Position numbers and translations under genes: made by a program | Virus record (IMG/VR): IMGVR_UViG_3300025327_000016 | Span: 1-64,000 of that record | Reading direction: 5' to 3' (one strand) | DNA length: 64,000 bases | Source of the DNA: an uncultured virus (IMG/VR IMGVR_UViG_3300025327_000016) | Lineage: Duplodnaviria; Heunggongvirae; Uroviricota; Caudoviricetes | The notes under the pieces: generated by a model | The model's input: the letters and a program-made list of their open reading frames with translations, nothing else | The model's database searches: none | What the model was told of the DNA's origin: nothing | Shown here: positions 1-64,000 of the stretch, piece after piece | Layout: each line of letters begins with the position of its first letter | Numbering within the stretch: the stretch's first letter is position 1

Positions 1-640
1 AGCATTACTAACAGCACGACGAACAGCATTACCAATAGCACCACCAACAGCATCACCAACAGTACTATCAACAACATCACTAACAACATCACTAACAGCA
101 CCACGAACAGCATTATCAACAGCATTACGAACAGCTCTACGAACAGCATCATCAACAGCTATCCCAACAGCATTAAAAACAGCACTACCAACAGCATTAT
201 CAACAGCACTACCAACAGCCCTACCAACAGCATTACCAACAGCATTAAAAACAGCACTACCAACAGCATTATCAACAGCTATCCCAACAGCACTACTAAC
301 AGCATTATCAACAGCATTACCAACAGCATTACCAACAGCATCACCAACAGTACTACTAACAGCATCATCAACAGCTATCCCAACAGCATTACCAACAGCA
401 TTACTAACAGCACGACGAACAGCATTACCAATAGCACCACCAACAGCATCACCAACAGTACTATCAACAACATCACTAACAACATCACTAACAGCACCAC
501 GAACAGCATTATCAACAGCATTATCAACAGCATTACGAACAGCTCTACGAACAGCATTATCAACAGCTATCCCAACAGCACTACTAACAGCATCATCAAC
601 AGCACTACCAACAGCACTACTAACAGCATCATCAACAGCA
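1..640. repeat. ~50 tandem copies of a 12-bp unit AACAGCNNNNNN, with a higher-order duplication (1-127 = 397-523)
   Basis: Read directly from sequence. Confidence 0.95.
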
Positions 641-708
641 CTATAATACACAATACCTAATTCGTCTGTTCCTGAACCCGTAGGCCCCTTATATGGTTCA
701 GATAGCAT
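1..708 (-). CDS. Tetrapeptide-repeat (xxAV) protein, 3' end runs off the window; not in the ORF track
   Basis: SD AAGGAGGTG 7 nt before ATG at 708; reads MLSEPYKGPTGSGTDELGIVYYSAVDDAVSSAVGSAVDDAV... with no stop to base 1. Confidence 0.8.
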   Translation of the reverse strand, partial: MLSEPYKGPTGSGTDELGIVYYSAVDDAVSSAVGSAVDDAVSSAVGIAVDNAVRRAVRNAVDNAVDNAVRGAVSDVVSDVVDSTVGDAVGGAIGNAVRRAVSNAVGNAVGIAVDDAVSSTVGDAVGNAVGNAVDNAVSSAVGIAVDNAVGSAVFNAVGNAVGRAVGSAVDNAVGSAVFNAVGIAVDDAVRRAVRNAVDNAVRGAVSDVVSDVVDSTVGDAVGGAIGNAVRRAVSNA

Positions 709-760
709 AACATTACACCTCCTTAAGATTAAAAGATAACAAAGACTAAAAGATAATAGT

Positions 761-1015
761 TTAACTATAACTTTTAATGCGAGTAATTACATCGAGAATG
801 CCCTCACTATCATGTATATGTTCAAAGATATAACTCTTAACTTCATGAGGTTGTAGCATTTTTAGAATACAATGTTCTGACGGTGATATACCTAGTCTTG
901 CGGCTTCTATTCCATGTGCCCACACTTGAAACCAGAAACGTTTAAACTGTAATCTAAAGTGCATCTCCTCAATACTTTCTCTAGCATATTTTAAGAATTG
1001 ATCATCACTAGCCAT
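761..1015 (-). CDS. Hypothetical protein
   Basis: 84 aa ORF, SD GAGGTG, part of a tightly packed - strand cluster. Confidence 0.7.
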   Translation of the reverse strand: MASDDQFLKYARESIEEMHFRLQFKRFWFQVWAHGIEAARLGISPSEHCILKMLQPHEVKSYIFEHIHDSEGILDVITRIKSYS

Positions 1016-1033
1016 TTATACACCTCTATGTTC

Positions 1034-1321
1034 TTAATTAATCTTCCAATCATGGAAGCCAAGTAAATTCTTGGCTCTATTTAAAAACTCATATTTATTT
1101 TCATCTTCTATCTTTAGATATAGTCCAACAACTAACCAGCATGCCCAATGATGAATATTATTACCAAATTCATCAATAGGTGGCATTTTTTTTACATACT
1201 CAAGAATCTTATAGATATTCGTTTTATCTTTTGCTGGCATCATAAGGCGGTTATATGTATTTATATCATATTGTTGAGCGCCTAGTGCCAATAGAAGAGC
1301 TGTATTGATTTTTAACACCAT
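1034..1321 (-). CDS. Hypothetical protein
   Basis: 95 aa ORF, SD-like GAAAGGA. Confidence 0.65.
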   Translation of the reverse strand: MVLKINTALLLALGAQQYDINTYNRLMMPAKDKTNIYKILEYVKKMPPIDEFGNNIHHWACWLVVGLYLKIEDENKYEFLNRAKNLLGFHDWKIN

Positions 1322-1353
1322 CTTTTCCTTTCATATCCATAGCGTATTGAAAC

Positions 1354-1644
1354 TTACTTACTCTTTCCCTTCCCAAGCTTATGTACTTTCACTTCGAAAT
1401 CTTTATATATTTGAAACTCCAATTGTACACCATTAGCCCATGATGGTTCGTCCTTATTGGGTGCGTTAAAACATAGTTCGGTATTTTTAACACAACTATT
1501 TAATGCACTTAAACCACCAGCAAAGACAGGTGAAAAACTAATATAGAAGTTGGTGGAATATCTGTCTTCTTCTTTGATATTAAACCAACGAAATAGTAGG
1601 GATTGAAGTTCTCCATCATGTAATCTTATATCCGTGTTAATCAC
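1354..1644 (-). CDS. Hypothetical protein
   Basis: 96 aa ORF overlapping the upstream stop. Confidence 0.65.
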   Translation of the reverse strand: MINTDIRLHDGELQSLLFRWFNIKEEDRYSTNFYISFSPVFAGGLSALNSCVKNTELCFNAPNKDEPSWANGVQLEFQIYKDFEVKVHKLGKGKSK

Positions 1645-1918
1645 TTCCCTTTCTATATCTTATTTCACAACATGGGTCGCCTATAGAATAAATATGTTCT
1701 GTAATTTTACATGACTTGCAGCGCCATAATTCATATGTTTTATTATGCTCTAAATCATGAACCTGTGCCAGCTTACGATCAAGTATCCACTGGCTACCTT
1801 CTAGCAATACTAGACCTATATGGTTGCCGTTGGAACATTCTATGGTTAATACTATATGCCCCAACTTAGTATGTTCCATCAGTAATATTGCTTCTGCCTG
1901 TTTATCAGCTGTTAACAT
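1637..1918 (-). CDS. Hypothetical protein, possible Zn-ribbon
   Basis: CSNGNH...CKSC motifs; SD GAGGA. Confidence 0.6.
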   Translation of the reverse strand: MLTADKQAEAILLMEHTKLGHIVLTIECSNGNHIGLVLLEGSQWILDRKLAQVHDLEHNKTYELWRCKSCKITEHIYSIGDPCCEIRYRKGSD

Positions 1919-1921
1919 GAT

Positions 1922-2140
1922 CTATTCCTCCTTTTTCTCTGCTTTCTCTGCCATATCTGTCTGTCTAGTGGGAGACAGTTGTTTGGCGGTCTCATACCTA
2001 CATTCTTCACAAGCACCTATATCATACTCTCCTTTCAACTTATTATCACACATAATACAAATTCCCTTAAATCCTTCATAACAATCCATACATATATTGT
2101 TAGAAAAAACCTCACCTATCGCGCAAATCTCACAAAGCAT
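1922..2140 (-). CDS. Small Cys-rich (four CxxC) Zn-binding protein
   Basis: CEIC, CMDC, CIMC, CEEC. Confidence 0.65.
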   Translation of the reverse strand: MLCEICAIGEVFSNNICMDCYEGFKGICIMCDNKLKGEYDIGACEECRYETAKQLSPTRQTDMAEKAEKKEE

Positions 2141-2143
2141 GTC

Positions 2144-2386
2144 TTATACACCACCCTTTCTTGAAACAGAACCTAATATATTTTGAATCGCTTTATACAT
2201 ACCCGCTATTATCAGTATACCTAGTACTAGAAGTACTAGGTGGGGGCAAATAATCCACCCAAACATAATACATCCCACTATTAACATAAATATTCCTATC
2301 CCTTTCCCAAGAGGATCATCTTTACCTCCTATCTTCAATATCAACCAACCCATCACTACGAATAATAAAGGTACTAACCATTTCAT
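2144..2386 (-). CDS. Small membrane protein
   Basis: Hydrophobic segments, SD AGGAGG. Confidence 0.7.
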   Translation of the reverse strand: MKWLVPLLFVVMGWLILKIGGKDDPLGKGIGIFMLIVGCIMFGWIICPHLVLLVLGILIIAGMYKAIQNILGSVSRKGGV

Positions 2387-2426
2387 GATTTAACCTCCTA
2401 TTCTTCCGTTAACAGCACCATCAACA

Positions 2427-2463
2427 GTAGAAAAATGAGACCTGATTAATAAGGGATTGAAAC
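2427..2463 (+). CRISPR. Solitary CRISPR-repeat-like unit 1 (not an array)
   Basis: GTAGAAAAATGAGACCTGATTAATAAGGGATTGAAAC, 37 bp, starts GT and ends ATTGAAAC, intergenic. Confidence 0.75.
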
Positions 2464-2468
2464 TTAAT

Positions 2469-2651
2469 TTATTCATTGATACCCTTCCCTTCTTTTTCAG
2501 AAATGTTTATAGACGAGAGAACTGGAGATATTGAAGAAGATTCAAATACTCTATCAGAGTATTCAAGAGCAATACTTTCTGCAGATGAAAAATTATTTGC
2601 TTTTACCGTAAATGTTACAGGATAAACTATTGTAACTTCATATAAATTCAT
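2469..2651 (-). CDS. Hypothetical protein (60 aa, MNLYEVTIVYP...)
   Basis: Internal ATG of the tracked 127 aa ORF avoids overlap with the upstream gene. Confidence 0.55.
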   Translation of the reverse strand: MNLYEVTIVYPVTFTVKANNFSSAESIALEYSDRVFESSSISPVLSSINISEKEGKGINE

Positions 2652-2655
2652 TGTT

Positions 2656-2877
2656 TTACCACATATCCTTTCTTTTTGTGCGCTCCTGTTCGAGCGCACC
2701 AACCACCTTATTAAACTTATCTTCGGCTGGAAGCCGAAGATGATCAAACCTTTCCTCCAACATCCCCTGTTCTTCAGGGGATAATACATACCCCTGAGCG
2801 AGCTTCTGATGGAGCTCGTGACGAACGATCTCCTCTTCGGAGACCGTTTCAAAATATCTAATTTTGCTTTTTATCAT
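2656..2877 (-). CDS. Hypothetical protein (73 aa, MIKSKIRYF...)
   Basis: SD GGAGGTG before ATG at 2877. Confidence 0.65.
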   Translation of the reverse strand: MIKSKIRYFETVSEEEIVRHELHQKLAQGYVLSPEEQGMLEERFDHLRLPAEDKFNKVVGALEQERTKRKDMW

Positions 2878-2881
2878 ACTT

Positions 2882-3259
2882 CTACACCTCCCTAAATTGA
2901 ATAAATTTAAAGATGGCGGTCTTTTCGACCGTACCATCCGTCAATATTTTCTCTACCGCCTCGCGGCGGGAGGTAGATACTACTACTTTATACCCTAACT
3001 CTTTACACATATGAGTTAAAGTATAAAATAACGATTGTTCCCCCATTACATGGAGGATTACTTGAGAGGGGGATAACCCCTTAATATCAAGGATCTCTCC
3101 TATCTGATACATCATATCCATAGCTAACTTACTAATCCCCTCCTTGTCTAAGGAGGGGTCAACTTGCGGAAACGGCATATCTAATATATCCCCTTTTACC
3201 CCTTCTCTTTGTTCTATTGACCATTTCCCATATGGGTGGTTGCTGATATTAATAAACAT
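2882..3259 (-). CDS. Csx20/Csx15-like CARF-related protein, putative cyclic-oligoadenylate ring nuclease
   Basis: Start reassigned to MFINISNHP (SD GAAAGGAAG); motifs NxSNHP..W..EQ, D.PFP.VDP, HVMGE, STS.R, F.F.QFRE recalled from CRISPR-associated Csx20-like proteins. Confidence 0.7.
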   Translation of the reverse strand: MFINISNHPYGKWSIEQREGVKGDILDMPFPQVDPSLDKEGISKLAMDMMYQIGEILDIKGLSPSQVILHVMGEQSLFYTLTHMCKELGYKVVVSTSRREAVEKILTDGTVEKTAIFKFIQFREV

Positions 3260-3453
3260 ATTTACACTTCCTTTCTTTATCCATAATATCCACCTAAACA
3301 ATACAAACTTAGGTGGTCTTACCAAGATACATAACAGGATGCTTGCACACCGTATGCAAAACACCCTGTCATCCACAGACTTATCTTCCCCACGAACAGA
3401 AAAGGGCAGGTGGTAGATATCCTACCCGCCCACTCTCATCTTCCGTAGAAAAA

Positions 3454-3490
3454 GTAGAAAAATGAGACCTGATCAGTAAGGGATTGAAAC
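3454..3490 (+). CRISPR. Solitary CRISPR-repeat-like unit 2 (not an array)
   Basis: GTAGAAAAATGAGACCTGATCAGTAAGGGATTGAAAC, 35/37 identical to unit 1, intergenic. Confidence 0.75.
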
Positions 3491-3521
3491 TTTACGCCTT
3501 CTTTCTTTTTTTTTTTGAATT

Positions 3522-3551
3522 AAAAAAAGCCGAGGGCTAATGCCCTCGGCT
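3522..3551 (-). terminator. Intrinsic terminator
   Basis: 10-bp stem AGCCGAGGGC/GCCCTCGGCT followed by a T run on the - strand. Confidence 0.75.
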
Positions 3552-3560
3552 AAATCAAGC

Positions 3561-3926
3561 CTAGAAACTAGGCTTGATTTTTCCAGGAGCCTTTTTAGGC
3601 TCCTGGAGGAGCTCACTCACGCGAGCTCCTCCGTACCGTCCAAACTGGACGGTGTAGAGTTTGAACTCTTCACCGTCCTTTATTGTAATCCACGGGGACG
3701 GGTTCCCCGTGTCCCTGGGACCAAGTCCGATCCCAGTCCAGACGCACGCATCTGGGCTGAGATCAAAGATCTCAGCCAGCTCTCCTGTAATAATTACAGG
3801 AGAGCTTACGCTCCCTTTCTCAGCATTAAATCTTTCTATTAGCTCGCCCAAAGGGCGAGCCAATAAACCCTTAGCGAGCCCGATAAGGCTCGCTTCTTTT
3901 TTCCCTTTAACTTCTATAAAGCTCAT
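3561..3926 (-). CDS. Hypothetical protein (hairpin-tiled CDS)
   Basis: 121 aa ORF, SD AAGGAGGT, terminator downstream. Confidence 0.7.
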   Translation of the reverse strand: MSFIEVKGKKEASLIGLAKGLLARPLGELIERFNAEKGSVSSPVIITGELAEIFDLSPDACVWTGIGLGPRDTGNPSPWITIKDGEEFKLYTVQFGRYGGARVSELLQEPKKAPGKIKPSF

Positions 3927-3929
3927 TTT

Positions 3930-4101
3930 TTTACCTCCTTTTGGCAGCAGCTAGATGCCTGCTGCCTTGGATATTGTAGGTGCACATGGGGCAGACAAGG
4001 AACTGAATTGTCAAGATACGCTGTTTGTCTTGACAATGTCTGCCCCATGTGCTTTGCTTTTTAAGGCAGCAGGCAGCTGCTGACTAAAAGAAAGAGGTAA
4101 A
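3930..4101 (-). promoter_or_regulatory. Long nested stem-loop whose base pairs with the SD of the 3561-3926 gene
   Basis: Nested inverted repeats 3930-3937/4094-4101, GCCTGCTGCCTT/AAGGCAGCAGGC, 3982-3997/4037-4052, 4007-4016/4028-4037. Confidence 0.6.
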
Positions 4102-4803
4102 GAGATGAGGAGAAGTAAGGGGAAGAAAGAGGCATGAGACAGAGGGAAGCTAAAGAGGGGGGCTCGAGGAGGCGAGTTGATGGTGGCACCTCCCCTCCCT
4201 CTTTTAGGTGTTGTAGCTGGAGAGCAGAGGGGGTTTAGCCCCTCTGGTCGGGACACTATTATTACAACATCAAGGTTAGTGGGGGGGAATAGTATCCTCA
4301 TGTATAGGCTATCAACTTATACTATAAGGTTAAGTTGGATAGGGAAGAGGGGCCGAAGGCCCCTGATGGGAGCACTAAGAGGTTCTTTAAGGGTTATATA
4401 TGAGGCATAAAATAACTCCCTATATAAGCCTTGAAAGAAAACCCTGGATTAAAGCCATTTGTTTTTGAGAGATGAGTACCAATAAGGTGGTTTTTAAGAA
4501 TGGCTCTACCATTGACTTGAGACTACCTCAGCTACAGGGAACGACATCTAAAGGACAGGCAAAAAATGGCTCTGCTACGTGGTCAAAAACTGGCGTGGCT
4601 ATTGGATGTGGTTTTTCAAACGGATGTTGTATTATCAACGTTGGGCGCCGAAGGCGTAGTAGATAAGGGTAGGTTGGAATAGGAATAGACAAGGGGAGCC
4701 GAAGGCTTGAGGTAAGAGGAAGTAGGGAGGGGGGTGCGAAGCACCCCTGTTGGGAGGAAAAAGGGGAGCGGTAGAGCTAAACAAGCCTCTACCGCTCCGA
4801 AGA

Positions 4804-4983
4804 CTACGAGTAATCCTCGTAGTCGTCTTCCAGGGGGCAGGCTATTACCCACCCCCAATCGTATGCACAATCAACGCATACGCCCATCTCCTGACAAGAT
4901 GTCAGGAGACCTACTTCTCCACATACAGTGCAGAAGTCTATATCATCAACTTCCACCATAGAAGTTGATGATAATATTCTCAT
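4804..4983 (-). CDS. Small Cys-rich protein (59 aa); not in the ORF track
   Basis: SD GAAAGGAGGTG; MRILSSTSMVEVDDIDFCTVCGEVGLLTSCQEMGVCVDCAYDW... Confidence 0.65.
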   Translation of the reverse strand: MRILSSTSMVEVDDIDFCTVCGEVGLLTSCQEMGVCVDCAYDWGWVIACPLEDDYEDYS

Positions 4984-4999
4984 ATTTCACCTCCTTTCT

Positions 5000-5218
5000 T
5001 TAGTTGTTTGTTGAGACGTGACTTAGATACCATATCCAGTCACATCTTATTAGGGCTCCATCATACAATCTGGGCAAATAAAGTGCCCAGATTGCTTTCA
5101 GGATACAACCCTTTATTACTTCAGGGTTGTATCCTAGATCACTAACCCATTCTGGGTTAGTGATAAACATCATTCGTGCGCTGTACTGACAGCGCACGAA
5201 CTTAAACAAGTATTCCAT
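5000..5218 (-). CDS. Hypothetical protein
   Basis: 72 aa, SD AAAGGAGG. Confidence 0.65.
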   Translation of the reverse strand: MEYLFKFVRCQYSARMMFITNPEWVSDLGYNPEVIKGCILKAIWALYLPRLYDGALIRCDWIWYLSHVSTNN

Positions 5219-5246
5219 TAATATCCCTCCTTTCTAATCTAGCAAG

Positions 5247-5450
5247 CTACCGCTTGCTGCATATATCAACAACAAACCCTGCTCCTCCTAATAGGAGGAG
5301 TACTACAAGCACTCCTCCCAACCATGGGAGCAGCACACAAGCTGCTCCCACCAACCCCACCCATAAGAGGGTGGTACCAATTAGGTTGTCCTTCTTTCGA
5401 AGGAACCAACCTAGTACTGCTATAAAAATACAAATTAACAACCTTAACAT
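5247..5450 (-). CDS. Small membrane protein, resembles 2144-2386
   Basis: Hydrophobic 67 aa, SD GAGGTG. Confidence 0.65.
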   Translation of the reverse strand: MLRLLICIFIAVLGWFLRKKDNLIGTTLLWVGLVGAACVLLPWLGGVLVVLLLLGGAGFVVDICSKR

Positions 5451-5520
5451 ATTTACTCACCTCTCTTTCTCGTGACCATTATTTAACGAGGCGGTCACTA
5501 CCTCGTAAGCTCAGTCCTAA

Positions 5521-5685
5521 CTATCCCTCCTTTCGCGCGATGTACTCATCGTACATCGCGTTGATATCCTCGTCCGTAAGAACGAGGTCTTCCGACCAGG
5601 ACTCATAGTCCTGGTCTACCTGCTGGAGGCAGCCCCAGCAAGGGGCTGCCTCCAGGTACAACTCATCAATCAGGTCCCTGATCAT
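5521..5685 (-). CDS. Small acidic protein (54 aa, MIRDLIDELY...)
   Basis: SD AAAGGAGGTG before ATG at 5685. Confidence 0.65.
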   Translation of the reverse strand: MIRDLIDELYLEAAPCWGCLQQVDQDYESWSEDLVLTDEDINAMYDEYIARKEG

Positions 5686-5849
5686 TTGCTCACCTCCTTT
5701 CGAAGGCGAACAGCTTCTGAAAGCTGCTCGCGATGATATCGCGAGCGTAACTCCCAGACATACTCTGGGAGCTTGTCCAAAAGCCCCCAGACTAACTCGG
5801 GTTCCCAACCCGAGTATCTCTTTTCGATCCAACTTTCAAAACTCATCAT
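5682..5849 (-). CDS. Hypothetical protein (MMSFESWIEKRY...)
   Basis: ATGA overlap with the next gene; SD-like GTAGGT. Confidence 0.55.
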   Translation of the reverse strand: MMSFESWIEKRYSGWEPELVWGLLDKLPEYVWELRSRYHREQLSEAVRLRKEVSK

Positions 5850-5906
5850 ATAATACCTACTTTCTGCCGCTGTTAAGCGGCGTAATGTCACCCACTTGGT
5901 GGGTGC

Positions 5907-5946
5907 AAAAAAGGGGAAGGGAGAGCTTGTAAGCTCTCCCTTCCCC
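5907..5946 (-). terminator. Intrinsic terminator
   Basis: 15-bp stem GGGGAAGGGAGAGCT/AGCTCTCCCTTCCCC plus T6 on the - strand. Confidence 0.75.
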
Positions 5947-5956
5947 CCAACTTACT

Positions 5957-6193
5957 TTACTCAGAGACCTCGGCGTAGAATGCGCCGAGATCCTCCTTCC
6001 CCTTTATTACAACATTAACGCACTGGCCGAGGTTACTGTGAATGTAAAAACTCGTGCATTCAATCTTTTCAGCTGCGCACGCTGCGCAGCTGGACGGGTA
6101 GGCATAGCCTACCCATCCAGTGAACCCCGCGGGCGGGTTCTGACACCATTCCATGATGGCGTCGTAAAGCTCTCTACCTTTACAAATACTCAT
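5957..6193 (-). CDS. Hypothetical protein
   Basis: 78 aa, SD GAAAGGAG. Confidence 0.65.
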   Translation of the reverse strand: MSICKGRELYDAIMEWCQNPPAGFTGWVGYAYPSSCAACAAEKIECTSFYIHSNLGQCVNVVIKGKEDLGAFYAEVSE

Positions 6194-6313
6194 ATTATAC
6201 TCCTTTCATCTACAGCCTGCCTCACGGTCAGGTCTTACATAGACCTCATCATCGGTGTCGCAAGCCACCTCCCACCTACACCCCGTGGTTGGGGTTAAGC
6301 CCGCAACCATAGA

Positions 6314-6388
6314 TTACTCTATGGTTGCGAACTCAGCGTTCAGTATCGCCCAACAATAGGCGACACAAATCCAAAGTTCAAATATCAT
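6314..6388 (-). CDS. Putative 24 aa hydrophobic peptide MIFELWICVAYCWAILNAEFATIE
   Basis: Strong SD GAAAGGAGGTG with the same leader as the 4983 gene. Confidence 0.4.
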   Translation of the reverse strand: MIFELWICVAYCWAILNAEFATIE

Positions 6389-6718
6389 ATATTTCACCTC
6401 CTTTCAGCCACATAGTTCACAGGGGGGGGTGGGGCACCAAACGATAAATCCCCTGTGATATTATCTGCATTACCACCCACACACACATACACTCACCCTA
6501 ACGGGGTTACCTGCTCGCACCACAAGCAAATAAATGAGCCTAGAACACATCGTAGGGGAAGGGGTGGGTACTGGAAGCTAGGGGTAATTACCCCTAGCTT
6601 TAAGAAGCCTTCTAAAATTTTTAGTGGAACCTTCTCTTATTTAGCTTTCGCCAGGGCTTTAACAGCTTTTATATCTAACAAGAGGTATATATCATGAATA
6701 TTCCAAGAAATAGTAACC

Positions 6719-7009
6719 TTGCTTGAAAGATGGTGTTGTTATAACGGACAACTTATTCTCAATGAATCTATTGACGATGGTTTCCCCGAATTAACAAAAG
6801 AGATATGGATGTGCAGAGGAAACATTAGATTAGCTAAGATAGAGTATCCCCCAATATACAACAGGGAAGGTATTGCCTTCCCCCGTAACTTAAGTGGTGA
6901 TCAAATACTGGCTTCGATCCAAAAGGTATATTACCCTAACAAGTTAGGGTGGGGAGATATAACAACTGATGTCCAAGGGAGTACACCTGATGATAGTACC
7001 AAACATTAG
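6719..7009 (+). CDS. Hypothetical protein, possibly frameshifted from ATG at 6694
   Basis: ORF; the SD-supported ATG at 6694 is one base out of frame. Confidence 0.45.
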   Translation: MLERWCCYNGQLILNESIDDGFPELTKEIWMCRGNIRLAKIEYPPIYNREGIAFPRNLSGDQILASIQKVYYPNKLGWGDITTDVQGSTPDDSTKH

Positions 7010-7229
7010 AAGTAATAAATATAATGATTTACCTAATAAGGTATCGCCGTTCCTAACGGCGGTGGATAAGGTATTTATTACCGAAGGTAGATTTGAAGTA
7101 GGTAGCATAAATAATCCTATTAGGCACATCTTTGATACCAGTAATGATGCTGTAGCTTACGCTGAGAAATTTCAACCAGGTACGATGACTATTCTAGATC
7201 GATGGACAAATAGTTCTTGGATAGTATAA
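6969..7229 (+). CDS. Hypothetical protein
   Basis: 86 aa ORF coupled to neighbours. Confidence 0.55.
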   Translation: MSKGVHLMIVPNIRSNKYNDLPNKVSPFLTAVDKVFITEGRFEVGSINNPIRHIFDTSNDAVAYAEKFQPGTMTILDRWTNSSWIV

Positions 7230-7483
7230 CCTATGTATGTATTATCATCTCAGATGGGCCTAAAACACATGAGTTAGAGGTGACAGGTATCTTAGACCAA
7301 CTTGGAGTAACTTCTGCGCTATATGACCAATTAGAGCTGTTTCCTGAGGCATATACAGGAGACCACATCCTAGACGATTCGATGATCGGAAAATGGAAAG
7401 CAGAAAGAGGTATTAGATCTATACCCCTTAAGAAAGGATCTAGCAAACAAACTATTGCAGATAACATTACTGAGTTAAGCTGA
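7217..7483 (+). CDS. Hypothetical protein reading into a PLKKG-type remnant
   Basis: 88 aa ORF, TTG start. Confidence 0.45.
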   Translation: MDSITYVCIIISDGPKTHELEVTGILDQLGVTSALYDQLELFPEAYTGDHILDDSMIGKWKAERGIRSIPLKKGSSKQTIADNITELS

Positions 7484-7613
7484 GTTAATTAGATCAGGTA
7501 AAAGCAAAGTTCAAGCGGTAGCCATGGATAAAGCTGGTAAGGGTAATAAGCGTAAGCGGGAAGAACATATTCCTCAAGTTAATACCTCACCCATGGATTT
7601 ATGGCATTCCTGA
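7421..7613 (+). pseudogene. Disrupted small basic phage protein (MPLKKG..K..I..NI.ELI.SG....QAVA type)
   Basis: ATA in place of ATG after AAAGAGG; 10-bp imperfect duplication 7471-7490 shifts the frame. Confidence 0.6.
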
Positions 7614-7617
7614 TCAC

Positions 7618-7648
7618 TTGACAAAAAGATCAATATATGTTATATATT
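7618..7648 (+). promoter_or_regulatory. Sigma70/sigmaA-like promoter upstream of the packaging operon
   Basis: TTGACA, 17 bp, TATATA with a TG extension (TATATT at 19 bp). Confidence 0.5.
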
Positions 7649-7875
7649 AATTCTTTTATATAATATATATAACATCACTGTCAGTAATATTATAATACAG
7701 AGAACTACTAAAAGTAGTTCTCTTATAAGATATTACTGTATGTAATATTACATACAGAGATCTCTGTCAGTAATAAGCAATCCATTAAGGTTGCGGAAAA
7801 ACCATATACAGTATATAATTAGTTAGCACCTAATAACCTATGGATCTAATGCATCAATTAAACGGAGATATTGTA

Positions 7876-8544
7876 ATGCGAAGAAATTATCGTAAGCCAA
7901 ATATAGAATCATTAGTTAAGAATAATAGGGAGCTTCCAGCTCCTCCTCCTGGATGGAAATTTCCTCGAGAGTGGAATTTAGATCAACGTAAGGTTGATGC
8001 TATAACAGTAGAACTTCAACAACGACGTAGTACTCATGGTATGTTTGCTAATGTACCCATGTTATGTAATGGCGAGCAATGTCCTTTTGCTCTTATATGT
8101 GGTGCGTGGCAGGCACAAGAGGCACACATAGGTGACAGGTGTGTGCCTGAGATAGCATTGGTTATGACCAATACAGATAGGTATCTCCGTGAGTTTGGTA
8201 TAGATCCAAATAAGGACGACCACTTTGCCGACTTCACGTTAGTGAAGGAGTTAGTAGCTATAGAGGTTATGATCGAGCGATGCGAGAAGAGATTATCTCT
8301 TGAATATGAAGTAGTGGATGTTCCTGTTCTAGCTACGAAGAACAGTGAGGTTTACACTAAGAAAGAAGTTAATGCATCACTAGATATTCGCGATAAGCAT
8401 ATGCGCCGTAGACATGAAATCCTTAGGCTATTACAAGCTACGAGAGCTGATAAGAAGCAACTATCAGGTAATACAGGTGCTGAGGTAGCTGATCGGTTGC
8501 TTACCCTTGATGCTGAAGTTACTGATATTCGAAAGGATGATTAG
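7876..8544 (+). CDS. Putative terminase small subunit / Zn-binding packaging protein
   Basis: First gene of the late operon near terL; Cys cluster and helical C-terminus; SD GGAG favours the 7876 start. Confidence 0.5.
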   Translation: MRRNYRKPNIESLVKNNRELPAPPPGWKFPREWNLDQRKVDAITVELQQRRSTHGMFANVPMLCNGEQCPFALICGAWQAQEAHIGDRCVPEIALVMTNTDRYLREFGIDPNKDDHFADFTLVKELVAIEVMIERCEKRLSLEYEVVDVPVLATKNSEVYTKKEVNASLDIRDKHMRRRHEILRLLQATRADKKQLSGNTGAEVADRLLTLDAEVTDIRKDD

Positions 8545-8546
8545 GC

Positions 8547-8963
8547 ATGCCTAATTTTGTTGGTAGTATATGGAATAATATGACGAGATATGCCCCTTCA
8601 GCTTATGCTGCTATCAAACAAGGAGCAGGGATGTTTGGTGCAGGATTTGGTGGTATGAGAAGTGGTTGGGCTGGTTCGCCTAGTCTTATGGGTAATCTTG
8701 CAAGTCCATCTTTTTTAGGTAGAGTTGGTGGTTCAATGAGTGGTTTTGGTGGTGGTATAGCTGAAGCATGGGGTGGGATGTCTACTGCTGGCAAAGTAGC
8801 AGGTGTAGGTATGGGCTTAGGTGGAGGTTGGATGGGAACTAATCTTATTGCTCGAGGATTAGGTGCTACCGTAGGTACCTTAGGAGACTTAGGTGGAGTA
8901 GCTTTTGGTGGTCCCGCAGAGAACTTTCAAAGAGGTAGGTCAAGAGGACCAATAGGATTATAG
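8547..8963 (+). CDS. Gly-rich protein, possible membrane-active or virion protein
   Basis: Very Gly-rich, amphipathic. Confidence 0.65.
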   Translation: MPNFVGSIWNNMTRYAPSAYAAIKQGAGMFGAGFGGMRSGWAGSPSLMGNLASPSFLGRVGGSMSGFGGGIAEAWGGMSTAGKVAGVGMGLGGGWMGTNLIARGLGATVGTLGDLGGVAFGGPAENFQRGRSRGPIGL

Positions 8964-8977
8964 GGCTAAAATAACAA

Positions 8978-9370
8978 ATGCCAAGTTTATTGGGTTCATT
9001 ATTAAAAGGTGTATGGAGCACTACTAAGTTTGGGGCTCGTACAGGATGGGGTATTACTAGGGGTGTAACAGGAGCTGTGTTTAACAGGGGAACCCTACAA
9101 ACAGGTATGGGTTTAGCTCAAGGAGCTTGGAGCTTAGGTAAATTTGCCCATAAGTATCAAGCACCTATTGGTTTTGGAATAGCAGCAGGAGCTTTTGCTT
9201 TTGGTGCTATGAACTATCCTAGTGTGGATCCTAAACAGTACGCCGAGGTGCGAGGACATTCTCCTATGCAACGTTTCCAAGCAAGTGCTCAAGGAGATCT
9301 TGTTTTTGGTTTAAATAAAACACCAGATGTTAATATATCTCCAATGGCGGCTGCTTATATGTTTCTTTAG
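8978..9370 (+). CDS. Gly-rich protein with a hydrophobic segment
   Basis: ORF in operon. Confidence 0.65.
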   Translation: MPSLLGSLLKGVWSTTKFGARTGWGITRGVTGAVFNRGTLQTGMGLAQGAWSLGKFAHKYQAPIGFGIAAGAFAFGAMNYPSVDPKQYAEVRGHSPMQRFQASAQGDLVFGLNKTPDVNISPMAAAYMFL

Positions 9371-9394
9371 AAGGTTATTTAGAGGATTCGATCT

Positions 9395-9868
9395 ATGTCT
9401 TTAATTTCAAGTATAGCAAAGCATTTTAAAGCTAAATGGTTGCCAGCAACTGCTGTTGGTATTGGTGGGGTTATGGAGTATCGCTCTCACTTGGGAGAGC
9501 GTGATAAACCCGTTACAGCAGCTCTTAAAACAATAGGTTCCCAAGCCTTATGGTATCTTTACCCAGCCGCTATGACAGCAATTCACGCCGCTCCTTTCTT
9601 ATCAGCTGCAGGCACAGCTATGGAAGCCAACAGGCGACAAGCTGCAGGCACTATGATGTTTGGTGCCCAAACCTTTGGACCTAGAGATGTATTAGATAAT
9701 GCCTATTTGGCTACTAATAGAGCAAGAGCTCTTACAGCTATAAATCAATCTAAGCTAAATGCTCGTAATATTATCGGCCAAGAAGCCGCCCTTATGTCAG
9801 CAAGATATTCAGGAGCAGGTTCTATTGGTGGTGCTGGTTATAATTCTTTTTATGGAGCATCTTATTAA
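9395..9868 (+). CDS. Ala/Gly-rich hypothetical protein
   Basis: ORF with SD GAGGA immediately before terL. Confidence 0.65.
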   Translation: MSLISSIAKHFKAKWLPATAVGIGGVMEYRSHLGERDKPVTAALKTIGSQALWYLYPAAMTAIHAAPFLSAAGTAMEANRRQAAGTMMFGAQTFGPRDVLDNAYLATNRARALTAINQSKLNARNIIGQEAALMSARYSGAGSIGGAGYNSFYGASY

Positions 9869-9873
9869 TTTAT

Positions 9874-11589
9874 ATGGGTATAGATATAACTCGTTTTACT
9901 CCAGAACAACGCAGTAGGTATATAGAAGTTCTTAAGACCTTTCCTCTCTTCGCAAAAGAATTTTTCGATAAAACTCTTCGTGATTGGCAACAAACAGTTG
10001 TTGCAACAAATGCTAAACGTTTTGCGTTACGCGTAGCACGTCGTGGTGGTAAAACCGAATTAGTATGTATGATGGTTTTATGGTTATGTTTTACTAATGG
10101 TAAGGTCATAGATCCTACCCGCAAGCAACGATACAAAGTTATTGTGATGGCTCCACTAGAAACCCATCTTAATGATATTTATCAGAATATGCTAACACTC
10201 ATAAATACCTCTAAAGATTTTCAAGAGAGTATAGAGAAGCCCGCTAAAGCACCTGCATTTTTGCGTTTTAAAAACGGTGCTGTTATACAATTCTTAACAG
10301 CAGGTACCAAGTCGGGAATGGCAGCCATGGGTATTCGTGGTAAGTGGGGTGATTTAATATGGGTAGAAGAAGCAGACTATTGTACGGATGATGACATGAC
10401 ATCAGCTTTAGCTATCTTGGGTCAATCAGATGACATTAGGTTTATAATGACATCTACTCCATCAGGTAAAAGAGGTATATACTACGAGACATGTGTTGAT
10501 CCAGAACCCAGAGGCTTCAAATCATTTCACTATAATTGCTGGGAAGCAATACCAGATTGGAATGAAGAACGTGATAGGCAGATACGTATGCTCATTGGGC
10601 CAGTTAGGTATGAACATGAACAACTAGCTGATTTTGGTTCTGAATCATTTGCGGTATTTAAGAAAGAAAAAATAGATACTGCTAAAAATCGCGATACACC
10701 ATGGTATACTCATTCTCCCAAATCTCATCCTAATTATGGGTATCTTATGTCTAAGCTTTATAGCAAAGAACATCCTATCGTAATAGGAGTAGATTGGGAT
10801 AAGTATCATGCTGCTACTCAGATAGTTGTTGTGCAGTTTGAAAGATATGATGATAAAGACTATTATATGCGCGTAATAGCAAGACATGAAATACCAATAG
10901 GAGAATATACCCTACATAACGCTACTAAGAAAATAGTTATGCTTAATGATTTCTATCAACCAGATTATATCTATTGTGATCGTGGTTATGGAGAAGGTCA
11001 GATAGAAAACTTAAAAGTAGTTGGTTTGGAGAATCCAGAAACCAAACTTCACGATAAAGTAATTGGTGTACATTTTGGACAGTCAGTAGATATTCTAGAT
11101 CCGCATACTAGGGTAAGATCATCAACGCCAATCAAACCACTAATGGTAAATAGATTAACTCAGATGTTTGATGACGAAGTACTTATACTAAGTCCTCATG
11201 ATCACTTCATGACCCTAGAGTTAAACGAATATCGAGTTAAGCGTATGAGCCAAAATGGACAACCCATTTTCTCTTCTAAGAACGAACATGCCATAGACGC
11301 TCTTATGTTAGCAGTATATGGTATTACCGAACACTTTTTAAATATGGGCAAGGTAGAATCTTATGCTGAGATGCAGCCTATTAGCAATATCTTAAAGCGC
11401 GTACCTGAAAACAAAACCTCACCATTACAAAAACGCAACACCAATATAGATTATGAGCCCCCTCCGCCTGGGTTTATACCATCCAATCAGTATGGATTGC
11501 GAGGAGGGGGATTCGACAGCTTTAATCCTACAGTATCTAGATTTGGTGGTTCAGGTATAAGACGTAGAAGTTTTACGCGAGGTAGCTAA
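9874..11589 (+). CDS. terL: Terminase large subunit
   Basis: Walker A RVARRGGKT, Walker B LIWVEEAD, coupling motif TSTP, nuclease IGVDWD and HAIDAL. Confidence 0.92.
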   Translation: MGIDITRFTPEQRSRYIEVLKTFPLFAKEFFDKTLRDWQQTVVATNAKRFALRVARRGGKTELVCMMVLWLCFTNGKVIDPTRKQRYKVIVMAPLETHLNDIYQNMLTLINTSKDFQESIEKPAKAPAFLRFKNGAVIQFLTAGTKSGMAAMGIRGKWGDLIWVEEADYCTDDDMTSALAILGQSDDIRFIMTSTPSGKRGIYYETCVDPEPRGFKSFHYNCWEAIPDWNEERDRQIRMLIGPVRYEHEQLADFGSESFAVFKKEKIDTAKNRDTPWYTHSPKSHPNYGYLMSKLYSKEHPIVIGVDWDKYHAATQIVVVQFERYDDKDYYMRVIARHEIPIGEYTLHNATKKIVMLNDFYQPDYIYCDRGYGEGQIENLKVVGLENPETKLHDKVIGVHFGQSVDILDPHTRVRSSTPIKPLMVNRLTQMFDDEVLILSPHDHFMTLELNEYRVKRMSQNGQPIFSSKNEHAIDALMLAVYGITEHFLNMGKVESYAEMQPISNILKRVPENKTSPLQKRNTNIDYEPPPPGFIPSNQYGLRGGGFDSFNPTVSRFGGSGIRRRSFTRGS

Positions 11590-12878
11590 TGAATGACTTT
11601 AAGAGTAATGATGAGGAATTATTAGGTTTTGCTCCTGATATTACATATCATCCACCACCAGCTATACGTGACGGTGAAACTTTAGGTGAGCGTGAGCAAG
11701 CAGCAGAATTACCTCTTGTATTTATTCCAACTGTTCAAGAGATTATTTACCTAAAGGATGCTGTTAAGGACACGGCTGGAATCTTAGATGAACAATTGAA
11801 TGATATAGAATTATCTCTTGCTCACTTCTCAATTAATATATCTGAGTTAGATCTTACAGACGAAGATCTAACTTACCTACAAGGAATTAGTTCTCTAACC
11901 ATACAAGACCTAAAGAATTATTATCTTACTAGAACACAACCACTATCTCAAACCATAGTAAATACTTTCCAAAAAGGGGCTTCTGACATTACAGGCAATA
12001 TAGATGCTGAGATATATGCAGATCTATTTGGCATACGAAATATAGAACTATATGTATATGCAAATGCAGTAAGTGGAATCATTACTCTTTTACAAAGCGA
12101 TCTATTAAGCAATACAAATGATTTAGATAGATACCATAGTACTCAATTACCTCCAGGCATAGCCGACTATGTAAACGTAATGCGCGATGGTATGGATAAG
12201 CTAGCTATAGCAATATCTAATTACATAGCCCTTCGTAAGAAGGCGGTAGTAAGACAACAGATTGCTAATATGACTACTCCTATATTACAATCAATTAAAG
12301 ATAGTCCTAAGTCAATCTCAAGTTTTATACAAGGTATTAGTCAACTTATGGGTATAATCACATTAGCTAATGATATTAAGCGCTCAAGTGAACCAATAGG
12401 GGACAGCAATATTCAAAGAGTAGTTGGTACAGTAGGTAATCTAGAGATAGATCCTAAGATGGCTCTCGGGATATCTTTTTTGGGTGATAAGATAAAGAAA
12501 CCTGGCGCATCTTTCTTAACAGACTTATTGAATTTAGCTCCACCTAACCAAGATTTTAATATGATGGCTTCTCAAATTACTTCATCAGCCAGAGTAGTAC
12601 ATCAATACCAAACAGAGAAAATGATAAATATGGCTAGGTTATTTGCTCTTAAAAATCAATTATTTGACAATCGCTATGATTTCCTGCATGATAAGGATAG
12701 TAAAAGATTAATGCATGGAGCTTTAGATTCTATTAATACTAAACTTAAGGGTTTAAAAAATAAAGATTTCAACATGTCTAATACAGTTAAAGACATATTA
12801 TCTTCATTTGGCAATAAGTTATTTGGTGAACAAAAAAGAGTATTTCAGTCTAGTCCTTTTCCACGGCTTATGGATTAA
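11589..12878 (+). CDS. Hypothetical helical protein
   Basis: 429 aa, coupled to terL. Confidence 0.75.
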   Translation: MNDFKSNDEELLGFAPDITYHPPPAIRDGETLGEREQAAELPLVFIPTVQEIIYLKDAVKDTAGILDEQLNDIELSLAHFSINISELDLTDEDLTYLQGISSLTIQDLKNYYLTRTQPLSQTIVNTFQKGASDITGNIDAEIYADLFGIRNIELYVYANAVSGIITLLQSDLLSNTNDLDRYHSTQLPPGIADYVNVMRDGMDKLAIAISNYIALRKKAVVRQQIANMTTPILQSIKDSPKSISSFIQGISQLMGIITLANDIKRSSEPIGDSNIQRVVGTVGNLEIDPKMALGISFLGDKIKKPGASFLTDLLNLAPPNQDFNMMASQITSSARVVHQYQTEKMINMARLFALKNQLFDNRYDFLHDKDSKRLMHGALDSINTKLKGLKNKDFNMSNTVKDILSSFGNKLFGEQKRVFQSSPFPRLMD

Positions 12879-12909
12879 CTATCTAGAAACTACTTTAAAA
12901 GGAGTTACT

Positions 12910-13956
12910 ATGACAATGTCAGCGCCATCACCTAACTCTCTACCATTCCTAAATACAATTTATGATGCAAATAAATTCTATGGCGACCTAAGAAGCCAAG
13001 TCAATAATCACATATTTGGACAAAACAATGCAATAGATGTTGTTCTACAGACCTTTAAAAGATATTTAGTTGGATTAAACGAACCCAACAAACCCATAGG
13101 TGCTTTTTTATTTGTTGGTCCTACAGGTTCAGGCAAGTCACAAACTGCAAAGGTATTAGCGGAACATGCATTTGGAAAAGAAGGACTTATTAAAATAGAC
13201 TGTTCTGAATATGCTCAAGAATTTATGGCTACTAGATTAATAGGTGCTCCTCCTGGCTATATTGGACACGAAAATGGTTCAGTATTAATACGTATGATGC
13301 AACAACGTAAGGATAAGGGTACTATAATTCTCTTTGATGAAGTAGAAAAAGCACACCCTACTTTCTTTGATTTATTTCTTCAGATACTAGATGAAGCTGT
13401 TCTTACAGATGGTTCGGGCACCCAAGCAGACTTCTCTAAATCAATAATAATTATGACATCCAATATTGGCTCTAAAAACTATAGCAACAATCAAACACTT
13501 GGATTTAGAAACAATAATCGCATAGTTGATATAGAGAAATCAGTTAATAAAGAAATAAAGGCATTACTTAGACCAGAACTAATTAATAGACTAACAGCTA
13601 TGCTTTATTTTAAACCATTAACTGAAGTGGAGATCAAACTTATATTAGGCAAGTATTTTAAAGAACTAAATAAAAAACTTCAACGACTAGAGATTAAACT
13701 AGAACCTAGTGATGAAGTTATAGAACATCTAATTAAAATAGGATTTAATCCAGAATATAATGCAAGAGAATTGTATCGAGTATTTACTAGATACATAATT
13801 AACCCTATGTCAGATATTATTCTGGCTGGAGATCTTAAAAGTGATAGTCTAGTATTAATAAAATTATCACCTTCAACCATAGGATCTTCTCCTAAATTGC
13901 TATTAAAACGGATAGGTTCATACCCATTATTAGATGATGGGGAAGAAGAGGTATAA
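12910..13956 (+). CDS. Stand-alone ClpA/ClpB-type AAA+ (D2) ATPase
   Basis: FLFVGPTGSGKS, IDCSEY, RLIGAPPGYIG, LFDEVEKAHP, IMTSNIGS, RPELINRL; SD AAAGGAG before 12910. Confidence 0.9.
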   Translation: MTMSAPSPNSLPFLNTIYDANKFYGDLRSQVNNHIFGQNNAIDVVLQTFKRYLVGLNEPNKPIGAFLFVGPTGSGKSQTAKVLAEHAFGKEGLIKIDCSEYAQEFMATRLIGAPPGYIGHENGSVLIRMMQQRKDKGTIILFDEVEKAHPTFFDLFLQILDEAVLTDGSGTQADFSKSIIIMTSNIGSKNYSNNQTLGFRNNNRIVDIEKSVNKEIKALLRPELINRLTAMLYFKPLTEVEIKLILGKYFKELNKKLQRLEIKLEPSDEVIEHLIKIGFNPEYNARELYRVFTRYIINPMSDIILAGDLKSDSLVLIKLSPSTIGSSPKLLLKRIGSYPLLDDGEEEV

Positions 13957-13962
13957 TCTTAC

Positions 13963-16101
13963 ATGGTTCCGAAAATTAAAAACATAAAGGACATTCTTTC
14001 AACCAATTCCAGTACACCATCACAATTAGAACAAGCTTATGCTAATCCAACTGCTTTTTTAGGCGGATTACAGCAAGCCTTCTTTTTAACAGCTAGAGGT
14101 CATGGTACGGGTAAGGGAACACGTACGGTAGTTGATCGCCCATTCTTAGATATGCGTCAGATAATGATGTCATACTATAATGACAGCTATGTCCGCCAGT
14201 CGGTTTCCAAATTTGTTAATCTTATGTTTAAGGCTGGTTGGAGTTTGAAGGGTAAGGATACCAAGATAGTTGACTACTTACGTATAAGATTGATGATGTT
14301 AGCTGATGCCACCAAAGAACCAACAGATATATTCCTACATCGTATAGCTAAAGACGTGGTATTGTATGGTAATGTATTTATAGTTAAACAACGAGCAGAA
14401 TACTCAAGCATGCCTAAGCGCATTCCTATTTCACCAACAAACGATGAGAAGTTTCCAATAGCAGGATATTTCATAGCTCATCCTGCAACAGTAGCTCCTA
14501 TTAAAGATGACCGTGGGAAGATTATATCATATCTTCAAAGTAGACATGGATATCAATTTGGTAGAGTATTAGGGTCAACTAAAGAAAATGTAGCTCACTT
14601 CCATCCTAAGGATGTTATACACATTAAAGCAGATCCAGAAGATGGATTTACATGGGGTAATAGTCATCTCATACCTGTTATGGAAGATATAAAATTACTT
14701 CGTGAAATAGAAGAGAACGTTGCTAGATTGATATATCGTTATACTTATCCATTTACGCAAATCAAAGTGGGACTACCCAATGATCCAACACTATTTGCAT
14801 CTGAAGAAGAAGTACTTGATATGAAGAATCGATTAGATCAAGCTCCATCGGATGCAACATGGGTAACTAATGAGCGCACAGATATTAAGGTAGTTGGAGT
14901 ACAAGGTGAGGCACTAGATGTTGAACCCTACCTAAAATACTTTAGGGAACGGGTCTTCACAGGATTGGGTGTTTCAGGCGTTCAAATGGGCCTAGGAGAA
15001 ACAGTTAATCGTAGTACATCAGATACCCTTACCACAGAAATGCATGATCAGGTAAAGTCATATCAGAAGCTTATAGAGACATATATAACCCACTTCGTAT
15101 TTAGAGAGCTTCTCGAAGAAGGCGGTTATTCTTTCTATGTAGATCCAGTAAATAATATGGTAGCATTATCATTTGAAGAAATAGAGACAGACCTACTTGT
15201 TAAACTCCAAAATCACACAATATATAAATACGAACACGATGCGATAGACGAAGATGAAATGCGCCAAGCTATAGGTATGGATCCAATCAAAGAAGATGAA
15301 AGACATAAGATGCGAACATATAAAGTTAAGATACCTCAGTTGGTTGCAGAGGGACTAGCTAGGTCTGGATATGGCGGAGAAGACATAGAAGCTTCATTAG
15401 TAGTCTTAGGTGATCAACAAATAGGTAAGGCCAAAGCTGGTACGCCAGCTACTAATAATAAAAATCAACCTCAAAATCAACACGGTGTTCGTCTTGGTCC
15501 TAAGATAAAGAAAGAATTAAAAGAAAGTGATACGGTAGATGGATTTGATAGAATCATAGGTGGAATAGAAAAGATATCACAAGAGATGTCTCATAATATA
15601 CGCAATGCAATTACGGTGGGAGCACCCATCACAGCTCATCTATCAGCACACATAAGTAAGGAGAAATTACAAGCTCATATTAAATATTTTGCCAATGAAT
15701 CATTCCATCTAGGATCTCATAGAGATATGTCTACTAAAGAGAGTATGAGGATGAATTCCTACATACGTGATGTTCTTGCTGCATTCTTCGATGAGATTGA
15801 TAGTGCTATTCCAAAACACAGAGGGCTTTCTTCTGAAAGCCTAGATAAGTATATAGATAAACATATACGTATAGAAGCTAAATCTAAGTACTTAATAGAT
15901 ATAGTTAAACGCAGTTACTACTATGGTATAGTGCTTAGATCGCGAGAGTTGGGTTTGAGAATCAATACACTACAAAACAATGAGTGTAGTGTATGTAGTA
16001 CCCTAGCTAATAAGGACTTGACTTTAGTAAGCTATGGTGAATTATTTAATAATTTACCACCGTTTCATCGTGCGTGTAAATGCGCAGTAGAAATTAACTA
16101 A
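13963..16101 (+). CDS. Portal protein with a C-terminal MuF/head-morphogenesis-like extension
   Basis: Position; YGN.FI.K, DVIHIK and G.S.L.P portal-like motifs; C-terminal CSVC...LPPFHRACKC. Confidence 0.8.
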   Translation: MVPKIKNIKDILSTNSSTPSQLEQAYANPTAFLGGLQQAFFLTARGHGTGKGTRTVVDRPFLDMRQIMMSYYNDSYVRQSVSKFVNLMFKAGWSLKGKDTKIVDYLRIRLMMLADATKEPTDIFLHRIAKDVVLYGNVFIVKQRAEYSSMPKRIPISPTNDEKFPIAGYFIAHPATVAPIKDDRGKIISYLQSRHGYQFGRVLGSTKENVAHFHPKDVIHIKADPEDGFTWGNSHLIPVMEDIKLLREIEENVARLIYRYTYPFTQIKVGLPNDPTLFASEEEVLDMKNRLDQAPSDATWVTNERTDIKVVGVQGEALDVEPYLKYFRERVFTGLGVSGVQMGLGETVNRSTSDTLTTEMHDQVKSYQKLIETYITHFVFRELLEEGGYSFYVDPVNNMVALSFEEIETDLLVKLQNHTIYKYEHDAIDEDEMRQAIGMDPIKEDERHKMRTYKVKIPQLVAEGLARSGYGGEDIEASLVVLGDQQIGKAKAGTPATNNKNQPQNQHGVRLGPKIKKELKESDTVDGFDRIIGGIEKISQEMSHNIRNAITVGAPITAHLSAHISKEKLQAHIKYFANESFHLGSHRDMSTKESMRMNSYIRDVLAAFFDEIDSAIPKHRGLSSESLDKYIDKHIRIEAKSKYLIDIVKRSYYYGIVLRSRELGLRINTLQNNECSVCSTLANKDLTLVSYGELFNNLPPFHRACKCAVEIN

Positions 16102-16113
16102 GAGAGGTCATAT

Positions 16114-17043
16114 ATGAAACATAAGCTATTTCGTATATATGAAAGATTTCAGGTGGCATTACCTGAACGCTATATTAAGATATATGAGGCAACCCAGTCA
16201 TCGTCTATGTTACTAGAAGCTTCAGATGAAGGTTCGCTTGGTGGTATGATGCCAGCAACTTCTAGTATGAAAGGTAGTGAGGGGCTGCGCCCCGAAATAG
16301 AAGCCATTCATAGTGATAAGATTACGCGTAATTATACATACTACCCATTAGAAAAGGTTATGGGAGATAAGAAAAAGAAGAGTGGCTTATACTCAGCTAC
16401 ACATCCCGTACCCAAACCTATTCTTCGTAATCATGATATAGATAGTGAACCTCTTGGTAGAATTGAACAGGCATATATGGGAGATGGAGATAAAAAGGGT
16501 AAGAACGCTCCCATGATGATAGTACCCAGAATTACAGACCCAGGAGCAATACAGAAAATATTAGATGGCCGATACCTGACAGTATCTATTGGTGCAGATA
16601 CGAACGAAGCTAGGTGTTCTATATGTGAAGCCAATATAGCTAGCGATGAAGCTTGTGATCATATGCGTGGTTATTTCTACAATGCAAAAGGCGAAGCCGT
16701 AGGTCCTGACGATCCTCGTGGTAAGATGATGTATAGACGCATAGGCGACTTTTATATAGCAGAAGTTTCATTTGTTAATATACCCAGTGATGACACAGCT
16801 AAAGTGCGTCATCCTAATCTAGATGCTGTAATGAAAGAATATTACAAGGAAGATAGGTTATTGTCATTACGCTTAAGTGAAGCCTATTATAAGGAGGATC
16901 ATCCTATGGAAGCATTAGATAGGTATGTAACATACCTTGGCGATCAAGAAGGTGCGTCTTATTTGTGGAGTGCAGTAAACTTGGAGTTGTTAGATAGAGA
17001 TGATTATGTTGATGCCTCAGACGAATCCGAGGAGGCAGAATAA
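16114..17043 (+). CDS. Prohead maturation protease
   Basis: LRNHD...PLGRI, TVSIG, EVSFVNIPSD; CSIC/CDH insertion. Confidence 0.8.
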   Translation: MKHKLFRIYERFQVALPERYIKIYEATQSSSMLLEASDEGSLGGMMPATSSMKGSEGLRPEIEAIHSDKITRNYTYYPLEKVMGDKKKKSGLYSATHPVPKPILRNHDIDSEPLGRIEQAYMGDGDKKGKNAPMMIVPRITDPGAIQKILDGRYLTVSIGADTNEARCSICEANIASDEACDHMRGYFYNAKGEAVGPDDPRGKMMYRRIGDFYIAEVSFVNIPSDDTAKVRHPNLDAVMKEYYKEDRLLSLRLSEAYYKEDHPMEALDRYVTYLGDQEGASYLWSAVNLELLDRDDYVDASDESEEAE

Positions 17044-17045
17044 TT

Positions 17046-18194
17046 ATGTTATTTACCGAACAGCAACTTATAGAATTATTAGAACGGTTAAGTAATGAGA
17101 CTACAGCAACATTGGTTAGTCTTAAACAAGCTTTAGTTAGTCAATTCCCCAATCTCAATGAGGCCGTATGGGATCGTAAATATATAAACAATTTACCTGA
17201 TGCTGCTTTTGCAGCCATATTACCTGGTGGTAAGAAAGATAAGGAAGGTAAAATGGTTCCTCGCAGCTTACGTAAACTACCCCATCACACAGCAAAAGTA
17301 AGTAGTCCAGATGATAATAGCAGTGTGGATTTACCGCACCTTCGTAATGCGCTTGTCCGCGCTAATCAACCAAAGACAGATTTAGGAGATAAGAAGGGTT
17401 CAGCATTGTCTCATCTTAAGAAACATGCCAAGGCACTTCTATCTTCTTATAAAGAAACTATAGAAAAGAGTGATTTAGAGGTGAAAGAGATAAGTGCAGT
17501 TGTAGCCGATTACATAACAAAAGAAGACATGAAAGCATATAGTGATGCATTAACTTCTATTAGTAAATCAATATGTGCACTTCAAGATGATATTGTAAGT
17601 ATGAAAAAAGAACAAGCTATTGTATCTGAGATAGCTTCTACAGAAAAAACAAAAGAAGAAGTAGTGGTTACTAAGAACAGCGATATTGATAAAACCATAG
17701 AAGATACCAAACAATTTTATAAACAATTAGAATTAGATTTTAGTGAGTTACAGAAAGAAAATCAAGCTCTCATCGAGGAAATAGAGCAGTTAAAAACAGA
17801 ACGTGATGAACTTAAGGCATCTGTTCACCACGGTATAGCCGAGCAAGTTGTAGAACTAAAGCTAGAACTCAACAAGCTATTACCTGAGGAGAGAGAACAA
17901 TCTCTTGAAGAACACCTTACTCGCGAAGCCTCTTCATTAGTAGATGCACTTAATGACTTAAAGAATGAGAAGGCAGAACTTAATAAGAAAGTTGTGCTAC
18001 CAGAGGTTAAGGATCCAACATTAAGCGCAGATACGGATAACGAATTGACAGCTAATGCAATGGCTGCTTCAGAAGCTAAGTTACCAGAACTTAGTGGAGA
18101 TGTACTAGATCGAGCCAAACAGGGTTGTAAGGAAGATCTAGAACAAGTAAAGTGGTTCTTAGGACAATTTGAAAACCGCTCCAAACGTAGCTAG
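17046..18194 (+). CDS. Putative scaffolding protein
   Basis: Between protease and capsid genes; acidic coiled-coil C-terminal half. Confidence 0.6.
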   Translation: MLFTEQQLIELLERLSNETTATLVSLKQALVSQFPNLNEAVWDRKYINNLPDAAFAAILPGGKKDKEGKMVPRSLRKLPHHTAKVSSPDDNSSVDLPHLRNALVRANQPKTDLGDKKGSALSHLKKHAKALLSSYKETIEKSDLEVKEISAVVADYITKEDMKAYSDALTSISKSICALQDDIVSMKKEQAIVSEIASTEKTKEEVVVTKNSDIDKTIEDTKQFYKQLELDFSELQKENQALIEEIEQLKTERDELKASVHHGIAEQVVELKLELNKLLPEEREQSLEEHLTREASSLVDALNDLKNEKAELNKKVVLPEVKDPTLSADTDNELTANAMAASEAKLPELSGDVLDRAKQGCKEDLEQVKWFLGQFENRSKRS

Positions 18195-18242
18195 TATGCA
18201 GCAACGAATGTGCCTAGAACAAAATTTTAGGAGGAATAATAA

Positions 18243-19478
18243 ATGGGTTTAATTGGTGGTAATTTTCCAGTAGGGGAAACTTTTCTAAATCCCCGCACAC
18301 AGAACAAATTAGTTATTGGTGAAGGTGTTTCTTTAGGAAGTGGATTCGTAACAGATCCAACATTACCAGTAATATTAGAATTTCCGTTCGCAGGTACTTT
18401 CTTCAGACCTGAGCGTATCGTAATTACAAAGGGTCGCATAGTTGCAGTAAGAGATCCTGGTCCTGTTGCTCCCGATCCTGACACAGGATATCCAAGAACG
18501 GTTGTTACATTAGCTAATGGAGCCAATAAACCATTAGGTATTGCTCAAACCAACTACTTTCAAGTGGTTCCTGGACGGTTCCGTGGGAACTTCCCTTCAA
18601 TACTAAGGAGAGCTCACATTGAAATACCTTACATACCAGATGTTGCTTTAGCATCAGAAATGGCATGGGCATGCGCAACTCGTGAGTCTAGTGCAGATCC
18701 CAACTTAGTACAAGGTGATTGGGTAAAGTCAGATACAGTCGGTCACTTCGTAAAATGGGTATCTGGCGTAGATGCAATAGAACAAAGAATGGGTCAAGTT
18801 ACGGGTTTAGATACACAAAAACCATTGGAAGGTTGGTTGCAATGGGTTATGTGGGAAAGCGTACAGACCATCAACGAAAAGAATGCATTCGATCCATCAA
18901 ACTGGGCTTACAATGTCTACGACATAAACCAACCACTACCGCCTTCACCTGGATTAACAGGATTGCAAGGGCACACAGATCCTTCATATAATACTTATCC
19001 GTTGCCGTTCCCCTTCGATCCTCTCTATGGATTCCCAGAACAGCTTCGTGCTGCAAATGGTATCCCTGGATTAACCGACGGTGTAATGTCTCAGAAAGAA
19101 GTATATGAAGTCGATCTTACTACATCAGTTGGTGTATATCCTGGAGATGGTTTAGCATCAGCAGATAATCTATATGTAGATGGTGGTCTTGGTACGGTTA
19201 AACTTACTCATGATCGTCTTGCTCGTCACCTGGACATTCTTAATCCAATATTAAAGATGTCTGAAATACAAGTATACGAAGACGGTGTACAGTTAAGAGA
19301 AAATGATCGCTATACAGTTCAAAGATATAAAGGTAAAATATTAATTGCTGGTGCTAGTTCCATTAAAACCTACCACGTAAAATATACCTCTCTCAAACAA
19401 GTAGTCGCAGGTATACCTACAAATATAGACTTTAAAGGATCTATTGGTGCAATAAGAATAATAGTAAATGCTCTGTAA
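18243..19478 (+). CDS. Putative capsid decoration / minor head protein
   Basis: Directly upstream of the major capsid gene, beta-rich, strong SD. Confidence 0.55.
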   Translation: MGLIGGNFPVGETFLNPRTQNKLVIGEGVSLGSGFVTDPTLPVILEFPFAGTFFRPERIVITKGRIVAVRDPGPVAPDPDTGYPRTVVTLANGANKPLGIAQTNYFQVVPGRFRGNFPSILRRAHIEIPYIPDVALASEMAWACATRESSADPNLVQGDWVKSDTVGHFVKWVSGVDAIEQRMGQVTGLDTQKPLEGWLQWVMWESVQTINEKNAFDPSNWAYNVYDINQPLPPSPGLTGLQGHTDPSYNTYPLPFPFDPLYGFPEQLRAANGIPGLTDGVMSQKEVYEVDLTTSVGVYPGDGLASADNLYVDGGLGTVKLTHDRLARHLDILNPILKMSEIQVYEDGVQLRENDRYTVQRYKGKILIAGASSIKTYHVKYTSLKQVVAGIPTNIDFKGSIGAIRIIVNAL

Positions 19479-19484
19479 GATAAG

Positions 19485-19513
19485 GAAGAGGCGAGTTAAT
19501 CGCTCGCCTCTTC
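19485..19513 (+). terminator. Intergenic hairpin (weak terminator or mRNA stabiliser)
   Basis: GAAGAGGCGAG/CTCGCCTCTTC stem. Confidence 0.45.
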
Positions 19514-19560
19514 TTCTAAGTTAATACGAGAGCGTCATCTCGAAGGAGGAAGAATAATAG

Positions 19561-20691
19561 ATGTCTAGGATTGATAGTCTAAAACTAGAGGAAAAGTATG
19601 AGATCGTAAAAGCTCACCTCGAAATGCGGTCTCGTAATACTCTTAATCCATCAAGCAGATATACAATAAACGAAGTTTTAACTTCAACTGATGCTGCAGT
19701 AATAGTTCCCAATATAGTTATTGGTGCTATCCGTGAAGCAATGGAACCCCTTTACGTACTCGGGTCTATGCTTCCTGAGATTACATTAGAGAAAGGTGTA
19801 TCTATAGAGTTCCCCTCTATTGGTGTATTACGGGCACATTTTGTAGATGAACTTGGAGAATATAGGCAAGACTATCTTGATATTCAACGTCATCGTCAAA
19901 GTCTCGATGTGAGAGTGCGTAAGTTTGGTCTTATGATTGAACTCTCTGACGAGTTAATTGAAGATGCTCAGTGGGATGTTGTGGGTCTTCATATGAAAGC
20001 TGCAGGTCAAGCTATGGCTCGGTTTAAAGAAGAGTGGTTATTCCACGAATTTAATAAATTCGGTCATGTTGTATTTGACAACAGCTTACCTGGAACGGAT
20101 GCTCATACTACAGGTGTAGGTCCAACAGGTTCACCCAATAATACCTTGAGCCCATTTGATTTTATTGATATGTACTATGCAATGCATGCAAATGGTTTTA
20201 TACCCACCACACTACTTATTCATCCATTAGCATGGTCTGTATTTGCCAAAAACGAAATACTTGGCTCTCTTGGACAGCAAATTGTTCATGTTACACAGAA
20301 TCTTGCTAAGCCCATCAGAGATCTGAAACTACCATCAGTAGGTGCTAACCAGTTACCTACTGCTTTTGCAAGAGCTAATGATGGTGCAGAAGTTATCTCT
20401 AGAAACTTACCATTACCTCTAGAAGTCATCCCTACACCTTTTGCGCCTATCGACCTAATCAATAAAACATTCGATATGTATTTAATTGATCGCAATGCAG
20501 TTGGATGTTGGGTAGTTAAATCCGATATGGAAATTGAAGAATTCAAAGATCCTCGCAAGGATGTTCAGTCTATGCGTATTCGTGAACGGAGAGCTCCTGG
20601 TATATTCAATGAAGGTCGTGCAATATCTGTTGCTAAGAATATATCCCTACAACCTTCTTACAATCCTGCTCTTCTCGTCAAAACGATATAA
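19561..20691 (+). CDS. Major capsid protein (HK97 fold)
   Basis: KFGLMIELSDELIEDAQWDV...AMARFKE, LLIHPLAW; strong SD; terminator downstream. Confidence 0.88.
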   Translation: MSRIDSLKLEEKYEIVKAHLEMRSRNTLNPSSRYTINEVLTSTDAAVIVPNIVIGAIREAMEPLYVLGSMLPEITLEKGVSIEFPSIGVLRAHFVDELGEYRQDYLDIQRHRQSLDVRVRKFGLMIELSDELIEDAQWDVVGLHMKAAGQAMARFKEEWLFHEFNKFGHVVFDNSLPGTDAHTTGVGPTGSPNNTLSPFDFIDMYYAMHANGFIPTTLLIHPLAWSVFAKNEILGSLGQQIVHVTQNLAKPIRDLKLPSVGANQLPTAFARANDGAEVISRNLPLPLEVIPTPFAPIDLINKTFDMYLIDRNAVGCWVVKSDMEIEEFKDPRKDVQSMRIRERRAPGIFNEGRAISVAKNISLQPSYNPALLVKTI

Positions 20692-20720
20692 TTAGTTTAA
20701 CAAGTATAATTAAGAAGCAA

Positions 20721-20759
20721 AAGAAGAACAGGGCTGCTCCAGCCCTGTTCTTCTTGTTT
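20721..20759 (+). terminator. Intrinsic terminator after the major capsid gene
   Basis: 16-bp stem AAGAAGAACAGGGCTG/CAGCCCTGTTCTTCTT. Confidence 0.75.
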
Positions 20760-20849
20760 ATATCGCTATTATTTCTTAGTAGGAAACAAGATATATGTTA
20801 GCTGGCTGCTACCTAAGTAAATTACAACTTCTTGGAGGATATAATTTTT

Positions 20850-21173
20850 ATGAAGGTAGCACTACATCCATATAATCCGTCAGCAGCTTCTTATTTTGAT
20901 ACATTAACGCAAACAAACCTATCTCTTGGTTCACCTGTATCATCCGATCTTAACGATCAAATGGATTTAAGCGGTATTAAGGTAGCTATAAATACAGGAG
21001 TATTAGTAGTTATTGAAGGTAAAATAGATGGTATTAAACCACCCAATGTAATTCCAACACGCTGCAGGTGGAGTGATGAAGCTAAACAGAAACATGATAT
21101 GGATAAAATTATGAAGAAGTGGAATGATACGATCAGTAGGCTTTCAGCTAAGGCTGAAGCAACAACAGCTTAA
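20850..21173 (+). CDS. Hypothetical virion-associated protein
   Basis: SD GGAGG; N-terminus resembles the next gene (VAL...Y.D..T.TNLS...P.S.DL). Confidence 0.65.
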   Translation: MKVALHPYNPSAASYFDTLTQTNLSLGSPVSSDLNDQMDLSGIKVAINTGVLVVIEGKIDGIKPPNVIPTRCRWSDEAKQKHDMDKIMKKWNDTISRLSAKAEATTA

Positions 21174-21190
21174 CTAGGAGGGCAAGCAAT

Positions 21191-21715
21191 ATGCCTCATA
21201 TTCCCTTAACAGTAGCATTAAATGAAGATGCACCTAAGCATATTCGATATGCCCATTATTGGGACCCTATTACAGGGACTAATCTAAGTCATTTAAACCC
21301 CATATCTGGAGATCTACGCGGTAAGGATCTTACCAATATTGCTAAAGCTATCTTAGATGGTATTATTGTCAAGGTTACAGGTGAGATGACATTAGAGTTT
21401 GGTGGAGAAACTAGAGTACGTACAGAGCGTATTATAGATACAGATGTAAATGGTTCTTCATCAGTTCAAAGTGCTGTGGTAAGTGTAGGAGATGTAAACA
21501 AGGTAGTAGGTTATGTAGTAACAACAGGTAACTTTTCTATTCAGTTAGAACTCTCGCCAGATGGCGAGGAATGGTATGTATATGACACAGTAAGTGTTAA
21601 CAATAACAGGGCTATCATAGGTTTTGATATGCCATCTCTTTATATACGAATTACATGCGCTAATGCTGATGTAACAACAAAACACGCATTAGTTACATTA
21701 CACGTAAGGATATAA
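21191..21715 (+). CDS. Hypothetical virion-associated protein
   Basis: ORF with SD; N-terminal similarity to the 20850 gene. Confidence 0.7.
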   Translation: MPHIPLTVALNEDAPKHIRYAHYWDPITGTNLSHLNPISGDLRGKDLTNIAKAILDGIIVKVTGEMTLEFGGETRVRTERIIDTDVNGSSSVQSAVVSVGDVNKVVGYVVTTGNFSIQLELSPDGEEWYVYDTVSVNNNRAIIGFDMPSLYIRITCANADVTTKHALVTLHVRI

Positions 21716-21731
21716 TAGGAGCGTGAAATAA

Positions 21732-22364
21732 ATGGCTAAAGAAATAACAGTTGGTGGTCAACAAGGCGGAGCCGATAATACCATCACTACTTATCAGGAC
21801 TTAGGTACGTACGTTAGATTAGATAGGATGGAAGCGCTCCTCGGTAAAACTATAGAGGCTGTAGACGCTCTCACCAAACAAACAAGTTATTCTATAGATA
21901 GTATGAAGAGTACTATGATAGATATAGTTAAGAATACATTGCAATCTATGAATATAACTATGGTATCCAAATTAGATGAAATTCATAATTCCCTTGTAGA
22001 CATTGCAGGATCTATGTTTGCTCAAGAACAAGAGATGGTTCATAAATTAAATGCTATGATGGGTTGTCTTACGGCGCTTCAAAGCCTTAGTACTTCCATC
22101 GTTGGTAAGGACAACAAGGATATAATAGTACCATTAACAACGATGGTATCTAAGATAGATTCTATGATGGAGTTACAAAAACAATTAATAGGTGCTACTA
22201 ATCAACTAGCCTCTAATACAGTAACCTCAATTAATTCAGTGGCTAATGTTATTGCTCAGTCGGAAGATAAAGCTGCTACAAGTATGATAACAGAACTTAA
22301 AGCACTGAAGGATACCGTAGTATCTATAAATACTACTATGAAGGAAGCCTACCGTTTAAAATAA
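21732..22364 (+). CDS. Coiled-coil protein
   Basis: Heptad-like helical composition. Confidence 0.7.
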   Translation: MAKEITVGGQQGGADNTITTYQDLGTYVRLDRMEALLGKTIEAVDALTKQTSYSIDSMKSTMIDIVKNTLQSMNITMVSKLDEIHNSLVDIAGSMFAQEQEMVHKLNAMMGCLTALQSLSTSIVGKDNKDIIVPLTTMVSKIDSMMELQKQLIGATNQLASNTVTSINSVANVIAQSEDKAATSMITELKALKDTVVSINTTMKEAYRLK

Positions 22365-22389
22365 TAATATACAACATAGGATTATTACT

Positions 22390-23274
22390 ATGGCAGATGA
22401 AGAAATAATATTGGGAGGCCAACATCTTGTTGGCCAAGCTTTTTTAAATGACGAACGCGAAGAACTAGTATTTGATGATGATATTAAAACCAAGCTTCAA
22501 ACCATCATAGATCTCTTAGAAGATTTACCTATTAATATTGATTTAGACGAATTAAATATTAATACAGACGAGTTAGAACTTAAGTTAGATGATATCATTG
22601 CCTTATTAACCACAATCAGAAACAATGCTGATGAGGTGGAAGATAAGTTAGACACCATAGATCTAACTCTTACAAATGGTACCGCAGAAGTTAAGATAAC
22701 AAACGGAGTTGATACGGTAGGTATATCAACCATAGGTACAGATAAAGCTCTAAAGGTTGATATCGTAGGCGGAACACTAACAGGTCAAATAGACGAAACA
22801 TCATTTGCAGAAGGCGTAGATGAATTCATACCTATTGGTGGCATACTCAACGATACAATTGCTAGTGATCCTACTGAAGATCAAGCAGCAGCAGCCCGTA
22901 TAACGCCCAAGCGTGCCATACACACTAATCTCAGAGATAATGATGGTAATGAACTAGGCATAGACAGTAATCCTCTTATAGTTAATATAGAGCAAGCGTC
23001 ACCAGGTTTAAGCGGCACTATCCTAACAACAGATATAACCATAGGTATGATTGCGTCTCTTCTTCCCTCATCCGTATTGATTGATAGGAAAACAATAATG
23101 GTACAGAACAAATCTACATCTACGGCTATTTATGTAGGTGGAAGTGGTGTTACTACAACCAACGGATTTAGGATAGGTCCTAGGGATAGCTGGTCAATGG
23201 ATATCGGATCTGCTAGTCTGTATGGTATATCTACTTCTGCTAGCATTCCAGCTGTTATAATGGAAGTTTCTTAG
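22390..23274 (+). CDS. Putative head fibre / decoration protein
   Basis: C-terminal beta domain shared with 23311-23718 (DRKTI..QN.S...IY.GGS.VTT..G). Confidence 0.65.
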   Translation: MADEEIILGGQHLVGQAFLNDEREELVFDDDIKTKLQTIIDLLEDLPINIDLDELNINTDELELKLDDIIALLTTIRNNADEVEDKLDTIDLTLTNGTAEVKITNGVDTVGISTIGTDKALKVDIVGGTLTGQIDETSFAEGVDEFIPIGGILNDTIASDPTEDQAAAARITPKRAIHTNLRDNDGNELGIDSNPLIVNIEQASPGLSGTILTTDITIGMIASLLPSSVLIDRKTIMVQNKSTSTAIYVGGSGVTTTNGFRIGPRDSWSMDIGSASLYGISTSASIPAVIMEVS

Positions 23275-23310
23275 TTGTAATTAATGTAGTTATAAGGGAG
23301 ATGATGTGAT

Positions 23311-23718
23311 ATGTCAGGATTTATTACCAATCATGATGTTGAGGTAATAGCAGAGTTACCTGCTGGTAGTCAGATTATAGGTGAGGTTGGACTAGATACT
23401 AGTGCTAATACTATTAAAATAGATCCAGCCAATAACACAGTTACATTTGGTGGATATAGTGGTAGTATGCAGACTACTGCAGTTACGGTTGGAACATCAG
23501 CGGTTGCACTGCCTGCATCTACTTTAACTGATAGAAAAACTATATTCTTACAAAATAACAGTAATACTACCATATATCTTGGTGGTAGTGCGGTTACCAC
23601 TGCCGATGGTATTAAAGTACTTAAGGGAGATTCTTTCTCTATAGATATAGGTAGTGTTGTATTATATGCTATCGCAGGAAGTGCTGGTAATGAAGTCAGA
23701 GTTATGGAAATATCATAA
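23311..23718 (+). CDS. Putative decoration protein, paralog of the 22390 C-terminus
   Basis: Shared domain ending VMEIS/IMEVS. Confidence 0.65.
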   Translation: MSGFITNHDVEVIAELPAGSQIIGEVGLDTSANTIKIDPANNTVTFGGYSGSMQTTAVTVGTSAVALPASTLTDRKTIFLQNNSNTTIYLGGSAVTTADGIKVLKGDSFSIDIGSVVLYAIAGSAGNEVRVMEIS

Positions 23719-23738
23719 ACTTAATATTATAGGATAGT

Positions 23739-24920
23739 ATGGGAATAAATTCATTTAATGATGGTGCTGCAGACCAGGGAAGTCCAACTTCCCTGGCTAA
23801 TGCCTGGCCTGTTGTGGTTACAGATGGTACCAATACAGTAGGTGTAACGGACAACAACTTAAATGTTACCTTAGGTAATAATCCCAAGGTTGGCATTACT
23901 GATTATGTATTTAGCTATGATAATATAGTTAGTACATTTGGTGAGATTAAAACAGCTAGCACAATAAAACTAGCGGGTGGTAATTTTTCAGTCACTCCTC
24001 TTGATGTTGGAATATGGTTATCTTCACTGGTTAATGGAGGTTCTCAAACAGTATCAGGTGGTGAGCTTGTTTGTCATACAGGAACTACTGCCAATGGTTC
24101 TGTCTCTATTTATTCGCAAGATATAGGTATTTTTTCCTCTGGTTCAGCTAATATTTATATAGCAGGGGTAAGACTACCAGATATAGGAACAACCAATAAT
24201 AGGCGTAGGTGGGGAGTATTCTCAAGCGATTTAGCCGATGCAGCCTACTATGAGATAAATGGAACAACGGTTAATATTGGCATAAGAAAAGGTAGTTCGG
24301 ATACGGTTGTTAGTAGTTTTAATGGAGGTAATTCTTTTGTATTAGATATTAATTATCACTTATATGAGATATACTATACACAAGGTGCTATAATATTTCT
24401 TCAAGATAAAAAGTTAATACATAAAGTTACTCCTACTACTACTACATTAACCTCAACATTAACGTTTTTAGTTAGGTTTGAAAATACGAATCTTAATTCA
24501 AGTACTATCGATGTTCACCTATATGCTCGTAGTGGTATGATATTACGACTAGGAGCATCCAATGATGCCGATCTTAACACCACTAACTCTCTTCTGACAG
24601 AGGGGATGCTTACTTTTTCTAGTGAGTTCACTTCAGGAGCAGGTGGAATTGTTCCATCTCAAACAATTATAACTCCCACTTCAGGTAAAAAAATTAGTAT
24701 TAAGAACATAGTAATAAATATAGAGTCTAATGGAACGGTAGAAGTAGACTTCTTAACTTCTGCTATAAAAGTATATAGAATATATAGTGGTGGTAATAAT
24801 TTTAATCAGTCTGGCGTTATGCATATTGAGGGTGCTCCAAACGAAGTGCTTTCACTTAGTGCTTACGGTATGGGCGCTAATAAGAAACTGTTTATTCTTG
24901 TAGCTTATGATTTGGAGTAA
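23739..24920 (+). CDS. Beta-rich putative virion protein
   Basis: Thr/Ser/Gly-rich; AWPVVVTDG fibre-like motif. Confidence 0.65.
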   Translation: MGINSFNDGAADQGSPTSLANAWPVVVTDGTNTVGVTDNNLNVTLGNNPKVGITDYVFSYDNIVSTFGEIKTASTIKLAGGNFSVTPLDVGIWLSSLVNGGSQTVSGGELVCHTGTTANGSVSIYSQDIGIFSSGSANIYIAGVRLPDIGTTNNRRRWGVFSSDLADAAYYEINGTTVNIGIRKGSSDTVVSSFNGGNSFVLDINYHLYEIYYTQGAIIFLQDKKLIHKVTPTTTTLTSTLTFLVRFENTNLNSSTIDVHLYARSGMILRLGASNDADLNTTNSLLTEGMLTFSSEFTSGAGGIVPSQTIITPTSGKKISIKNIVINIESNGTVEVDFLTSAIKVYRIYSGGNNFNQSGVMHIEGAPNEVLSLSAYGMGANKKLFILVAYDLE

Positions 24921-24929
24921 TAGAATAAA

Positions 24930-25556
24930 ATGCAGATAAATCATATAACCTATAGTTTATTTAAGGAAATTAATAACTCTCTTAATTTACAAGTAGGTTA
25001 TGTCGAGTATAGTAATTATTACGATATTTGTGTAGTAGATCGTAATAAAGATATTGTTTATTTAACTAGGGCTCTTAAAGATCAGGGTGTTGATAATATA
25101 GATTTTGATACCAATCTAAGGCCATCTGCAACATCCTCTAATATATTAGAGGATTTTATTACTGCTCAATTAGTACTTAATAGACCTTTTTATAGAGATT
25201 TTCCAACAGTTGTTCCTATTTCCGAATTATTTGAAAAAATAGAATTAACTACAGGAGAAATTAGTTTAGAAAGCGGTAAAACTCATCAAATAGATTTCAT
25301 ACCTGATAATGGTGTTAAATGGAATTTACACAGTCTACAACTGAATACAGAGTATAGGGGTAATATTAAATTAATACATGATCCCGTTGGTGATAATATA
25401 TTGATTGTTAAAATATCACATAGTGATGCTGGTTTTACCGAAGCACATATAGATCATGAAATGTTAGGAGACGGTGTAATACCTATTAGAGTAATACTAA
25501 CTTCATTACAAAATAGTAATACATTAAGTGCGTGGATCAGGGGAGTAATCAAATAA
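24930..25556 (+). CDS. Hypothetical virion protein (shared N-terminal domain A)
   Basis: N-terminal similarity to the 25556 and 26956 genes. Confidence 0.65.
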   Translation: MQINHITYSLFKEINNSLNLQVGYVEYSNYYDICVVDRNKDIVYLTRALKDQGVDNIDFDTNLRPSATSSNILEDFITAQLVLNRPFYRDFPTVVPISELFEKIELTTGEISLESGKTHQIDFIPDNGVKWNLHSLQLNTEYRGNIKLIHDPVGDNILIVKISHSDAGFTEAHIDHEMLGDGVIPIRVILTSLQNSNTLSAWIRGVIK

Positions 25557-26959
25557 TGATGCAAGAGTTATTTGTAAAATATACGCAACTAAAATACCTA
25601 TCCCTACTTTTAGATCTGAAGATAGGATATATAGATTTAGTTGATACCTATAGTTTAATGGTTGTAGATGTACTATCTAATAATATATATAAAATAAATC
25701 TTACTAAACCCAACAATGGGATTGTCATAGATCAGTTACAATTAGATAGTTATAATGATTTTATTAATAATATACTACCTACGGCTATGTTATGTGAAAG
25801 TATTGATGACTGTATTGCAAATGCGATTTATGATTATCAGTCTTACTCTCACACAGGCATGCTGACTAATATTAATGATATGGTTTCGATTCGAACAAGT
25901 AAAAGAAGAAATGTGGTTTTTCAATTAATACATACCGCATTCACGGGGACAATAATATTTGAAGCTACTGTTGATAATAGTGGGGTGTGGACTCCTATAT
26001 TCGGATATGTGGCTGGTACAGGTCAGTCTTCAACCACATTTATCAATCCAACATCTGGTTCTGTATTTAGATGTACTGTAGCGGGATTTACCCAAGTTAG
26101 GATAAGATTATTAGGTGTGGGGTCTGGCTCTACTAATATTGTCACATCAGTAACCAATGAAACCAGCGGTGTGTTTCTCAATTTTCCATTGCCTATAGGA
26201 AATAACACAATAGGTAGTATTAATCAAGCAGGTACTTGGAATATTACAGACATTACAGGTACGGTGTCTTTGCCTACAGGTGCTTCTACAGAAACAACAT
26301 TGTTGGCAGCCAACAATAATCTCGACGAAATAGCTTTGAATACAGATAAATTGGATGTTGATTTATCAACACGTCTATCAGAAGTGGATTTTGATAATAG
26401 AATTGGTGAGGTTCAATTAAATCCAACAGATTATACTGTATTAGGAAGACTAAAGGATATAGTAGATAGGCTTGGAGATATTACGGTAGTTTCTAGTGGA
26501 GATGTCTGGCAAGTTATGTCTTCGCAATCAAAAGCTTTTATTACAACTACTTCTGTTGTAATTCCAAGCCAAACAGCTCCAATATTTCTATTGAAAAATC
26601 CAAGTACAGATAAGATAATGAGGGTTAAATCTATACATATTACTTCAACAGATGAAGAAAATATTATTTTCATATATAAGAACGGAACTATTACATCCAA
26701 TGGAACATATGTTGCAATTAATAACTTGAAAGATCTTGCTATCTCTTCTAGTATGTTGGTTTATCGTACTCCTACTACTTCTAGTTATGGCACCAAACTA
26801 ATTGAATCAGTCAACTCTGATGAAGAATTTTTTGTATTTAATTTTGAATTAGCCCTATATATAAATCCAGGTGAAAATCTATTGGTAGTTGGTAAAAAAG
26901 GAAATAATTCTAACTCCAATGGAACAGTTACGGTTATGTTTGGTGAGGAGTTATTATGA
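25556..26959 (+). CDS. Putative fibre-like virion protein (shared N-terminal domain A)
   Basis: LPIGNNTIGSI and LPTGASTETTL fibre-type motifs. Confidence 0.65.
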   Translation: MMQELFVKYTQLKYLSLLLDLKIGYIDLVDTYSLMVVDVLSNNIYKINLTKPNNGIVIDQLQLDSYNDFINNILPTAMLCESIDDCIANAIYDYQSYSHTGMLTNINDMVSIRTSKRRNVVFQLIHTAFTGTIIFEATVDNSGVWTPIFGYVAGTGQSSTTFINPTSGSVFRCTVAGFTQVRIRLLGVGSGSTNIVTSVTNETSGVFLNFPLPIGNNTIGSINQAGTWNITDITGTVSLPTGASTETTLLAANNNLDEIALNTDKLDVDLSTRLSEVDFDNRIGEVQLNPTDYTVLGRLKDIVDRLGDITVVSSGDVWQVMSSQSKAFITTTSVVIPSQTAPIFLLKNPSTDKIMRVKSIHITSTDEENIIFIYKNGTITSNGTYVAINNLKDLAISSSMLVYRTPTTSSYGTKLIESVNSDEEFFVFNFELALYINPGENLLVVGKKGNNSNSNGTVTVMFGEELL

Positions 26960-27981
26960 AATCATTTGTAGTATCGTATAGTAAATTAAAAACAATAAAG
27001 ACACAGCGCAATTTAAGTTATTGTTATATAGAAGACGGATTAATCTATACTATATTTCTTGTTGATAATCCCAAAGATGTTTACTACTATACTAAGTTAA
27101 TTCAAGATTCCAATACTGACATTGTTGATTTTGAGACTAATATTAAACCAACAGCAATATCATATAATGATTTGCAAGATGGAATTGTTGATCAGTTTAT
27201 AAAATTTAAACCTTTCACAGGGTTGGGATTAATACGAAGCGTAACTGAAAAAACAGATTCAACTAAAGTATATGCTGTTTCACACAATCTAGGAGATAAA
27301 TGCACATGGCACCTTAAGAGCTTACAGATTACTGGAGAAACCCTCATTAATTCAGGTGACAATCTAACATTTACAAGTGCTTACCCATATTGGATAGATA
27401 CCTATAGGGTAACTAGCGATAGTAATTTAGGTAAAAGACCTCAAATATATATAGATGGTGTGCCCCAGATGCAATACAACAGTCAAGATAAGCAAACTAA
27501 TTCTAATCTAACTATTAATTATGAGAACGGATCTGTATTATTTGATACGCCAACTAGTGCAAATATTACTGCTAATTATTGGTATGCTACCACGAGTGAA
27601 TGGGAAATCTCTCCTTCTCCTGGTAAGATGCTTGTTATTGATAAAGTTGAGGGACAATTTAGCAATGACATGCAAGTATTTAATGATATTATTTTATTTG
27701 AAGTTTATGTTGGGCCATATAAAGTTGGAGGACAGAGGTATAAATCCGCGCAGGATATTCATAATTGGGCTAATGCCCCCTCTATTTCTCCTAAGTTTGG
27801 AGAGCTAGTAAGTGATGTCACTGTGTTTCCTTGGAACTATATCTCCACTACCATTCTAAAGTCTTCACTGAATATGAAATTAGTTGTTAGATTGATGGAT
27901 AATCAACCTTTTACATGGCCTACCTATAATAAAAATAATTTTGCTACTGCAACCTTATATATGTTGTCGGAGGATTTATAA
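26956..27981 (+). CDS. Hypothetical virion protein (shared N-terminal domain A)
   Basis: ATGA overlap; TINYENGSVLF Ig-like motif. Confidence 0.65.
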   Translation: MKSFVVSYSKLKTIKTQRNLSYCYIEDGLIYTIFLVDNPKDVYYYTKLIQDSNTDIVDFETNIKPTAISYNDLQDGIVDQFIKFKPFTGLGLIRSVTEKTDSTKVYAVSHNLGDKCTWHLKSLQITGETLINSGDNLTFTSAYPYWIDTYRVTSDSNLGKRPQIYIDGVPQMQYNSQDKQTNSNLTINYENGSVLFDTPTSANITANYWYATTSEWEISPSPGKMLVIDKVEGQFSNDMQVFNDIILFEVYVGPYKVGGQRYKSAQDIHNWANAPSISPKFGELVSDVTVFPWNYISTTILKSSLNMKLVVRLMDNQPFTWPTYNKNNFATATLYMLSEDL

Positions 27982-27986
27982 TTAAA

Positions 27987-28052
27987 GTGTCATTATGCTT
28001 ATGTGGCTGTGGAAAAAACACAAAAAATAATAATAGATTTTTAAATGAATAA
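27987..28052 (+). pseudogene. Remnant with a CxCGCG motif (homing-endonuclease-type N-terminus)
   Basis: VSLCLCGCGKNTKNNNRFLNE*. Confidence 0.4.
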
Positions 28053-28073
28053 ATAACTATGGGAGAAATACAA

Positions 28074-28289
28074 ATGCCTAGAAAAAAGAAGCCTAATAAG
28101 TTCCTTGCAGCAGCTATGGAAGGAATCCTTCCTGATATAGCTCAAATGACCAAGAAAGACAAAGAAGAATACCTTGCTTCTGTACGTCAAGAAGTATTTG
28201 ACTTACTAGCTAAATATGGGGTAGGGATTGCCTTAGATTATTCAATAGGTATTAAGCTTAATACACCGATAGAAGGGAGTATAAATTAA
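28074..28289 (+). CDS. Hypothetical protein
   Basis: SD GGAG before MPRKKK. Confidence 0.6.
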   Translation: MPRKKKPNKFLAAAMEGILPDIAQMTKKDKEEYLASVRQEVFDLLAKYGVGIALDYSIGIKLNTPIEGSIN

Positions 28290-29123
28290 TTGGATATCAC
28301 TCTGGTTCTCTCGTCAGGAGGAATTAGAGCCGCAGCACATATCGGTCTACTTACTTATCTCTTAGAACATAATAATATAAATATAAAACACATAGTAGGT
28401 TCCTCTGGTGGTGCAGTAATTGGTGGGTTATATGCATCAGGATTATCACCCGCCGAAATTAAAAAGATATTTCTAGATATTAAGAATCCAGGTTTCTTTA
28501 TAGAATATGATCTATGGTCACTATTTAATGGCACTGGATTGTTTCCTGGTAAGAAGTTACGCAATAAACTTAATCGATTTCTAAAAGACCAATATATGGT
28601 CAATATAAAACAAATAGATTTATCCATAGTTACCACTCATGTTCGTACGGGAGATCCAATACTATTTACAACCAGAAATACTTCCCATGCATATATTAAT
28701 CTAGCAGATCTTATAGCTGCTAGTTCAGCCATACCTGCTATATTCAGGACACGGCCCATTCCTATGTCAGGATATGGTGGTGATCACTTCTATGATGGTG
28801 GTATAGCTGATTGCTTACCCATACACTATTGCTACAACGATCAAGTAGATAGAATATTGGTATCGAATGTTGCTTCTGGTGTAGATGAAGATATTGTTCG
28901 TGGTAAGATAGATGCTATATTTTCTGCTTACGAATCTCTATGGGATAGTCACATTGACAAATCCATATCTGAAGCACAGTATCTTCTAGAAGATAAGCTC
29001 ACACTTCTTACCCCTAAGATGAGGGGTGGCACTATCTTTGATGTTAAGCGTATACCTGAATTTATAGAAGCTGGTTATCAGAATGCCAAAGCTGTGCTAG
29101 AGCCGCTTTTAGCTATTAAGTAA
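28290..29123 (+). CDS. Patatin-like phospholipase
   Basis: LSSGGIR oxyanion loop, GSSGG nucleophile, ASSAIP, DGG. Confidence 0.9.
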   Translation: MDITLVLSSGGIRAAAHIGLLTYLLEHNNINIKHIVGSSGGAVIGGLYASGLSPAEIKKIFLDIKNPGFFIEYDLWSLFNGTGLFPGKKLRNKLNRFLKDQYMVNIKQIDLSIVTTHVRTGDPILFTTRNTSHAYINLADLIAASSAIPAIFRTRPIPMSGYGGDHFYDGGIADCLPIHYCYNDQVDRILVSNVASGVDEDIVRGKIDAIFSAYESLWDSHIDKSISEAQYLLEDKLTLLTPKMRGGTIFDVKRIPEFIEAGYQNAKAVLEPLLAIK

Positions 29124-29311
29124 GTTGATATAGCTAAGCTAGATAAAGCTTTTTAGGTTCTTTGATGGGGTTAATCGTTGCCATGTAGTAGATGGGTTTA
29201 TTCGTCCACAGGGTCGCTGTGATAACTGGTGGAGTCCATATGGCACAACAGGACGCTAGTCCTATAAAGGAGACGTGAAGGGAAGAATGGAAGAGGGTTT
29301 ATCTTTGCCAA

Positions 29312-29671
29312 GTGATGGCAACAGTAGGGGTGTATCTAGTGTTAAGGTCAACAACAAAAAGGATAAAAGAAAAATTACAGATAATTTCCTCTTGGTTCGT
29401 AAACCTGGAGAATCAGAAAATGTTTTATTGGACAGCAGGATTCTTCTTTCTTCCTTTAGGATACGACTGGATTCAAATGGGATGCTTTATGATAGGCCTG
29501 AGATTGCTTCATCTATCGCCCATGCCCGCGTTTTGGTTTTCAATTGGTTGCTTGTATTGTTTCTCGTTGATTTTCTTCTATCTATATTTTCGCGTAACAA
29601 AGAAAATGAAATCTGTGGATGTAGCAAGAGATATAGTGGAAAACCATGTCTTAGATGTAGAGTTAGATTAA
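29312..29671 (+). CDS. Membrane protein (possible holin-like), possibly N-terminally truncated
   Basis: Two to three hydrophobic segments; in frame with ATG 29240 across a TGA. Confidence 0.45.
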   Translation: MMATVGVYLVLRSTTKRIKEKLQIISSWFVNLENQKMFYWTAGFFFLPLGYDWIQMGCFMIGLRLLHLSPMPAFWFSIGCLYCFSLIFFYLYFRVTKKMKSVDVARDIVENHVLDVELD

Positions 29672-29746
29672 CTATAAAAGACACAAAAAAACAACTATCT
29701 ACTATATGTTCTTAACGAGCTATAAATTTCTTAAGTAGGAGTTTGA

Positions 29747-31498
29747 GTGGCTGATTTTAGTGAAAGCAATCTAATACAAAAGATAATACCAAAGTCTTTT
29801 AGTGTAGGTGTTGCTCTAGACAGTAAAATAGAAGTTAAGTTCTTTAGAGCAATGGACCAACTAACCTTTGGTGCTTCTACTTTTATAGTAGAAAAAGAAG
29901 GTACAGATATTCGTGTTCCTGGTAGCTTAGCTTACTCTGCTCTAAACAAGACCCTTACCTTTACACCAACAATCAACTTTGACCCAGGTATTACATATCG
30001 TATTACTGTAGTTGGACATAACAAGCCTACAACATCTCCTATAGATGGTATTAAAGACATACTTGGTAATGGTATGATGGGCAATTTCTTTTCAACATTT
30101 ACCACAGATACCTCAGGCATGTTGCCTCAAACAATTCTTCGTTCACCCAGTAATCAAAGCGCCATACAAGTACAACCTACTTTCTCATGGGATGCAATAC
30201 CAGGGGCAGATCACTATGATATAGAAGTATCTCAAACTAATTCATTTGATGTAATTTACTGGCCATTACCTTCAGATACAATCGACAATACTCTAACTAC
30301 GGTAATGCCTGATAGACCTTTTGATGTGGATAAGCAATACTTCTGGCGAGTTAGGGGCGTACGTCCATCAACTCAAAAAGGACACTACAGCGATGTCCAC
30401 ACATTCTATATAGGTGAGATAGATTTAAGTAGTATAGCACTAGAAGATAGTGTTAGCACTTCTGCTGCAATATATGGTGGATTTGCACCTATACAAGTTA
30501 TAGATACTTATCCAAAACCAGATGTATATGATATAGCTCCAGACATAGGAGAGGTATGGATTAAAATAAAAGGCAACTATACCAGTATGTCATTTGATGA
30601 TTCTAATTTTATAGTAGATGGTATTCCTTTTACAGATGAACCTGAAGGTACACCATATTATGGTGGCCTTAGAGACTTTATATTTCCACCTGATATATTT
30701 GAAGTACCTCGTACTCATGTAGATGATGTATCTCCTATAGAAAAAACAGGTATATTAGTCGATCCAGACGCTGTTGTTACAGTTACTTATGATGCCGTTA
30801 AAGATGAAACTACTATTAAAAAAACATTTCCTACTACAGCCTTAAAGATTAATAATAAGATTACGGTTACATTAAAGTTCCCTGATGAAGATTTTGAGTG
30901 GCACTTTACAACTGTGTTGTTTCCATACTACTCCACACCTAGACTGGTGCGTTCAGTAGCTCCTCTTATACTTAGTCATGCTACAGATGAAGACTTGCTT
31001 ATGTTAATTAGACAAAATGGATTCTGGGCACAATTCAATGCTATAGACTATTTAACATATAGACAACAGACATTATCATTCTTTATTTTCCCAGTACCAT
31101 TCTATAACACCATGATATATCAGACATTTGCCCAACCTACGCAATATGCATTTACATACCCAGCTCCTTTTGATTACTTAAATCCTCCATACTATATCAA
31201 AGAATATGTACGCCTTAAGTCTGCTAGAGATGCAATTAATGGTGTGTATTTATACTTATTGCGCACATCAGGAGAAGAAAAACACCTAGGGGATTTAACT
31301 ATTACCGAAGGAAGATTTAGTGGTAGGGATTTCCTAGATATTATTAAACACCTCGATAAACAATTAGCGCAACTTTGGGACAGAATTATGGGTCACACTA
31401 GACGTGGCTACGCTCAACCCGTAGTTGGTTTTAGGGGTGGGTTATTTCCATTTGCTTCGCGTTCTAAATTTGGATCACCTGGTCGTTCTAGATACTAA
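29747..31498 (+). CDS. Ig-like/FN3-domain virion protein, possibly with a head-tail adaptor C-terminus
   Basis: KTLTFTP...Y.ITV...IKDILGN (Big_5-like), FSWDAIPGADHY...YFWRVRG (FN3-like). Confidence 0.7.
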   Translation: MADFSESNLIQKIIPKSFSVGVALDSKIEVKFFRAMDQLTFGASTFIVEKEGTDIRVPGSLAYSALNKTLTFTPTINFDPGITYRITVVGHNKPTTSPIDGIKDILGNGMMGNFFSTFTTDTSGMLPQTILRSPSNQSAIQVQPTFSWDAIPGADHYDIEVSQTNSFDVIYWPLPSDTIDNTLTTVMPDRPFDVDKQYFWRVRGVRPSTQKGHYSDVHTFYIGEIDLSSIALEDSVSTSAAIYGGFAPIQVIDTYPKPDVYDIAPDIGEVWIKIKGNYTSMSFDDSNFIVDGIPFTDEPEGTPYYGGLRDFIFPPDIFEVPRTHVDDVSPIEKTGILVDPDAVVTVTYDAVKDETTIKKTFPTTALKINNKITVTLKFPDEDFEWHFTTVLFPYYSTPRLVRSVAPLILSHATDEDLLMLIRQNGFWAQFNAIDYLTYRQQTLSFFIFPVPFYNTMIYQTFAQPTQYAFTYPAPFDYLNPPYYIKEYVRLKSARDAINGVYLYLLRTSGEEKHLGDLTITEGRFSGRDFLDIIKHLDKQLAQLWDRIMGHTRRGYAQPVVGFRGGLFPFASRSKFGSPGRSRY

Positions 31499-31516
31499 AG
31501 GAGCTTCACTTTATAA

Positions 31517-32155
31517 ATGACATTTAAGCAAACAACCTACTTAGGCAGACAAACCCATACCTTAGGTGATATGGTCAACCAAACATCACTCATACAAGCA
31601 TTTGAAACATCTCGTGGAGGTTTGGGTTTAGATTTACGCCAGAAGATTAATGAAATATTAGATAAGTGGGGACATTACGTTTTAATACGTAGAAATAATA
31701 AGAAGCTCCACTGTGATTGTTTTGATTTCCACACACAAGAAAGTGCAGTTAGAGACTGTGCCATATGTGATGGAGAAGGTTACGTTCCTATAATAGAAAA
31801 GGTTTTAACACGTAGATGGGATGATTCTATGTCCCCAGATACCATAGAGAATCCAGGTAGAATAGCTAAACACGATAAAGTATTCTACTTCAAACACTGG
31901 GTTAATCCAAGTATACAAGACATTATATACGAAGTAACCTGGGTCCCTAGTCCACATAATGGCATACCCAAAAGTATAGTGGAGGTTTACTCAATACACT
32001 ATTCTCATGCTAATCGAGCTGATAATGGGCGTATAGAGTATTATACCTGTGCATGCAAAGAAGAATACCTTAATAGATCAGTACGTAAGATTAACGTACG
32101 TAAGAATAGAAACTTAGTTAATTATACAATCGAGTTTAAAAACAAAGGTAAATAG
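31517..32155 (+). CDS. Putative head closure / neck protein
   Basis: CDC...CAICDGEG motif; position between head and tail genes. Confidence 0.55.
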   Translation: MTFKQTTYLGRQTHTLGDMVNQTSLIQAFETSRGGLGLDLRQKINEILDKWGHYVLIRRNNKKLHCDCFDFHTQESAVRDCAICDGEGYVPIIEKVLTRRWDDSMSPDTIENPGRIAKHDKVFYFKHWVNPSIQDIIYEVTWVPSPHNGIPKSIVEVYSIHYSHANRADNGRIEYYTCACKEEYLNRSVRKINVRKNRNLVNYTIEFKNKGK

Positions 32156-32157
32156 TT

Positions 32158-33420
32158 ATGCCAGTAAGAGTAGAGTGGATAGCAGATCAGGTTTTAGTTA
32201 GAGACGTTAGTATTGGTCAAACAGTTATGTTCTTGGGGGAACTATCTACTAGTGCAATATCCGATCCTTCAGTAATTGGTTCTATATATATCATAGACAG
32301 CTTAGAACAAGCGGTACGCCTATTTGGTGATAGTGAGCTATCTAAGGCTATTTGTGAAGCAATAGACTATGGTCCAGGACGCATATACGCTATGGGTATA
32401 GATGAAGGCACATTTCATTCAGCCAACTTACCAACACTACTCAATTCATTATTAGACTTTCCTGTGGATATATTGTGTCCCGTACATTGTAATACCGATG
32501 ATAATATTATTAGGTTATTTGCTAACCATAGTTATGTAAAAGAAAACCTAGGGTACATCACATATACTATTATGCAGGCCCCAGATAACACAGGTATATC
32601 TGGTGATTTCCTAATAAGTCCTGGGGGCTTCTTTTTTGGATTAACTGTAGATGATGATGGACCACTAGTTACATTCCCCGTAGTAGATCCTGGTACAGCA
32701 GACTATATAGCGTTTCTAGGAGACCACCGCTCTTCTGTTGTAGTGCCTAAAGTAACCAGACAGAATAATCCAGTGGATCTTACTTTCAGAAATCTTAGTG
32801 TTGCTAATGTATCAGATCAATTAGTAACTAACCTTATATATATAGGCGATGACATATTTGATCCAGCTAAATATGTAATTATGACAGTAGGCAATCTAGT
32901 AATTAATCAGAGTACCGCTGGGCAATACATAAATCACATGGCACACAGCTATGCTGGTCTAGTAGCCTCTTTAACGCCTTCAGTTAGCCCCACAAATAAG
33001 AAGTTACTATCTAAGCCTAAAGAACTACTAAGTGCTATTAATCTATCCACCTTGGCCAACTATGGATACACAGCAACGAAGTGGAGTGCATCTAAGGAAT
33101 CTCTAGTTTACTTAGGAGTTACTGGTACAGAATATGATTATAGGAGTTTTGTTAATCTACGTATTACACAGTATGTTATAAACACAATGAAGTATGCTGT
33201 AGAACCAATGATAGGTGAATTATTGAATACAATTAAATTAAATGAGAAAGTACGCAATACTTTAGAGCGTATTAAATCACTAAAATATATTATTGACTAT
33301 TCTTTTAGAATTGATATAGATAGGTTACGAGGAGAAGCAACCATTATGTTAGATATAGTACCTATATTTGAAGTTACAGCCATACAGGTAGCTCTTAAAC
33401 TATTATTGAGAGTAGCTTAA
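32158..33420 (+). CDS. Tail-sheath-like protein (second copy)
   Basis: YAGLVASL...SPTNK, LRITQ...EPMIGE, LDIVPIFEV resemble the C-terminus of 34192-35835. Confidence 0.7.
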   Translation: MPVRVEWIADQVLVRDVSIGQTVMFLGELSTSAISDPSVIGSIYIIDSLEQAVRLFGDSELSKAICEAIDYGPGRIYAMGIDEGTFHSANLPTLLNSLLDFPVDILCPVHCNTDDNIIRLFANHSYVKENLGYITYTIMQAPDNTGISGDFLISPGGFFFGLTVDDDGPLVTFPVVDPGTADYIAFLGDHRSSVVVPKVTRQNNPVDLTFRNLSVANVSDQLVTNLIYIGDDIFDPAKYVIMTVGNLVINQSTAGQYINHMAHSYAGLVASLTPSVSPTNKKLLSKPKELLSAINLSTLANYGYTATKWSASKESLVYLGVTGTEYDYRSFVNLRITQYVINTMKYAVEPMIGELLNTIKLNEKVRNTLERIKSLKYIIDYSFRIDIDRLRGEATIMLDIVPIFEVTAIQVALKLLLRVA

Positions 33421-33432
33421 AGGGAGTTATAA

Positions 33433-34155
33433 ATGTCACACGCATCAGAGCAACACTTTTATAAGACATCATCACTACACATAGAAACACGTCCTCCCCT
33501 ACAGAGGTCGCAAGATCGTACTGCTGCTGATTTCACAGGTCTACTAGATCTACTTGCTAAGATAATTGCCATAGATTTTGAAGACCTACAGAAGCCAGTG
33601 ACTTTTACAGAAAGCGATCCAAAAGATAATAACGCAAAAGATATACCACTACCTATTATTACAATGAAACTAATTAAGGAAGTACCACATGATGGCTCAG
33701 GACGTAAGGATTTGAAGCCACGCATACGTGAAATTGTTCCTGATCCCAACTCCAAAGATGATTGGATTCAGGTATGGGGTCAATGGAAGCAAGCTATTAT
33801 AGAGTTTAGGGTGCATGCTGACACGAATAGGGAATCAAACCTATTGGTTAAGCGATTTAAAGAGTTTATGATTATATATCAAGGTATGATTATGGCTCAC
33901 GGCGTGCAGCAAATGATATTTCTTTCACAAGAGTCTGATGAAACAGTTAGGCGCAGTGAAGGAGCATCAGAAATACATGTGCGTCCAGTACAATATATGA
34001 TAGTGTTTGATGAACTAGTTCCGCAATCTGTAGCCAGATTGCGTGAAGTAATTATAAAAACAGGTATATCGGATAAATTGGGAGGAACAGAGAACGAGAC
34101 TATCTTAACCGATATAGGTGGTATAGATAGATCGCCAATTGTGCCTGCACCATAA
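33433..34155 (+). CDS. Putative tail completion / terminator protein
   Basis: Directly before the sheath; IEFRVHADT...LVKRFKEFM. Confidence 0.55.
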   Translation: MSHASEQHFYKTSSLHIETRPPLQRSQDRTAADFTGLLDLLAKIIAIDFEDLQKPVTFTESDPKDNNAKDIPLPIITMKLIKEVPHDGSGRKDLKPRIREIVPDPNSKDDWIQVWGQWKQAIIEFRVHADTNRESNLLVKRFKEFMIIYQGMIMAHGVQQMIFLSQESDETVRRSEGASEIHVRPVQYMIVFDELVPQSVARLREVIIKTGISDKLGGTENETILTDIGGIDRSPIVPAP

Positions 34156-34191
34156 GTTAATAAGAAATAATAAGAAGGAGGAAGTCGGTAA

Positions 34192-35835
34192 ATGGCTAAC
34201 CCAGATATCTTTCCAAACCTACCAGGGTTTGTTGCCGAAGTAAATGACGGTGGTCTTAAATTAATTCCACCGCCTTCAACACTAACACAGGCTGTTGTAT
34301 TAATTGGAACATCAGAGGATGGACCGTTACTTACTCCAGTTAGATTAACTAGCTTAGAGTTTGGAGACCAGGTTTTTGGTTTACCAAGAACTACAATGAC
34401 CAAGCGCGAAAAATCAAAAGCCCTTACACTCCATATGAATGAAACCTATATGGCTGGTTGTACGGATATTTGGCTTATGCGTGCTACAGGAACATTCGCT
34501 GAACTTACACTTGCTTCATCTACTATTGGTAATCCAACACCATTACTTGCTCAATCAGTATATCCTGGTGAAAGATACAATACAATAGAAGTAGAGGTAA
34601 CTGCTACACAATTAAAGATTACACCGTTTAAGAAATTAGTAGTTGGTGGCGTATTAACCTTCGTGTTAGATGCTGCCAATACACAAACGTTTACTTTATC
34701 TGATTATGTTTACTGGTCAGATCTTACAGACGCTGTAGACAGAAAAGCATTTTTAGCCAAAGCACGTTTAATCGCTACTAACCCTGGCGAAACCATTATT
34801 TCTGCCCCATTAGATATTATGGCATCAACAGTACTATCAGGTGGTTCTAACCAATTAGATGTTACAGATGTAGATTACAGAGATGCTTTAGTTCAAGCCT
34901 ATAAGAACTTAGAAGACTTTGCAGATGTTGATTACGTAGTGCCTCTTGGTGCATATGTAGGTCCAAGTGCTAATGGTGACGATCTTAGAAACGCAAGGAA
35001 TCTTGCTCTCTTCTGCTTCAGAGCTAGTGGACGAAACAATGAATTAATGGGTGCACTATCTATGGACCCGCTAGAGAACCCTACTCTTCAACGTATCACA
35101 GATAGAGCAGATTTACTATCAACATTAGATTTTAATATGGATGCTACGGATGATTATACTACAACAGCTACTCCAACTCCATCTGAACTTCTAGATCCAG
35201 AATCAGGCAATACATTTCATATGGGGTTCTACATAAGCTTACTTGAAGGAAGACAATCATACAGACTGCGTAATTTTGGAGAAACACTATCTACATCAGA
35301 AGCTGCATATGCAGGATTACTTGCTAGTATGTTGCTAAGTAGTGGTTCCACACGAAAACCTATTCGGAACTCTCGTGGATTACACTTTCACTATGGAGCA
35401 CATAATGCCAATAAGATAGCAACAGCTCGTATAGTTACATTCCAGAGTACGTCAGGTAATCCTTCTGTTGTAGATGGCGTAACATATGGACTGTGGGATC
35501 CTACAGGTGTAGGTTTTACTTCCGACTACCATAATGCTTCTACTCTACGTATTACACAAGTTACAGTTGGTATGGTAAGGCGTGTATGCGAACCATTTAT
35601 TGGCGAAGTATTTAATAATATACAAAAGAATGCAATGGCAACAAATATAGAAGGGGTTTTAAACTCCCTGAAAGACGCTGGTGTATTAGAGGATTTCGAG
35701 TTTGAAATCATACAATCCATTAATGATAAGATTCTAGGACAATGTTTTATCGACCTTATCTTAGTACCAGCGCTTGAACTTAAGAAAATACGCGCAAGAG
35801 TATCCTTAAGACCAGTAATCGTTAGACAATCGTAA
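34192..35835 (+). CDS. Contractile tail sheath protein
   Basis: PNLPG, LIGTSEDGP, YPGERYN, EPFIGE, LVPALELKKI. Confidence 0.88.
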   Translation: MANPDIFPNLPGFVAEVNDGGLKLIPPPSTLTQAVVLIGTSEDGPLLTPVRLTSLEFGDQVFGLPRTTMTKREKSKALTLHMNETYMAGCTDIWLMRATGTFAELTLASSTIGNPTPLLAQSVYPGERYNTIEVEVTATQLKITPFKKLVVGGVLTFVLDAANTQTFTLSDYVYWSDLTDAVDRKAFLAKARLIATNPGETIISAPLDIMASTVLSGGSNQLDVTDVDYRDALVQAYKNLEDFADVDYVVPLGAYVGPSANGDDLRNARNLALFCFRASGRNNELMGALSMDPLENPTLQRITDRADLLSTLDFNMDATDDYTTTATPTPSELLDPESGNTFHMGFYISLLEGRQSYRLRNFGETLSTSEAAYAGLLASMLLSSGSTRKPIRNSRGLHFHYGAHNANKIATARIVTFQSTSGNPSVVDGVTYGLWDPTGVGFTSDYHNASTLRITQVTVGMVRRVCEPFIGEVFNNIQKNAMATNIEGVLNSLKDAGVLEDFEFEIIQSINDKILGQCFIDLILVPALELKKIRARVSLRPVIVRQS

Positions 35836-35850
35836 GAGGAGGAGTAGTCA

Positions 35851-36639
35851 ATGGCAAACATTGCGTTACAAGATGCGGCTACTGGTACCTATACATCATA
35901 TTCGGGTGCTGATGCAGTAGCTTCGTTTAATGGTGTGGTTATAGCTAATTTACAAAGCGTAACGGTTTCTACTAACCGTGAAAAGGGACCAGTATTCGTT
36001 ATGGGTTCACCAGATCCAGTTTCCTTCACAAGAGGTAAGCGTGGAATAGCTGGAACATTAGTATTTGTTACATTTGATAGGGATGCATTAATGAGTGAGG
36101 TACTTGGTGCTATAGATAAAGATCTTGTACCTGGATTTACAGCAGCTGGTAATATAGCTGCATATACCTCACTACGCAACAATGTTCCTGAGTTTAATAG
36201 AATATATAGTATAGATGATTATACTCGTGTTAACCAGCAAGCAGCTAATGCTCAGAAGGATTTTGTTGGAAATCCATTTGTTCAACTAGAGTATAACTAC
36301 GCCGACCAATTACCTCCGCTTGATATTACCATTACTTTTGCTAATGAATATGGTGCGGCTTCTTATATGACAATATATAAGATGGAAATCTTAAATAATG
36401 GCACAGGTATATCTATCGACGATCTTCAAATCAATCAAGCATACACATATGTTGCTCGTGGTATTGATCGAATGAGACCTGGGTTTAAAACAGCTGGTAA
36501 GGGTAGGGTTGGTAATCTTATCGAAGTCCATGGTGCTAAACAACCTAGCGGTATTGATATGCTCAATAACCTAACCCATTCAAGACTTCCCTTAACTTCA
36601 CCTCAGTCATCTCAGTTCAGTAATAATAGCCTCGGATAA
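35851..36639 (+). CDS. Tail tube protein
   Basis: Follows the sheath; SYSGAD, RGKRGIAGTLVF, DQLPPLDITITFANEYG. Confidence 0.75.
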   Translation: MANIALQDAATGTYTSYSGADAVASFNGVVIANLQSVTVSTNREKGPVFVMGSPDPVSFTRGKRGIAGTLVFVTFDRDALMSEVLGAIDKDLVPGFTAAGNIAAYTSLRNNVPEFNRIYSIDDYTRVNQQAANAQKDFVGNPFVQLEYNYADQLPPLDITITFANEYGAASYMTIYKMEILNNGTGISIDDLQINQAYTYVARGIDRMRPGFKTAGKGRVGNLIEVHGAKQPSGIDMLNNLTHSRLPLTSPQSSQFSNNSLG

Positions 36640-36659
36640 TAGGTAATATAAATTACAGG

Positions 36660-36688
36660 GAAGGAGCGGGATATTATCCCGCTCCTTC
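36660..36688 (+). terminator. Intrinsic terminator after sheath-tube
   Basis: GAAGGAGCGGGAT/ATCCCGCTCCTTC stem. Confidence 0.65.
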
Positions 36689-36777
36689 TATTATACTACT
36701 TAGATAAGTAGTATAGTGCACACCTAAGAACTTATTAGCTAAGCCTAGCTAAGTAACTATTCCCCTAAGGAGCTTAT

Positions 36778-37461
36778 ATGGCAAGTGGTTCTCTTAGCCA
36801 ACAAACCAGATTCTATAACAGTAAAGATGCTATGTATAAGGCTATTGGCAATTACTCGTCTTTTGCTGGTGTTGATATGGTGGCATCTATTACTATTCCT
36901 CTACGTAGTCAGGAATTAGAAATTAAAGGTATTCCTGCTGGTAAGGCTAGTGGAAAGACCTATATCATAGGTAATCTACAAACACTATCTATTTCTACAC
37001 ATACAGATAAGATACCTGTTCGCGCATTAGGCTTTAGAAGTCCAAAGGGATTTACTAGTGGGCATCGCACCTACGCAGGCACGTTAATTTTTGCCGTATT
37101 TGATAAATATGCTCTGCATGATATTCGTCAAGAATTACTTAATATGTGGAATACAAAGTCGGTTTATTATCCTAAAAGTGTAATTACACCACCTAATTAT
37201 CTTATGGCAGATTCACTACCCCCATTTGATATTACCATGACAGTAGCTAATGAATACGGGCAGATGTGTACGGCTACGATTAAGGGTATTACAATAGTAG
37301 ATGATGGCATGACAATATCCATAGATGATTTAATGACAGAGCAAACTATGACCTACCAGGCACTTGCATATAAACCACTTATACCCATATATATTAATCC
37401 AGGCAATACTATATTTACAGATAAAACAGTCGATATACCTAGCACGGGTGGTATAGCCTAA
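36778..37461 (+). CDS. Tube-like (baseplate-proximal) protein
   Basis: SSFAGVD, GHRTYAGTLIF, DSLPPFDITMTVANEYG, clearly paralogous to the tube. Confidence 0.75.
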   Translation: MASGSLSQQTRFYNSKDAMYKAIGNYSSFAGVDMVASITIPLRSQELEIKGIPAGKASGKTYIIGNLQTLSISTHTDKIPVRALGFRSPKGFTSGHRTYAGTLIFAVFDKYALHDIRQELLNMWNTKSVYYPKSVITPPNYLMADSLPPFDITMTVANEYGQMCTATIKGITIVDDGMTISIDDLMTEQTMTYQALAYKPLIPIYINPGNTIFTDKTVDIPSTGGIA

Positions 37462-38255
37462 TGGCTATCGAATATAATCCCATACCCATAAGTAGAGCAT
37501 ATCCCGCTCAGTATTTCTCAGGTGCGGATGTAGCTATCTTCCTTAACGATCAATGGGTAAGTGATGTGGTTAACTTACAATTTTCACTAGAAGAACAGCT
37601 ACAACCAATCTATGGACATGCGGATTATATAGCGAATAGAATCATACGCGGTACTAGATTGGTGCGTGGTACGTTTCACATCAATTTAAGAGGAGCACTA
37701 TACTTACATGAATATCTTTATAACTACGGTAAGAGCTTCCCAGAACCATCTAGTTATATTAATGATCTAGGTAATGATTTAACCAGCATAGCAAATGAAT
37801 CCACCAACATATATGATTTAAACACTAGTGCTAGTAGTGCTTTTGATGGACCAGTAGATGTAGACTTCCAAGACTTCTTAGATAGACAACGCGGAAGATA
37901 TTGGTCGGTATCTCAAGGTTCAACTACTAACTTACAACAATTTGCAAGACAAACACCCTACTTCCAAGATATTCAAGAAGACGATCCCAAATCCATACAA
38001 TTTCCACCACTACATATTTTTATTACATATGGATATAGGGAAGATACTAGTAATCTACATAATGATATCAATAACAGATTTGCCGATGTTAGATCAATAG
38101 ACTATATCTATCCTATGTCAGTACAGCAAGTTACTGACATAACAGGACAACCTATTATGGAACAATTTACTTTTCTTGCTAAAGATATTAATCTGCGAGC
38201 TCGTATACCTGATGAGCGTAAGCGACAGAATAATATTTCCTTCCCCGAACCATAA
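37461..38255 (+). CDS. Tube-like (baseplate-proximal) protein
   Basis: YFSGAD, GTRLVRGTFHIN. Confidence 0.65.
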   Translation: MAIEYNPIPISRAYPAQYFSGADVAIFLNDQWVSDVVNLQFSLEEQLQPIYGHADYIANRIIRGTRLVRGTFHINLRGALYLHEYLYNYGKSFPEPSSYINDLGNDLTSIANESTNIYDLNTSASSAFDGPVDVDFQDFLDRQRGRYWSVSQGSTTNLQQFARQTPYFQDIQEDDPKSIQFPPLHIFITYGYREDTSNLHNDINNRFADVRSIDYIYPMSVQQVTDITGQPIMEQFTFLAKDINLRARIPDERKRQNNISFPEP

Positions 38256-38263
38256 CTATATAT

Positions 38264-38293
38264 TTGCATAATATTCTTTAGTAATGCTATAAT
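38264..38293 (+). promoter_or_regulatory. Sigma70/sigmaA-like promoter
   Basis: TTGCAT, 18 bp, TATAAT with a TG extension. Confidence 0.55.
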
Positions 38294-38343
38294 AAGATAG
38301 GCAAAGCCTATTAGAATCTTATTTGTTTTAAAAGGAGAATCAT

Positions 38344-38745
38344 ATGTCAGAAGATACTACTGTAATAGAGCAGGTTCCTCAAGTTGTTCCAGAACCTAAG
38401 AAGTATTACAATGAAGCTGGACAGGAGGTTTTGTTTCCAGGAGGTCCAACTATTGCTCAGAGAGATTATTGGAAACAAGTACATACTAATATCTATGCTA
38501 CGGATTTTATGGATGAGGTTATAATCTGGCGTGGTATTAACCGAGCTGAATATAAGAGATTGTTTAGTGAGAATTCTGGGACAGATGAATTATTATTTGA
38601 AGAGATATTGACTTCAAAAGTGATTTTATGGCCAGCTATTACTCAAACAGATCTAATTGGTAAAAAAGCAGGTATACCTGGTACGATAGTTAAACAATTA
38701 CTAGAGGTCTCAGGTTTTAATGCGCCACCCCCAATCCCACTTTAA
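38344..38745 (+). CDS. Putative tail assembly chaperone
   Basis: Position; IWRGINRAEY...AGIPGTIVKQLLEVSGF. Confidence 0.6.
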   Translation: MSEDTTVIEQVPQVVPEPKKYYNEAGQEVLFPGGPTIAQRDYWKQVHTNIYATDFMDEVIIWRGINRAEYKRLFSENSGTDELLFEEILTSKVILWPAITQTDLIGKKAGIPGTIVKQLLEVSGFNAPPPIPL

Positions 38746-38767
38746 TACTTAATTAAAATAATATGTA

Positions 38768-39373
38768 ATGATTACTCCCGAACAGATCCTTAATTGGAAA
38801 CTTGAATATAGAGGGATCTACCAAGTTAAAATTCTACAATGGAATTTTATTTTTAGATCTCTTAAGCTATTTGAGCAACAAGCTCTTATGGGATTTACTA
38901 ATGAGTGTGAACGAGAAGAGTTACTATGTAAGTTATGTATTTTATACCCAAAAGATATAGATTTACTAGAGCTTCCTATGGGAGTTGCTTCAGGGTTATC
39001 AGAAGCAATACTTACAGCATCAGGATGGGGACCTAAAGCAACTAGTTTGCTTTGTGCCTATAGAGATGAGCTAGAAGCTAACGGTTCATTTCAAGATAAG
39101 ATAGAAGCTATAGTTGCTAGATACTTTGTAATGCCATTGTGGGAAATAAAAAAGATGTCTATGCAAGAGCTATTATATCATTATAGCCGTGCAGAGTGGA
39201 TGCATGAGAACCTAGTGCTCAATCCAGTACAACTCAAACCCCCTCCAACAGCTGAAGATATATATCGTAGACGAATCAGATCTGAAGTCAATAATCCATC
39301 ACCTCGCAGTAGAGATCAGGAACGCGAAGCAATCATCCAAAAGATGTTTGGAGCTAACAACATAGGGCCATGA
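38768..39373 (+). CDS. Putative tail assembly chaperone (paralog)
   Basis: FIFRSL..E...GVASGLSEAILTASGW resembles the preceding gene. Confidence 0.6.
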   Translation: MITPEQILNWKLEYRGIYQVKILQWNFIFRSLKLFEQQALMGFTNECEREELLCKLCILYPKDIDLLELPMGVASGLSEAILTASGWGPKATSLLCAYRDELEANGSFQDKIEAIVARYFVMPLWEIKKMSMQELLYHYSRAEWMHENLVLNPVQLKPPPTAEDIYRRRIRSEVNNPSPRSRDQEREAIIQKMFGANNIGP

Positions 39374-42300
39374 CCATGTTTAAAGAATATGGGGTCTATC
39401 GAGACCCAGATGCAGAAGAGCGCAGAAGCGCTCTTCTTAAATGGAGTATGGGTGGGCTCCTCCTAGCAGGAGGAGCTGCTTTATTGTTGCGGGGAAGATC
39501 AGCTGCAGTAACTAAGCAATTTACTACTGAGATCTTGGAGCAAGGTGGCAAACTACGATATGGTCCTTCAACTAGGGCTGCTACCGAGGCTATCAGACGC
39601 GGTATACAAGAAGCATCTGAGCGTCCACTGAGTCTTCTTGAATCTCTAAGATATCAAGCACTCAAACATCCATTTATTCAAAAAGCTACAACTGTTCTAG
39701 AGGAAACATGGCCAGGACATATCCTATCTGGTATGGTTGGCTTGCGTCATGCAGTACAGGAAGCACAAACTCCCTTTGTAGTTAATCTTAGTAAGGCAGT
39801 AAGACATCCTTCTCTCCGCTTCTTAAGTAAAAATGTAGACGAAGAACTTATCTATATTAGGGGTGCTATATATGGTACTCGTAGCAAAGAGGTTCTTGGT
39901 AAGGGCTTTAAACTAACTCGTGGTGGTTTCGTAGGTGCAACATCTACTGAGGAACAATTTACTGGCACCTATTCTAAAGAATTTAGTGTTCTATTTAGTC
40001 AGGCTGTACCTGAATTATCTGATTTTACTTTCCAACAACAAGTTAAACAACATGGATTCTGGAAGAATCTAATACATGGGACGGATTATTTTGAACGTTC
40101 TAAGATTAATCAATGGTCAACTATACGTGAACGCTTCACTGGTCAACAGTCCATCTGGGAAGATGTAAGAGGATTAGGTAAAGAGCTATGGAAAGCTAGA
40201 GCATACCCAGGGGAAGTTAGTGATATATCCTTAGGCTTTATGCGTACGGCCATAAAGCTAAATGAACAAGTACGCCAAGCCCTTCCGTTTGGTAAGTACC
40301 TAGCTTTAGGCGAAGGAGCAATGTCTTCGCCTGCTGACTTTGTACTTAATGTAGTATTTGGCCGCGTTGCTCCTCTAGCTCTAGGAGCATTTTATCTAAA
40401 CTATTTAAACACTAAATCTAGAGATGTATTTGGTACGTCTCCATATGATGTATTAGCAGAAGGATATAAGCATGCTAATTTAGGATTAGCATGGCTCAAG
40501 GACATTACAGGAATAACCCCCTTTGTTAAACGCTTACATTCTATTGCTCCAGAATTAACATCTCTTGTAGCACATCCATTTGTAGATCAACCCGTAGGCT
40601 TAAGCAGGGATGAACTAGAAGAGTATTACGAGAAAGGTAGGGAACCTGTACGTAAGGGTAGATGGTGGGCAGCTATGTCGCCTGAGCTCTTCAGAGGTGG
40701 GAGAATAGAATCATATCAATCTCCATGGGTACGTAGAGCTCATGAACATCCAAGAGAGGCTTTCTTCCCTCCTAGTGAATATTATAAATATGCCAGTCTA
40801 CCAACATTAGAAAATTTAGGAATACCACTACCTCATTATCTAGATCCTTATCACTGGGAAAAGAAGTTTTATGAATCTAGACCCACACCTCTTACTGCTC
40901 CATTAGTAGAATCAACAGCTTTCTATGGACCAATAGTTAATGCTACCATAGGACAACTTATTAAACCCGTACGTCCTATGCATGTTAATGAACTTAAGGA
41001 GTATTTTAATACCCTTGCGGAACAAAACGAAACTACTCGTAAGGTTAGGGATGAGGACTTATATGGGTATGTAACCCCTGGTGGTCAGGTACAAGTTACA
41101 CAATTACAACCAACACCTACGGGAGCAGGTCCAACAAAACCCATACCTACAACAAGCGGACACGTCACAGATCAATTAGCTGACATCAATCTAAATATAC
41201 GTCAAGCTGGTGCAAGAGCAGTGGCACCCATACCCGAACAACAAGGAACTACTCCTAGATATGTATCCAGAGAACGTGTTTTAGATGCTCTAGCGCAAGC
41301 TAATGAAGGCACACGTTCAGGTAGGGTATTAGATGAGGGAGTACTTGAGAACCTAAGACCCCTATCTGAAGTCACAGATATTAATCAATTAACACCAGAT
41401 ATTATAGATCAACTAATTCATCCCGCAGGGATAGGTGTACAGTTTGCTAGAGAACAGGAGTCTATAGCGGATATATTTGGTCTTCGTGGATACATAGGTA
41501 AGACCTTAGTTGGCAATAAGACATTAGAGCAATATAGATTGGCTCAACCAGAATACACTTCATTAGAGCGTTATCTTTATCGAGATCTAAACATAGGTGG
41601 TTTCTCTCCTGATTTACCTGTAATGGGAGAGCTTTCTGAAATATTTAGACGAGCACTTAGTAGGCGAGGATATGAAGAACGTGCCAAGGAAATTAATCCA
41701 CTACTAAATACACAACCAAGCTGGCTACCTGGAACTGGTAGTATTGAGCCAGATTACTTTATCAACTTCCATCGAGCGGATCCTTATTCAGCCCTGCCAA
41801 GGGGTGAGGCTAGGTTACCTGGACCAGGATATGCTTCTATCCATGGATTGCCTCAAGATATATCAATGGAACAATATCCTCTTATGGATAGGTTAGAGAT
41901 ATTAGCTGATGTTGCTCCATATTCTAAAACATTTAAGTCATATTTAGATTATGCTACGCATGTATTAGAACCAACAGGATTACAAGGACAAGATAGAATA
42001 AACATAGAGAATGCAAGAACTAGGATAGCTGCTATACGTAAAGAAGTTGCAAAACGTAAGAAGCGTTATAATTTTGCACCATATAGATTTAGGTATGCTG
42101 GTGATGTTGAAGAACATACATTAACTGTTAAATCGATTATAGATTCACAAACAATACTTACAGAAGAATTAGCTAATCCCATTAGATTAGCGGGAATACG
42201 TGCGGCTATAGGTAAGGACAAGGAAGGATTACAGGCGTTAGAGATTACTCAACAGTTTGCTCCAATAGGCGGTAAGATAAAAGTAATACTTAATAAAGAT

Positions 42301-43947
42301 CCGCTTATTCAAGTAGCAGACGATACACTACAAACTATGCATGCTGTTGTATTTGACGAGCAAGGTAGAAAATTACAGCAAGCCCTATTGGATGCAGGAG
42401 TAGCTAAGGAGAAGGTAACCGACTACTCACCAACAGGCATACAAGCCAGATTTAGTGGAATGGAAATAGGTCTAGGTAAATCACTTGAGTGGTTTTCGCA
42501 TATGACCATACCCATACCAATTGTGGGTACAATTAAGCAAAAATTTCTACAGACAGATTCAGCGCTAGAATACTATAGAAGACGAATGGTATATGGTGCT
42601 AACTTCTATAACTGGACAAATCCATTAGGTATTATAGGTCAAGCAATACAAGGCTGGGCAGCAGAAAGTCCTATACATGGATTAATAGGCGGAGCTACTT
42701 TGGGTTTATTCTTAGGACGTACAGGTCCCGTTGCTGCCAAGTACTTGGAGCAAAGAACGCTCTCTACATTAGAGCGGTGGTATGTACGCATGGGTAGGTC
42801 TAAGGGTGTATTAGGTGCTATCGGAGGTATAGCTGGGTTATCGTATAGCTTATATCTTAAGGCTACTCACGCCATACCTGGTAAACTACAACATAGAAGA
42901 GATACGGAAGAATACTTTGATATACTTAGATATATGAAATATCAGAGATTATATGGAGCTGCCATAAGTAATATTAAAGATACCACAGGAATAGATGTAG
43001 ATAGATTACTTAACTTATTAGAAGGACAGGGTGAAGCTCGTAAGAATGAGCAACGTAGACTAACCTCTCATAAACGACATTTTCTTAGGCGTGGACTCCA
43101 TGGTTCTCATCTATTAGAGCTTCTTAAAACAGAACGAGAACTTCAACAACTAACAGCTAAGTCAGAAAAAACTAAAGAAGATAAACATCATATTAAACAG
43201 TTGCGGAAAATCCGCAAGCGTATAGCCAGTAAAGATAAGCACTTGAGAGAACACATATCACGTAAATACACTAAACGCTTAGGCGATCTTAGTAAAGAAA
43301 CACAAGTTATACCTCTAACAGAAGAGATAGCTAGAGCGATACAGTATAGAGATCTAGCTAAGACAACTCTATATGGTGTAGATCCTCATGGCGCAATGCT
43401 GGATATATTTAGAGCTATTCCTTCTCGTGAACGAGAGTTCATGGTTGAATTCATGAAAGCTCCTCCCAAGGAACGGTCAGAAATACTCAACTTAGTACCT
43501 CACAATATGCGACGAGTACTTGAGGCTAAGTGGAGGATGCCCATAGAGGATCGCCCAGATTTAGAAGAGTACTTCAAAAATCATTTTCTACCTCCCCCAG
43601 ACTGGCATGGTTGGAGTCCTGATGCTAATCTAGAAGACTATAAGATAAAGGTTATGAAGAATGAAGGATTAGATATGGCAGAGATGGGATATTATGGTCC
43701 TCGTGTAGAAGCAGCAGAGCGACAAGGCGTACTTGATATACAACCCTTTGTTCCTAGAGACGGCGGACATTTAAAAGATTACTTACATCACATACTTGGA
43801 GGGCAGGGTTTAGAAAATCTATTTATTACCGTAGAAGATACACCCAGTGAAAATCCAGATATACAAATAGATATGAGAGTTAAGCACGAACGAGAAGATC
43901 AAATACGTGAGTTCATCCGCAAAGATGGACATATGTTACTTAGGTAG
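39370..43947 (+). CDS. Large tape-measure-region protein with a degenerate SNase-like domain
   Basis: 1525 aa, hydrophobic segments; TVKSIIDSQT...IRLAGIRA...LLDAGVA at ~42110-42420. Confidence 0.65.
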   Translation: MTMFKEYGVYRDPDAEERRSALLKWSMGGLLLAGGAALLLRGRSAAVTKQFTTEILEQGGKLRYGPSTRAATEAIRRGIQEASERPLSLLESLRYQALKHPFIQKATTVLEETWPGHILSGMVGLRHAVQEAQTPFVVNLSKAVRHPSLRFLSKNVDEELIYIRGAIYGTRSKEVLGKGFKLTRGGFVGATSTEEQFTGTYSKEFSVLFSQAVPELSDFTFQQQVKQHGFWKNLIHGTDYFERSKINQWSTIRERFTGQQSIWEDVRGLGKELWKARAYPGEVSDISLGFMRTAIKLNEQVRQALPFGKYLALGEGAMSSPADFVLNVVFGRVAPLALGAFYLNYLNTKSRDVFGTSPYDVLAEGYKHANLGLAWLKDITGITPFVKRLHSIAPELTSLVAHPFVDQPVGLSRDELEEYYEKGREPVRKGRWWAAMSPELFRGGRIESYQSPWVRRAHEHPREAFFPPSEYYKYASLPTLENLGIPLPHYLDPYHWEKKFYESRPTPLTAPLVESTAFYGPIVNATIGQLIKPVRPMHVNELKEYFNTLAEQNETTRKVRDEDLYGYVTPGGQVQVTQLQPTPTGAGPTKPIPTTSGHVTDQLADINLNIRQAGARAVAPIPEQQGTTPRYVSRERVLDALAQANEGTRSGRVLDEGVLENLRPLSEVTDINQLTPDIIDQLIHPAGIGVQFAREQESIADIFGLRGYIGKTLVGNKTLEQYRLAQPEYTSLERYLYRDLNIGGFSPDLPVMGELSEIFRRALSRRGYEERAKEINPLLNTQPSWLPGTGSIEPDYFINFHRADPYSALPRGEARLPGPGYASIHGLPQDISMEQYPLMDRLEILADVAPYSKTFKSYLDYATHVLEPTGLQGQDRINIENARTRIAAIRKEVAKRKKRYNFAPYRFRYAGDVEEHTLTVKSIIDSQTILTEELANPIRLAGIRAAIGKDKEGLQALEITQQFAPIGGKIKVILNKDPLIQVADDTLQTMHAVVFDEQGRKLQQALLDAGVAKEKVTDYSPTGIQARFSGMEIGLGKSLEWFSHMTIPIPIVGTIKQKFLQTDSALEYYRRRMVYGANFYNWTNPLGIIGQAIQGWAAESPIHGLIGGATLGLFLGRTGPVAAKYLEQRTLSTLERWYVRMGRSKGVLGAIGGIAGLSYSLYLKATHAIPGKLQHRRDTEEYFDILRYMKYQRLYGAAISNIKDTTGIDVDRLLNLLEGQGEARKNEQRRLTSHKRHFLRRGLHGSHLLELLKTERELQQLTAKSEKTKEDKHHIKQLRKIRKRIASKDKHLREHISRKYTKRLGDLSKETQVIPLTEEIARAIQYRDLAKTTLYGVDPHGAMLDIFRAIPSREREFMVEFMKAPPKERSEILNLVPHNMRRVLEAKWRMPIEDRPDLEEYFKNHFLPPPDWHGWSPDANLEDYKIKVMKNEGLDMAEMGYYGPRVEAAERQGVLDIQPFVPRDGGHLKDYLHHILGGQGLENLFITVEDTPSENPDIQIDMRVKHEREDQIREFIRKDGHMLLR

Positions 43948-43963
43948 GAGTTAGTTAAATAAA

Positions 43964-46900
43964 ATGGCATTTGGACCCTTTCCAATTAATCACGGAGAAG
44001 AGAGCGCAAGAGAATCTCTTCACATAGCTAGGTCAGTTAGTAATCCTGCGTGGAGCGAGCATCTTCACAACCAAACCACTAGATCTAGTAATCTTATACT
44101 AGATCCATTTACAGGAGAGAATATTCTTATTGCTCCTCTTACTAATCAGACCTACACAACACACAAAGAAATCCAACGAGCACTATCTACCTCATTAAGC
44201 ACACCATCCTATTTTGGACAGTATCTCCATACACCACATAATGTAAGCATTAGATCTAAGATCAGTAAAATGATTAGTTTGGGTCATATAGGTGGTACAG
44301 GTGGTCCACAATTACCAACTATTAGATTTACCGCTTCTGCTTATCACGAAGGATTAACTGGTCTTCCTGTAAAGACATCACTACCAACTATTATACCTCC
44401 TTCTGGTTCTTGGCAAACACAGCTAGAAAACATGACTAGAACTGAAAAATGGAAGCTATGGCAAGACGTAACAGGTGCAATGCCTAGTGGAGGATATACA
44501 CTAGATCAAATTAAACAACTTCAGGCAAATCTTTTTCACCGAGAATTATCTGTTCAGGAATTCTTGCAAGCATATCAACAAATAGAAAAGACATCTACCA
44601 AAGATGTAGTCATAAAAACTAAGCAATTACTTAAGGCTTCTTTTGGTGCTAATATATCCTTACCTAATACTATCAAAGATATATATACTATGGAACAACA
44701 TATCTTTGAGAAAATCTTACCCTCTTTTGGAGAAGAAGTACAGGAAACTCTTAAGGGGTACCGTACAGTAGTGACTGGTTCTAGTAAGGCGCGTATGGCC
44801 TGGGAGATACACGAGCGTCCTCTTAAGATGATGGGTTCGTGGTTAGCTCAGTTTACATCTTCTCCTAAGGTAGATCGTAACTTATTGGCTCAAACAAGTA
44901 ATATAATAGAAGCTGGTGCAAAAAGAGATTTAACACAAGAATTGGCTTCTGCTAATGTGATGTCTCGTGAAAAGATGGAGGCAATGGATGTCTTACGACC
45001 CCTTTCTCAACGAGAAAGGGAAATACAATCTGGTATGGGAACAGTTTTTCAGTTTAGTCCTAAGTCCATATCTCCTCTTGCAGAAACAGCCCTACCCACA
45101 CAACTATCAGAAGCTGATGTATTTGGAACAGCATTCGAGTCCTACATGCGTCAGACACACCCACAAGCAATATATTCCTATCAGAAATTTAGACACTCTG
45201 AAGACATATTAAAACTAGTTAAGGGTCATACTGCTGAGGTTGCGGAGTTTGATGAATTTCGTAAAGTAATACAGAAAATTGCAACTCGTGCTGCTACGCA
45301 AGCACCAGGATATAGATCTAAAGCATATCTCAAGCTAGCAAAATCTACTACATTAGATTTTGCTCAACAAATGGCAGCATGGCAGGATTATATAAGATCT
45401 GGTATGTCAGAAATAGAAACAGTATCTGAGTTTGGTGCTAAAGCATCGCAAGCATCTAAAGAGTTAGCCAACATAGAGCAACTAATACAACAACATCGCG
45501 AAGCTGGTGAGCTATATGGCACACCTAAAATGCAAGCTCTTTTTGAACAGCGTGAAGATATAGCTAAGCAATTTGTAGGGCATGAGAGAATATTAGCTAG
45601 TGGTAAATCACCCAAAGACATTGTAAATTTACCCAGTCAACCTACAAACCCTCTTGAATCCTATGCTAAACCTTTTGTTGGGCCAATGCCTCAACAAGTA
45701 TTACAGCCTAAGTCAGTTCAATACAAGCGTATTACTACAGCTAAGGGGTTACAAGAATTCCTTAAGAGTCTACCATCATCTGGTCATATTGCATTAGATA
45801 CAGAAACAACAGCATTTTCTGAAGCAATAGAGAGAGTTAGATTGCTTCAGCTTTCAGCTGAGGGCGGACCTGTTGGTATTGTAGATCTCCTTAAACTACC
45901 TAAAAAGGGTAGATCTATTTTAACTGAGTTCCTCGCTAGTTCTAGACCTAAAATAATACAAAATGCTCCATTTGATATCAAAGCTTTATTAGGCGAAGGA
46001 TATAAAATCGGTGGGCAGATATACGATCCTATGGTGGCAGAGCAGGTTCTTAGTCAAACTAAGTATGGTAAATCTAACCTAGGATATCTTGCGTCTAAAT
46101 ATTTAAACATTTCCTTGCCTAAAGAAGCACAAAAATCTAAGTGGGGTGGTAGGCTATCAAAACAACGATACCAGTATGCAGCCAGAGACGTAGCCGTACT
46201 ACATGATATAATGAGTGCTCAGTCTGCAGCATTTGAACAGGTGGGTATAGAGCAATACAATATAGCTGCGAAGCAGATGACTAGTATACAGCAAAGAGCT
46301 AGAGAAAAGTTTATTACAACAACACATCTAAAATCTACAATAAAATCCACAACACCAATAATACCAACACCAACAGTAGCACCATCAGCACGACGAACAG
46401 CACCATCAACAGCATTACCAACAGCATTATCAACAGCACTACGAACAGCATTACCAACAGCACCATCAACAGCACCAATAATACCAACAACACCAATAAC
46501 AACAACACCAATAACAGCAATACCAACAGGTCCTCAAGCTACTGCAATACCTTCACCGTCTAGAGCCCAGAATATTATGGACGTTCTTACGAGTGAGCCA
46601 GGTCGTAGAAAGATCTTATCGGCAGGTGCTTCACTTGAAGCAGGTCCATGGGCAGCCATACCTGAGAAGTCTGCAGAACTTATGCGCCAGAATCAAGAGA
46701 AGCTATATGCTCTTAGTCGTGGAGTAGGATACTATGCTAAAGTAAAACCCCTTGGGGAAACTGGAGGTATGCATGAGTTAATCCTACAGTCTATGGAAAC
46801 CCACGGAGCTAAGTTTAAAATGGTAGGTACAGCAGAAGAGCTAAATGAGAAACTGCGTTCTGCTCAAGCCCAGGCATTTGTAGAAGGTATAGCTCCTGAA

Positions 46901-47692
46901 TCAGCTATAGAAGAAGTTAAAGCAAAAACTATTATTAGTGAAGCAGATTTATGGAGACGTAGATTAGATAGAGGTATTCAGCATGGCGCAGAACAAGGTG
47001 TAATAGAAAGCCACTATCAACAAACAAGTTCTCTAATAGGTAATCTAACAGAACAATACGCTCATCTACCTATGTCAGAAAGATTACGCCAGATACGTTC
47101 TGGAGCTAAGCTACAAGATCTTATGGGTAGCTTCACTGCTGCAGCTGATATCACAGAAGAAGTTGCTGGTAGTGTAGGGGCTCATGCAGCCTCTGGAGTA
47201 GCTGAGGCTGCTGAAACAATTCGTCCTAAGCCAGGAAAAGCTATTGATATGATAGAGAATGCTTTTATGCGCTTACCTCGTTCCGCGCGATGGGGATTAG
47301 GTGGTTTAGCTACAGCTGTCGTAGGTGCGGGATTACTTTCTTCTTCACTACAACTAGGTCAACGTGAACTCAAACCAGATATGATAGCACCTGGTCCAGA
47401 CATGACACCTATGCCCGATGGTTCTTACACACCTCCAGCTAGTCCATCAGTAGGTGGCACAACACGTATTATGGATGAGACAGTACCAGGTAAGGGAGGT
47501 AATGCGTATAAAGTGCGCATTAGGGCCCGCGACAGAGGAGATATAGACCCCGATCAACTACATCAATTGGTTGGTCAATCACTATCTCAAGTTCAAATGC
47601 CAACCAATATTCATATCACATCACAAGATCACCGCAAGAAAATCAAAGAAACAGTTGAAGATGAATTACTACATCTACTTCATAAAAGGTAA
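43964..47692 (+). CDS. Large tape-measure-region protein with a DEDDy 3'-5' exonuclease domain and a T/A/P repeat linker
   Basis: IALDTET, QNAPFD, YAARD at ~45785-46210; C-terminal TM segment. Confidence 0.75.
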   Translation: MAFGPFPINHGEESARESLHIARSVSNPAWSEHLHNQTTRSSNLILDPFTGENILIAPLTNQTYTTHKEIQRALSTSLSTPSYFGQYLHTPHNVSIRSKISKMISLGHIGGTGGPQLPTIRFTASAYHEGLTGLPVKTSLPTIIPPSGSWQTQLENMTRTEKWKLWQDVTGAMPSGGYTLDQIKQLQANLFHRELSVQEFLQAYQQIEKTSTKDVVIKTKQLLKASFGANISLPNTIKDIYTMEQHIFEKILPSFGEEVQETLKGYRTVVTGSSKARMAWEIHERPLKMMGSWLAQFTSSPKVDRNLLAQTSNIIEAGAKRDLTQELASANVMSREKMEAMDVLRPLSQREREIQSGMGTVFQFSPKSISPLAETALPTQLSEADVFGTAFESYMRQTHPQAIYSYQKFRHSEDILKLVKGHTAEVAEFDEFRKVIQKIATRAATQAPGYRSKAYLKLAKSTTLDFAQQMAAWQDYIRSGMSEIETVSEFGAKASQASKELANIEQLIQQHREAGELYGTPKMQALFEQREDIAKQFVGHERILASGKSPKDIVNLPSQPTNPLESYAKPFVGPMPQQVLQPKSVQYKRITTAKGLQEFLKSLPSSGHIALDTETTAFSEAIERVRLLQLSAEGGPVGIVDLLKLPKKGRSILTEFLASSRPKIIQNAPFDIKALLGEGYKIGGQIYDPMVAEQVLSQTKYGKSNLGYLASKYLNISLPKEAQKSKWGGRLSKQRYQYAARDVAVLHDIMSAQSAAFEQVGIEQYNIAAKQMTSIQQRAREKFITTTHLKSTIKSTTPIIPTPTVAPSARRTAPSTALPTALSTALRTALPTAPSTAPIIPTTPITTTPITAIPTGPQATAIPSPSRAQNIMDVLTSEPGRRKILSAGASLEAGPWAAIPEKSAELMRQNQEKLYALSRGVGYYAKVKPLGETGGMHELILQSMETHGAKFKMVGTAEELNEKLRSAQAQAFVEGIAPESAIEEVKAKTIISEADLWRRRLDRGIQHGAEQGVIESHYQQTSSLIGNLTEQYAHLPMSERLRQIRSGAKLQDLMGSFTAAADITEEVAGSVGAHAASGVAEAAETIRPKPGKAIDMIENAFMRLPRSARWGLGGLATAVVGAGLLSSSLQLGQRELKPDMIAPGPDMTPMPDGSYTPPASPSVGGTTRIMDETVPGKGGNAYKVRIRARDRGDIDPDQLHQLVGQSLSQVQMPTNIHITSQDHRKKIKETVEDELLHLLHKR
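46345..46528 (+). repeat. Low-complexity tract including AACAGC 12-mer repeats (TALP/TAPS)
   Basis: Same unit as 1-640. Confidence 0.85.
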
Positions 47693-47694
47693 AT

Positions 47695-50600
47695 ATGTCT
47701 AGAGATACTAATCCTAACGAAGCATCTAAATTACTTACCAGTCAAGATCGTAAGGATCTTCTTAAGATAATTGATAGTGGTAATGCTCTTATTACTATCC
47801 TTCCAGAACTTAGAAAACAAAATCCCAATCAAGAACTGGTTCGCAAAGCACGACAATATGTATCTGATATAGTTGATGGCGAAAGCAACTTATCTCTTAC
47901 TCGCGATCAATTCTTCTCCCCAGTTATATTACCCCTCTTTAGACAAGAAGCTATGGGTGCTGTGGGCTTTGTGAGTAAGTTAGTAGCCATGCCTGATAAT
48001 GGTATTTCTACTGTTCAAAGTGCAATAACTAATGCAGAGAGACTTGGTGGTAAATTAATAGTTGCAGAAGCCAATCGAGAGTTTCGCCAAGAAGGTAAGG
48101 AAACATTAGGATTAAATATAGGTGGTTTTAGTGGAAATTACGAAGCTCTCTTTGAAAACAATGACTTTCCTGAGGCATTTGATTTTCCTGATAGAGAGGA
48201 CCTACTGGGTGATCCTACTTATTTTAGATTAGGAGATAGTATATTTCATATACCACCAGAGAATATATCTGTCAATAAAGTATTTCAAACAACGGCTCTT
48301 AGTACGATTCGTACGCCTGGTGCACAACAACACTTTGCTGGTAGATCTGATATTCGCATAGAGATAGAATTAACTTTTTCTAACCTTAATGAGATATTTG
48401 GTAATGCAAGTAATGTTAAAAAGATTAAAAGAGATAGTGGTGAAGAAGTAGTATTCGGAGATCCTAATTGTTTAGCTTCATTAGTAGCTCAATTCAGACA
48501 GACACCCTTCTTACCAGTGCTCAATAGTAAGCTAACCATAGATTATGAAATAGATGCCATTACATTAATGAGTATGCAAATAGGCACCGTACCTGGATTA
48601 CCTCAAGCATTAAAGGTGCGTTTATCTATGCTTGCTTTTAACTATAAAGTATATATGCCTCACGTACATTTTTTTACAGATGCATTTATATGGCCTGTAT
48701 TTAGATGGCACTGGACAAACTATCACAAATCTATTACAGCTAATCTAATTAAACATACCATAGATCCAGAAAGCAATGCATTTAAACATACACCACTAGG
48801 TACAAATCCCAATAATGCCAAATTAACTTCTTATTGGGACGATATAGCTAGTGGAGCAGAATTGCTTAAGTCACAGTGGAATAGTGAGATATCCTTTAGT
48901 CTAGTTGCAGAAGAGGCATTAGAGCAACGTAAGCGCATAGGTGCATTACTTCGTGTACAAGAACTATCCCGTGCTAGAGAACAAGTCGCAGATCTAGAAG
49001 ATGCACTAAAGAAATTAAGAACTCAATGGATAGAAAATGGTATCTCAGATCATCTCTTAACCTTAAATACACAAGAACCTATTATTATCACGCAGATGAG
49101 CGTAACAATGGAAAATCAGATTACTCTTATGCGTATGCACGATCAAGAGATTGCCCCTCACCAATTTATGGGTTCACAAGAAGATAGAATAGTTGTTACC
49201 TTAATTGCTAATAATGACAATAATCTCATAACAGACTTAGTAAACTTATTTAAGAATGCTCAGAAATATGCTAGAGAATATCGCTTTGAAATAAACGATG
49301 GTTTTATGACCATAGATCATCCTATCTTAAAGTTATTAGGTATCAGATATGTAGTACCACAAGTCATCCTTATGGATGACGTACAGGGTTTCCCTGGCTG
49401 GCGTCAGATTACTATGAGTTTCGCTTCTTTCAATCGCGCCGAAAGAGCATTTAAAGATGTTAAACACGTATTTCAAAGCGACTTCTTTGCATCAGATGAA
49501 TTTAAGAAGTACTTAGAAAACAATACCAATGTTGAAAGTGCTGGTCGTAGTATAGATAAAGAATTAATAGAGATGGCTTTAGAGAGTATGCAAACCTTGC
49601 AACTCTATCCAGATCTTCAATTACCTACTTTTAAAGAATTTAGTCAGGGATTACTTGATATCATCAAACTAGTTCCTGAGTTTACAGAACAACGAGCTAT
49701 CTTAGTTAGACATATTAAAGAAAATAATGGTTTGTATGTTGATCCTGATTTCTATATGGCATGGCCACTATCTCAGGATAAAACTACATGGGTAGGATTA
49801 CTTCAAGCACACATATTAGATGCTCTCAATGATGCTGAGATCGATGGTTTAGAAATGACCTATGCTTCTAACTTCTCGGTTAATCCTGATGGTACAAACG
49901 ATAGGATGACAGCAAAAGCTATAGGTAGGCAGAAATACGGGAGTATAATTACTCATCCGCATCATGATGGTTTACCTATGAATGAAATGGTTAACTCCAT
50001 TATAGATACAACATCAATAGGAGTTAGTGAGAATGCTAGGCTAGTTCAAGAGACAGATGCTGAAGCTCGTAAGATACTAGAAGAAGCAAAAGCAAATGCA
50101 ACCACTAAAGAAGAGCGAGAGCGTATAGATAAATTTGAGCAGCATATATTTAATGCTAGGGCAGATGATCTTAAAGCTAAACTAGATGAAATAGAAAGAT
50201 TTAATTCAGCAGCTTTAGGGCCACAACCAGTACCTCAAAGTATAACAGGTAAAATAGAAACATCTTTAGGTTTACCAGCATCAACTAAACCAACTCCTAT
50301 TACACTAGTAGCTATAGAATCTAAAACCAATAATATATCTATACCATCAAGAGCTATAGATACTTATGCTAACAATTCGGTGCAAGATGAATTACAAATG
50401 TCAAAAATAAAAGATACTATTGTTTCTGCTGCTAAAGAAAATAATATAGATCCAGTTGTACTAACAGAATTATTTAGAACAGAGAGTAATTTTCAGGCTC
50501 ATGCTAAGAGCCCAACTGGATATGTGGGTATGGGTCAGCTAGGACCTGCCGCTGCATGTGATGCATCTAGAGCTCTAGGTGGTTTTCTTGGAGCTGAGGA

Positions 50601-53600
50601 GAAGGCTGCTTGTGATCCCAATATAATTAATACATTTAGTAATACGGGGAAAATCAACAACCAGCGATTACTTAATAAGCTTTACGATCCAGAAATCAAT
50701 ATACGCCTATCGGCTAAGTATTTAGGATTACAACTTAAAGCAACTAAGGGAGACTATCAGCAAGCTCTTGCTGCATATAACGATGGTCTAGGTAACGTAC
50801 TATCAGGAGCAGCATTTAAAAAACCTACAGTTCAAGCATATATTAATAATATTCTTGGTGCATCAGGTAAATTTAAGGCCAATGCTCAGTTAACTGGTGG
50901 TGTGCAAACAAAGAGTGGTACACATGGAGATAATAATTCCGCTCAGATGAAAATAGAAATACCCAACAGATCTGTTAGACAGATATTAGCAGAGACAGAT
51001 ACAGAATCCAATACAGTAAATGATGTTATAGCTGCAACAGCCCCTGTTCCTAGATATAAACCTGGTAAGTCAGATAGAGCTGCTTACCATGATTTATTAA
51101 CCTATGATCAAACAGGAAGATTGGTATTAGCATTCCCTACATATGTTCTTCAGTTACTCGATGAAGGACCAATGATATGGTGGTTTAAATGCATACCTAT
51201 CTTTGCTAGCCTAAATTCTCTTATGGATGCTACGGTCCGTATGGATCGTCGAGAACCAGTGCATATAGCTACATTCACATTTGCTAATGCATACCACAGT
51301 ATGGTACAGGGTGGATGGCAAGATCTAGGTGCTGATTACGGTAGACATGTTCTTCAAACCACTAATGCTGGAGCAAACAATAATGCATTAGGTGGATTCC
51401 CTGCTATGATAGGTGATTACTTTGCATGGTTGGGCGCTTCATATCTAGCTTATCTTATTCCTAATAGAGAGATAATAGAATACATAAATGAACAGCGCAC
51501 GCGCCAGTGGGAGCAAACAGCAATACGCCCAGGTATACGCATACATTTTAGATTGGGATATGGTTCCAATGGATTGCGGTTGCCCGTTGTGTTTAATGGA
51601 ACGGTAGTAGCTACAGAGGTAGGAGAAGTAGTAGAGGTTATAGCCGAAGGTGATGGTAGAGAATTAATGAATATATTCCCCGTTGCTAAGCCTAATGCCA
51701 AAATTAAAGACATACAGCTATATGAACATAGAGATCTCATGGTTAATATGATGATGCCCTATGGAGCAGCTAGTGCTGAAGATGAAAGTGACATGGCTGA
51801 AACTCTTATGGGAGATTTCTGGGTACACTTAAAAGACGCACTCAGCAAATCAACAGCTGGTCAATCAATGTCCCTAATAGGGAAGGGCTGGAAAGTTGTA
51901 CATTTCGGTAGGCCCGTATATCCAGAACCAATAATGAATGCCATGAAAGCTCAAGTAAATAGCAATAAACGATTTTTAGTGCAATCCATGCAAGAAACAC
52001 TAGAAAGAATAAATGCTAAAGGAATACCATTACCAGATCAACTAATATTAGCAAGTGTAGCTATTAACTTTGATAATTTAACTTTTTTCGGAAGGACAAC
52101 TATGGATTTAATAGAACCCCTAAGGGGTTTCTACTTAGCATCCACAGATCCTAAAGCCTTTTATGGTGAAATAGGCGAGAATATATATTCACCAGCTGAT
52201 GTAGCCAGATTAGCTAAGAAGGAAGATACACCTACACAGGAGGACTTCCTTCGTTCAGGTGGCCATAAACTTAATATGTTTATATTCAATAAGAACCCAT
52301 GGGATGTTATGACCCTGTGTATGCAAACAAGCCCCAACTTTTACTTACAAGTACGTCCATTTGAATATAGATCAACCCTTTTCTTTGGAGAAGGATACTA
52401 TGACTTTAGGTATGCATATCATAGAGTTAGCTCTAAGGACATACAAAATAATAAAGAACACAATATAAATGTAACCCAAACATCTACTAGTCAAGTAGGT
52501 GTTAAAGATATTCAAAGAATTAAAGATTTAACTCGGACCATCCTCAATTCACTACGTATGATTCAATCCACTCAAAACATACTTATTTCAGATGTTGCAA
52601 TGACATTACTTGCTAATGATATTATCCTAAAGGAAGTAGAATTACAACAATTAACAAATCAAAAATATAAACCCATATTTAACGGTAATATTGATCATCC
52701 CAATACAGATGAAGTCCGTGCACAACTAGAAAAAGTATTAATGGAGCAATCACTTATAGCTCGCGGTAGAGAGCTTAACCAAACACTAGCTCAGAATGCT
52801 CAAACTGCTCCAGGAAGCACAACTGTATCTAATACCGACCCTAATCCTGCTTACATCAATGACCCTCGTTTTGGGCTACCTGTAGCATATAAAATCAAAA
52901 CCTTTTCTCAAGCTCATATATTTACCTCGGGTAATATTATAGCTAATGACATACAAGTTAATAATGATCTTGTTTATACAGATATGCACGCTGTATGGTA
53001 TGTATCTGACAGTGAACCTAAAATAGAACCTCAAGTAATAGATAGCGCCATCTTCCCTCAATATCGCAAGAACCAAGTAGTTGATACTAGATTCTTAGCT
53101 ACTAAGTTTAGTGACCCTTGGGATCATGCTGGATTTGGTATACCTAATTTGTTTTTAAACTTTCTTACAGCTGGTATATGGGGTGGAATTAAAGATTTAA
53201 TTAACAATACCATTAATGGTTGGCCACTCAGTTCTGCACATAGACAAGCTATCAAGATAACTAGATCATTACTTCGTGATTCTGCAAGAGAGATGTATCA
53301 AGGAAGCCTATTAGTTATGGGTACACCGTGGGCGTTCCCATGTGATAAATTCTACTTAGCCGATTCATATGTAGAGATGAATGGTGTTGCTGATATAAAA
53401 GCAGTTACTCACCACTTTGGATTTGATACGGGATTTGTTACAGATATTACGCCTGATATAGCCTGTGCTGTAAAAGGTGATAGGTTATGGGCTAACTATT
53501 TAGTGGGCATAGCAGCCATAGGTGCTACTGTTGTTGTAAGAAATGCGGTTACTACATGGTTAGCACATAGTGCTGCTAAACTCAAAAATACCTTATTGAA

Positions 53601-54807
53601 GGCAGGCAATACATTAAATAAAACAAAACAACTATTCCAAACTGCTAACTCAGCTCAAGCAACAGCCATTGTTGACGGTTTTGAAAATCCTACTACATCT
53701 ACCTTATCTAAAGGCAAAGATCTTATTAATAAATTTTCTAAATCTGGCGGCGATGCCCTAAATAAAATCAAAGGCATGATACACATTATTGCTAGAGCCA
53801 AGCGTCTAAATACACTTGGTAAGATGATCAAAGCTGGTAAGACAACAACTAGTGCGGGCAAAAACATTATACAGCTAATTAAAGCAGGCAGTGTGGTTCT
53901 TAAGGCTACGGCAGTAGGTGAAGCAGCTACGGGTGTTGGTGCTCCTGTGGCAGCTGTACAATTCGCAGTATCTCTAGTACTAGATATACTAGTATGGCTA
54001 GTAGTTGATCGTATATTCTTATCAATAGAATACTGGCAATCTAGTAAATATTCACTTATTATAGCACCTCTTAACTTTAGAGGTAGAGAATATACTGCAG
54101 GTATAGCAGGTCATAGACAGGGTACCGTAGTTACCCTTGGTGGAGATGATATACCTAATGCATCTAGTGATGACTTTACTCAACAAATAAAACAAATAAG
54201 AGAAGCTGGTAAGCAAGCTGAGGATGAGTATAAGGGTAAACAACCCAATACCAATAATGAGGAGTTGGCTCCTCAGGGTGCGCGAGGAGGTACTAAATCA
54301 TTGCCTCCATCTACATCTAAACAACCCGCTGATACGTCTAAACCCGTACCCGTTAAGTCTGGTCAGTATGTGCGTCCAGGCAATGGACCCACCACTAGCT
54401 CCTTCGGTGTTAACCGAGGAGATCATATTCATCAAGGCATAGACATAGGTGTTCCTGAGGGCTCAGCTATACGTGCAATTTCAGATGGATATGTAGAAGC
54501 CCTAGGTACTCAGATAGGTTCTAGTGGTAGGGGATATGGAAACTGGTTAGCTATTAATCATGATGATGGCACTGCTGCTGGATATGCTCACTTACAGAAC
54601 TACGAATTTGATCCAACCACTATGGCTCGCATTAGACGCGGTGAAAAAGTACGTATTATCAAAGGACAAGTAGTAGCTCGCTCAGGGGTATCAGGAGCAC
54701 CTGGTCAACCACATCTTCATTTTGAAGCCGCATTAGGACCAAACAAAGTATTAAGTGGACTTAGTGGAGATACCGTAGATCCGTGTAGTACTTTTGGAAT
54801 ATGTTAG
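47695..54807 (+). CDS. Giant baseplate-hub / tail-associated lysin with SLT transglycosylase and M23 peptidase
   Basis: TESNF, GMGQL, ALAAYNDG (~50400-50860); HQGID and HLHFE (~54360-54740); hub-like RIHFRLGYGSN. Confidence 0.8.
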   Translation: MSRDTNPNEASKLLTSQDRKDLLKIIDSGNALITILPELRKQNPNQELVRKARQYVSDIVDGESNLSLTRDQFFSPVILPLFRQEAMGAVGFVSKLVAMPDNGISTVQSAITNAERLGGKLIVAEANREFRQEGKETLGLNIGGFSGNYEALFENNDFPEAFDFPDREDLLGDPTYFRLGDSIFHIPPENISVNKVFQTTALSTIRTPGAQQHFAGRSDIRIEIELTFSNLNEIFGNASNVKKIKRDSGEEVVFGDPNCLASLVAQFRQTPFLPVLNSKLTIDYEIDAITLMSMQIGTVPGLPQALKVRLSMLAFNYKVYMPHVHFFTDAFIWPVFRWHWTNYHKSITANLIKHTIDPESNAFKHTPLGTNPNNAKLTSYWDDIASGAELLKSQWNSEISFSLVAEEALEQRKRIGALLRVQELSRAREQVADLEDALKKLRTQWIENGISDHLLTLNTQEPIIITQMSVTMENQITLMRMHDQEIAPHQFMGSQEDRIVVTLIANNDNNLITDLVNLFKNAQKYAREYRFEINDGFMTIDHPILKLLGIRYVVPQVILMDDVQGFPGWRQITMSFASFNRAERAFKDVKHVFQSDFFASDEFKKYLENNTNVESAGRSIDKELIEMALESMQTLQLYPDLQLPTFKEFSQGLLDIIKLVPEFTEQRAILVRHIKENNGLYVDPDFYMAWPLSQDKTTWVGLLQAHILDALNDAEIDGLEMTYASNFSVNPDGTNDRMTAKAIGRQKYGSIITHPHHDGLPMNEMVNSIIDTTSIGVSENARLVQETDAEARKILEEAKANATTKEERERIDKFEQHIFNARADDLKAKLDEIERFNSAALGPQPVPQSITGKIETSLGLPASTKPTPITLVAIESKTNNISIPSRAIDTYANNSVQDELQMSKIKDTIVSAAKENNIDPVVLTELFRTESNFQAHAKSPTGYVGMGQLGPAAACDASRALGGFLGAEEKAACDPNIINTFSNTGKINNQRLLNKLYDPEINIRLSAKYLGLQLKATKGDYQQALAAYNDGLGNVLSGAAFKKPTVQAYINNILGASGKFKANAQLTGGVQTKSGTHGDNNSAQMKIEIPNRSVRQILAETDTESNTVNDVIAATAPVPRYKPGKSDRAAYHDLLTYDQTGRLVLAFPTYVLQLLDEGPMIWWFKCIPIFASLNSLMDATVRMDRREPVHIATFTFANAYHSMVQGGWQDLGADYGRHVLQTTNAGANNNALGGFPAMIGDYFAWLGASYLAYLIPNREIIEYINEQRTRQWEQTAIRPGIRIHFRLGYGSNGLRLPVVFNGTVVATEVGEVVEVIAEGDGRELMNIFPVAKPNAKIKDIQLYEHRDLMVNMMMPYGAASAEDESDMAETLMGDFWVHLKDALSKSTAGQSMSLIGKGWKVVHFGRPVYPEPIMNAMKAQVNSNKRFLVQSMQETLERINAKGIPLPDQLILASVAINFDNLTFFGRTTMDLIEPLRGFYLASTDPKAFYGEIGENIYSPADVARLAKKEDTPTQEDFLRSGGHKLNMFIFNKNPWDVMTLCMQTSPNFYLQVRPFEYRSTLFFGEGYYDFRYAYHRVSSKDIQNNKEHNINVTQTSTSQVGVKDIQRIKDLTRTILNSLRMIQSTQNILISDVAMTLLANDIILKEVELQQLTNQKYKPIFNGNIDHPNTDEVRAQLEKVLMEQSLIARGRELNQTLAQNAQTAPGSTTVSNTDPNPAYINDPRFGLPVAYKIKTFSQAHIFTSGNIIANDIQVNNDLVYTDMHAVWYVSDSEPKIEPQVIDSAIFPQYRKNQVVDTRFLATKFSDPWDHAGFGIPNLFLNFLTAGIWGGIKDLINNTINGWPLSSAHRQAIKITRSLLRDSAREMYQGSLLVMGTPWAFPCDKFYLADSYVEMNGVADIKAVTHHFGFDTGFVTDITPDIACAVKGDRLWANYLVGIAAIGATVVVRNAVTTWLAHSAAKLKNTLLKAGNTLNKTKQLFQTANSAQATAIVDGFENPTTSTLSKGKDLINKFSKSGGDALNKIKGMIHIIARAKRLNTLGKMIKAGKTTTSAGKNIIQLIKAGSVVLKATAVGEAATGVGAPVAAVQFAVSLVLDILVWLVVDRIFLSIEYWQSSKYSLIIAPLNFRGREYTAGIAGHRQGTVVTLGGDDIPNASSDDFTQQIKQIREAGKQAEDEYKGKQPNTNNEELAPQGARGGTKSLPPSTSKQPADTSKPVPVKSGQYVRPGNGPTTSSFGVNRGDHIHQGIDIGVPEGSAIRAISDGYVEALGTQIGSSGRGYGNWLAINHDDGTAAGYAHLQNYEFDPTTMARIRRGEKVRIIKGQVVARSGVSGAPGQPHLHFEAALGPNKVLSGLSGDTVDPCSTFGIC

Positions 54808-54824
54808 TTGTTTAATATTAATTT

Positions 54825-55214
54825 ATGAATAAAATACAGCAAGCCCTAAACTCATTAATATCAGAACAGATTACTAATAAACCACCTACTACTGTTGGTT
54901 ATATAACATCAAAGTATACCAACGGCTACTTTATGGTTAAATACAGAATTCCAGGTTCTGCCATAGAACATGAATCACCATTACCATATACGGTCTTTGA
55001 CCGCGGTATGATGCATAAGTTGCCAACTATAGGTACACCTGTTACAATTACATTTGAGGGTGGTAATGCGACAGCAGCTAGAATTACATCTATTAACCTA
55101 CCACATAAGATGTTACCAGAGAATCCAGTAAACGCCCAGCAGAAAGCTCATGGCGCAGTTACTGAACCACTTATAGACATAGCTGGAGGCAGTAATCTAA
55201 ATGGCGGATTCTAA
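54825..55214 (+). CDS. Putative spike N-terminal OB-type protein
   Basis: LPTIGTPVTITFEGG resembles the gp5/gpV OB motif; position. Confidence 0.5.
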   Translation: MNKIQQALNSLISEQITNKPPTTVGYITSKYTNGYFMVKYRIPGSAIEHESPLPYTVFDRGMMHKLPTIGTPVTITFEGGNATAARITSINLPHKMLPENPVNAQQKAHGAVTEPLIDIAGGSNLNGGF

Positions 55215-56037
55215 AGCTACTCAAAGCCTACAGGAAGAACAACAACAGTTAGCTCAAGACAAAGCTCGCATTACTAATGTTTTAGATCAGATATCTAAAT
55301 CTGAAGGATTAGATTACGAAAAGAAACTTGCTCTTGAAAAGCTATGGTACGTCAATAGTACTGATCCATCTGAGATTGAACAATTTAACAGAGATGATGT
55401 TGGTGTACTTGATGAAGACAGTGGCTCCGTCTTTAGACTCCATCAGCATGCAAACAAAAAGTCTATTGCTGATATATATGTGGATCCAGTTACTGGTATT
55501 AAGGTTGACAGCAAACGACCCACATCTCTACTAGAGATGGCAGATTTAGGTATACATCTGCATCATAAGTTCCATTTAATTACAGATCCCAAGGGTTTCC
55601 TGTGGAACTTTAAATATGTTAATCCAGCTATCGCAACAGAGAGTCCTAGTGGTGGACCATTTAAGTTCTTGGACGCAGCTCCTCAGTTTGTACAAAATAT
55701 GCAGTCCATGTTTAATGGCTCAGGAGCATTTGAAAAAATACTTGGTATTAAGTTACCTTTCCCTGGATTTAATGTAAACAGTATTGTTCCTTTTATAGGA
55801 GGAGGGACAACTAATCTCTTCTCTAGTAGCTTAATGAAATCATTGAGTAATGTCTTACCCACTAACATCCTGGGTAGCTTTGGTGGTCTAATGAAGGCTA
55901 ACCCCCTATCTAATATTACTAATACTCTACAACAATCATTAGGTAGTTTAGGTAAGATAGGCATCCCTGGTATAGGTGGTGGAGGAATTCCCCTTCCAAG
56001 TATACCCTTTAATCCGTTGAAAATATTCGGTAAATAA
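55201..56037 (+). CDS. Putative baseplate / spike protein
   Basis: Position in the baseplate module. Confidence 0.5.
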   Translation: MADSKATQSLQEEQQQLAQDKARITNVLDQISKSEGLDYEKKLALEKLWYVNSTDPSEIEQFNRDDVGVLDEDSGSVFRLHQHANKKSIADIYVDPVTGIKVDSKRPTSLLEMADLGIHLHHKFHLITDPKGFLWNFKYVNPAIATESPSGGPFKFLDAAPQFVQNMQSMFNGSGAFEKILGIKLPFPGFNVNSIVPFIGGGTTNLFSSSLMKSLSNVLPTNILGSFGGLMKANPLSNITNTLQQSLGSLGKIGIPGIGGGGIPLPSIPFNPLKIFGK

Positions 56038-56060
56038 GCTATTATTTATGGAGAACTCCG

Positions 56061-56486
56061 ATGATAAATGTCCAAGACCTACTTCTAACAGATGACTTTG
56101 ACTTTGTTGTTCAGGATGGTGACTTTGTTCTTGCCCCTCCTGAAGCAGCTCTCAAACAAAACATGACCCTTCGTGCTTTAGCTAATAAGGGTGATTATAA
56201 ATTTTATCCTACGCTAGGTTCTAATTTAGAAAGTCTTATGGGCAAACACAATAGTGCTGAGACGGGTATGGAAGGAGTAGAACTCCTTACCCAAGCAATG
56301 TCATTTGATAATCTAGTTAATCCATCTGATTTACGTATCGAACCAGTACCTCTAACACCCAATACATTAGCATTTTATTTACTAACTAGTGTATCAGATC
56401 TATTTGAAAATACAGTAACAGTAGTAGCTGTTGTTGATCTTAATACAGGTATAAGCTTTAAGCCAGTGGGAGAGGACGTAGTCTAA
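56061..56486 (+). CDS. gp25-like baseplate wedge protein
   Basis: DGDFVL...KGDYKFYPTLGSNL. Confidence 0.75.
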   Translation: MINVQDLLLTDDFDFVVQDGDFVLAPPEAALKQNMTLRALANKGDYKFYPTLGSNLESLMGKHNSAETGMEGVELLTQAMSFDNLVNPSDLRIEPVPLTPNTLAFYLLTSVSDLFENTVTVVAVVDLNTGISFKPVGEDVV

Positions 56487-57298
56487 TGGCTATAATCAGA
56501 AGAAGCGTAGAAGAATTAGATGCTAATGCAATAGCTCGCATAATCGCAAACACTGATCTACAGAAAATAAATACACGAGGTACATTTGTTAGAGAGATAC
56601 TTCGCAGTATTAATACTACTCTTGGACAACTATATACAGATTTTGATATAGGCTTAGCACAAAGTCTAATATCTAGAGCTGAGGGTGTATTCTTAGATGG
56701 TCTAGGTGACTTATTTGCTATCAAGCGTATGCCTAACGAGCGTGATGATAACTTCAGATTTAGAATTACCAACCAAGTACTTGAACTCGCTGATACTAAT
56801 GCTACAGCCATAAGATTACAAATACTTGTTTTGGATAATATCAGAGATGCTATCGTAAGAGATTTCACATTTGGTATTGGAAGCTTTCAGGTATTTGTGC
56901 TGCCAGAAACAGGTCCATTATCTGATATGGAACTAGCCAATACTCAACAGGTTATAGATGAACATAAGGCTCTTGGTGTATATGGCATAGCTACTAAGCC
57001 CATAGAGATGGCAGTAGACATTAACCTACAAGTATTGTTTAGAAAAGACACTAATCTTGCAAGTAGACCAGCATTAAGAGAAGCTGTTAAATTAAATATT
57101 ATTAATTACATAGATACACTATCTCTTGGCGATACAATTATTTTTGATCAGCTTATTAGTATTTCACTCAATACTTCTTCTGATATTCTAGATATTAATA
57201 TAACAGAGATGCGTATTAACGAAGACCTGGTTTTATTTAGAGATTACATCCCTAATGAGGATGAACTTTTAATACCTGGGACTATTAACGTAACTTAA
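56486..57298 (+). CDS. Baseplate J-like protein (compact)
   Basis: AEGVFLDGLG, ERDDNFRFRI, YIDTLSLGD. Confidence 0.75.
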   Translation: MAIIRRSVEELDANAIARIIANTDLQKINTRGTFVREILRSINTTLGQLYTDFDIGLAQSLISRAEGVFLDGLGDLFAIKRMPNERDDNFRFRITNQVLELADTNATAIRLQILVLDNIRDAIVRDFTFGIGSFQVFVLPETGPLSDMELANTQQVIDEHKALGVYGIATKPIEMAVDINLQVLFRKDTNLASRPALREAVKLNIINYIDTLSLGDTIIFDQLISISLNTSSDILDINITEMRINEDLVLFRDYIPNEDELLIPGTINVT

Positions 57299-57306
57299 GG
57301 GAACGT

Positions 57307-60300
57307 ATGCCTCATAACATTCGCACATTATCATCTACAGAATATCCTGTATCTAAGGAACTCCAGGCACTTATTGGCGCCTTACCTGCATTTACGGCAG
57401 CGCGTAAGAACTTTCCCTTTACTGATATAATTATTCCTTCAACAATTACGTCCAATGCAATTAAACTTGTAAATGCTATAGCTCTCACTCAAGAAGAGTT
57501 AAGACAAGATATTAAGGAGATCGTACGTAATCCATATATTAGATTTCCCAATTACACAAATACATCTTTAGACATTATATATAGTGTAATTATTGCAGCC
57601 ACACTCAGTATTACTACATTAACTGGTAATACAGATACAATTGATATAGATGTAGTAGATCGGTTCCACGATTTTATCTACGGTAAAGCAAGCATACAAA
57701 CTTTTACATCTCCTGGCACAGCTACTTTAATTCTTGACAGACAAATAGGCATAGATATACTAACAGATAATCTTCTAGTAGAGTGGGTATCATTTAACGA
57801 CATATATCTCTCCTCGTCGCAATACACAATTAGTAATATATTAACTGGCGGCAAGTATCGTGGTAGAATAGTTATTACGGACGGCTCTATTCCGTTAGAC
57901 CAGGAATTTAAAGTTCATTACACCACATACGATATCGCGTTCAAGCAAGAGGTATTTGGAGCCAGTAGTTTACAACTAGTATTTCGTAAGTCATACACTG
58001 ATATTAAGATAAATTCTATATCATATAAGCCAGTAAGACATCATATCTTCAACGAATATGATGAAATAGGATTACTATTAAGCGAACCTCGTGTTAGTGG
58101 AGAGACTAACGAACAATATCAAAAGCGATTAAGCGATGCTTATTTATTTAATCGTAATGCTACGGAAGCTGGCTTAAGGCATGCATTAGCTAACTCTCTA
58201 TTCCTAATACATCATACGGAGTGGCCTAACACTCAAGACTCAATTACTATAAATCATCCATATGAGCATCCAATCTATATTAACTTTACACCAATAGAAG
58301 TGTTTAAATATCTTACTGTTCAAGATATATCTTCAGGTGGAGTATTAAATCCAGACAACTCCATAACGTGGATAGTCCCATTAGTGCCAGCCTCACACAC
58401 TCCAGTGGAGTTAAATTTTAATATAGAGTATAGCGGAGAAACACCACTTCATACTAGCTATATACCTATCTCTATGAATAAGATGATAAACATAGCTTAT
58501 ATTACGCCAGTTGATGTGCCTATTAGAATACTACCAACACAAAACATATTTAGAACTAATAACAATTACATACAGGGAACACTTCGTGTCTTTGTAGATG
58601 GTATTGAGGTAAATACTGTTGAATTAGGATATAACACATTTGAATTAAATAACGATTTAGATGAAGATCAAATAATATCTTGCACATATATATCTGCCAA
58701 TGATAGATTAATGGTAGATTTAGATGAGCGGCATTGTAATATTGCTTTATTAACTAAGCCTATAATATCTACTCGTGCAGATATTTATGTAAATACTACG
58801 TATCCTCAATTAGATCTCGAACATAAACTCGCGTTTAATCCAAATGAATTACGTCTAGATCATATAGCAAAAACAACCATAAGCCTTCTTAATCTGGGAC
58901 GAGTAGACGCTACTAATGTAGCCGTAACAGTACATCTATGGGATCCAATAGAAGTTACTACAACCTCTACTTCAGCTAATGAATGTTCTATTACACCAAC
59001 ATGCCCAACCAGTATTACCCTTACAGATAACCTACAACTACGAGATAGAGAAATACGCTATATTAGTTGTGAAGATATAACAGTACATGATTTCTCAGAT
59101 CAAGATTACTATAAGTCAACACTATTAAATGCAGATGGGACTACTACTCGTGAGCTTAGGGGCTTTGCTCATGAACTAACACAGGCTTCCCCATTAATAT
59201 GGGGACAGGTTATATGGGATAAGAGCTACTGGGGTTCACTTAAAGAGCGAGTACAAACAATAGGTTTTACTCCAAATGCAATAGATCCTGATTTATCCAG
59301 CTTTCCAATAGATAATCTACTTATACCATTGTTGTTTACAGCAACCGTTGAGGATATAGTTGTATTGCCAGAATCCATAGGCGACTTTCTTATTAGTCCC
59401 GATGGTTCTTTTTGGGAAGTGGTAGTGGATAATGACGGCGCACTAGGTTTAGAACTCGCTGATACAAGTGTTGTAATACCTCCGTCTCCACCAGTAGGTC
59501 CTATTAATATCTTTAAGTATTTAGATATAGGTCGTAAGAGGGATTTTCATAGTGGTGTAGGTGACTTTGATGATTTATTAGTTAGTGTCGATCAACTACT
59601 CAAAAAAAGACATCTAGACGAATTCCCCACAGACATAGTTAAAGATATTGCTTATCACGTAGATTACACAGACTACCTAGCTAAATGGTGGGTAATGCTT
59701 AATCGTGGGTGGTACTACATCAATGATCAGAAGTCTTATATGTTTGCAGAACCCAATACCCTCACGTTTGAAAACATAGATAGTTTTACTATCTCTACCA
59801 AGGACTTACAGGATAACTTTCCAGTATTGGTATCATTAGTAGATATAGACACAAGCGGCAATACCATTAAAACACCTCTACGTCAAGTTAATTTTTGTGA
59901 TGAGAACTATAATCCAACACTATGGTTTACAGAAGAGATATGTGGCAATGGCAGAGATAATCAATTGTATTTATCGTTCACCGATATAGAAGCTCTTACA
60001 CTGGATGGTGTAAATACATCGGCAATAGATAATATAATTACCTTAGATAGCTATGAATGTATACCGACATCAGCTTGTTTTACGGCTAACTATCGATTAA
60101 GGGATAGTTATATTGTAAATTATGAATCAGGCTTAGTTAATTTAAGTCAGTCCTATTCAAGGATTGAAGTTACTCATGAAACATCGGATGGATTACACAA
60201 TACTAATCTAGCACTAAACCCTCTGTTTAATCCACACACTAATGGATTTGTTTATCTTACAGACGAAGATGCTATACCAACTAAATTAACCTGTAGGGTT

Positions 60301-61428
60301 AGTCCTAATTCATTTAGAACAAACGTAAGGCAAGTTGCGATAGTTACAGTAGAACTACTTGATGTTAATGGGACACCAATACCTAATGCGGTAGTTAACT
60401 TTAGACGCACGAGAAGTAGAGTATTAGAAACTATAGTTGGACTACCTACCCCAGTTACATCACCCAGCCCAATTAAAGTAGTATCAGATAATTTACTTAG
60501 TGATCCAACCAATAAGAAACTTAAACTCTTTCACCCATATGAATTGGGTACTGATACATTATTTGTATGGGTTAATGGCCAACTACAAATCATTAATAGA
60601 GATTATACTGAATTAGATATTAACACTATAGAATTTACTAATCTATTAAATGCAGGAGATTGGATCTATACAAGAATACGCCTTGATGATGTTAAGCGTG
60701 AGAAACACACAGTAGTGGGTGGACAGACAGAAATATTCCTATCTAATACATTTGAATTAGATACATGGAAATTAATGGTGTATGTTAACGGACAACTGCA
60801 GCGTTTAAATGCCGACTATGTAGAAGTTGATAACACAACTGTTATGTTTAATTACGAACTTAATGAAGATGATACAATAGAAACACATATAGTTTCTGAT
60901 ACGATATATGACAGTACTTATATCTATGCGGCAAATCAACAAATAGTTAATGTAACTCCATTTGTTCCTGGTAAGGGGTTGCTTATGGTATATGTTAACG
61001 GACAGCTTCAAAGATTAAATAAGGATTATATTGAAGCAAACACATCATCTATTAAGTTTAATTATAAATTGAACATTAGTGATTGGGTGTTTGTTAGGCA
61101 ATATGTACCTGCCGTGGATAGTCCAGAGGTTGGTAATCCTATTGATCCAGATAGACAACTTATTACAATAGATGAAGTTAATGATACGGCCACAGATGAA
61201 TATGGTAGGGCTTATTGGTATATGGATATATACGAGAACACCTATGGTATTATGCCAATAGAAGTTAATGTAACAACATATAACCCAGACTTCACCGTAG
61301 GTTATACCTTTAATTGTGGTTTAGCTATAGAGATATATGAACCCTCTATGACATTTCTGTCATTGCCTGTATACGCCCCAGACAGCGCTATAGATACAGC
61401 AGGAGGTCGGTACCTGAAATATGAATAA
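57307..61428 (+). CDS. Large baseplate wedge / tail protein with repeated beta domains
   Basis: DEIGLLL..PRVSGETNEQY; three L.V.VNGQLQ..N.DY.E repeats (~60550-61100). Confidence 0.7.
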   Translation: MPHNIRTLSSTEYPVSKELQALIGALPAFTAARKNFPFTDIIIPSTITSNAIKLVNAIALTQEELRQDIKEIVRNPYIRFPNYTNTSLDIIYSVIIAATLSITTLTGNTDTIDIDVVDRFHDFIYGKASIQTFTSPGTATLILDRQIGIDILTDNLLVEWVSFNDIYLSSSQYTISNILTGGKYRGRIVITDGSIPLDQEFKVHYTTYDIAFKQEVFGASSLQLVFRKSYTDIKINSISYKPVRHHIFNEYDEIGLLLSEPRVSGETNEQYQKRLSDAYLFNRNATEAGLRHALANSLFLIHHTEWPNTQDSITINHPYEHPIYINFTPIEVFKYLTVQDISSGGVLNPDNSITWIVPLVPASHTPVELNFNIEYSGETPLHTSYIPISMNKMINIAYITPVDVPIRILPTQNIFRTNNNYIQGTLRVFVDGIEVNTVELGYNTFELNNDLDEDQIISCTYISANDRLMVDLDERHCNIALLTKPIISTRADIYVNTTYPQLDLEHKLAFNPNELRLDHIAKTTISLLNLGRVDATNVAVTVHLWDPIEVTTTSTSANECSITPTCPTSITLTDNLQLRDREIRYISCEDITVHDFSDQDYYKSTLLNADGTTTRELRGFAHELTQASPLIWGQVIWDKSYWGSLKERVQTIGFTPNAIDPDLSSFPIDNLLIPLLFTATVEDIVVLPESIGDFLISPDGSFWEVVVDNDGALGLELADTSVVIPPSPPVGPINIFKYLDIGRKRDFHSGVGDFDDLLVSVDQLLKKRHLDEFPTDIVKDIAYHVDYTDYLAKWWVMLNRGWYYINDQKSYMFAEPNTLTFENIDSFTISTKDLQDNFPVLVSLVDIDTSGNTIKTPLRQVNFCDENYNPTLWFTEEICGNGRDNQLYLSFTDIEALTLDGVNTSAIDNIITLDSYECIPTSACFTANYRLRDSYIVNYESGLVNLSQSYSRIEVTHETSDGLHNTNLALNPLFNPHTNGFVYLTDEDAIPTKLTCRVSPNSFRTNVRQVAIVTVELLDVNGTPIPNAVVNFRRTRSRVLETIVGLPTPVTSPSPIKVVSDNLLSDPTNKKLKLFHPYELGTDTLFVWVNGQLQIINRDYTELDINTIEFTNLLNAGDWIYTRIRLDDVKREKHTVVGGQTEIFLSNTFELDTWKLMVYVNGQLQRLNADYVEVDNTTVMFNYELNEDDTIETHIVSDTIYDSTYIYAANQQIVNVTPFVPGKGLLMVYVNGQLQRLNKDYIEANTSSIKFNYKLNISDWVFVRQYVPAVDSPEVGNPIDPDRQLITIDEVNDTATDEYGRAYWYMDIYENTYGIMPIEVNVTTYNPDFTVGYTFNCGLAIEIYEPSMTFLSLPVYAPDSAIDTAGGRYLKYE

Positions 61429-61627
61429 ACACTCATGTAAGCTAACAGCAGAACAAATTAAATCAATAATAATAGAATATAATTCTGGCATGGCATCAAC
61501 AAAGTTAGCATTGAAATATTTAGTTGATAAGTCTACTATACTGCGTTTACTTAGAAGATATAATATTACTCGTAGAGATAAATCAACAGCACGTAGAGAA
61601 ATAGATGAATGCATATTTAAGTCTTGA
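61421..61627 (+). pseudogene. HTH-only fragment, probable truncated homing endonuclease
   Basis: IIIEYNSGMASTKLALKYLVDKSTILRLLRRYNI then IDECIF and a stop. Confidence 0.5.
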
Positions 61628-61706
61628 GAGTGAGTTCTATAATCCAAGCTAAGTAATTCGGACTATAGCTAGCTATTATTATACATAGAATTAAGGAGAC
61701 ATAGTT

Positions 61707-62243
61707 ATGCCGTTACCTCCATGGAATCACCCATCACCCAATCCAGTCGTTAATGATGAGACCATCATACGTGGTCGTCATATGAATGATATACGCGGTG
61801 CTGTAGATGATACACGTGCCAATGCTTTAGCACCTATTGATATGAACGATACAGGTGAGAGGCGCAATGATAGGGTTGTAGCAAAGTATGCTTTTAATGC
61901 TGATTTAGCTGAGTGCTCCAACAAACTAAAAGATGAATCTGATGTTTGTAAAACATGGGCTGAACTTAAAGCAGAGCTCATCAAACAAGTATCCCACATG
62001 GATGTGCAATCACCACCTATGAATGGTGCTCCATTAGTTGGGGGAGTACATGAATTGCAGGTAACATATAGTTTTGGTTTTACAATTACACATGCTTATA
62101 TAGCCTTACGTGGTGCCGATCCTTGTGCTACAAGGTCGGTACAAACTATAAGTTGGTCTGGTAGTGATGTTACGGTAAAGTATGAACAAGCTGGTACTTG
62201 TGCAAATGATGGTGTTGATGCGGTAGTAGTAGCATTTGGTTAA
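61707..62243 (+). CDS. Putative tail fibre-associated protein
   Basis: IIRGRHMNDIRGAVD fibre-type motif; SD AAGGAG. Confidence 0.55.
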   Translation: MPLPPWNHPSPNPVVNDETIIRGRHMNDIRGAVDDTRANALAPIDMNDTGERRNDRVVAKYAFNADLAECSNKLKDESDVCKTWAELKAELIKQVSHMDVQSPPMNGAPLVGGVHELQVTYSFGFTITHAYIALRGADPCATRSVQTISWSGSDVTVKYEQAGTCANDGVDAVVVAFG

Positions 62244-62254
62244 GGAGATATTAC

Positions 62255-62485
62255 ATGAGTATTCCAATTTATATTATATGTAGTGGTAATACAGTATGGG
62301 GACTATCACCTAGGCGCATGCCAGATCCTATGACTCGTATAGAAGTAGAACTATATATAGAACAATTTAATATACCAGACAACAATATCATACCTGTTAC
62401 AGATAGTGATATGTTTAGGGTTATGAATGCTTACAGAGATAAAACATTAATTATTTCTAATGGAACATATCGTATAGGAGCTTAA
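62255..62485 (+). CDS. Small hypothetical protein (possible fibre chaperone)
   Basis: SD AAGGAG; position. Confidence 0.55.
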   Translation: MSIPIYIICSGNTVWGLSPRRMPDPMTRIEVELYIEQFNIPDNNIIPVTDSDMFRVMNAYRDKTLIISNGTYRIGA

Positions 62486-62486
62486 T

Positions 62487-63365
62487 ATGTCAACTTCTAA
62501 TTATCCTGATAATATAGATCCTGGCTTTATAGCGCGTCAAGATGATATCGACAAGGTGATGGCAGATCATGTTAATCACCTAGAGGATGCTCTTCTTAAG
62601 ATACAAAAGACATTAGGCGTTCGTCCTATGGATCAGAACCCTACTGCGGTATGTGTAGAACAAATTAGTCCACGCACAGTAAAGAAGCGAATAGATAAGT
62701 TAGAAGAAGAATTATGTAGACTTTACAATGATCTACTTAGTAGAATCCCAGTTGGTGGTCCTGGGCCAGGTGGCACAGGCGTAACACAAATCGTAGCTGG
62801 TACCAATATTACAATTAACCCAACTGCTGGTACTGGTATAGTTACTATCAACTCTACAGCTACTGTAAATCCTGGTGTTACAGCAATATCTACAGGCGGC
62901 AATGGATTACGAGCCAATGGTGATGTAGTACTTGCGAGTGGTAATGTTGTGATGAGTTTAATAAGTGGACACACCACCAACAACTCTGGTGCTGACGTAG
63001 ATAAATTAGATGGCAAGCATTTGTCTGAAATCATGGCAGATGTTGTAGGTTTAATACCTGCGCCTGATGCTCTTAAATTTACATCTGGTTCATATGCAGG
63101 AAATAACGTATACCCTAGAACTATTAGTTTATCATTTACACCTAAATTAGTTGCAATTTTTAATAATGCAGGATCTAGAAGTCATGATATGGTATTTATA
63201 ACAGATTCACCATCAGGGTTTGCTATTGAAGGCACTACACATAGCACGTCCAGTGATCTAACTCTAACTACCAATGGGTTTACGCTTTCTGATTTTACAA
63301 CCTTTCAATACCCTCAGATTCTCAATAACTTTAGCAATACCTACTATTACCTCGCATTAGGTTAA
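62487..63365 (+). CDS. Tail fibre protein
   Basis: NYPDNID...ADHVNHLEDA..KIQKTLG, GVTQIVAGTNITI, DVDKLDGKH, GSYAGN...LSFTPK. Confidence 0.75.
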   Translation: MSTSNYPDNIDPGFIARQDDIDKVMADHVNHLEDALLKIQKTLGVRPMDQNPTAVCVEQISPRTVKKRIDKLEEELCRLYNDLLSRIPVGGPGPGGTGVTQIVAGTNITINPTAGTGIVTINSTATVNPGVTAISTGGNGLRANGDVVLASGNVVMSLISGHTTNNSGADVDKLDGKHLSEIMADVVGLIPAPDALKFTSGSYAGNNVYPRTISLSFTPKLVAIFNNAGSRSHDMVFITDSPSGFAIEGTTHSTSSDLTLTTNGFTLSDFTTFQYPQILNNFSNTYYYLALG

Positions 63366-63374
63366 TATTAAAAT

Positions 63375-64000
63375 ATGGGAAACTCCTATGATATCGCAAG
63401 ATACGGCCTAGATGTTTATGGCGCACGCACACTAGGTGTGCGTGCTAAGTTTGGTAATATTTCTCCTATCAATGCAGTTAATTTAGCTTACATATCTATT
63501 CCTCCTATTCTTCCATCCTCAGTAGAAGTACTTGATCTATTACGTGCTGATGAGAAAAATAACTATGGATATGAAAACATCAATCTTGAAGTGATAGATG
63601 GCATATTATCTACACCATTAGGTGGAGAAGTAATATTCAAATCAGAAAACATACTAGTTACAAATATATTTCATCAAAGTGGATTACCTCTTTATTATAA
63701 ATATAAAACCAGACAACTAGTTCAGGTTAATAGTGAAGAAGATTTTTTTAAGCAACATCCCGCATCTGTTGTGATGGAGGGTGGGGATCCATTACCACCT
63801 GGATACTTATACAAATTCACCTTAGAACCATTAGTATCTATCCCTGAGGCACCTAATTTAATGCAACCAGTTGTTTATACAAACTTTACAGGTAGTGAAG
63901 GTACCAGATTTAAGGTGCGTTATAATCCATGGGATAGTATTAAGAACAAGCCTAAGTTTGGATATGAAGAATTACTTAATGTTAGGCCATCTTTCTTTAT
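63375..64000 (+). CDS. Partial virion structural protein, runs off the window
   Basis: ATG at 63375, MGNSYDIARYGLDVYG..., appears open to the window end. Confidence 0.65.
   Translation, partial: MGNSYDIARYGLDVYGARTLGVRAKFGNISPINAVNLAYISIPPILPSSVEVLDLLRADEKNNYGYENINLEVIDGILSTPLGGEVIFKSENILVTNIFHQSGLPLYYKYKTRQLVQVNSEEDFFKQHPASVVMEGGDPLPPGYLYKFTLEPLVSIPEAPNLMQPVVYTNFTGSEGTRFKVRYNPWDSIKNKPKFGYEELLNVRPSFF

Follow-up and report, generated by a model that had tools for sequence, protein, structure and literature searches.

Why does a phage carry two copies of a type III-family CRISPR repeat on either side of a gene for a CRISPR ring-nuclease homolog, on the strand opposite to the surrounding genes? 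The window analyzed here, 64,000 nucleotides in full, stands at the start of a 99,839-nt virus contig, and sister contigs of 161 kb (G001, IMG/VR) and 181 kb (metagenome) are 99.9% identical to that contig over the stretches compared, so that the phage genome is estimated at ~180 kb. The phage encodes a terminase, portal, capsid, baseplate J, DNA polymerase III alpha, RecA and a Rad52-family protein, and no integrase was detected among the 84 phage proteins scanned, a part of the proteome that leaves ~13 kb of the genome unseen. Its nearest cultured terminase is that of Moorella phage MTATph1 (36%), a distance too great for host assignment. Its host-like genes (L034-L036) comprise peptide deformylase, ClpP, an RF-1 domain, a class II tRNA-synthetase-like protein, ThiF, GNAT, RNA ligase, Dam and two DNA polymerase III alpha ORFs.

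From position 1 to ~6200 the ORFs are small, and those with the strongest ribosome-binding sites lie nearly all on the minus strand; plus-strand operons start near 6700-7840. Judging by gene size and position only, the stretch from 1 to ~6200 is probably the early region. Between 2600 and 6600 it has unusually many short perfect inverted repeats, and its GC content is 43-52% in 3500-6500 compared with 38%. A palindrome of ~30 nt at 4008-4037 recurs near position 8640 of L024, each time upstream of a minus-strand gene, and could be an operator or promoter element. No Rfam family matched at gathering score anywhere in the 64-kb window.

Repeat 1 (2427-2463, plus strand) is a solitary 37-nt repeat that matches all family-invariant positions and ends in ATTGAAAC, its 3' 8 nt (2456-2463, plus) forming the would-be crRNA tag. 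Repeat 2 (3454-3490, plus) is identical to it at 35/37 positions and has an intact tag; the two changes, T21C and A23G, both fall in the loop, and A23 is invariant in 41/41 distinct family copies, so that repeat 2 has lost an invariant base while repeat 1 keeps every one. The copies are spaced 1027 nt from start to start, with a 990-nt gap containing three ORFs. A 27-nt core is matched twice in the window versus 0 in 100 shuffles, whereas the bare 8-mer ATTGAAAC is no commoner than chance (3 found, mean 2.65). In the 99,839-nt contig no third copy exceeded 23/37, and no further copy was found in what the 161-kb sister adds to it; the two copies, the sole ones in the ~167 kb examined, both flank csx20, within 194 and 418 nt. 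The sequence-only reading had placed the repeats on the plus strand against minus-strand neighbors, with the stop codon of a 60-aa ORF 5 nt from repeat 1, and both statements hold, the first by the strands of the ORFs and the second by the gap at 2464-2468. A contig from run X16 matches only the 3' end of repeat 2 (at window position 3475), with other letters before it, and may represent another repeat variant from the same habitat.

By the description of lone viral repeats termed SRUs, no other repeat should lie within 100 nt, the repeat should be intergenic and near an anti-CRISPR gene, and it should share at least 90% identity with an array repeat. Here the next full copy is 990 nt away, with a 9-nt partial copy abutting repeat 2; the repeats are intergenic and near an anti-CRISPR-type gene, with a possible 28-aa ORF spanning repeat 1; and the best array match seen is 31/37 (84%), the cognate host array not being among those found. 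A CRISPR mini-array, with two repeats one spacer apart, does not describe the locus, since 990 nt and three ORFs separate the copies.

The family pattern, …GACCTGAT-N4-AAGGGATTG(A/C)(A/G)AC, has a core that is common to repeats of real arrays beside cas10/csm genes, which bears out the earlier assignment to type III. Relaxed patterns recovered host arrays at up to 31/37 identity, and these are neighbored by cas6, cas10, csm3, csm4 and csx1 in one case (L028) and by III-F-like genes in two others (L011, L033). That the true repeat orientation might be the minus strand had been named as a way for the sequence-only reading to fail, and the comparison with host arrays settles it: the crRNA strand in this phage is the plus strand. 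Host arrays have their conserved leader on the 5' side of the ATTG(A/C)(A/G)AC end and the degenerate repeats of the trailer on its 3' side; cas6/cas10/csm or cas1 genes are co-oriented with the arrays in L028, L011, L033, L022 and L032; and the Thermus thermophilus repeat, as given in PMC12396201, ends in a similar way at its 3' side. Among 191 unique family-array spacers read in the tag-end orientation, 132 are pyrimidine-rich (mRNA-antisense) and 54 purine-rich (p=1e-8, with 104 of the repeats in this set coming from a single array), and ribosome-binding-site motifs in these spacers are antisense in 14 cases and sense in 4; an earlier test with n=63 had given 36:24 (p=0.16, not significant). 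The Rfam model CRISPR-DR8 matches the opposite strand below threshold, and does not settle the strand because the same sub-threshold match occurs in phage repeats and host arrays alike.

Mini-arrays are interleaved among host type III cas genes at L028:5687-7505 and in L021 and L033, and in L028 and L021 csx1 lies between repeats like a 1.28-kb giant spacer. Solitary family repeats also occur in bacterial chromosomes (L007:7989, L009, L012:7989 and L013:200) in mixed orientation to their neighbors, where they could be regulatory crRNA-like elements. In the search for a host, the exact 31-nt repeat pattern returned 0 matches in GTDB and the relaxed pattern 9 loci, none identical to the phage repeat. 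A metagenome scan gave 14 loci, of which 5 are this phage and 9 are arrays or cas loci at no more than 31/37. Phylum samples screened for the repeat within 3 mismatches gave 0/31, 1/401 and 0/401 (1/833 genomes), and none of the 191 spacers matched the phage over its full length.

Between the two repeats lies csx20 (2882-3259, minus), whose 125-aa product is a CRISPR ring-nuclease homolog. The PADLOC Csx20 profile covers residues 1-124, its full length, at E=1.8e-22; NCBIfam NF040559 matches at E=4.3e-10 with 40 bits, below the equivalog cut-off of 70 bits. All 9 invariant residues (N4, H8, W13, Q17, P31, R99, F117, F119 and R123) are present, as judged from 101 rows gathered with this query. 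The predicted structure has a pLDDT of 97.7, and its top fold matches are SAVED-CHAT (Z 8.0, rmsd 2.8, 101 aligned) and Cap5 (Z 7.1), a Z near 8 possibly meaning only a common arrangement. By family membership, the protein most likely cuts cA4 and would be the main anti-CRISPR of the locus: degradation of cA4 has been shown for another Csx20, a gene reported in 5 of 28,114 phages (10.1101/2024.09.24.614671), and csx20 is also described in acr-type operons (PMC13551039). No csx20 match was found in INPHARED phages, viral scans with P0002 and the two neighboring ORFs returned this phage alone, and none of the 6 other viral csx20 loci had a recognizable repeat. One relative encodes a Csx20 that is 74% identical (P0154). 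In a 150-kb virus contig (L051, at 508-984, 1914-2390 and 2456-2869), csx20 is preceded by two duplicated cassettes, and the 158-aa protein encoded in each begins much like Csx20.

The remaining cassette genes are small. A 73-aa acidic ORF (2656-2877, minus) has no Pfam, PADLOC or NCBIfam match of note and ESM Atlas leads below 0.9, and the 60-aa ORF (2469-2651, minus) likewise falls in no family; its nearest ESM Atlas clusters are small viral hypothetical proteins, with scores of 0.83-0.89 that serve as leads only, alongside a weak DpnD/PcfM-like lead. Beyond repeat 1, an 80-aa hydrophobic ORF (2144-2386, minus) has its ribosome-binding site just downstream of anti-repeat 1. A putative 28-aa ORF (2390-2476, minus), possibly coupled in translation, would run through anti-repeat 1 and through a tandem-repeat fragment in that fragment's native frame. 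Upstream of csx20 is a 194-nt non-coding leader (3260-3453, minus) with three predicted hairpins, in which a promoter scan identified no csx20 promoter.

Would the repeats be transcribed, and from which strand? Anti-repeat 1 lies in an 82-nt intergenic gap in which no terminator was called, so that it is probably carried on the operon mRNA. Anti-repeat 2 lies ~30 nt downstream of an intrinsic terminator (3528-3551, minus), a 10-bp hairpin with a U-tract that follows a 121-aa ORF (3926-3561). The tract counts 7 in the window and only 5 in 7/7 sister loci compared, so that the terminator may leak. The claim that the mRNA carries anti-repeats thus fits repeat 1 and is not clear for repeat 2. On the plus strand, no promoter signal exceeded chance (22 sites versus 19.7 +/- 4.4 in shuffles). 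A search for RNA runs that contain the locus listed none, which speaks neither for nor against transcription. In predicted folds of the mRNA the mean unpaired fraction is 0.48 for anti-repeat 1, which is about half paired in cis, and 0.32 for anti-repeat 2, and the short stem of the repeat itself has a predicted probability of at most 0.02 in its sequence context. Cas6 is able to shape its own substrate. The core of repeat 1 can also form a local hairpin with the 3' end of the 60-aa gene, which is likely to be chance.

The sequences flanking the repeats bear on their origin. Family spacers measure 34-46 nt. The would-be spacer or protospacer after repeat 1 (2464-2500, plus) covers, in antisense, the 3' end of the 60-aa ORF as well as the ribosome-binding site and start of the possible 28-aa ORF, and no other target was found for it (next best 24/35). 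On the other side, a 17-nt piece abutting repeat 1 (2410-2426, plus) matches the phage's own 12-nt tandem-repeat genes, at 16/16 to positions 46396 and 46456 and at 16/17 to positions 357, 585 and 621. With the tandem regions set aside, no other site on either strand of the 99.8 kb reaches 18/20, a pattern noticed first and tested afterwards. Relative to the mRNA of those tandem-repeat genes that lie on the minus strand the piece is antisense, and its exact matches are in a plus-strand gene; it is possibly a remnant of a preceding spacer, or else of an interrupted tandem-repeat gene. The 12-nt tandem repeats code for Ala-Val-X-X units and occur at window positions 1-708 (minus), L024:7752-8621 and 9316-10593, and window positions 46345-46529; they are found in a 289-aa ORF made almost wholly of units, in a DUF6745 protein (Pfam E=8.8e-31) and, coded on the opposite strand, inside a 1242-aa gene with a 3'-5' exonuclease domain.

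An 8-mer at 2402-2409 (plus) recurs at 3439-3446, upstream of both repeats, a coincidence seen by chance in 67/3000 random pairs of 40-mers. Directly before repeat 2, a 9-nt tandem duplication (3445-3453, plus) copies the first 9 nt of that repeat. Together, the shared 8-mer, the 9-nt duplication and the 17-nt piece look like recombination scars. Repeat 2 is followed by a U-rich stretch (3491-3527, plus) that fills the 37 nt, a spacer length, between its tag and the terminator hairpin, and for which no target was found (best other match 23/35). A relative with 82% identical csx20 DNA and the same gene order has no piece matching repeat 1, its alignment joining 2349 to 2949 in one contig of one run, with the sequence between not known; this absence is a weak hint that csx20 arrived before the repeat. 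No joint that removes the csx20 cassette was seen in 4 DNA runs, as assembled contigs at low depth. A relative has short non-coding blocks in common with the window near 4293-4323, 4490-4529 and 6366-6445.

Family repeats are also found in other viruses. Two broader IMG/VR scans gave four unrelated viruses with one match each (L055, L056, L061 and L062), all antisense to their own operons, so that with this phage the count is 5/5 viruses (p=0.06, two-sided), or 4/4 (p=0.125) without the doubtful L061, whose match lies inside a 590-aa gene, has a poor 5' half and may be chance. Three of the four other-virus matches are in ORFs, a caveat to this bias, given that an antisense repeat has 2.6 open frames versus 1.2. 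Small ORFs read in frame through the anti-repeat in L055 (2489-2525) and L056 (2501-2537), and in L062 the repeat (2488-2524) lies 14 nt after a stop, truncating a coding remnant; the interruption or truncation of frames in these three viruses is scar-like. A search for csx20 in the virus records of L055 and L056 gave 0 candidates and is uninformative.

For the origin and function of the repeats, we infer, at a probability of roughly 0.4, that the locus is an anti-type-III CRISPR patch among small, probably early phage genes, with Csx20 as its main anti-CRISPR and with repeats taken over from a type III array of the host when a spacer recombined with its own protospacer. A crossover inside the spacer would leave the phage with the protospacer and the adjoining repeat, and capture would force the repeat to lie against the genes because protective type III spacers are antisense to phage mRNA; such spacers are described as complementary to early phage transcripts (PMC7515739), and recombination of spacers with phage genomes is stated in 10.1101/2020.10.09.333658, citing Varble 2019. 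The anti-tag would then adjoin the old protospacer and flank the target RNA on its 3' side, and the acting molecule would be the minus-strand mRNA with anti-repeat 1. The matching crRNA of the host would still bind and cut this mRNA, while pairing with the tag would stop Cas10 from making its alarm. The protecting guide may be the host's own crRNA and the orientation of the repeat a by-product of capture, so that neither a phage-made guide nor a plus-strand promoter would be required. Repeat 2 would probably be a duplicate from cassette shuffling that is now drifting.

Capture ranks first as the one account from which the orientation, the junctions and the phage-derived piece all follow, and as one that calls for no unseen promoter. 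It is favored by the orientation of the 191 host spacers, by the antisense placement in all five viruses and the scar-like cases among them, by the 17-nt piece, which is what a preceding spacer should look like, and by the RecA and Rad52-family proteins that the phage encodes. It is weakened in several respects: no host array with the exact repeat and no spacer matching the phage was found in the searches; 8 nt of anti-tag would suffice for the shield, yet neither repeat is shortened; repeat 2 implies as its protospacer a poly-A stretch past the terminator, an unlikely target; the virus sample is small and its in-ORF cases carry the open-frame bias; the 17-nt piece could be the rest of an interrupted tandem-repeat gene and has its exact matches in a plus-strand gene; and the two repeats lie close to csx20, a position suggestive of selection for an RNA that acts in trans.

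In two rival explanations the repeats act as RNA. A decoy of the Racr type, made from a cryptic plus-strand promoter and cut by host Cas6, would fill Csm/Cmr complexes with a tag and a targetless tail; the repeats retain their full length and tags, repeat 2 suits this best with its tag, 37-nt U-rich targetless tail and hairpin, and validated Racrs act in this way, solitary repeats clustering with acr genes according to PMC10651486. We nevertheless consider it unlikely, given the lack of a plus promoter above chance, the altered invariant loop base of repeat 2 and, as a weak point in light of Cas6, the low stem probability, and also the fact that the one acr-linked Racr described in PMC10651486 is co-transcribed with its acr, while these repeats oppose csx20. 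The minus-strand mRNA might instead pair in trans with every host pre-crRNA repeat, a pairing that the sequence-only reading had raised, and block maturation by Cas6. Such a sponge would account for the full length of the repeats, the cross-virus antisense bias and the place in an early operon with csx20, but its anti-repeats are partly paired in cis and the second lies past the terminator, complexes already loaded with crRNA would stay untouched, and our literature searches surfaced no precedent, so that we rate it as rather improbable. A broader statement, that viruses facing type III recurrently keep an antisense host repeat in their operons, as an anti-tag 'self' mark or as a block on crRNA maturation in trans, is tentative and well short of an even bet; if true, it would describe an RNA counter-defense acting by complementarity rather than crRNA mimicry, layered in this phage with the Csx20 ring nuclease.

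The repeats may also be inert with respect to CRISPR, that is, neutral scars or joints whose direct repeats serve to shuffle the 1027-nt csx20 cassette. The scar-like junctions with their duplication, shared 8-mer and truncated frames speak for it, as do the relative without a piece at repeat 1, in its one contig, and the absence of recognizable repeats from the six other viral csx20 loci. It is hard to reconcile with two sole copies in ~167 kb flanking the one known anti-type-III gene, with all invariant bases kept in repeat 1, and with the absence of a cassette-removing joint from the low-depth contigs of the four runs, and we hold it to be similarly improbable. The sequence-only reading had proposed a tag-protected self-guide; in the form weighed here, a phage crRNA from repeat 1 would direct host Csm against the operon of the phage itself and act as a switch that senses CRISPR. 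The premise of that reading that tag:anti-tag pairing blocks Cas10 activation agrees with 10.1101/369744, according to which RNA with a protospacer and a 3' anti-tag triggers no immunity yet is still cut by Csm3, and guide 1 does match the mRNA perfectly with a full anti-tag. The geometry is right, but it is automatic for any repeat with antisense transcription, and tag protection is no evidence of design; since Csm3 still cleaves anti-tag RNA, a guide 1 made by the phage would lead to cleavage of its own operon and remove the stop of the 60-aa gene, guide 2 is almost without a target, and an unseen plus promoter is required, which leaves the proposal very improbable. Least probable of all, and only slightly so in our estimate, are an attachment site for integration into a host array and a repeat-csx20-repeat block lifted whole from a cas locus. 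Phage integration in repeats is known (10.1101/2020.10.09.333658) and csx1 lies between repeats in two family hosts, but the 84 proteins scanned include no integrase, host csx1 is co-oriented with its repeats while phage csx20 is opposed, and the other two cassette genes are not cas-like.

If capture is the right account, a phage that gains an anti-tag through recombination with the spacer directed against it would escape by another route, in which the target sequence is kept: type III tolerates mismatches, and the phage escape known so far proceeds by deletion (PMC7515739) or through proteins, ring nucleases among them. Type III solitary repeats should then lie antisense to viral genes and be followed by known protospacers, and type I repeats should not. 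The cross-virus antisense bias and the clue of a spacer remnant are the parts worth following, and even with inert repeats the locus is a clear new phage csx20 locus. A literature search by title and start of abstract, with subscription papers mostly outside its reach, returned no paper on natural antisense type III repeats in phages.

Among known systems, the nearest are the SRUs and Racrs of Camara-Wilpert et al. 2023 (PMC10651486), likewise lone viral repeats that are intergenic and less than 1 kb from an anti-CRISPR-type gene. The Racrs tested in that study are I-C, I-E, I-F and V-A, none of them type III, although type III solitary repeats are catalogued there ('III-A' has 74 occurrences in supplementary file 3), and RacrIC1 is co-transcribed with its acr, whereas the two copies in this phage face against the operon, one on each side of the gene. 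The phage's contigs and repeat have 0 matches in that supplement, and by their solitary, intergenic position near an acr-type gene the repeats are Racr candidates, not members. Viral mini-arrays and crRNA-like RNAs (10.1101/2023.03.03.530964; 10.1101/2024.10.29.618823) are also repeat-derived phage elements near acr genes, and the cases covered in the review PMC11656645 and the mini-array study, as far as their accessible text goes, are sense-acting; unlike them, the present repeats are separated by 990 nt rather than by the length of a spacer, and no target in a cas promoter was found for them. The phage protein resembles published Csx20 (10.1101/2024.09.24.614671; PMC13551039) as a full-length homolog with all invariant residues and a function like that of AcrIII-1; it differs in falling below the NCBIfam cut-off and in being known from sequence, and a link to solitary repeats is absent from the available text of those accounts. 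Type III tag:anti-tag discrimination (10.1101/369744), in which RNA with a protospacer and a 3' anti-tag is cut while immunity is not triggered, is what the favored capture would exploit; in the text available, that work concerns the host's antisense array RNA and engineered targets, and the locus described here would carry the same principle into natural phage escape.

Follow-up and report, generated by a model that had tools for sequence, protein, structure and literature searches.

The locus raises the question of why one stretch of a phage genome should be so densely tiled with hairpins, and whether these act in the DNA or in the RNA made from it. At positions 2650–6620 of the window, by which we mean the whole 64,000-nt stretch analysed, there are 48 stems of at least 7 bp (12.1 per kb), against 157 outside this region (1.71 per kb). 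Perfect stems of at least 8 bp with loops of at most 12 reach 5, 14, 6, 14 and 5 per kb over 2–7 kb, and 0–4 in every other kilobase of the 99.8-kb record. The dense inverted repeats, in and between genes, that a sequence-only reading had placed at 2670..6400 are thus borne out and reach ~6620, and all five palindromes quoted there lie where it put them. The comparison of folding energy with dinucleotide shuffles that it proposed gives, on the minus strand, z ≤ −2 in 19 of 20 200-nt windows over 2601–6600 (down to −13) and in 1 of 10 over 601–2600, whereas mean z stays between −1.7 and +0.7 in all 76 of the 2-kb bins of the remaining genome. The region is also GC-richer, as proposed (0.44–0.48 over 3–7 kb, mostly 0.30–0.42 in the rest of the window), and its GC3 is 0.45–0.76 versus 0.15–0.33. 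The same sequence, save for one homopolymer length, occurs in four other assemblies and three metagenome contigs; therefore, the tiling is not an artefact of a single assembly.

The tiled region falls into three blocks, the middle one of which (4030–4800) folds better on the plus strand. Loops of 3 nt close 15 of the 48 stems of the tiled region, versus 14 of the 157 outside (p 5e-4), and among the stems we found no shared stem or loop sequence, no overall loop consensus (GNRA, UUCG or GNA) and a flat codon register (p 0.3–0.4). The stems could be processing or regulatory elements, such as terminators, RNase III sites, REP or attC-like repeats, or a known structured RNA, and indeed one good terminator is present at 3528–3551 and some stems of one relative (G007) are terminator-like. 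However, terminator-like sites number 9 versus 5.4 ± 2.4 by chance, most stems lie inside ORFs and share no sequence, and none of 16 Rfam matches reaches its gathering score. We consider this explanation almost certainly wrong. Arrays of terminators, REP or attC elements in particular do not fit, given the lack of a shared motif, the in-ORF pairing and the near-chance terminator count.

The genome is, judging from its sequence, that of a large uncultured myovirus, with a TerL that matches those of phages MTATph1 and 0305phi8-36 at 30–36%. The tiled region is the start of a gene arm diverging from the late operon (Table 1), and from this map position only, we infer that its transcripts are among the first made. 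Two known phages have the same map, with small minus-strand ORFs diverging from the terminase operon: the Bacillus phage 0305phi8-36, in its terminal-repeat early region, and the Moorella phage MTATph1, in its small-ORF arm. The former region is unfolded (0 of 7 ORFs) and the latter folded in patches only (5 of 18 ORFs). Two pieces of Block B, at ~4293–4323 and ~4490–4529, are common to a related phage. The core of the inverted duplication (4007–4037) carries TTGACA on both strands, and a second copy lies past the start of the window, ~7 kb further, upstream of another gene with a strong Shine-Dalgarno (SD) site; a second folded cluster, weaker and AT-rich, follows, 7–11 kb from the tiled region along the same arm. 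Scans of the phage DNA gave no tRNA, and family searches placed one block protein, the 125-aa candidate discussed below, and none of the others.

Table 1. Features of the hairpin-tiled region and its surroundings
Feature	Positions	Strand	Remarks
Solitary CRISPR repeat 1	2427..2463	+	37 nt; 2 differences from repeat 2
73-aa ORF	2656..2877	-	last folded gene of the block
Hairpin-tiled region	2678..6620	.	~48 unrelated stems, 7–16 bp, within and between ORFs; 3-nt loops enriched
Csx20-like ring nuclease candidate	2882..3259	-	125 aa; gene also folded, z −2.8; between the two solitary repeats
Solitary CRISPR repeat 2	3454..3490	+	37 nt; plus is the crRNA sense, opposite to the ORF strand
Intrinsic-terminator-like hairpin	3528..3551	-	after 121-aa ORF
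121-aa ORF	3561..3926	-	most folded gene, z −10 versus synonymous shuffles; no relatives found
Imperfect inverted duplication	3880..4145	.	266 nt; candidate divergent early promoter or operator
Block B	4030..4800	+	plus strand rich in purines; lacks a convincing ORF; GAA loops on four GC-rich hairpins
Block A	4800..6450	-	small ORFs, strong SD sites; start of minus-strand arm; wobbles on minus
59-aa acidic ORF	4804..4983	-	two CxxC motifs; no family
72-aa ORF	5000..5218	-	no family
67-aa hydrophobic ORF	5247..5450	-	no family
54-aa acidic ORF	5521..5685	-	no family; candidate anti-defence protein
78-aa Cys-rich ORF	5957..6193	-	no family
24-aa ORF	6314..6388	-	first ORF of arm; 10-nt SD match; no family
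Loopless perfect palindrome	6575..6600	.	26 bp, at divergence point; candidate operator or end signal
Conserved Cys-containing late-arm gene	7840..8544	+	positional marker; putative small terminase by position only; no Pfam/PHROG match
Terminase large subunit	9874..11589	+	TerL

The tiling behaves as mRNA structure. First, compared with versions whose synonymous codons are permuted within the gene, all 10 block ORFs fold more strongly (z −2.3 to −10.2), but none of the next seven ORFs downstream on the same strand and none of eight late genes does, although a looser resampling null gives z ≤ −2 in four of the eight late genes as well. Second, G-U pairs fall on the ORF strand by 43:9 (expected share 0.59, p 3e-4), with symmetric controls; in Block A, they make up 27 of 341 pairs on minus versus 5 of 320 on plus, and in Block B, they run 7:1 on plus (p 0.11). 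A model-free count gives 8:1 in this phage (p 0.07) and 20:1, 21:2, 29:4, 16:4, 13:2, 9:0, 13:3, 8:1 and 5:1 in nine relatives. Third, seven of nine translation starts lack any strong pair. Scored by strong-pair counts, strong pairing is 0.07 at translation starts, 0.43 in gene bodies and 0.29 in intergenic parts, and pairing sits mostly inside ORF bodies; the openness of the starts is weak relative to composition-matched windows (p 0.09) and absent in two of four relatives. Computationally, then, the stems arise partly through synonymous GC-rich codon choice and fold on the coding strand, with most ribosome-binding sites spared. Unfolded genomes also show a sparse coding-strand wobble bias, of 2–5 pairs per 6.5–10 kb, probably from terminators, and wobble bias therefore marks RNA folding, not tiling as such.

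The selection for folding postulated at the outset is supported by the dinucleotide and synonymous shuffle z-scores and by a modest retention of pairs between relatives. Two options had been offered for its cause. The RNA option is favored by the wobbles on the ORF strand, the seven open starts and the second folded cluster after the second promoter-like palindrome. The other option holds that the DNA is transiently single-stranded, through terminal-repeat duplication, entry or an origin, and that the hairpins protect it or serve as single-strand promoters. The equivalent position in 0305phi8-36 is a 6.5-kb terminal repeat, and by analogy a terminal position of the block is plausible; the phage records are classed as linear without end repeats, with contig depth given as one value per contig. 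Near-perfect stems with enriched 3-nt loops would also suit single-stranded DNA, as would a depth step in one run near 4300–4500 (10.6 versus 16.6), which GC bias could explain. Folded as DNA, 3880–4145 gives −65 kcal/mol (z −10), a long hairpin upstream of early genes that, with TTGACA in its stem, resembles Frpo. Yet the favored strand follows gene direction and apparently flips in 4030–4800, if weakly, the translation starts are spared, the second folded cluster is 7–11 kb away, and the terminal repeat of 0305phi8-36 is itself unfolded. Tailed phages, in addition, inject double-stranded DNA. Plasmid leading regions with Frpo resemble our block, a GC-rich and presumably first-expressed region with likely anti-defence cargo and a long hairpin (PMC13478746). 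However, that study found no general hairpin excess in them, and here the phage is double-stranded, folding tracks the mRNA strand, and a search of the stem for Frpo-type boxes gave no good −10 at the normal 16–18 nt downstream of TTGACA; the one candidate matched 9/12 and lies within the palindrome itself. Because the wobbles follow the ORF strand and translation starts are spared, the single-stranded option is disfavored, and we regard it as improbable.

Template switching can perfect quasi-palindromes, and it may be a source of the stems. Could the palindromes be nothing but a by-product of mutation, with template switching in heavily transcribed DNA perfecting them and strand-biased C-to-T decay mimicking G-U wobble? 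Long perfect stems, minimal loops, the lack of shared sequence and of codon-register bias, and fast turnover would all be expected. However, in the two closest pairs of genomes, divergence is lower at paired than at unpaired positions (0.117 versus 0.187 and 0.120 versus 0.152), unlike in late controls, and selection is implied because GC3 is raised, ribosome sites are spared and folding extends inside a conserved enzyme gene. A purely mutational origin thus seems very improbable. The search for compensatory changes in homologs, also suggested by the sequence-only reading, succeeded in one respect: one-sided changes between relatives kept pairing in 114 of 278 cases (91 expected, p 0.002; 150 of 454 with 146 expected in the late-gene control), a modest retention. 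In the other respect it did not: compensation on both sides was seen in 29 of 53 cases where 23 were expected, which falls short of significance (p 0.07) and indicates that the hairpins turn over fast. Scans for close relatives covering the block gave only the same phage or a fragment beginning at the marker gene of Table 1.

It is less obvious what the folded RNA is for, and here the cargo of the block is informative. The 125-aa protein is likely a Csx20-like cA4 ring nuclease. It matches NCBIfam NF040559 at E 4e-10 and 40 bits, under the equivalog cut-off of 70, as well as PF27247, and scores 0.93 in the Atlas to CRISPR-associated MJ1673-family clusters; 424 representatives match it with E values no higher than 1e-10, most of them along the entire length. 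In a 93-row alignment of its own matches, 7 invariant and 9 near-invariant columns are kept, including N7, H8, E74, R99 and R123. SAVED/CARF entries lead the VIA matches to its predicted model (pLDDT 97.7), the best being SAVED-CHAT (Z 8.0, rmsd 2.8, 101 aligned), and Foldseek gave weak matches only, to Csm6, Cam1 and Sso2081 (E 0.004–0.03). Csx20 degrades cA4 and is reported in 4 of 28,114 phage genomes (PMC12409355); we found no match to it in an annotated phage collection. The candidate resembles Csx20 and the viral ring-nuclease anti-CRISPR AcrIII-1/Crn2 (PMC12409355) in full-length sequence, conserved residues, a predicted CARF/SAVED-like fold and phage encoding, but differs in its score and in its gene, which is apparently recoded to form hairpins and has a repeat on either side. 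Two other viral Csx20 loci were profiled for folding: one shows none, and the other is ambiguous owing to a tRNA.

The two repeats look like type III-like CRISPR repeats. Both end in an 8-nt tag, and Rfam CRISPR-DR8 matches them at 29 and 25 bits, below the gathering score of 39; the closest repeats of multi-copy arrays differ at 6–8 of the 38 letters compared. That repeat family forms arrays adjoining type III-A/III-D genes, with type III genes next to it in four loci (L023, L034, L035 and L037) and Cas1, Cas6 or CARF genes in others. No exact match to the phage repeats occurs among the genome contigs searched and none within 3 mismatches in 477 genomes of four phyla, and 218 spacers from the arrays examined gave no match to the phage beyond two short partial ones. 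In the phage, the repeats are solitary, without a spacer array, the two copies being 1027 nt apart with none elsewhere in the phage DNA searched. They are thus reminiscent of RNA anti-CRISPRs, or solitary repeat units, which are single viral repeats outside an array and less than 1 kb from a likely anti-CRISPR gene (PMC10651486). The analogy is not exact: here two copies flank a 1-kb cassette, and they read in the crRNA sense on the plus strand, opposite the ORFs, where we identified no promoter (matches there are weak, at chance level). We consider them candidate type III RNA anti-CRISPRs (decoys); the tests described in the available part of the same report were on types I-C, I-E, I-F and V-A, not type III (PMC10651486).

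The proposal that folding resists RNA-guided targeting gains support from the Csx20-like gene and the two type III-like repeats in the block, and its purpose itself we can only infer. In our best reading, the block is the promoter-proximal start of the early arm, under selection for an mRNA that folds over most of its extent, and we think the chances even that this folding shields the earliest anti-defence transcripts from RNA-targeting immunity, that is, from type III recognition and single-strand RNases. If so, early transcripts would carry a ring nuclease, two repeats and perhaps small orphan anti-defence proteins; as a passive armor, folding would slow the pairing of type III crRNA guides and would give cA4-activated or other RNases few single-stranded stretches to attack, in the time before the ring nuclease and decoys take effect. 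One RNA-sensing system would thus be met at three levels: hiding the target, jamming the guide machinery and erasing the alarm. Opening a 32-nt target costs a median of 13–14 kcal/mol in the block, ~7 elsewhere and 10 in GC-matched shuffles, although ~22% of targets in the block are still cheap to open. Recurrence also favors this reading: of the 19 distant relatives that we profiled, 8 have a folded arm at the equivalent place on their maps, and these represent at least three deep TerL lineages. Type III spacers are reported to favor genes immediately downstream of early promoters (PMC13575424), and structure in the target to reduce type III-B activation in vitro by as much as 100-fold (PMC8682760). 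The armor may carry a cost because type III-A adaptation is reported to prefer hairpin-forming DNA (PMC8860593).

Alternatively, RNA folding may serve transcription or general stability, not immunity, by leaving no unstructured C-rich RNA for Rho, by reducing backtracking and R-loops, or by shielding against housekeeping or phage shut-off RNases, with the anti-CRISPR cargo present merely since early regions collect such genes. Rho loads on unstructured C-rich RNA. Every RNA-level result fits this explanation equally well, and folding extends to the intergenic parts; C is scarce at unpaired positions (0.12 versus 0.29 at paired ones), which carries little weight for Rho because it is a trivial consequence of G-C stems. 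Moreover, in the folded arms of the relatives we found no Csx20 or repeat-like sequence and no anti-CRISPR Pfam family (0 of 56 ORFs scanned). Folding is missing from one entire clade (G010, G011, G012 and G018) and from 0305phi8-36, which could be an effect of host physiology. Against this explanation, folding is missing from the small-ORF genes that come next on the same strand, and the phage with the most perfect tiling is one that carries two independent putative anti-type III parts. We judge this explanation somewhat unlikely; Rho avoidance and general stability retain some weight because we found no such cargo in the relatives' arms and a share of targets is open.

A broader reading, which we advance tentatively and rate below an even chance, is that large myoviruses of a widespread group evade type III surveillance and its RNases without a protein, by recoding the first mRNAs they make as tiled hairpins. 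In this phage, the strategy would be joined with a ring nuclease and with repeats that, carried in reverse by the early mRNA, may be antisense to pre-crRNA. In the literature we covered, mostly outside subscription journals, we found no description of hairpin-tiled phage early genes. Genome-scale ordered RNA structure in eukaryotic RNA viruses, proposed to blunt innate sensing, similarly runs through coding sequence without shared motifs, but here only promoter-proximal genes, in a phage with double-stranded DNA, have such structure. Point mutations offer little escape from type III CRISPR, which is reported to draw spacers from the earliest phage genes (PMC13575424); if folding hides transcripts, codon choice, and not a gene, would encode this route of anti-CRISPR action, and early anti-defence islands could be recognized from sequence alone by their coding-strand folding. 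Should Rho or stability prove to be the cause, the folding of early arms across several deep lineages of phages is still a genome signature of which we found no description; it points to where orphan anti-defence genes may lie, and the cassette offers candidate type III RNA anti-CRISPRs and a candidate phage Csx20. As a minor observation, two variant proteins of the 121-aa ORF (P0001 and P0003), which we left out of the analysis, differ in a short stretch over a hairpin, where read errors are likely.

The dense tiling of inverted repeats that the sequence-only reading claimed for positions 2670–6400 is real and lies far beyond chance, both in stem counts and in folding energy relative to shuffles (z, where more negative means more folded). 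The stems have no common sequence, and the recurring feature is therefore a shape rather than a motif; 3-nt loops are over-represented, closing 15 of 48 stems in the block versus 14 of 157 outside it. In our literature search we met no account of a phage group whose early arms repeatedly open with coding sequence tiled by hairpins. Both solitary repeats and ring nucleases encoded by phages have been described before.

The window is the first 64 kb of a virus record spanning 99,839 bp, which near-identical assemblies lengthen by ~65 kb at one end and ~10 kb at the opposite end. Long ORFs in these extensions lie almost all on the window's minus strand, which makes the block the opening segment of a long minus-strand arm, diverging from the late operon near 6600. 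The terminase is 35.7% identical to that of Moorella phage MTATph1 and 29.5% to that of Bacillus phage 0305phi8-36, and downstream of it come long plus-strand ORFs with head and tail roles, as read from their translations. At the equivalent position, 0305phi8-36 carries its terminal repeat (6,479 bp), whose ORFs lie on the minus strand. From this layout (the arm start and its 0305phi8-36 equivalent), we infer that the block genes are probably early. Just after a TTGACA-17-TATATT match, ahead of the late operon, is an AT-rich set of palindromes nested in one another (z −8 to −12), one of them perfect over 22 bp; the set may be a late promoter or operator, an origin, or a site for packaging. Four short non-coding pieces are common to the phage and a relative in metagenome runs X11, X17, and X18; the sequence between them differs from the relative, and X11 shows a depth step in the same area. 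They are candidate cis signals or a genome end.

The same early reading proposed selection for folding, of either DNA or RNA, and four tests favor mRNA. First, against within-gene synonymous permutations, all ten block ORFs fold better (z −2.3 to −10.2; nine have clear SD sites, ORF 5891–5682 being doubtful), and none of the next seven ORFs or of eight late genes does so. Under a looser null, codon resampling, four of eight late genes reach z ≤ −2; GC3 in the block ORFs is about doubled. Second, G–U pairs in confident block helices number 43 on the ORF strand versus 9 on the opposite one (p = 3e-4), with symmetric controls. The bias is reversed (7 versus 1, p = 0.11) in the ORF-poor stretch 4020–4800, which is purine-rich on the plus strand, and the model-free wobble ratio for the window by itself is 8:1 (p = 0.07). 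Third, the strongly paired fraction is 0.43 in ORF bodies versus 0.07 at translation starts; seven of nine starts lack any strong pair (p = 3e-4 versus random positions), and by a different metric, against composition-matched windows, their openness gives p = 0.09. Fourth, a 266-nt hairpin has as its core a 33-nt promoter-like palindrome in which both strands contain TTGACA. This palindrome recurs outside the window, past its start, where the loop is almost the same and a strong-SD gene lies downstream; after this second copy, four of six genes tested are also folded, without GC gain. Single-stranded DNA as the reason for the hairpins fits less well with these strand and start asymmetries than folding of the mRNA does. 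The inverted duplication that forms the 266-nt hairpin repeats the SD and initial codons of a 121-aa gene, so that the plus strand bears a mirror ORF of 10 codons.

Relatives were gathered from a 25-terminase alignment (529 viral matches, 80 retained), and the arm upstream of a conserved marker gene was followed in 21 of them by stem count and in 19 by folding z. Of 13 relatives profiled finely, eight contain a stretch of 3 kb whose mean z is ≤ −2; of six profiled coarsely, five are without any kilobase at z −2, and one ends where its signal begins. Past the strand switch, G005 has a run of small folded ORFs (7/7, z −3 to −7), and so do G020, G021, and G022; in G023 and G016 the number of ORFs called was smaller. 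Eight of nine arms tested show a significant wobble bias toward the coding strand. On the terminase tree, with groups assigned from z profiles and long branches leaving the deep order unsure, strong folding appears in three deep lineages (this phage, the clade with G016 and G020–G023, and G005), weak cases fall mostly in a fourth, and none occurs in the clade G010/G011/G012/G018 or in 0305phi8-36. By stem count among the 21, only G005 matches the near-perfect tiling at this phage's density. In alignable relatives, pairing was kept in 114 of 278 one-sided changes (91 expected, p = 0.002) and, as a tendency only, in 29 of 53 both-sided changes (p = 0.07), and late-gene controls gave no such signal; selection on pairing is therefore modest and turnover fast. 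Pure template-switch mutation, which would account for the hairpins themselves, fits less well. The last kilobase of the G019 arm (L144) has a very low z (−5.1) in a partial end bin.

The cargo of the block includes a Csx20-like protein (Atlas score 0.93; 1,589 representatives at E ≤ 0.001) that keeps the conserved family columns; its structural model is confident, with SAVED/CARF domains as top matches at middling scores. Csx20 is a cA4 ring nuclease present in four of 28,114 phage genomes, according to PMC12409355. Two 37-nt repeats, 1,027 nt apart, flank the gene. Searching prokaryotic genomes with a relaxed repeat pattern gives 18 distinct loci, of which many are arrays; 54 proteins scanned from 11 of these place type III-A or III-D effector genes at four, and one more locus of this repeat family holds a Csx20-like gene. 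Both repeats have their crRNA sense on the plus strand, and early mRNA would therefore carry them antisense. Judged from sequence, they could be decoys of the Racr kind (PMC10651486), antisense inhibitors, or relics captured from a host locus. A family search assigned none of the remaining block ORFs, and a host search (exact repeat match in genome contigs; 477 genomes of four phyla at ≤3 mismatches) gave no match.

Coordinates of features in the window and in related records
Feature	Position	Strand	Remark
Csx20-like ORF, 125 aa	3259–2882	minus	NCBIfam E 4e-10, below cut-off
CRISPR repeats 1 and 2	2427–2463; 3454–3490	plus	
TTGACA palindrome	4007–4037		
Its second copy	L040:898–934		phage DNA beyond window start
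Inverted duplication	4105–4137; 3926–3890	plus; minus	
Shared non-coding pieces	4293–4323; 4490–4529; 6426–6445; 7070–7101		
Nested palindromes	7630–7770		
Terminase	9874–11589		
ClpB-like AAA+ ATPase	12808–13956		terminase on one side, portal on other
1242-aa late-arm protein	43964–47692		low-complexity repeat
12-nt tandem repeat tract	1–708, completed in L040:11–877	minus	record breaks here
Similar 12-nt-type tracts	L040:1575–2849; 46345–46529		
80-aa membrane-type ORF and paralogue	2232–2353; L042:15204–15325		78% identical; paralogue elsewhere in genome
Type III-A locus	L023:1292–8066		record labelled Promethearchaeota; repeat among closest to phage's
Group II intron-type reverse transcriptase	L028:8909–9817		adjoins array of phage's repeat family
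Csx20-like gene and CRISPR-like ORFs of another virus	L154:9–1527 and 4001–4360		gene near ORFs resembling type IV CRISPR subunits (by eye); two tRNAs
Glycosyltransferase-like gene cluster	G000 75598–82237		late arm

What is such folding most likely to do? Type III systems, according to PMC13575424, prefer to acquire spacers from sequence immediately downstream of early phage promoters, and phages find it difficult to evade them through point mutations; in vitro, structure in the target can reduce type III activation as much as 100-fold (PMC8682760). Opening a 32-nt target in the block costs a median of 13–14 kcal/mol; the corresponding values are ~7 for other genes and 10 for GC-matched shuffles. 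The block's folding potential, on the ORF strand and at the head of the arm, is demonstrated, as is the homology of its cargo; if its genes are indeed early and their RNA folds in the cell, folding would buy time, with fewer early transcripts recognized or cut, and during that delay an active ring nuclease and active decoys could accumulate. We read the block as a probable early anti-defense island; that the tiling is a new, sequence-encoded form of immune evasion is a tentative proposal, to which we give about one chance in three. Several observations count against shielding. The folded arms of relatives yielded no Csx20, no repeat, and no known anti-CRISPR family; two other Csx20 loci from viruses gave one unfolded and one ambiguous case; about a fifth of the 32-nt block targets stay open; translation starts are spared in only two of four relatives; and type III-A adaptation favors hairpin DNA, according to PMC8860593. 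The main rival, a role of folding in transcription or stability (Rho avoidance or RNase resistance), accounts for the RNA evidence equally well.

Elsewhere in the genome, the 12-nt tract at the window start has an open reading frame on either strand, AVxN-type on the minus and TNSI-type on the plus strand; a DUF6745 gene and a long gene of the late arm contain related tracts. Read from sequence, as were the ClpB-like and glycosyltransferase-like assignments, the 1242-aa protein seems to include a 3′–5′ exonuclease-like segment.

Follow-up and report, generated by a model that had tools for sequence, protein, structure and literature searches.

A phage csx20-family gene, predicted to encode a cA4 ring nuclease, lies between two solitary CRISPR repeats oriented against local transcription

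A gene of the csx20 family, carried on the minus strand of a tailed-phage genome, lies between two solitary type III-like CRISPR repeats, and its product is probably a ring nuclease that acts on cA4 as a dimer and thereby dampens the type III alarm of the infected cell. The gene is intact, its protein belongs to the Csx20 family and keeps the residues conserved there, and its surroundings are those of a phage. Both repeats are oriented opposite to local transcription, and the phage mRNA carries their anti-tag strand. We call the whole stretch of 64,000 nucleotides that was analysed the window, and coordinates given without a locus name refer to it.

The initial annotation had described an open frame for a 125-residue protein with a set of quoted motifs, and the minus-strand translation yields that protein (Table 1); the plus-strand frame over the same interval contains many stops. 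An SD-like AAAGGAAG stands 7 nt upstream of the csx20 ATG at 3259. An alternative in-frame GTG at 3376, which also has a purine-rich stretch upstream of it, would give a protein of 164 residues, but the alignment of csx20 homologues begins at the ATG. When the gene is compared with that of a co-occurring relative (P0155, 72% amino acid identity), 14 of the 25 differing sites listed fall in the third codon position (p 0.016), an excess that is expected for a reading frame under selection. Between the upper repeat and the gene, the minus strand of 3260-3400 folds with a z-score of -3.87, and none of 200 shuffled sequences was equally stable; the hairpins of this leader are candidates for an operator or an RNA structure.

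Table 1. Features of the csx20 locus in the window.
Feature	Position	Strand	Basis
Lower solitary repeat, 37 nt	2427..2463	+ (crRNA sense)	Repeat comparison
60-aa ORF without family, ending 5 nt from lower repeat	2469..2651	-	Profile searches
73-aa ORF without family, directly downstream of csx20	2656..2877	-	Profile searches
csx20-family gene, predicted dimeric cA4 ring nuclease, 125 aa	2882..3259	-	Translation, profiles, model
Weak sigma70-like site (9/12) that could drive + RNA through upper repeat	3261..3289	+	Promoter scan
Shine-Dalgarno-like site preceding csx20 ATG	3267..3274	-	Sequence
Two hairpins / inverted repeats in csx20 leader (upper repeat to csx20)	3290..3376	-	Fold of 3260-3400 minus
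Upper solitary type III-like repeat, 37 nt, upstream of csx20	3454..3490	+ (crRNA sense)	Repeat comparison
Intrinsic-terminator-like hairpin closing upstream 121-aa gene	3528..3551	-	Sequence

The phage nature of the window is evident from profile matches to terminase, portal, major head and tail sheath proteins, and the full virus record (G000; 99.8 kb, 44% complete by CheckV) is a fragment of a large myovirus-like phage. The identical csx20 gene is found in three further viral records, which represent this same phage and not independent support, and the viral homologues seen come from this phage and one other lineage. The annotation's placement of csx20 amid small genes proved right: the gene is one of a series of small minus-strand ORFs, oriented away from the genes for terminase and structural proteins, and its expression may be early. 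The neighbouring 73-aa and 121-aa proteins gave only sub-threshold atlas leads, and no RHH or HTH regulator was recognised adjoining csx20. Elsewhere in the same phage genome there is a stand-alone Cas4-like nuclease (L163:7530-8381; PHROG 1706, E 1.6e-25). Two long proteins of low complexity, made up of short Ala/Val-Asp/Asn repeats, are encoded at window 1-708 (minus strand) and at L139:14344-15618, and in the L011 phage an ORF with similar Ala/Val-Asp/Asn-type repeats immediately precedes that phage's solitary repeat. Intergenic nested inverted repeats are found at window 3895-4130 and 5904-5959, with 47-nt arms and a perfect 16-bp hairpin.

The protein had been assigned to a Csx20/Csx15-like group, and PADLOC, NCBIfam and profile comparison all narrow this assignment to Csx20. 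The PADLOC Csx20 profile PDLC01397 is matched nearly end to end (E 1.8e-22; residues 1-124 against positions 1-113 of 114), with CARF_HEPN_CSX20 (E 1.1e-13) and the joint Csx15/20 profile (E 2.5e-12) scoring lower. In NCBIfam the sole family match is CAS_Csx20 (NF040559; E 4.3e-10), and its score of 40 bits, below the equivalog cut-off of 70, places the protein outside the NF040559 equivalog and within the wider Csx20 family. Profile comparison matched a cellular Csx20 that adjoins a type III-family array with a probability of 98.3% over 116 columns. The protein has no Pfam match at all. It is distinct from DUF1874/AcrIII-1, as had been claimed, since DUF1874 (PF08960) was matched neither by the protein nor in any of three phage records, with a positive B. 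subtilis control. Neither Csx16 nor Crn1 was among the Pfam, NCBIfam or PADLOC matches, in libraries that may lack one or both models. A tblastn search of 50,697 records of cultured phages gave no Csx20 match, and searches of PDB sequences with the protein and with its alignment gave none either.

A search of 1.84 billion representatives returned 1,589 homologues at E≤0.001. From 150 listed homologues we built an alignment of 107 rows, excluding fusions and most long or partial matches, and all 107 aligned homologues match NF040559 at E≤0.01. Measured against this alignment of its own homologues, the phage protein retains all four invariant and all 12 near-invariant residues, among them N7-H8, G73-E74, R99, K113 and R123. 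A tree of 49 rows divides into two branches with split support of 100/100, and its finer forks are weak. The phage protein, on a long branch, falls with its relative P0155, a Rhodothermus protein and Csx1-fused domains, and the other branch is of the NF040559 type. The C-terminal Csx20 copy in long homologues belongs to a TIGR02221 Csx1-type fusion in 13 of 13 cases tested; Csx20-Csx1 fusions are also noted in the literature, in the part of PMC8284326 that treats them. In a type III-A locus of Rhodothermus, csx2 is followed by the gene for a homologue with 37% identity.

Other arrangements of the domain occur in the family. Five proteins (P0006, P0018, P0065, P0066 and P0072) carry two Csx20 domains in tandem, and in another (P0029) the domain is joined to a glycosyltransferase. 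Two genes of the same branch as the phage copy (L407:1495-1866 and L408:1495-1863) lie directly behind ribonucleotide reductase genes, of class III and a class II-like type respectively, with no cas gene within 1.5 kb, and are probably on mobile elements.

Csx15 is not the favoured family, and the predicted structure matches a CARF/SAVED-type fold, the outcome that the initial annotation had looked for. The monomer model (pLDDT 97.8) is a mixed sheet with a long terminal hairpin, and its closest structural neighbours are SAVED/CARF proteins (top match VIA Z 7.8, rmsd 2.9 Å, 101 aligned). The top Foldseek rows from the PDB are Csm6, Cam1 and the Crn1 protein Sso2081, the last a weak match at E 0.016. 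No structural match reached Z 8 and no PDB Foldseek match reached E 0.001; these middling scores agree in kind, and the model points to a CARF/SAVED-like alpha/beta fold. No Csx15 chain appeared among the structure matches, in libraries that Csx15 entries may postdate. The predicted homodimer scored 0.76 against 0.29 for the best control, passing a mark that 20 of 30 solved homodimers and one of 23 single chains reach, a pass that may reflect likeness to CARF-like dimers already solved. The dimer runs agreed in at least 96% of contacts, with pLDDT of at least 90.

From these features we infer that the phage copy is catalytically active, produced early and acts as an anti-CRISPR. The phage would have acquired a ring nuclease of the Csx20 family from the type III CRISPR toolkit, and the CARF-like homodimer would bind the cA4 that Cas10 makes upon sensing phage RNA and cleave it to linear products. 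With cA4 lost, effectors of the Csx1/Csm6 type would remain off and the phage could replicate. The published section on the cellular enzyme (Hoikkala et al. 2025, PMC12409355) reports that Csx20 degrades cA4 completely in vitro, and cA3 weakly and at high concentration. The protein assayed there could belong to either branch of our tree, which counts against a direct transfer of its activity to the phage copy.

It is improbable that the phage protein binds cA4 without cutting it and so acts as a sponge. Csx15 is described as a sponge or a slow enzyme in the relevant part of PMC13148439, where the Pseudomonas protein PfCsx15 is shown to be a sponge, and by analogy the existence of this non-enzymatic member may count against an enzyme here. 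The match to the joint Csx15/20 profile leans the same way, and the catalytic residues of Csx20 are undefined in those parts of the literature consulted. Against a sponge, however, the near-invariant residues of the Csx20 branch are all retained, and the Csx20 assayed in the section cited above (PMC12409355) is an efficient enzyme. Equally to be weighed, and quite improbable, is a different true target, either another nucleotide signal such as the cA3 of type III or CBASS systems, or a role in phage nucleotide metabolism. The reported degradation of cA3 at high concentration, the SAVED domains of CBASS and type III effectors among the best structural neighbours, and the two same-branch genes behind ribonucleotide reductases would suit such a target; the reported preference for cA4 (PMC12409355), the links of the branch to Csx1 by fusion and to type III-A loci by context, and the type III repeats that flank csx20 speak against it. 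That csx20 is a decaying, functionless passenger is most improbable, since its long tree branch and its score under the NCBIfam cut-off are set against the third-position excess, the intact conserved residues and the retention of csx20 in the same place in a related phage.

The outcome of searches for a host weighs against the reading of the protein as a cA4 ring nuclease, as do the mismatches to the nearest array repeats given below. When the Csx20 alignment was run against three genome groups, 29 of 301, two of 251 and none of 101 genomes were matched, and none of these matches indicates the host. The 301 genomes are those of Desulfobacterota that use the repeat family described below, and their 29 Csx20 matches (best E 4.6e-12) are mostly weak-scoring and of the other branch. 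None of 834 spacers matched the phage, and none of 251 genomes of one phylum contained the solitary repeat within three mismatches.

In its description of the locus the initial annotation was right about the csx20 gene and missed the two solitary repeats that flank it. These are full-length and intergenic, with no partner within 100 bp, as solitary units are defined; the lower one is contained in the 83 nt that separate the 60-aa ORF from a membrane-protein gene. The copies are 1027 nt apart and differ by two mismatches, and the first 9 nt of the upper repeat are duplicated at 3445-3453. The pair are the only copies in the 99.8-kb genome and in the three overlapping records, and the next best match to array repeats in the phage genome has 13 mismatches. 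Their core occurs in at least 131 stretches in species genomes, many of which are arrays. Among the matches listed, the nearest array repeats differ at 5-7 of 37 positions (best 32/37, 86%), and no array fetched reaches the identity of at least 90% to a known array repeat by which SRUFinder recognises such units. Rfam CRISPR-DR8 is found at both repeats with sub-gathering scores (29.1 and 25.5 against 39). Loci with matching arrays carry Cas10 in all nine cases tested for a GGDD-bearing ORF, eight of them III-A-like and one III-B-like, and we take the flanking repeats as evidence that the phage meets a type III-A host. A type III-A locus seen in two stretches (L142:7361-9179 and L138), with csm5 missing in the part in view, has a CARF-HEPN gene between two mini-arrays.

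The crRNA strand was fixed in three ways, by the sense of the spacers, by the orientation of cas10 and by the handle. With the repeat read in its minus-strand form, 818 spacers read as sense mRNA (Shine-Dalgarno plus ATG, 15 versus 1; purine excess in 47 of 51 loci), and this form is opposite to cas10 in eight of nine loci. The other, crRNA-sense strand ends in ATTGAAAC, which we take to be the type III handle, and it folds into the same short hairpin as host repeats. Since the crRNA-sense strand is the plus strand of the window, the csx20 transcript bears the anti-repeat. The DNA sequences beside the repeats, taken as pseudo-spacers, had no second target in the DNA searched.

This polarity recurs in other phages. 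With a strict pattern, three viral scans covering 9, 67 and 35 stretches yielded one array at a contig end and 12 solitary units from 10 lineages, the lineages being grouped by flank identity only. All 12 units show an upstream purine excess on the anti-crRNA strand, and counts of Shine-Dalgarno sites with ATG concur in 11. With the window phage excluded, the polarity is concordant in nine of nine other lineages (p 0.004), an observation that is new here. In these lineages (L151, L152, L164, L171/L227, L178, L189, L215, L230 and L250) the anti-crRNA strand is the upstream coding strand, and several of their repeats lead straight into a Shine-Dalgarno site and ATG. By ORF cover, 11 de-duplicated units comprise seven clear, two half-clear, one convergent and one divergent case, and none opposite. 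A looser pattern added four solitary hits, three of them with reverse polarity, in a noisy set that includes 16 hits inside ORFs. Two of the sequences (L171 and L227) have a common upstream flank and diverge exactly at the repeat end. An intergenic mini-array in a further phage (L176) has two repeats of the same polarity around a 38-nt spacer, for which no target was found in the DNA searched. A check of 10 other viral loci that bear the repeat found csx20 near none of them.

A second repeat family, found in at least 115 stretches, behaves differently: its solitary units split 12 versus 6, with 11 between convergent genes, and a backward polarity common to every repeat family was not upheld. 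This family (L266-L380) includes dozens of viral solitary units, some of which may be transposon ends. Our literature search found no paper on backward solitary repeats. The table of Camara-Wilpert et al. 2023 (PMC10651486) contains type III units in 37 III-A, 28 III-B and 33 III-D rows, and the two repeats of this phage are not among its entries; neither 'orientation' nor 'antisense' appears as a word in the main text, and no test of a type III Racr was seen in the portions of that article consulted.

Four readings of the repeats can be weighed against one another, separately from those of the protein. Type III spacers are antisense to mRNA, anti-tag pairing blocks Cas10, and matching spacers can mediate recombination. 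The first reading, to which we give slightly less than an even chance, is that the repeats are scars, left when phage and host array recombined through such spacers, and have since become neutral. Because type III spacers are antisense to mRNA, a captured repeat would end up in the mRNA strand immediately 3' to the former protospacer; there it would supply an anti-tag and make the former target read as self. The observed polarity follows with no further assumptions, the spacers in that orientation being sense mRNA; the nine other lineages concur, and one phage holds a repeat-spacer-repeat piece of that polarity.

The relative P0155 bears on the same question. On its contig the interval from the membrane gene to csx20 is 327 nt, against 599 in the window phage, and the shortfall of 272 nt nearly equals the combined length (269 nt) of the lower repeat gap and the 60-aa ORF, both of which are probably missing there; no CRISPR repeat is present among the pieces listed for this relative. 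The shorter interval suggests, indirectly, that csx20 was present before at least one repeat and may be older than the lower one, as recombination scars would allow, and it disfavours the arrival of csx20 as a cassette between both repeats. Against scars, the relative is known from pieces only, its locus being absent from the viral contigs searched, and none of the 834 spacers matches the flanks of the repeats. The two near-identical copies, moreover, lie within 1 kb of csx20, with none elsewhere in three overlapping records, a distribution that resembles selection more than drift.

It is rather doubtful, though worth serious consideration, that the repeats are Racr-type decoys, transcribed from antisense promoters and processed by Cas6 into mimics of crRNA that titrate Csm proteins; the phage mRNA itself would escape Cas6, because it bears the other strand. 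There is published precedent, as Racrs are described as proven for I-F, I-C and V-A and as enriched beside acr genes in the text of PMC10651486, and the plus strand of the phage repeats keeps the host-repeat hairpin. A weak plus-strand promoter precedes the upper repeat, and the terminator-like hairpin begins, on the plus strand, 37 nt past that repeat, which is the length of a spacer. The promoter matches are not above chance, however (eight sigma70-like sites found against 5.0 +/- 2.1 expected), and at the lower repeat a promoter could be accommodated only within a coding gene.

An unlikely reading makes the minus-strand mRNA itself the agent: its 37-nt anti-repeat would pair with the repeats of host pre-crRNA or with crRNA tags and block processing or Cas10 activation. 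This is the strand that is certain to be transcribed along with the gene cluster, the repeat family shows a single polarity, and the literature yielded no paper on such a mechanism. The action is nevertheless putative, the second repeat family is mixed (12 versus 6), and the same polarity is predicted by other readings. That the repeats serve as attachment sites when the phage integrates into a host array, as reported for phage AP1.1 (10.1101/2020.10.09.333658), is highly improbable, given two copies instead of one and given that neither a tyrosine integrase nor a resolvase was found in G000, G001 and G002, each an incomplete record.

Protein and repeats might also work together. In a two-layer anti-type III module, Csx20 would destroy cA4, and phage transcripts complementary to the host repeat (anti-repeat or anti-tag RNA) would jam crRNA maturation or keep Cas10 off, a use of the repeats that would be common to at least 10 unrelated phages; we consider this distinctly unlikely, and if it were true, the backward repeats would be a new class of RNA counter-defence. 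The csx20 gene alone is not new in kind, because a cellular enzyme and phage copies are already published: Csx20 is reported from four phage genomes in the pertinent passage of PMC12409355, and phage csx20-aca14 operons are proposed to be co-opted counter-defence in that of PMC13551039. The idea of phage csx20 as a candidate anti-CRISPR is thus in print, and many such genes exist. Our literature search found no test of a viral Csx20, and if a phage Csx20 were shown to inhibit type III immunity, viral anti-CRISPRs would gain another family of ring nucleases. The polarity of the repeats is the more surprising point. If it holds, the type III solitary repeats of phages are not ordinary Racrs, and they would be either fossils of an escape route, in which a host self tag was stolen, or a weapon made of antisense RNA, and both alternatives would be novel.

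Comparison with known systems places the locus among several of them. The phage protein resembles published Csx20 in its full-length profile match, its size, its conserved residues and its CARF-like dimer model, and differs from the NF040559 type in belonging to the Csx1-fused branch and in its score below the cut-off. With Csx15 it has in common the form of a small CARF-like dimer, an S-x-H motif after strand 1 and the joint PADLOC profile, but the Csx20 profiles score higher, and of the Csx15 set S9, H11, H82, R116, R120 and R123 it has the S-x-H, whereas a spacing like that of R116/R120/R123 is absent. AcrIII-1/Crn2 (DUF1874) is likewise proposed to destroy cA4 for a virus and is of another family, with no sequence match. 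The csx20-aca14 operons also place csx20 on a mobile element with a proposed role in counter-defence; here, instead of a recognised RHH or HTH regulator alongside, CRISPR repeats flank the gene. Finally, the solitary repeat units and Racrs, as presented in the available text of PMC10651486, are lone intergenic phage repeats adjoining a candidate acr, whereas in this phage two copies bracket the gene, both opposite to local transcription.

Follow-up and report, generated by a model that had tools for sequence, protein, structure and literature searches.

A hairpin-tiled orphan gene within an over-folded zone of an uncultured double-stranded DNA phage

The window analysed here comprises 64,000 nucleotides of a 99.8-kb dsDNA viral contig that derives from an uncultured phage of soil and groundwater. 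At positions 3561–3926 on the minus strand it carries an orphan gene of 366 nt (121 aa), probably expressed early, whose coding sequence is tiled with short hairpins: compared to synonymous-codon shuffles that preserve the protein, the ORF folds with z = -8.3. The original prediction, that this is a gene built largely from consecutive hairpins, is true of the ORF, but the whole zone from 2.65 to 6.3 kb is built in the same way and the property does not belong to the ORF alone.

Coding signature and hairpins of the 121-aa gene

Sequence searches with the 121-aa protein returned relatives of 57% and 37% identity, one of which has its DNA on a syntenic piece of a related phage (L015), where the orthologue occupies L015:2198-2575. 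In a codon alignment the two genes share 53% amino acid identity, with a pS of 0.82 and a pN of 0.32; identity at the three codon positions is 0.62, 0.72 and 0.35, third positions being the least conserved, and seven neighbouring gene pairs behave alike. Indels between the two are in frame, and a Shine-Dalgarno sequence is present in both phages. On this comparison ORF 3561–3926 is a true protein-coding gene and, we infer, a translated one; absence of translation had been named at the outset as a finding that would overturn the claim, and the coding signature against L015 speaks the other way. That the ORF is untranslated, the element being a structured ncRNA or a DNA element, is hardly credible: the lack of a family or fold match for the protein and of RNA-level expression evidence would suit such a reading, but the contrast between pS and pN, the in-frame indels, the paired Shine-Dalgarno sequences, a third relative at 37% identity, a folded protein model (pLDDT 71.6, from four sequences) and the absence of any Rfam family at threshold (15 matches at E ≤ 1 in a scan of 1–9000, none reaching the gathering threshold) stand against it.

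The protein is predicted to be small, with an alpha/beta fold. It belongs to no family in PHROGs, Pfam or NCBIfam and has no usable Atlas match; the best fold match has a Z of 4.3 in pdb_via_wide and none reaches E ≤ 0.001 in BFVD or PDB, which does not imply a new fold. The same DNA sequence recurs in other assemblies, possibly of one sampling campaign, at 99.9% identity and is therefore not a single-assembly error. Two protein-only records, P0001 and P0003 (93% and 90%), which differ mainly over the hairpin at 3647–3678, were set aside as probable assembly artefacts; for P0017 and P0018 no DNA was found among viral contigs.

All nine stems of the original prediction are perfect Watson-Crick inverted repeats, of 13 (3552–3580), 11 (3582–3607), 9 (3606–3631; 10 at 3605–3632), 8 (3635–3653), 8 (3691–3711), 10 (3755–3777), 14 (3778–3806), 8 (3842–3860) and 8 pairs (3873–3894). 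Together they account for 204 of the 366 nt of the ORF, 66% of which is paired in the local fold. Every entry in that list stood, but the list omits hairpins at 3647–3678, 3715–3736, 3739–3754 and 3943–3966. Folding of the segment 3500–3960 yields a z of -15.0 as RNA and -14.5 as DNA, reached by none of 100 dinucleotide shuffles. The hairpins are intragenic and are not copies of one another; stems are mostly perfect Watson-Crick, and the loop is 3 nt long in 11 of 45.

Read along the minus strand, the series begins with a leader hairpin (3943–3966), its sequence mostly retained in L015, just 5' of the Shine-Dalgarno sequence AGGAGGT (3933–3939), which had been predicted and lies 6 nt before the ATG. 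This stretch is open: the probability of being unpaired is 0.62 about the start against 0.33 in the gene body, and the longest unpaired run from leader hairpin to terminator (19 nt) falls at the ribosome-binding site. Within the coding sequence follow an 8-bp hairpin absent from L015 (3873–3894); a hairpin at 3838–3866, in which the 8 perfect pairs of 3842–3860 are lengthened by one G-U pair of the mRNA strand and which is shifted in L015; the 14-bp hairpin at 3778–3806, whose inner 9 pairs L015 retains in register, 5 through double change, the peptide being different; and a 10-bp hairpin, partially retained (3755–3777). The stretch 3715–3754 holds two more (3715–3736 and 3739–3754) that depend on G-U pairs of the mRNA strand. 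An 8-bp hairpin at 3691–3711 has a different hairpin in its place in L015, while 3635–3678 accommodates two alternatives with one arm in common, a perfect one (3635–3653) and one with a single A-A mismatch (3647–3678). Two abutting hairpins (3605–3632 and 3582–3607, spanning 3582–3632) are absent from L015. The 13-bp hairpin at 3552–3580 has the stop codon in its 3' arm and is succeeded by the element at 3521–3551 that had been called a terminator: a 10-bp terminator-like hairpin (3528–3551) followed by seven T, of which L015 keeps the hairpin without the T tract.

To assess conservation, 19 window stems in five genes were projected onto L015, a single orthologous phage without phylogenetic control. 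This left 62 pairs unchanged; 22 of 38 double changes were compensatory (p = 0.0016 against one third), and a further 14 pairs had changed to G-U. Synonymous-site covariation, proposed as a check on the hairpins, is hinted at by this compensatory excess, but 62 of 76 single changes break a pair and the comparison extends to one orthologue. Conservation of the stems, the lack of which was to count against the prediction, is likewise partial: 3778–3806 is an example of retention, but several stems are absent or shifted in L015, among them those of the gene's 3' third, and the orthologue folds at a z of -2.9 only. Partial retention combined with a compensatory excess indicates that it is the density of pairing that is selected, individual stems turning over between relatives. 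Together with the coding signature and the z of the ORF, the compensatory changes bear out the proposal that protein and nucleic-acid structure are encoded together, here across a block of presumed early genes.

The over-folded zone and its surroundings

The zone extends over 2656–6330 on the minus strand and is made up of leftward, putatively early genes. Nine of nine leftward genes tested (2656–6193) have a z of -4 or below against synonymous shuffles (-4.3 to -10.4), compared to 0 of 15 outside, where seven leftward genes beyond the zone and eight rightward genes range from -2.1 to +1.3. GC3 stands at 0.51 in the zone; leftward genes further out have 0.28 and three late genes 0.25. Over-folding is confined to ~4 kb of the contig and is not genome-wide.

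Genes left of ~6.4 kb are small, leftward orphans. The large terminase gene (terL; 9874–11589) has its closest cultured counterparts in Moorella phage MTATph1 (36%) and Bacillus phage 0305phi8-36 (30%), and the leftward genes of 0305phi8-36 that match by synteny sit in its annotated left terminal repeat. Solely from this synteny we infer that the zone is early in timing, or a terminal repeat. Among the variants listed for contigs of four runs, none falls inside the zone; promoter-like sites are at chance level (15 versus 13.1) and five sources gave no tRNA or tmRNA.

Upstream of the 121-aa gene lies a non-coding leader (3970–4800) that folds less than the genes. Although the synonymous sites of the two phages are saturated, it has ~30-nt blocks identical to L015 (~4293–4332 and 4497–4530; L015 1470–2190), candidates for an origin, a promoter set or a small RNA, with no Rfam or tRNA match. 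Hairpins with C-GNA-G triloops cluster on the leader template strand (4354, 4649, 4700 and 4737, plus strand), where 4 of the 13 plus-strand cases in 99.8 kb are found; L015 has six (561–2087). Loops of the C-GNA-G type are very stable in DNA and are reminiscent of N4-type hairpin promoters. An operator-like palindrome whose 9-bp arms contain TTGACA recurs, in both phages, in the leader and 5' of another leftward gene (window 4008–4040, L003 10106–10138, L015 5506–5534). An AT-rich palindrome cluster at window 7632–7767, just 5' of a probable small terminase gene (7840–8544), resembles one at L015 1–200 and is a possible pac or origin site. A 12-nt tandem repeat at window 1–650 (minus strand) corresponds to a low-complexity alanine/valine-rich protein, with a similar stretch at ~46350–46530, and a PTH2 peptidyl-tRNA hydrolase gene among the leftward genes of L015 (4619–4972) is missing at the corresponding place in the window.

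One member of the zone, at 2882–3259 on the minus strand (z = -4.3), encodes a putative ring nuclease of Csx20/MJ1673 type. The product matches NF040559 (Csx20) at E 4e-10, with 40 bits against a cut-off of 70 and over its C-terminal half only, and is assigned to PF27247, the MJ1673 family; no cultured phage matched. L015 retains the gene (74%), barely folded (z = -0.8). A profile for the Csx20-like protein identified 26 viral loci, from which three copies of this phage, four near-duplicates and one fragment were dropped; the remaining 18, among which are a pair at 76% and a trio at 94–96%, represent ~15 lineages, nine of them folded. Over three shuffle runs, 11, 11 and 10 of the 18 genes had a z of -3 or below, leaving 7–8 that are not over-folded. 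Equivalent values were seen in 2 of 35 terL segments and in 1 of 30 host csx20 genes (viral versus host, Fisher p = 6e-5), the latter being 30 of 43 matches in 40 of 401 genomes, of a different Csx20 subfamily and one phylum. The canonical NF040559 was used for the host control because the phage-subfamily profile A9 found nothing in 301 genomes. Among neighbours of the viral genes, 32 of 103 have a z of -3 or below; comparison of the genes with their neighbours gives p = 0.09, and the neighbours are themselves more folded than terL (p = 7e-5), so that these loci do not tell 'early gene' apart from 'anti-type III gene'. At two loci (L137 and L139) the Csx20-like gene is folded and no tested neighbour reaches -3. 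A Pfam scan found no cas gene among 74 of the 103 neighbours.

Flanking the Csx20-like gene of the window, downstream of the 121-aa gene, are two solitary CRISPR-repeat units on the plus strand, each intergenic, 37 nt long and 1027 bp apart: unit 1 at 3454–3490 and unit 2, with two differences from it, at 2427–2463. Comparison with arrays shows 6 differences in 37 nt from the array repeat of L016. Arrays were matched in MAGs, and in one (G001) such an array follows a RAMP operon with a best match to type III-D, a call that combines RAMP matches under the cut-off with a weak Cas10 palm match; the Cas10 models TIGR02578 and TIGR02577 gave nothing over cut-off in G001–G003. Unit 1 reads in the direction of the host type III-D operon and would therefore be antisense to early mRNA, and both units face against the flanking, presumed early genes. 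L015 is without repeat units, and the three spacers tested matched the phage over 12 nt at most.

A survey of 74 terL loci, 31 of them with 10 kb upstream, revealed a comparable zone in one of the 31 (L077, part of genome G004; terL 36%) and a partial one in L090. The remaining loci have at most 5 inverted repeats per 2 kb, compared to 23 in the window; there is no such zone in two cultured reference phages, and the annotated terminal repeat of 0305phi8-36 contains one such inverted repeat in 6.5 kb. In G004 the zone occupies the same position, extends over 15 kb and has a GC content of 51–56% against ~40%; 12 of 12 further zone genes have z between -4.0 and -10.5, and 5 of 6 beyond the edge lie above -2. 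By tblastx, the early genes of G004 show no relation to the window's. The G004 record, 69% complete, has no match to the Csx20-like profile, and the 20 kb scanned contain no CRISPR-repeat match. Stems of G004 paralogues are kept mostly by identity, compensatory changes (8 of 28) showing no excess. A single G004 protein family has members with z of -5.7 and -4.9 inside the zone and of -1.9, -1.6, -1.4 and, in one case, -5.0 outside; being folded inside and mostly not outside, it shows that position matters.

In G004, moreover, an intergenic hairpin whose loop reads UAAC gave 15 matches (L077 1–3900 and G004:C1 41738–49047); it is part of a repeated unit that ends in a Shine-Dalgarno sequence and lies between small paralogous genes; a UAAC loop closes the hairpin 3' of the orthologue in L015 as well. 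The G004 zone ends at a pair of large orphans of 522 and 647 aa, a DCDGD motif being present in one (L117 12398–15851); a possible identity as a two-barrel RNA polymerase was not confirmed (model pLDDT 36.6). Long insertions that look intein-like by eye occur in a Clp-type ATPase and in terL of relatives (L010 5515–7938, L077 9860–12385).

The folding molecule and the possible cause of over-folding

Stems, coding signature, regional extent, strand bias, open starts and the Csx20-like association were all computed directly. Two of these concern the molecule that folds. In coding hairpins of the window and L077 pooled, internal mismatches on the mRNA strand are G-U/G-T in 21 cases and A-C in 5; the ratio is 7:1 in the window (p = 0.04) and 14:4 in L077 (p = 0.025), compared to 30:29 and 43:39 in codon shuffles, one interval per set being out of frame, which affects only its shuffle. 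Similarly, 16 of 16 genes have a more open structure over the 30 nt at the start than in the body, a count in which two L077 starts were placed 3 nt early and which should be read in the knowledge that open starts are common in any gene. Wobble bias and open starts point to the mRNA. The wobble bias names a strand, not RNA as opposed to DNA, G-T also favouring the single DNA strand; a single-stranded coding DNA strand is still a candidate because G-T stabilises DNA too and both strands fold almost equally well. In terms of accessibility, the median cost of opening 30 nt of the ORF is 16.6 kcal/mol, against 10.3 in shuffles, and every gene of the zone retains an open 30-nt window (minima of 1.8–9.9 kcal/mol, mostly shuffle-like).

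The explanation that we prefer, tentatively and with a little less than even confidence, is that codon choice has armoured the mRNAs with hairpins against guide pairing and the RNases of type III CRISPR; it supposes that the messages fold in vivo, are made early and are protected, and that the defence is correctly identified. The ORF would be a translated early gene of a 0305phi8-36-like myophage, located in a promoter-proximal leftward block that, judging from position, is probably the first to be expressed after infection. Selection on synonymous codons and on some amino-acid choices would tile the mRNAs with short local hairpins and leave ribosome-binding sites open, and stems would turn over between relatives because pairing density, and not any one stem, would count. 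The likeliest purpose would be to counter RNA-targeting immunity, type III CRISPR above all, by passive means: single-strand RNases activated by cOA (Csm6/Csx1) would cut paired RNA poorly, a guide RNA would have difficulty in annealing to it, and early messages, the ring nuclease's included, might thus survive until translated. Because an open window remains in the ORF, resistance to collateral RNases would fit better than full blocking of guides.

Csm6 leaves dsRNA mostly uncut (PMC4748810); in Thermus, protection against phiFa came only from spacers that target early terminal-repeat genes (PMC7515739); Csx20 degrades cA4 and associates with Csx1 (10.1101/2024.09.24.614671); type III spacer acquisition peaks just past early promoters (PMC13575424); and target accessibility matters for Cas13b (10.1101/092577). 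For Csm an effect of target structure is suggested (PMC10497410), and the accessible parts of PMC11026444 and 10.1101/2024.08.01.606276 do not address target structure. Within the window, armour is supported by the presence of the Csx20-like gene and two solitary repeats in the zone or at its edge; the coding signature, the restriction of over-folding to the zone, the second zone in G004, the wobble bias, the open starts, the raised cost of opening and the excess of folded viral Csx20-like genes over terL and host csx20 also favour it. Against it are G004, with a larger zone and no ring nuclease detected in its incomplete record, and L015, which has a barely folded Csx20-like gene, a weakly folded orthologue and no repeats. 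The viral Csx20-like genes that are not over-folded, the shift in their neighbours, the different subfamily of the host control, the open windows and the G004 paralogues likewise weigh against it.

The main rival is that structure stabilises the earliest mRNAs in general, or aids read-through, with no relation to CRISPR and in the service of fast early protein synthesis; this is an unlikely cause, though one to be taken seriously. Structure would then counter RNases, whether those of housekeeping decay (E/Y/J), those of toxins or one used by the phage for shut-off, or else the loading of Rho on poorly coupled transcripts. Every mRNA-level observation fits this equally; the G004 zone without a detected ring nuclease, the position-dependent folding of the G004 family and the shift in the neighbours of Csx20-like genes relative to terL favour it. 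However, a clear zone in only 1 of 31 terL relatives, and in neither cultured reference, suits a host-specific pressure, and at some Csx20-like loci folding is gene-specific.

It is also conceivable, although improbable, that structure acts at the level of DNA, hiding a transiently single-stranded coding strand from ssDNA sensors, nucleases and spacer acquisition; single-strandedness could arise during ejection, duplication of a terminal repeat by strand displacement, or in the transcription bubble. The mostly perfect Watson-Crick stems, the frequent 3-nt loops, good folding as DNA, the triloop hairpins clustered on the leader template strand, the placement of the zone where 0305phi8-36 has its annotated left terminal repeat, and the acquisition peak after early promoters (PMC13575424) are all compatible with this. 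Yet ribosome-binding regions escape the folding in all 16 genes, folding in other phages stops at the level of the gene, the 0305phi8-36 repeat is almost devoid of such inverted repeats, and a terminal repeat in the present phage is suggested by synteny only. A neutral by-product, in which template-switch repair perfects quasi-palindromes in dispensable, often single-stranded genes, would account for near-perfect, in many cases lineage-specific stems and for the single changes that break pairs in L015, but is very improbable given the compensatory excess, the doubled GC3, the spared starts and the contrast between host and viral csx20.

Significance and relation to known systems

Type III CRISPR is tolerant of point mutations, and its protection is strongest where the targets are early phage transcripts; for this reason the known escape routes are deletions or anti-CRISPR proteins. 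If the preferred explanation of RNA armour is true, then mRNA structure is a third route that needs no extra gene, and one that explains how a ring nuclease can be translated in a cell full of activated RNase. The wider proposition, that phages write passive immunity into codon choice by tiling first-wave messages with hairpins against collateral RNases and guides, is one we advance with somewhat greater reserve. If true, over-folding would be a sequence-only marker for anti-type III genes, the 121-aa orphan being a candidate, and phage orphans could be screened for anti-defence genes without recourse to homology. Should the rival explanation of mRNA stabilisation hold instead, the zone still shows that a dsDNA phage can alter third-position GC and its choice of amino acids across kilobases for the sake of RNA structure.

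Positive-strand RNA viruses are known for over-folded coding RNA, and ssRNA phages for folded genomes. The open literature searched showed no report of over-folded early coding sequence in a dsDNA phage as counter-defence. A close parallel is the GORS of RNA viruses, in which, as here, coding sequences are over-folded by way of synonymous sites, density outweighs the single stem and the proposed role is evasion of host RNA sensing or decay. Unlike GORS, the present case concerns a dsDNA phage, an early-gene block with a sharp edge, short local hairpins and open ribosome-binding sites. In encoding a putative Csx20/MJ1673-like protein the zone resembles phages with ring-nuclease Acrs (AcrIII-1/Crn2, Csx20); those are active enzymes, whereas the messages would carry the hairpins as a passive feature in cis. 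Csx20 occurs in 5 of 28,114 phage genomes, and cA4 cleavage is shown for cellular Csx20, according to 10.1101/2024.09.24.614671.

Two further systems share part of the arrangement. Like Racr RNA anti-CRISPRs (PMC10651486), the window has two intergenic solitary repeats that resemble host arrays and lie beside a candidate acr gene; unlike Racr, the repeats are antisense to the local genes and type III-associated, the term 'type III' being absent from the main text of that paper. The PeSL cassettes of T4-type phages (PMC2839356) likewise place stem-loops among small early genes, and the repeated intergenic hairpin of G004 is akin to them. PeSLs, however, are intergenic, repeated promoter-terminator units, whereas the hairpins described here are intragenic and non-repeated.
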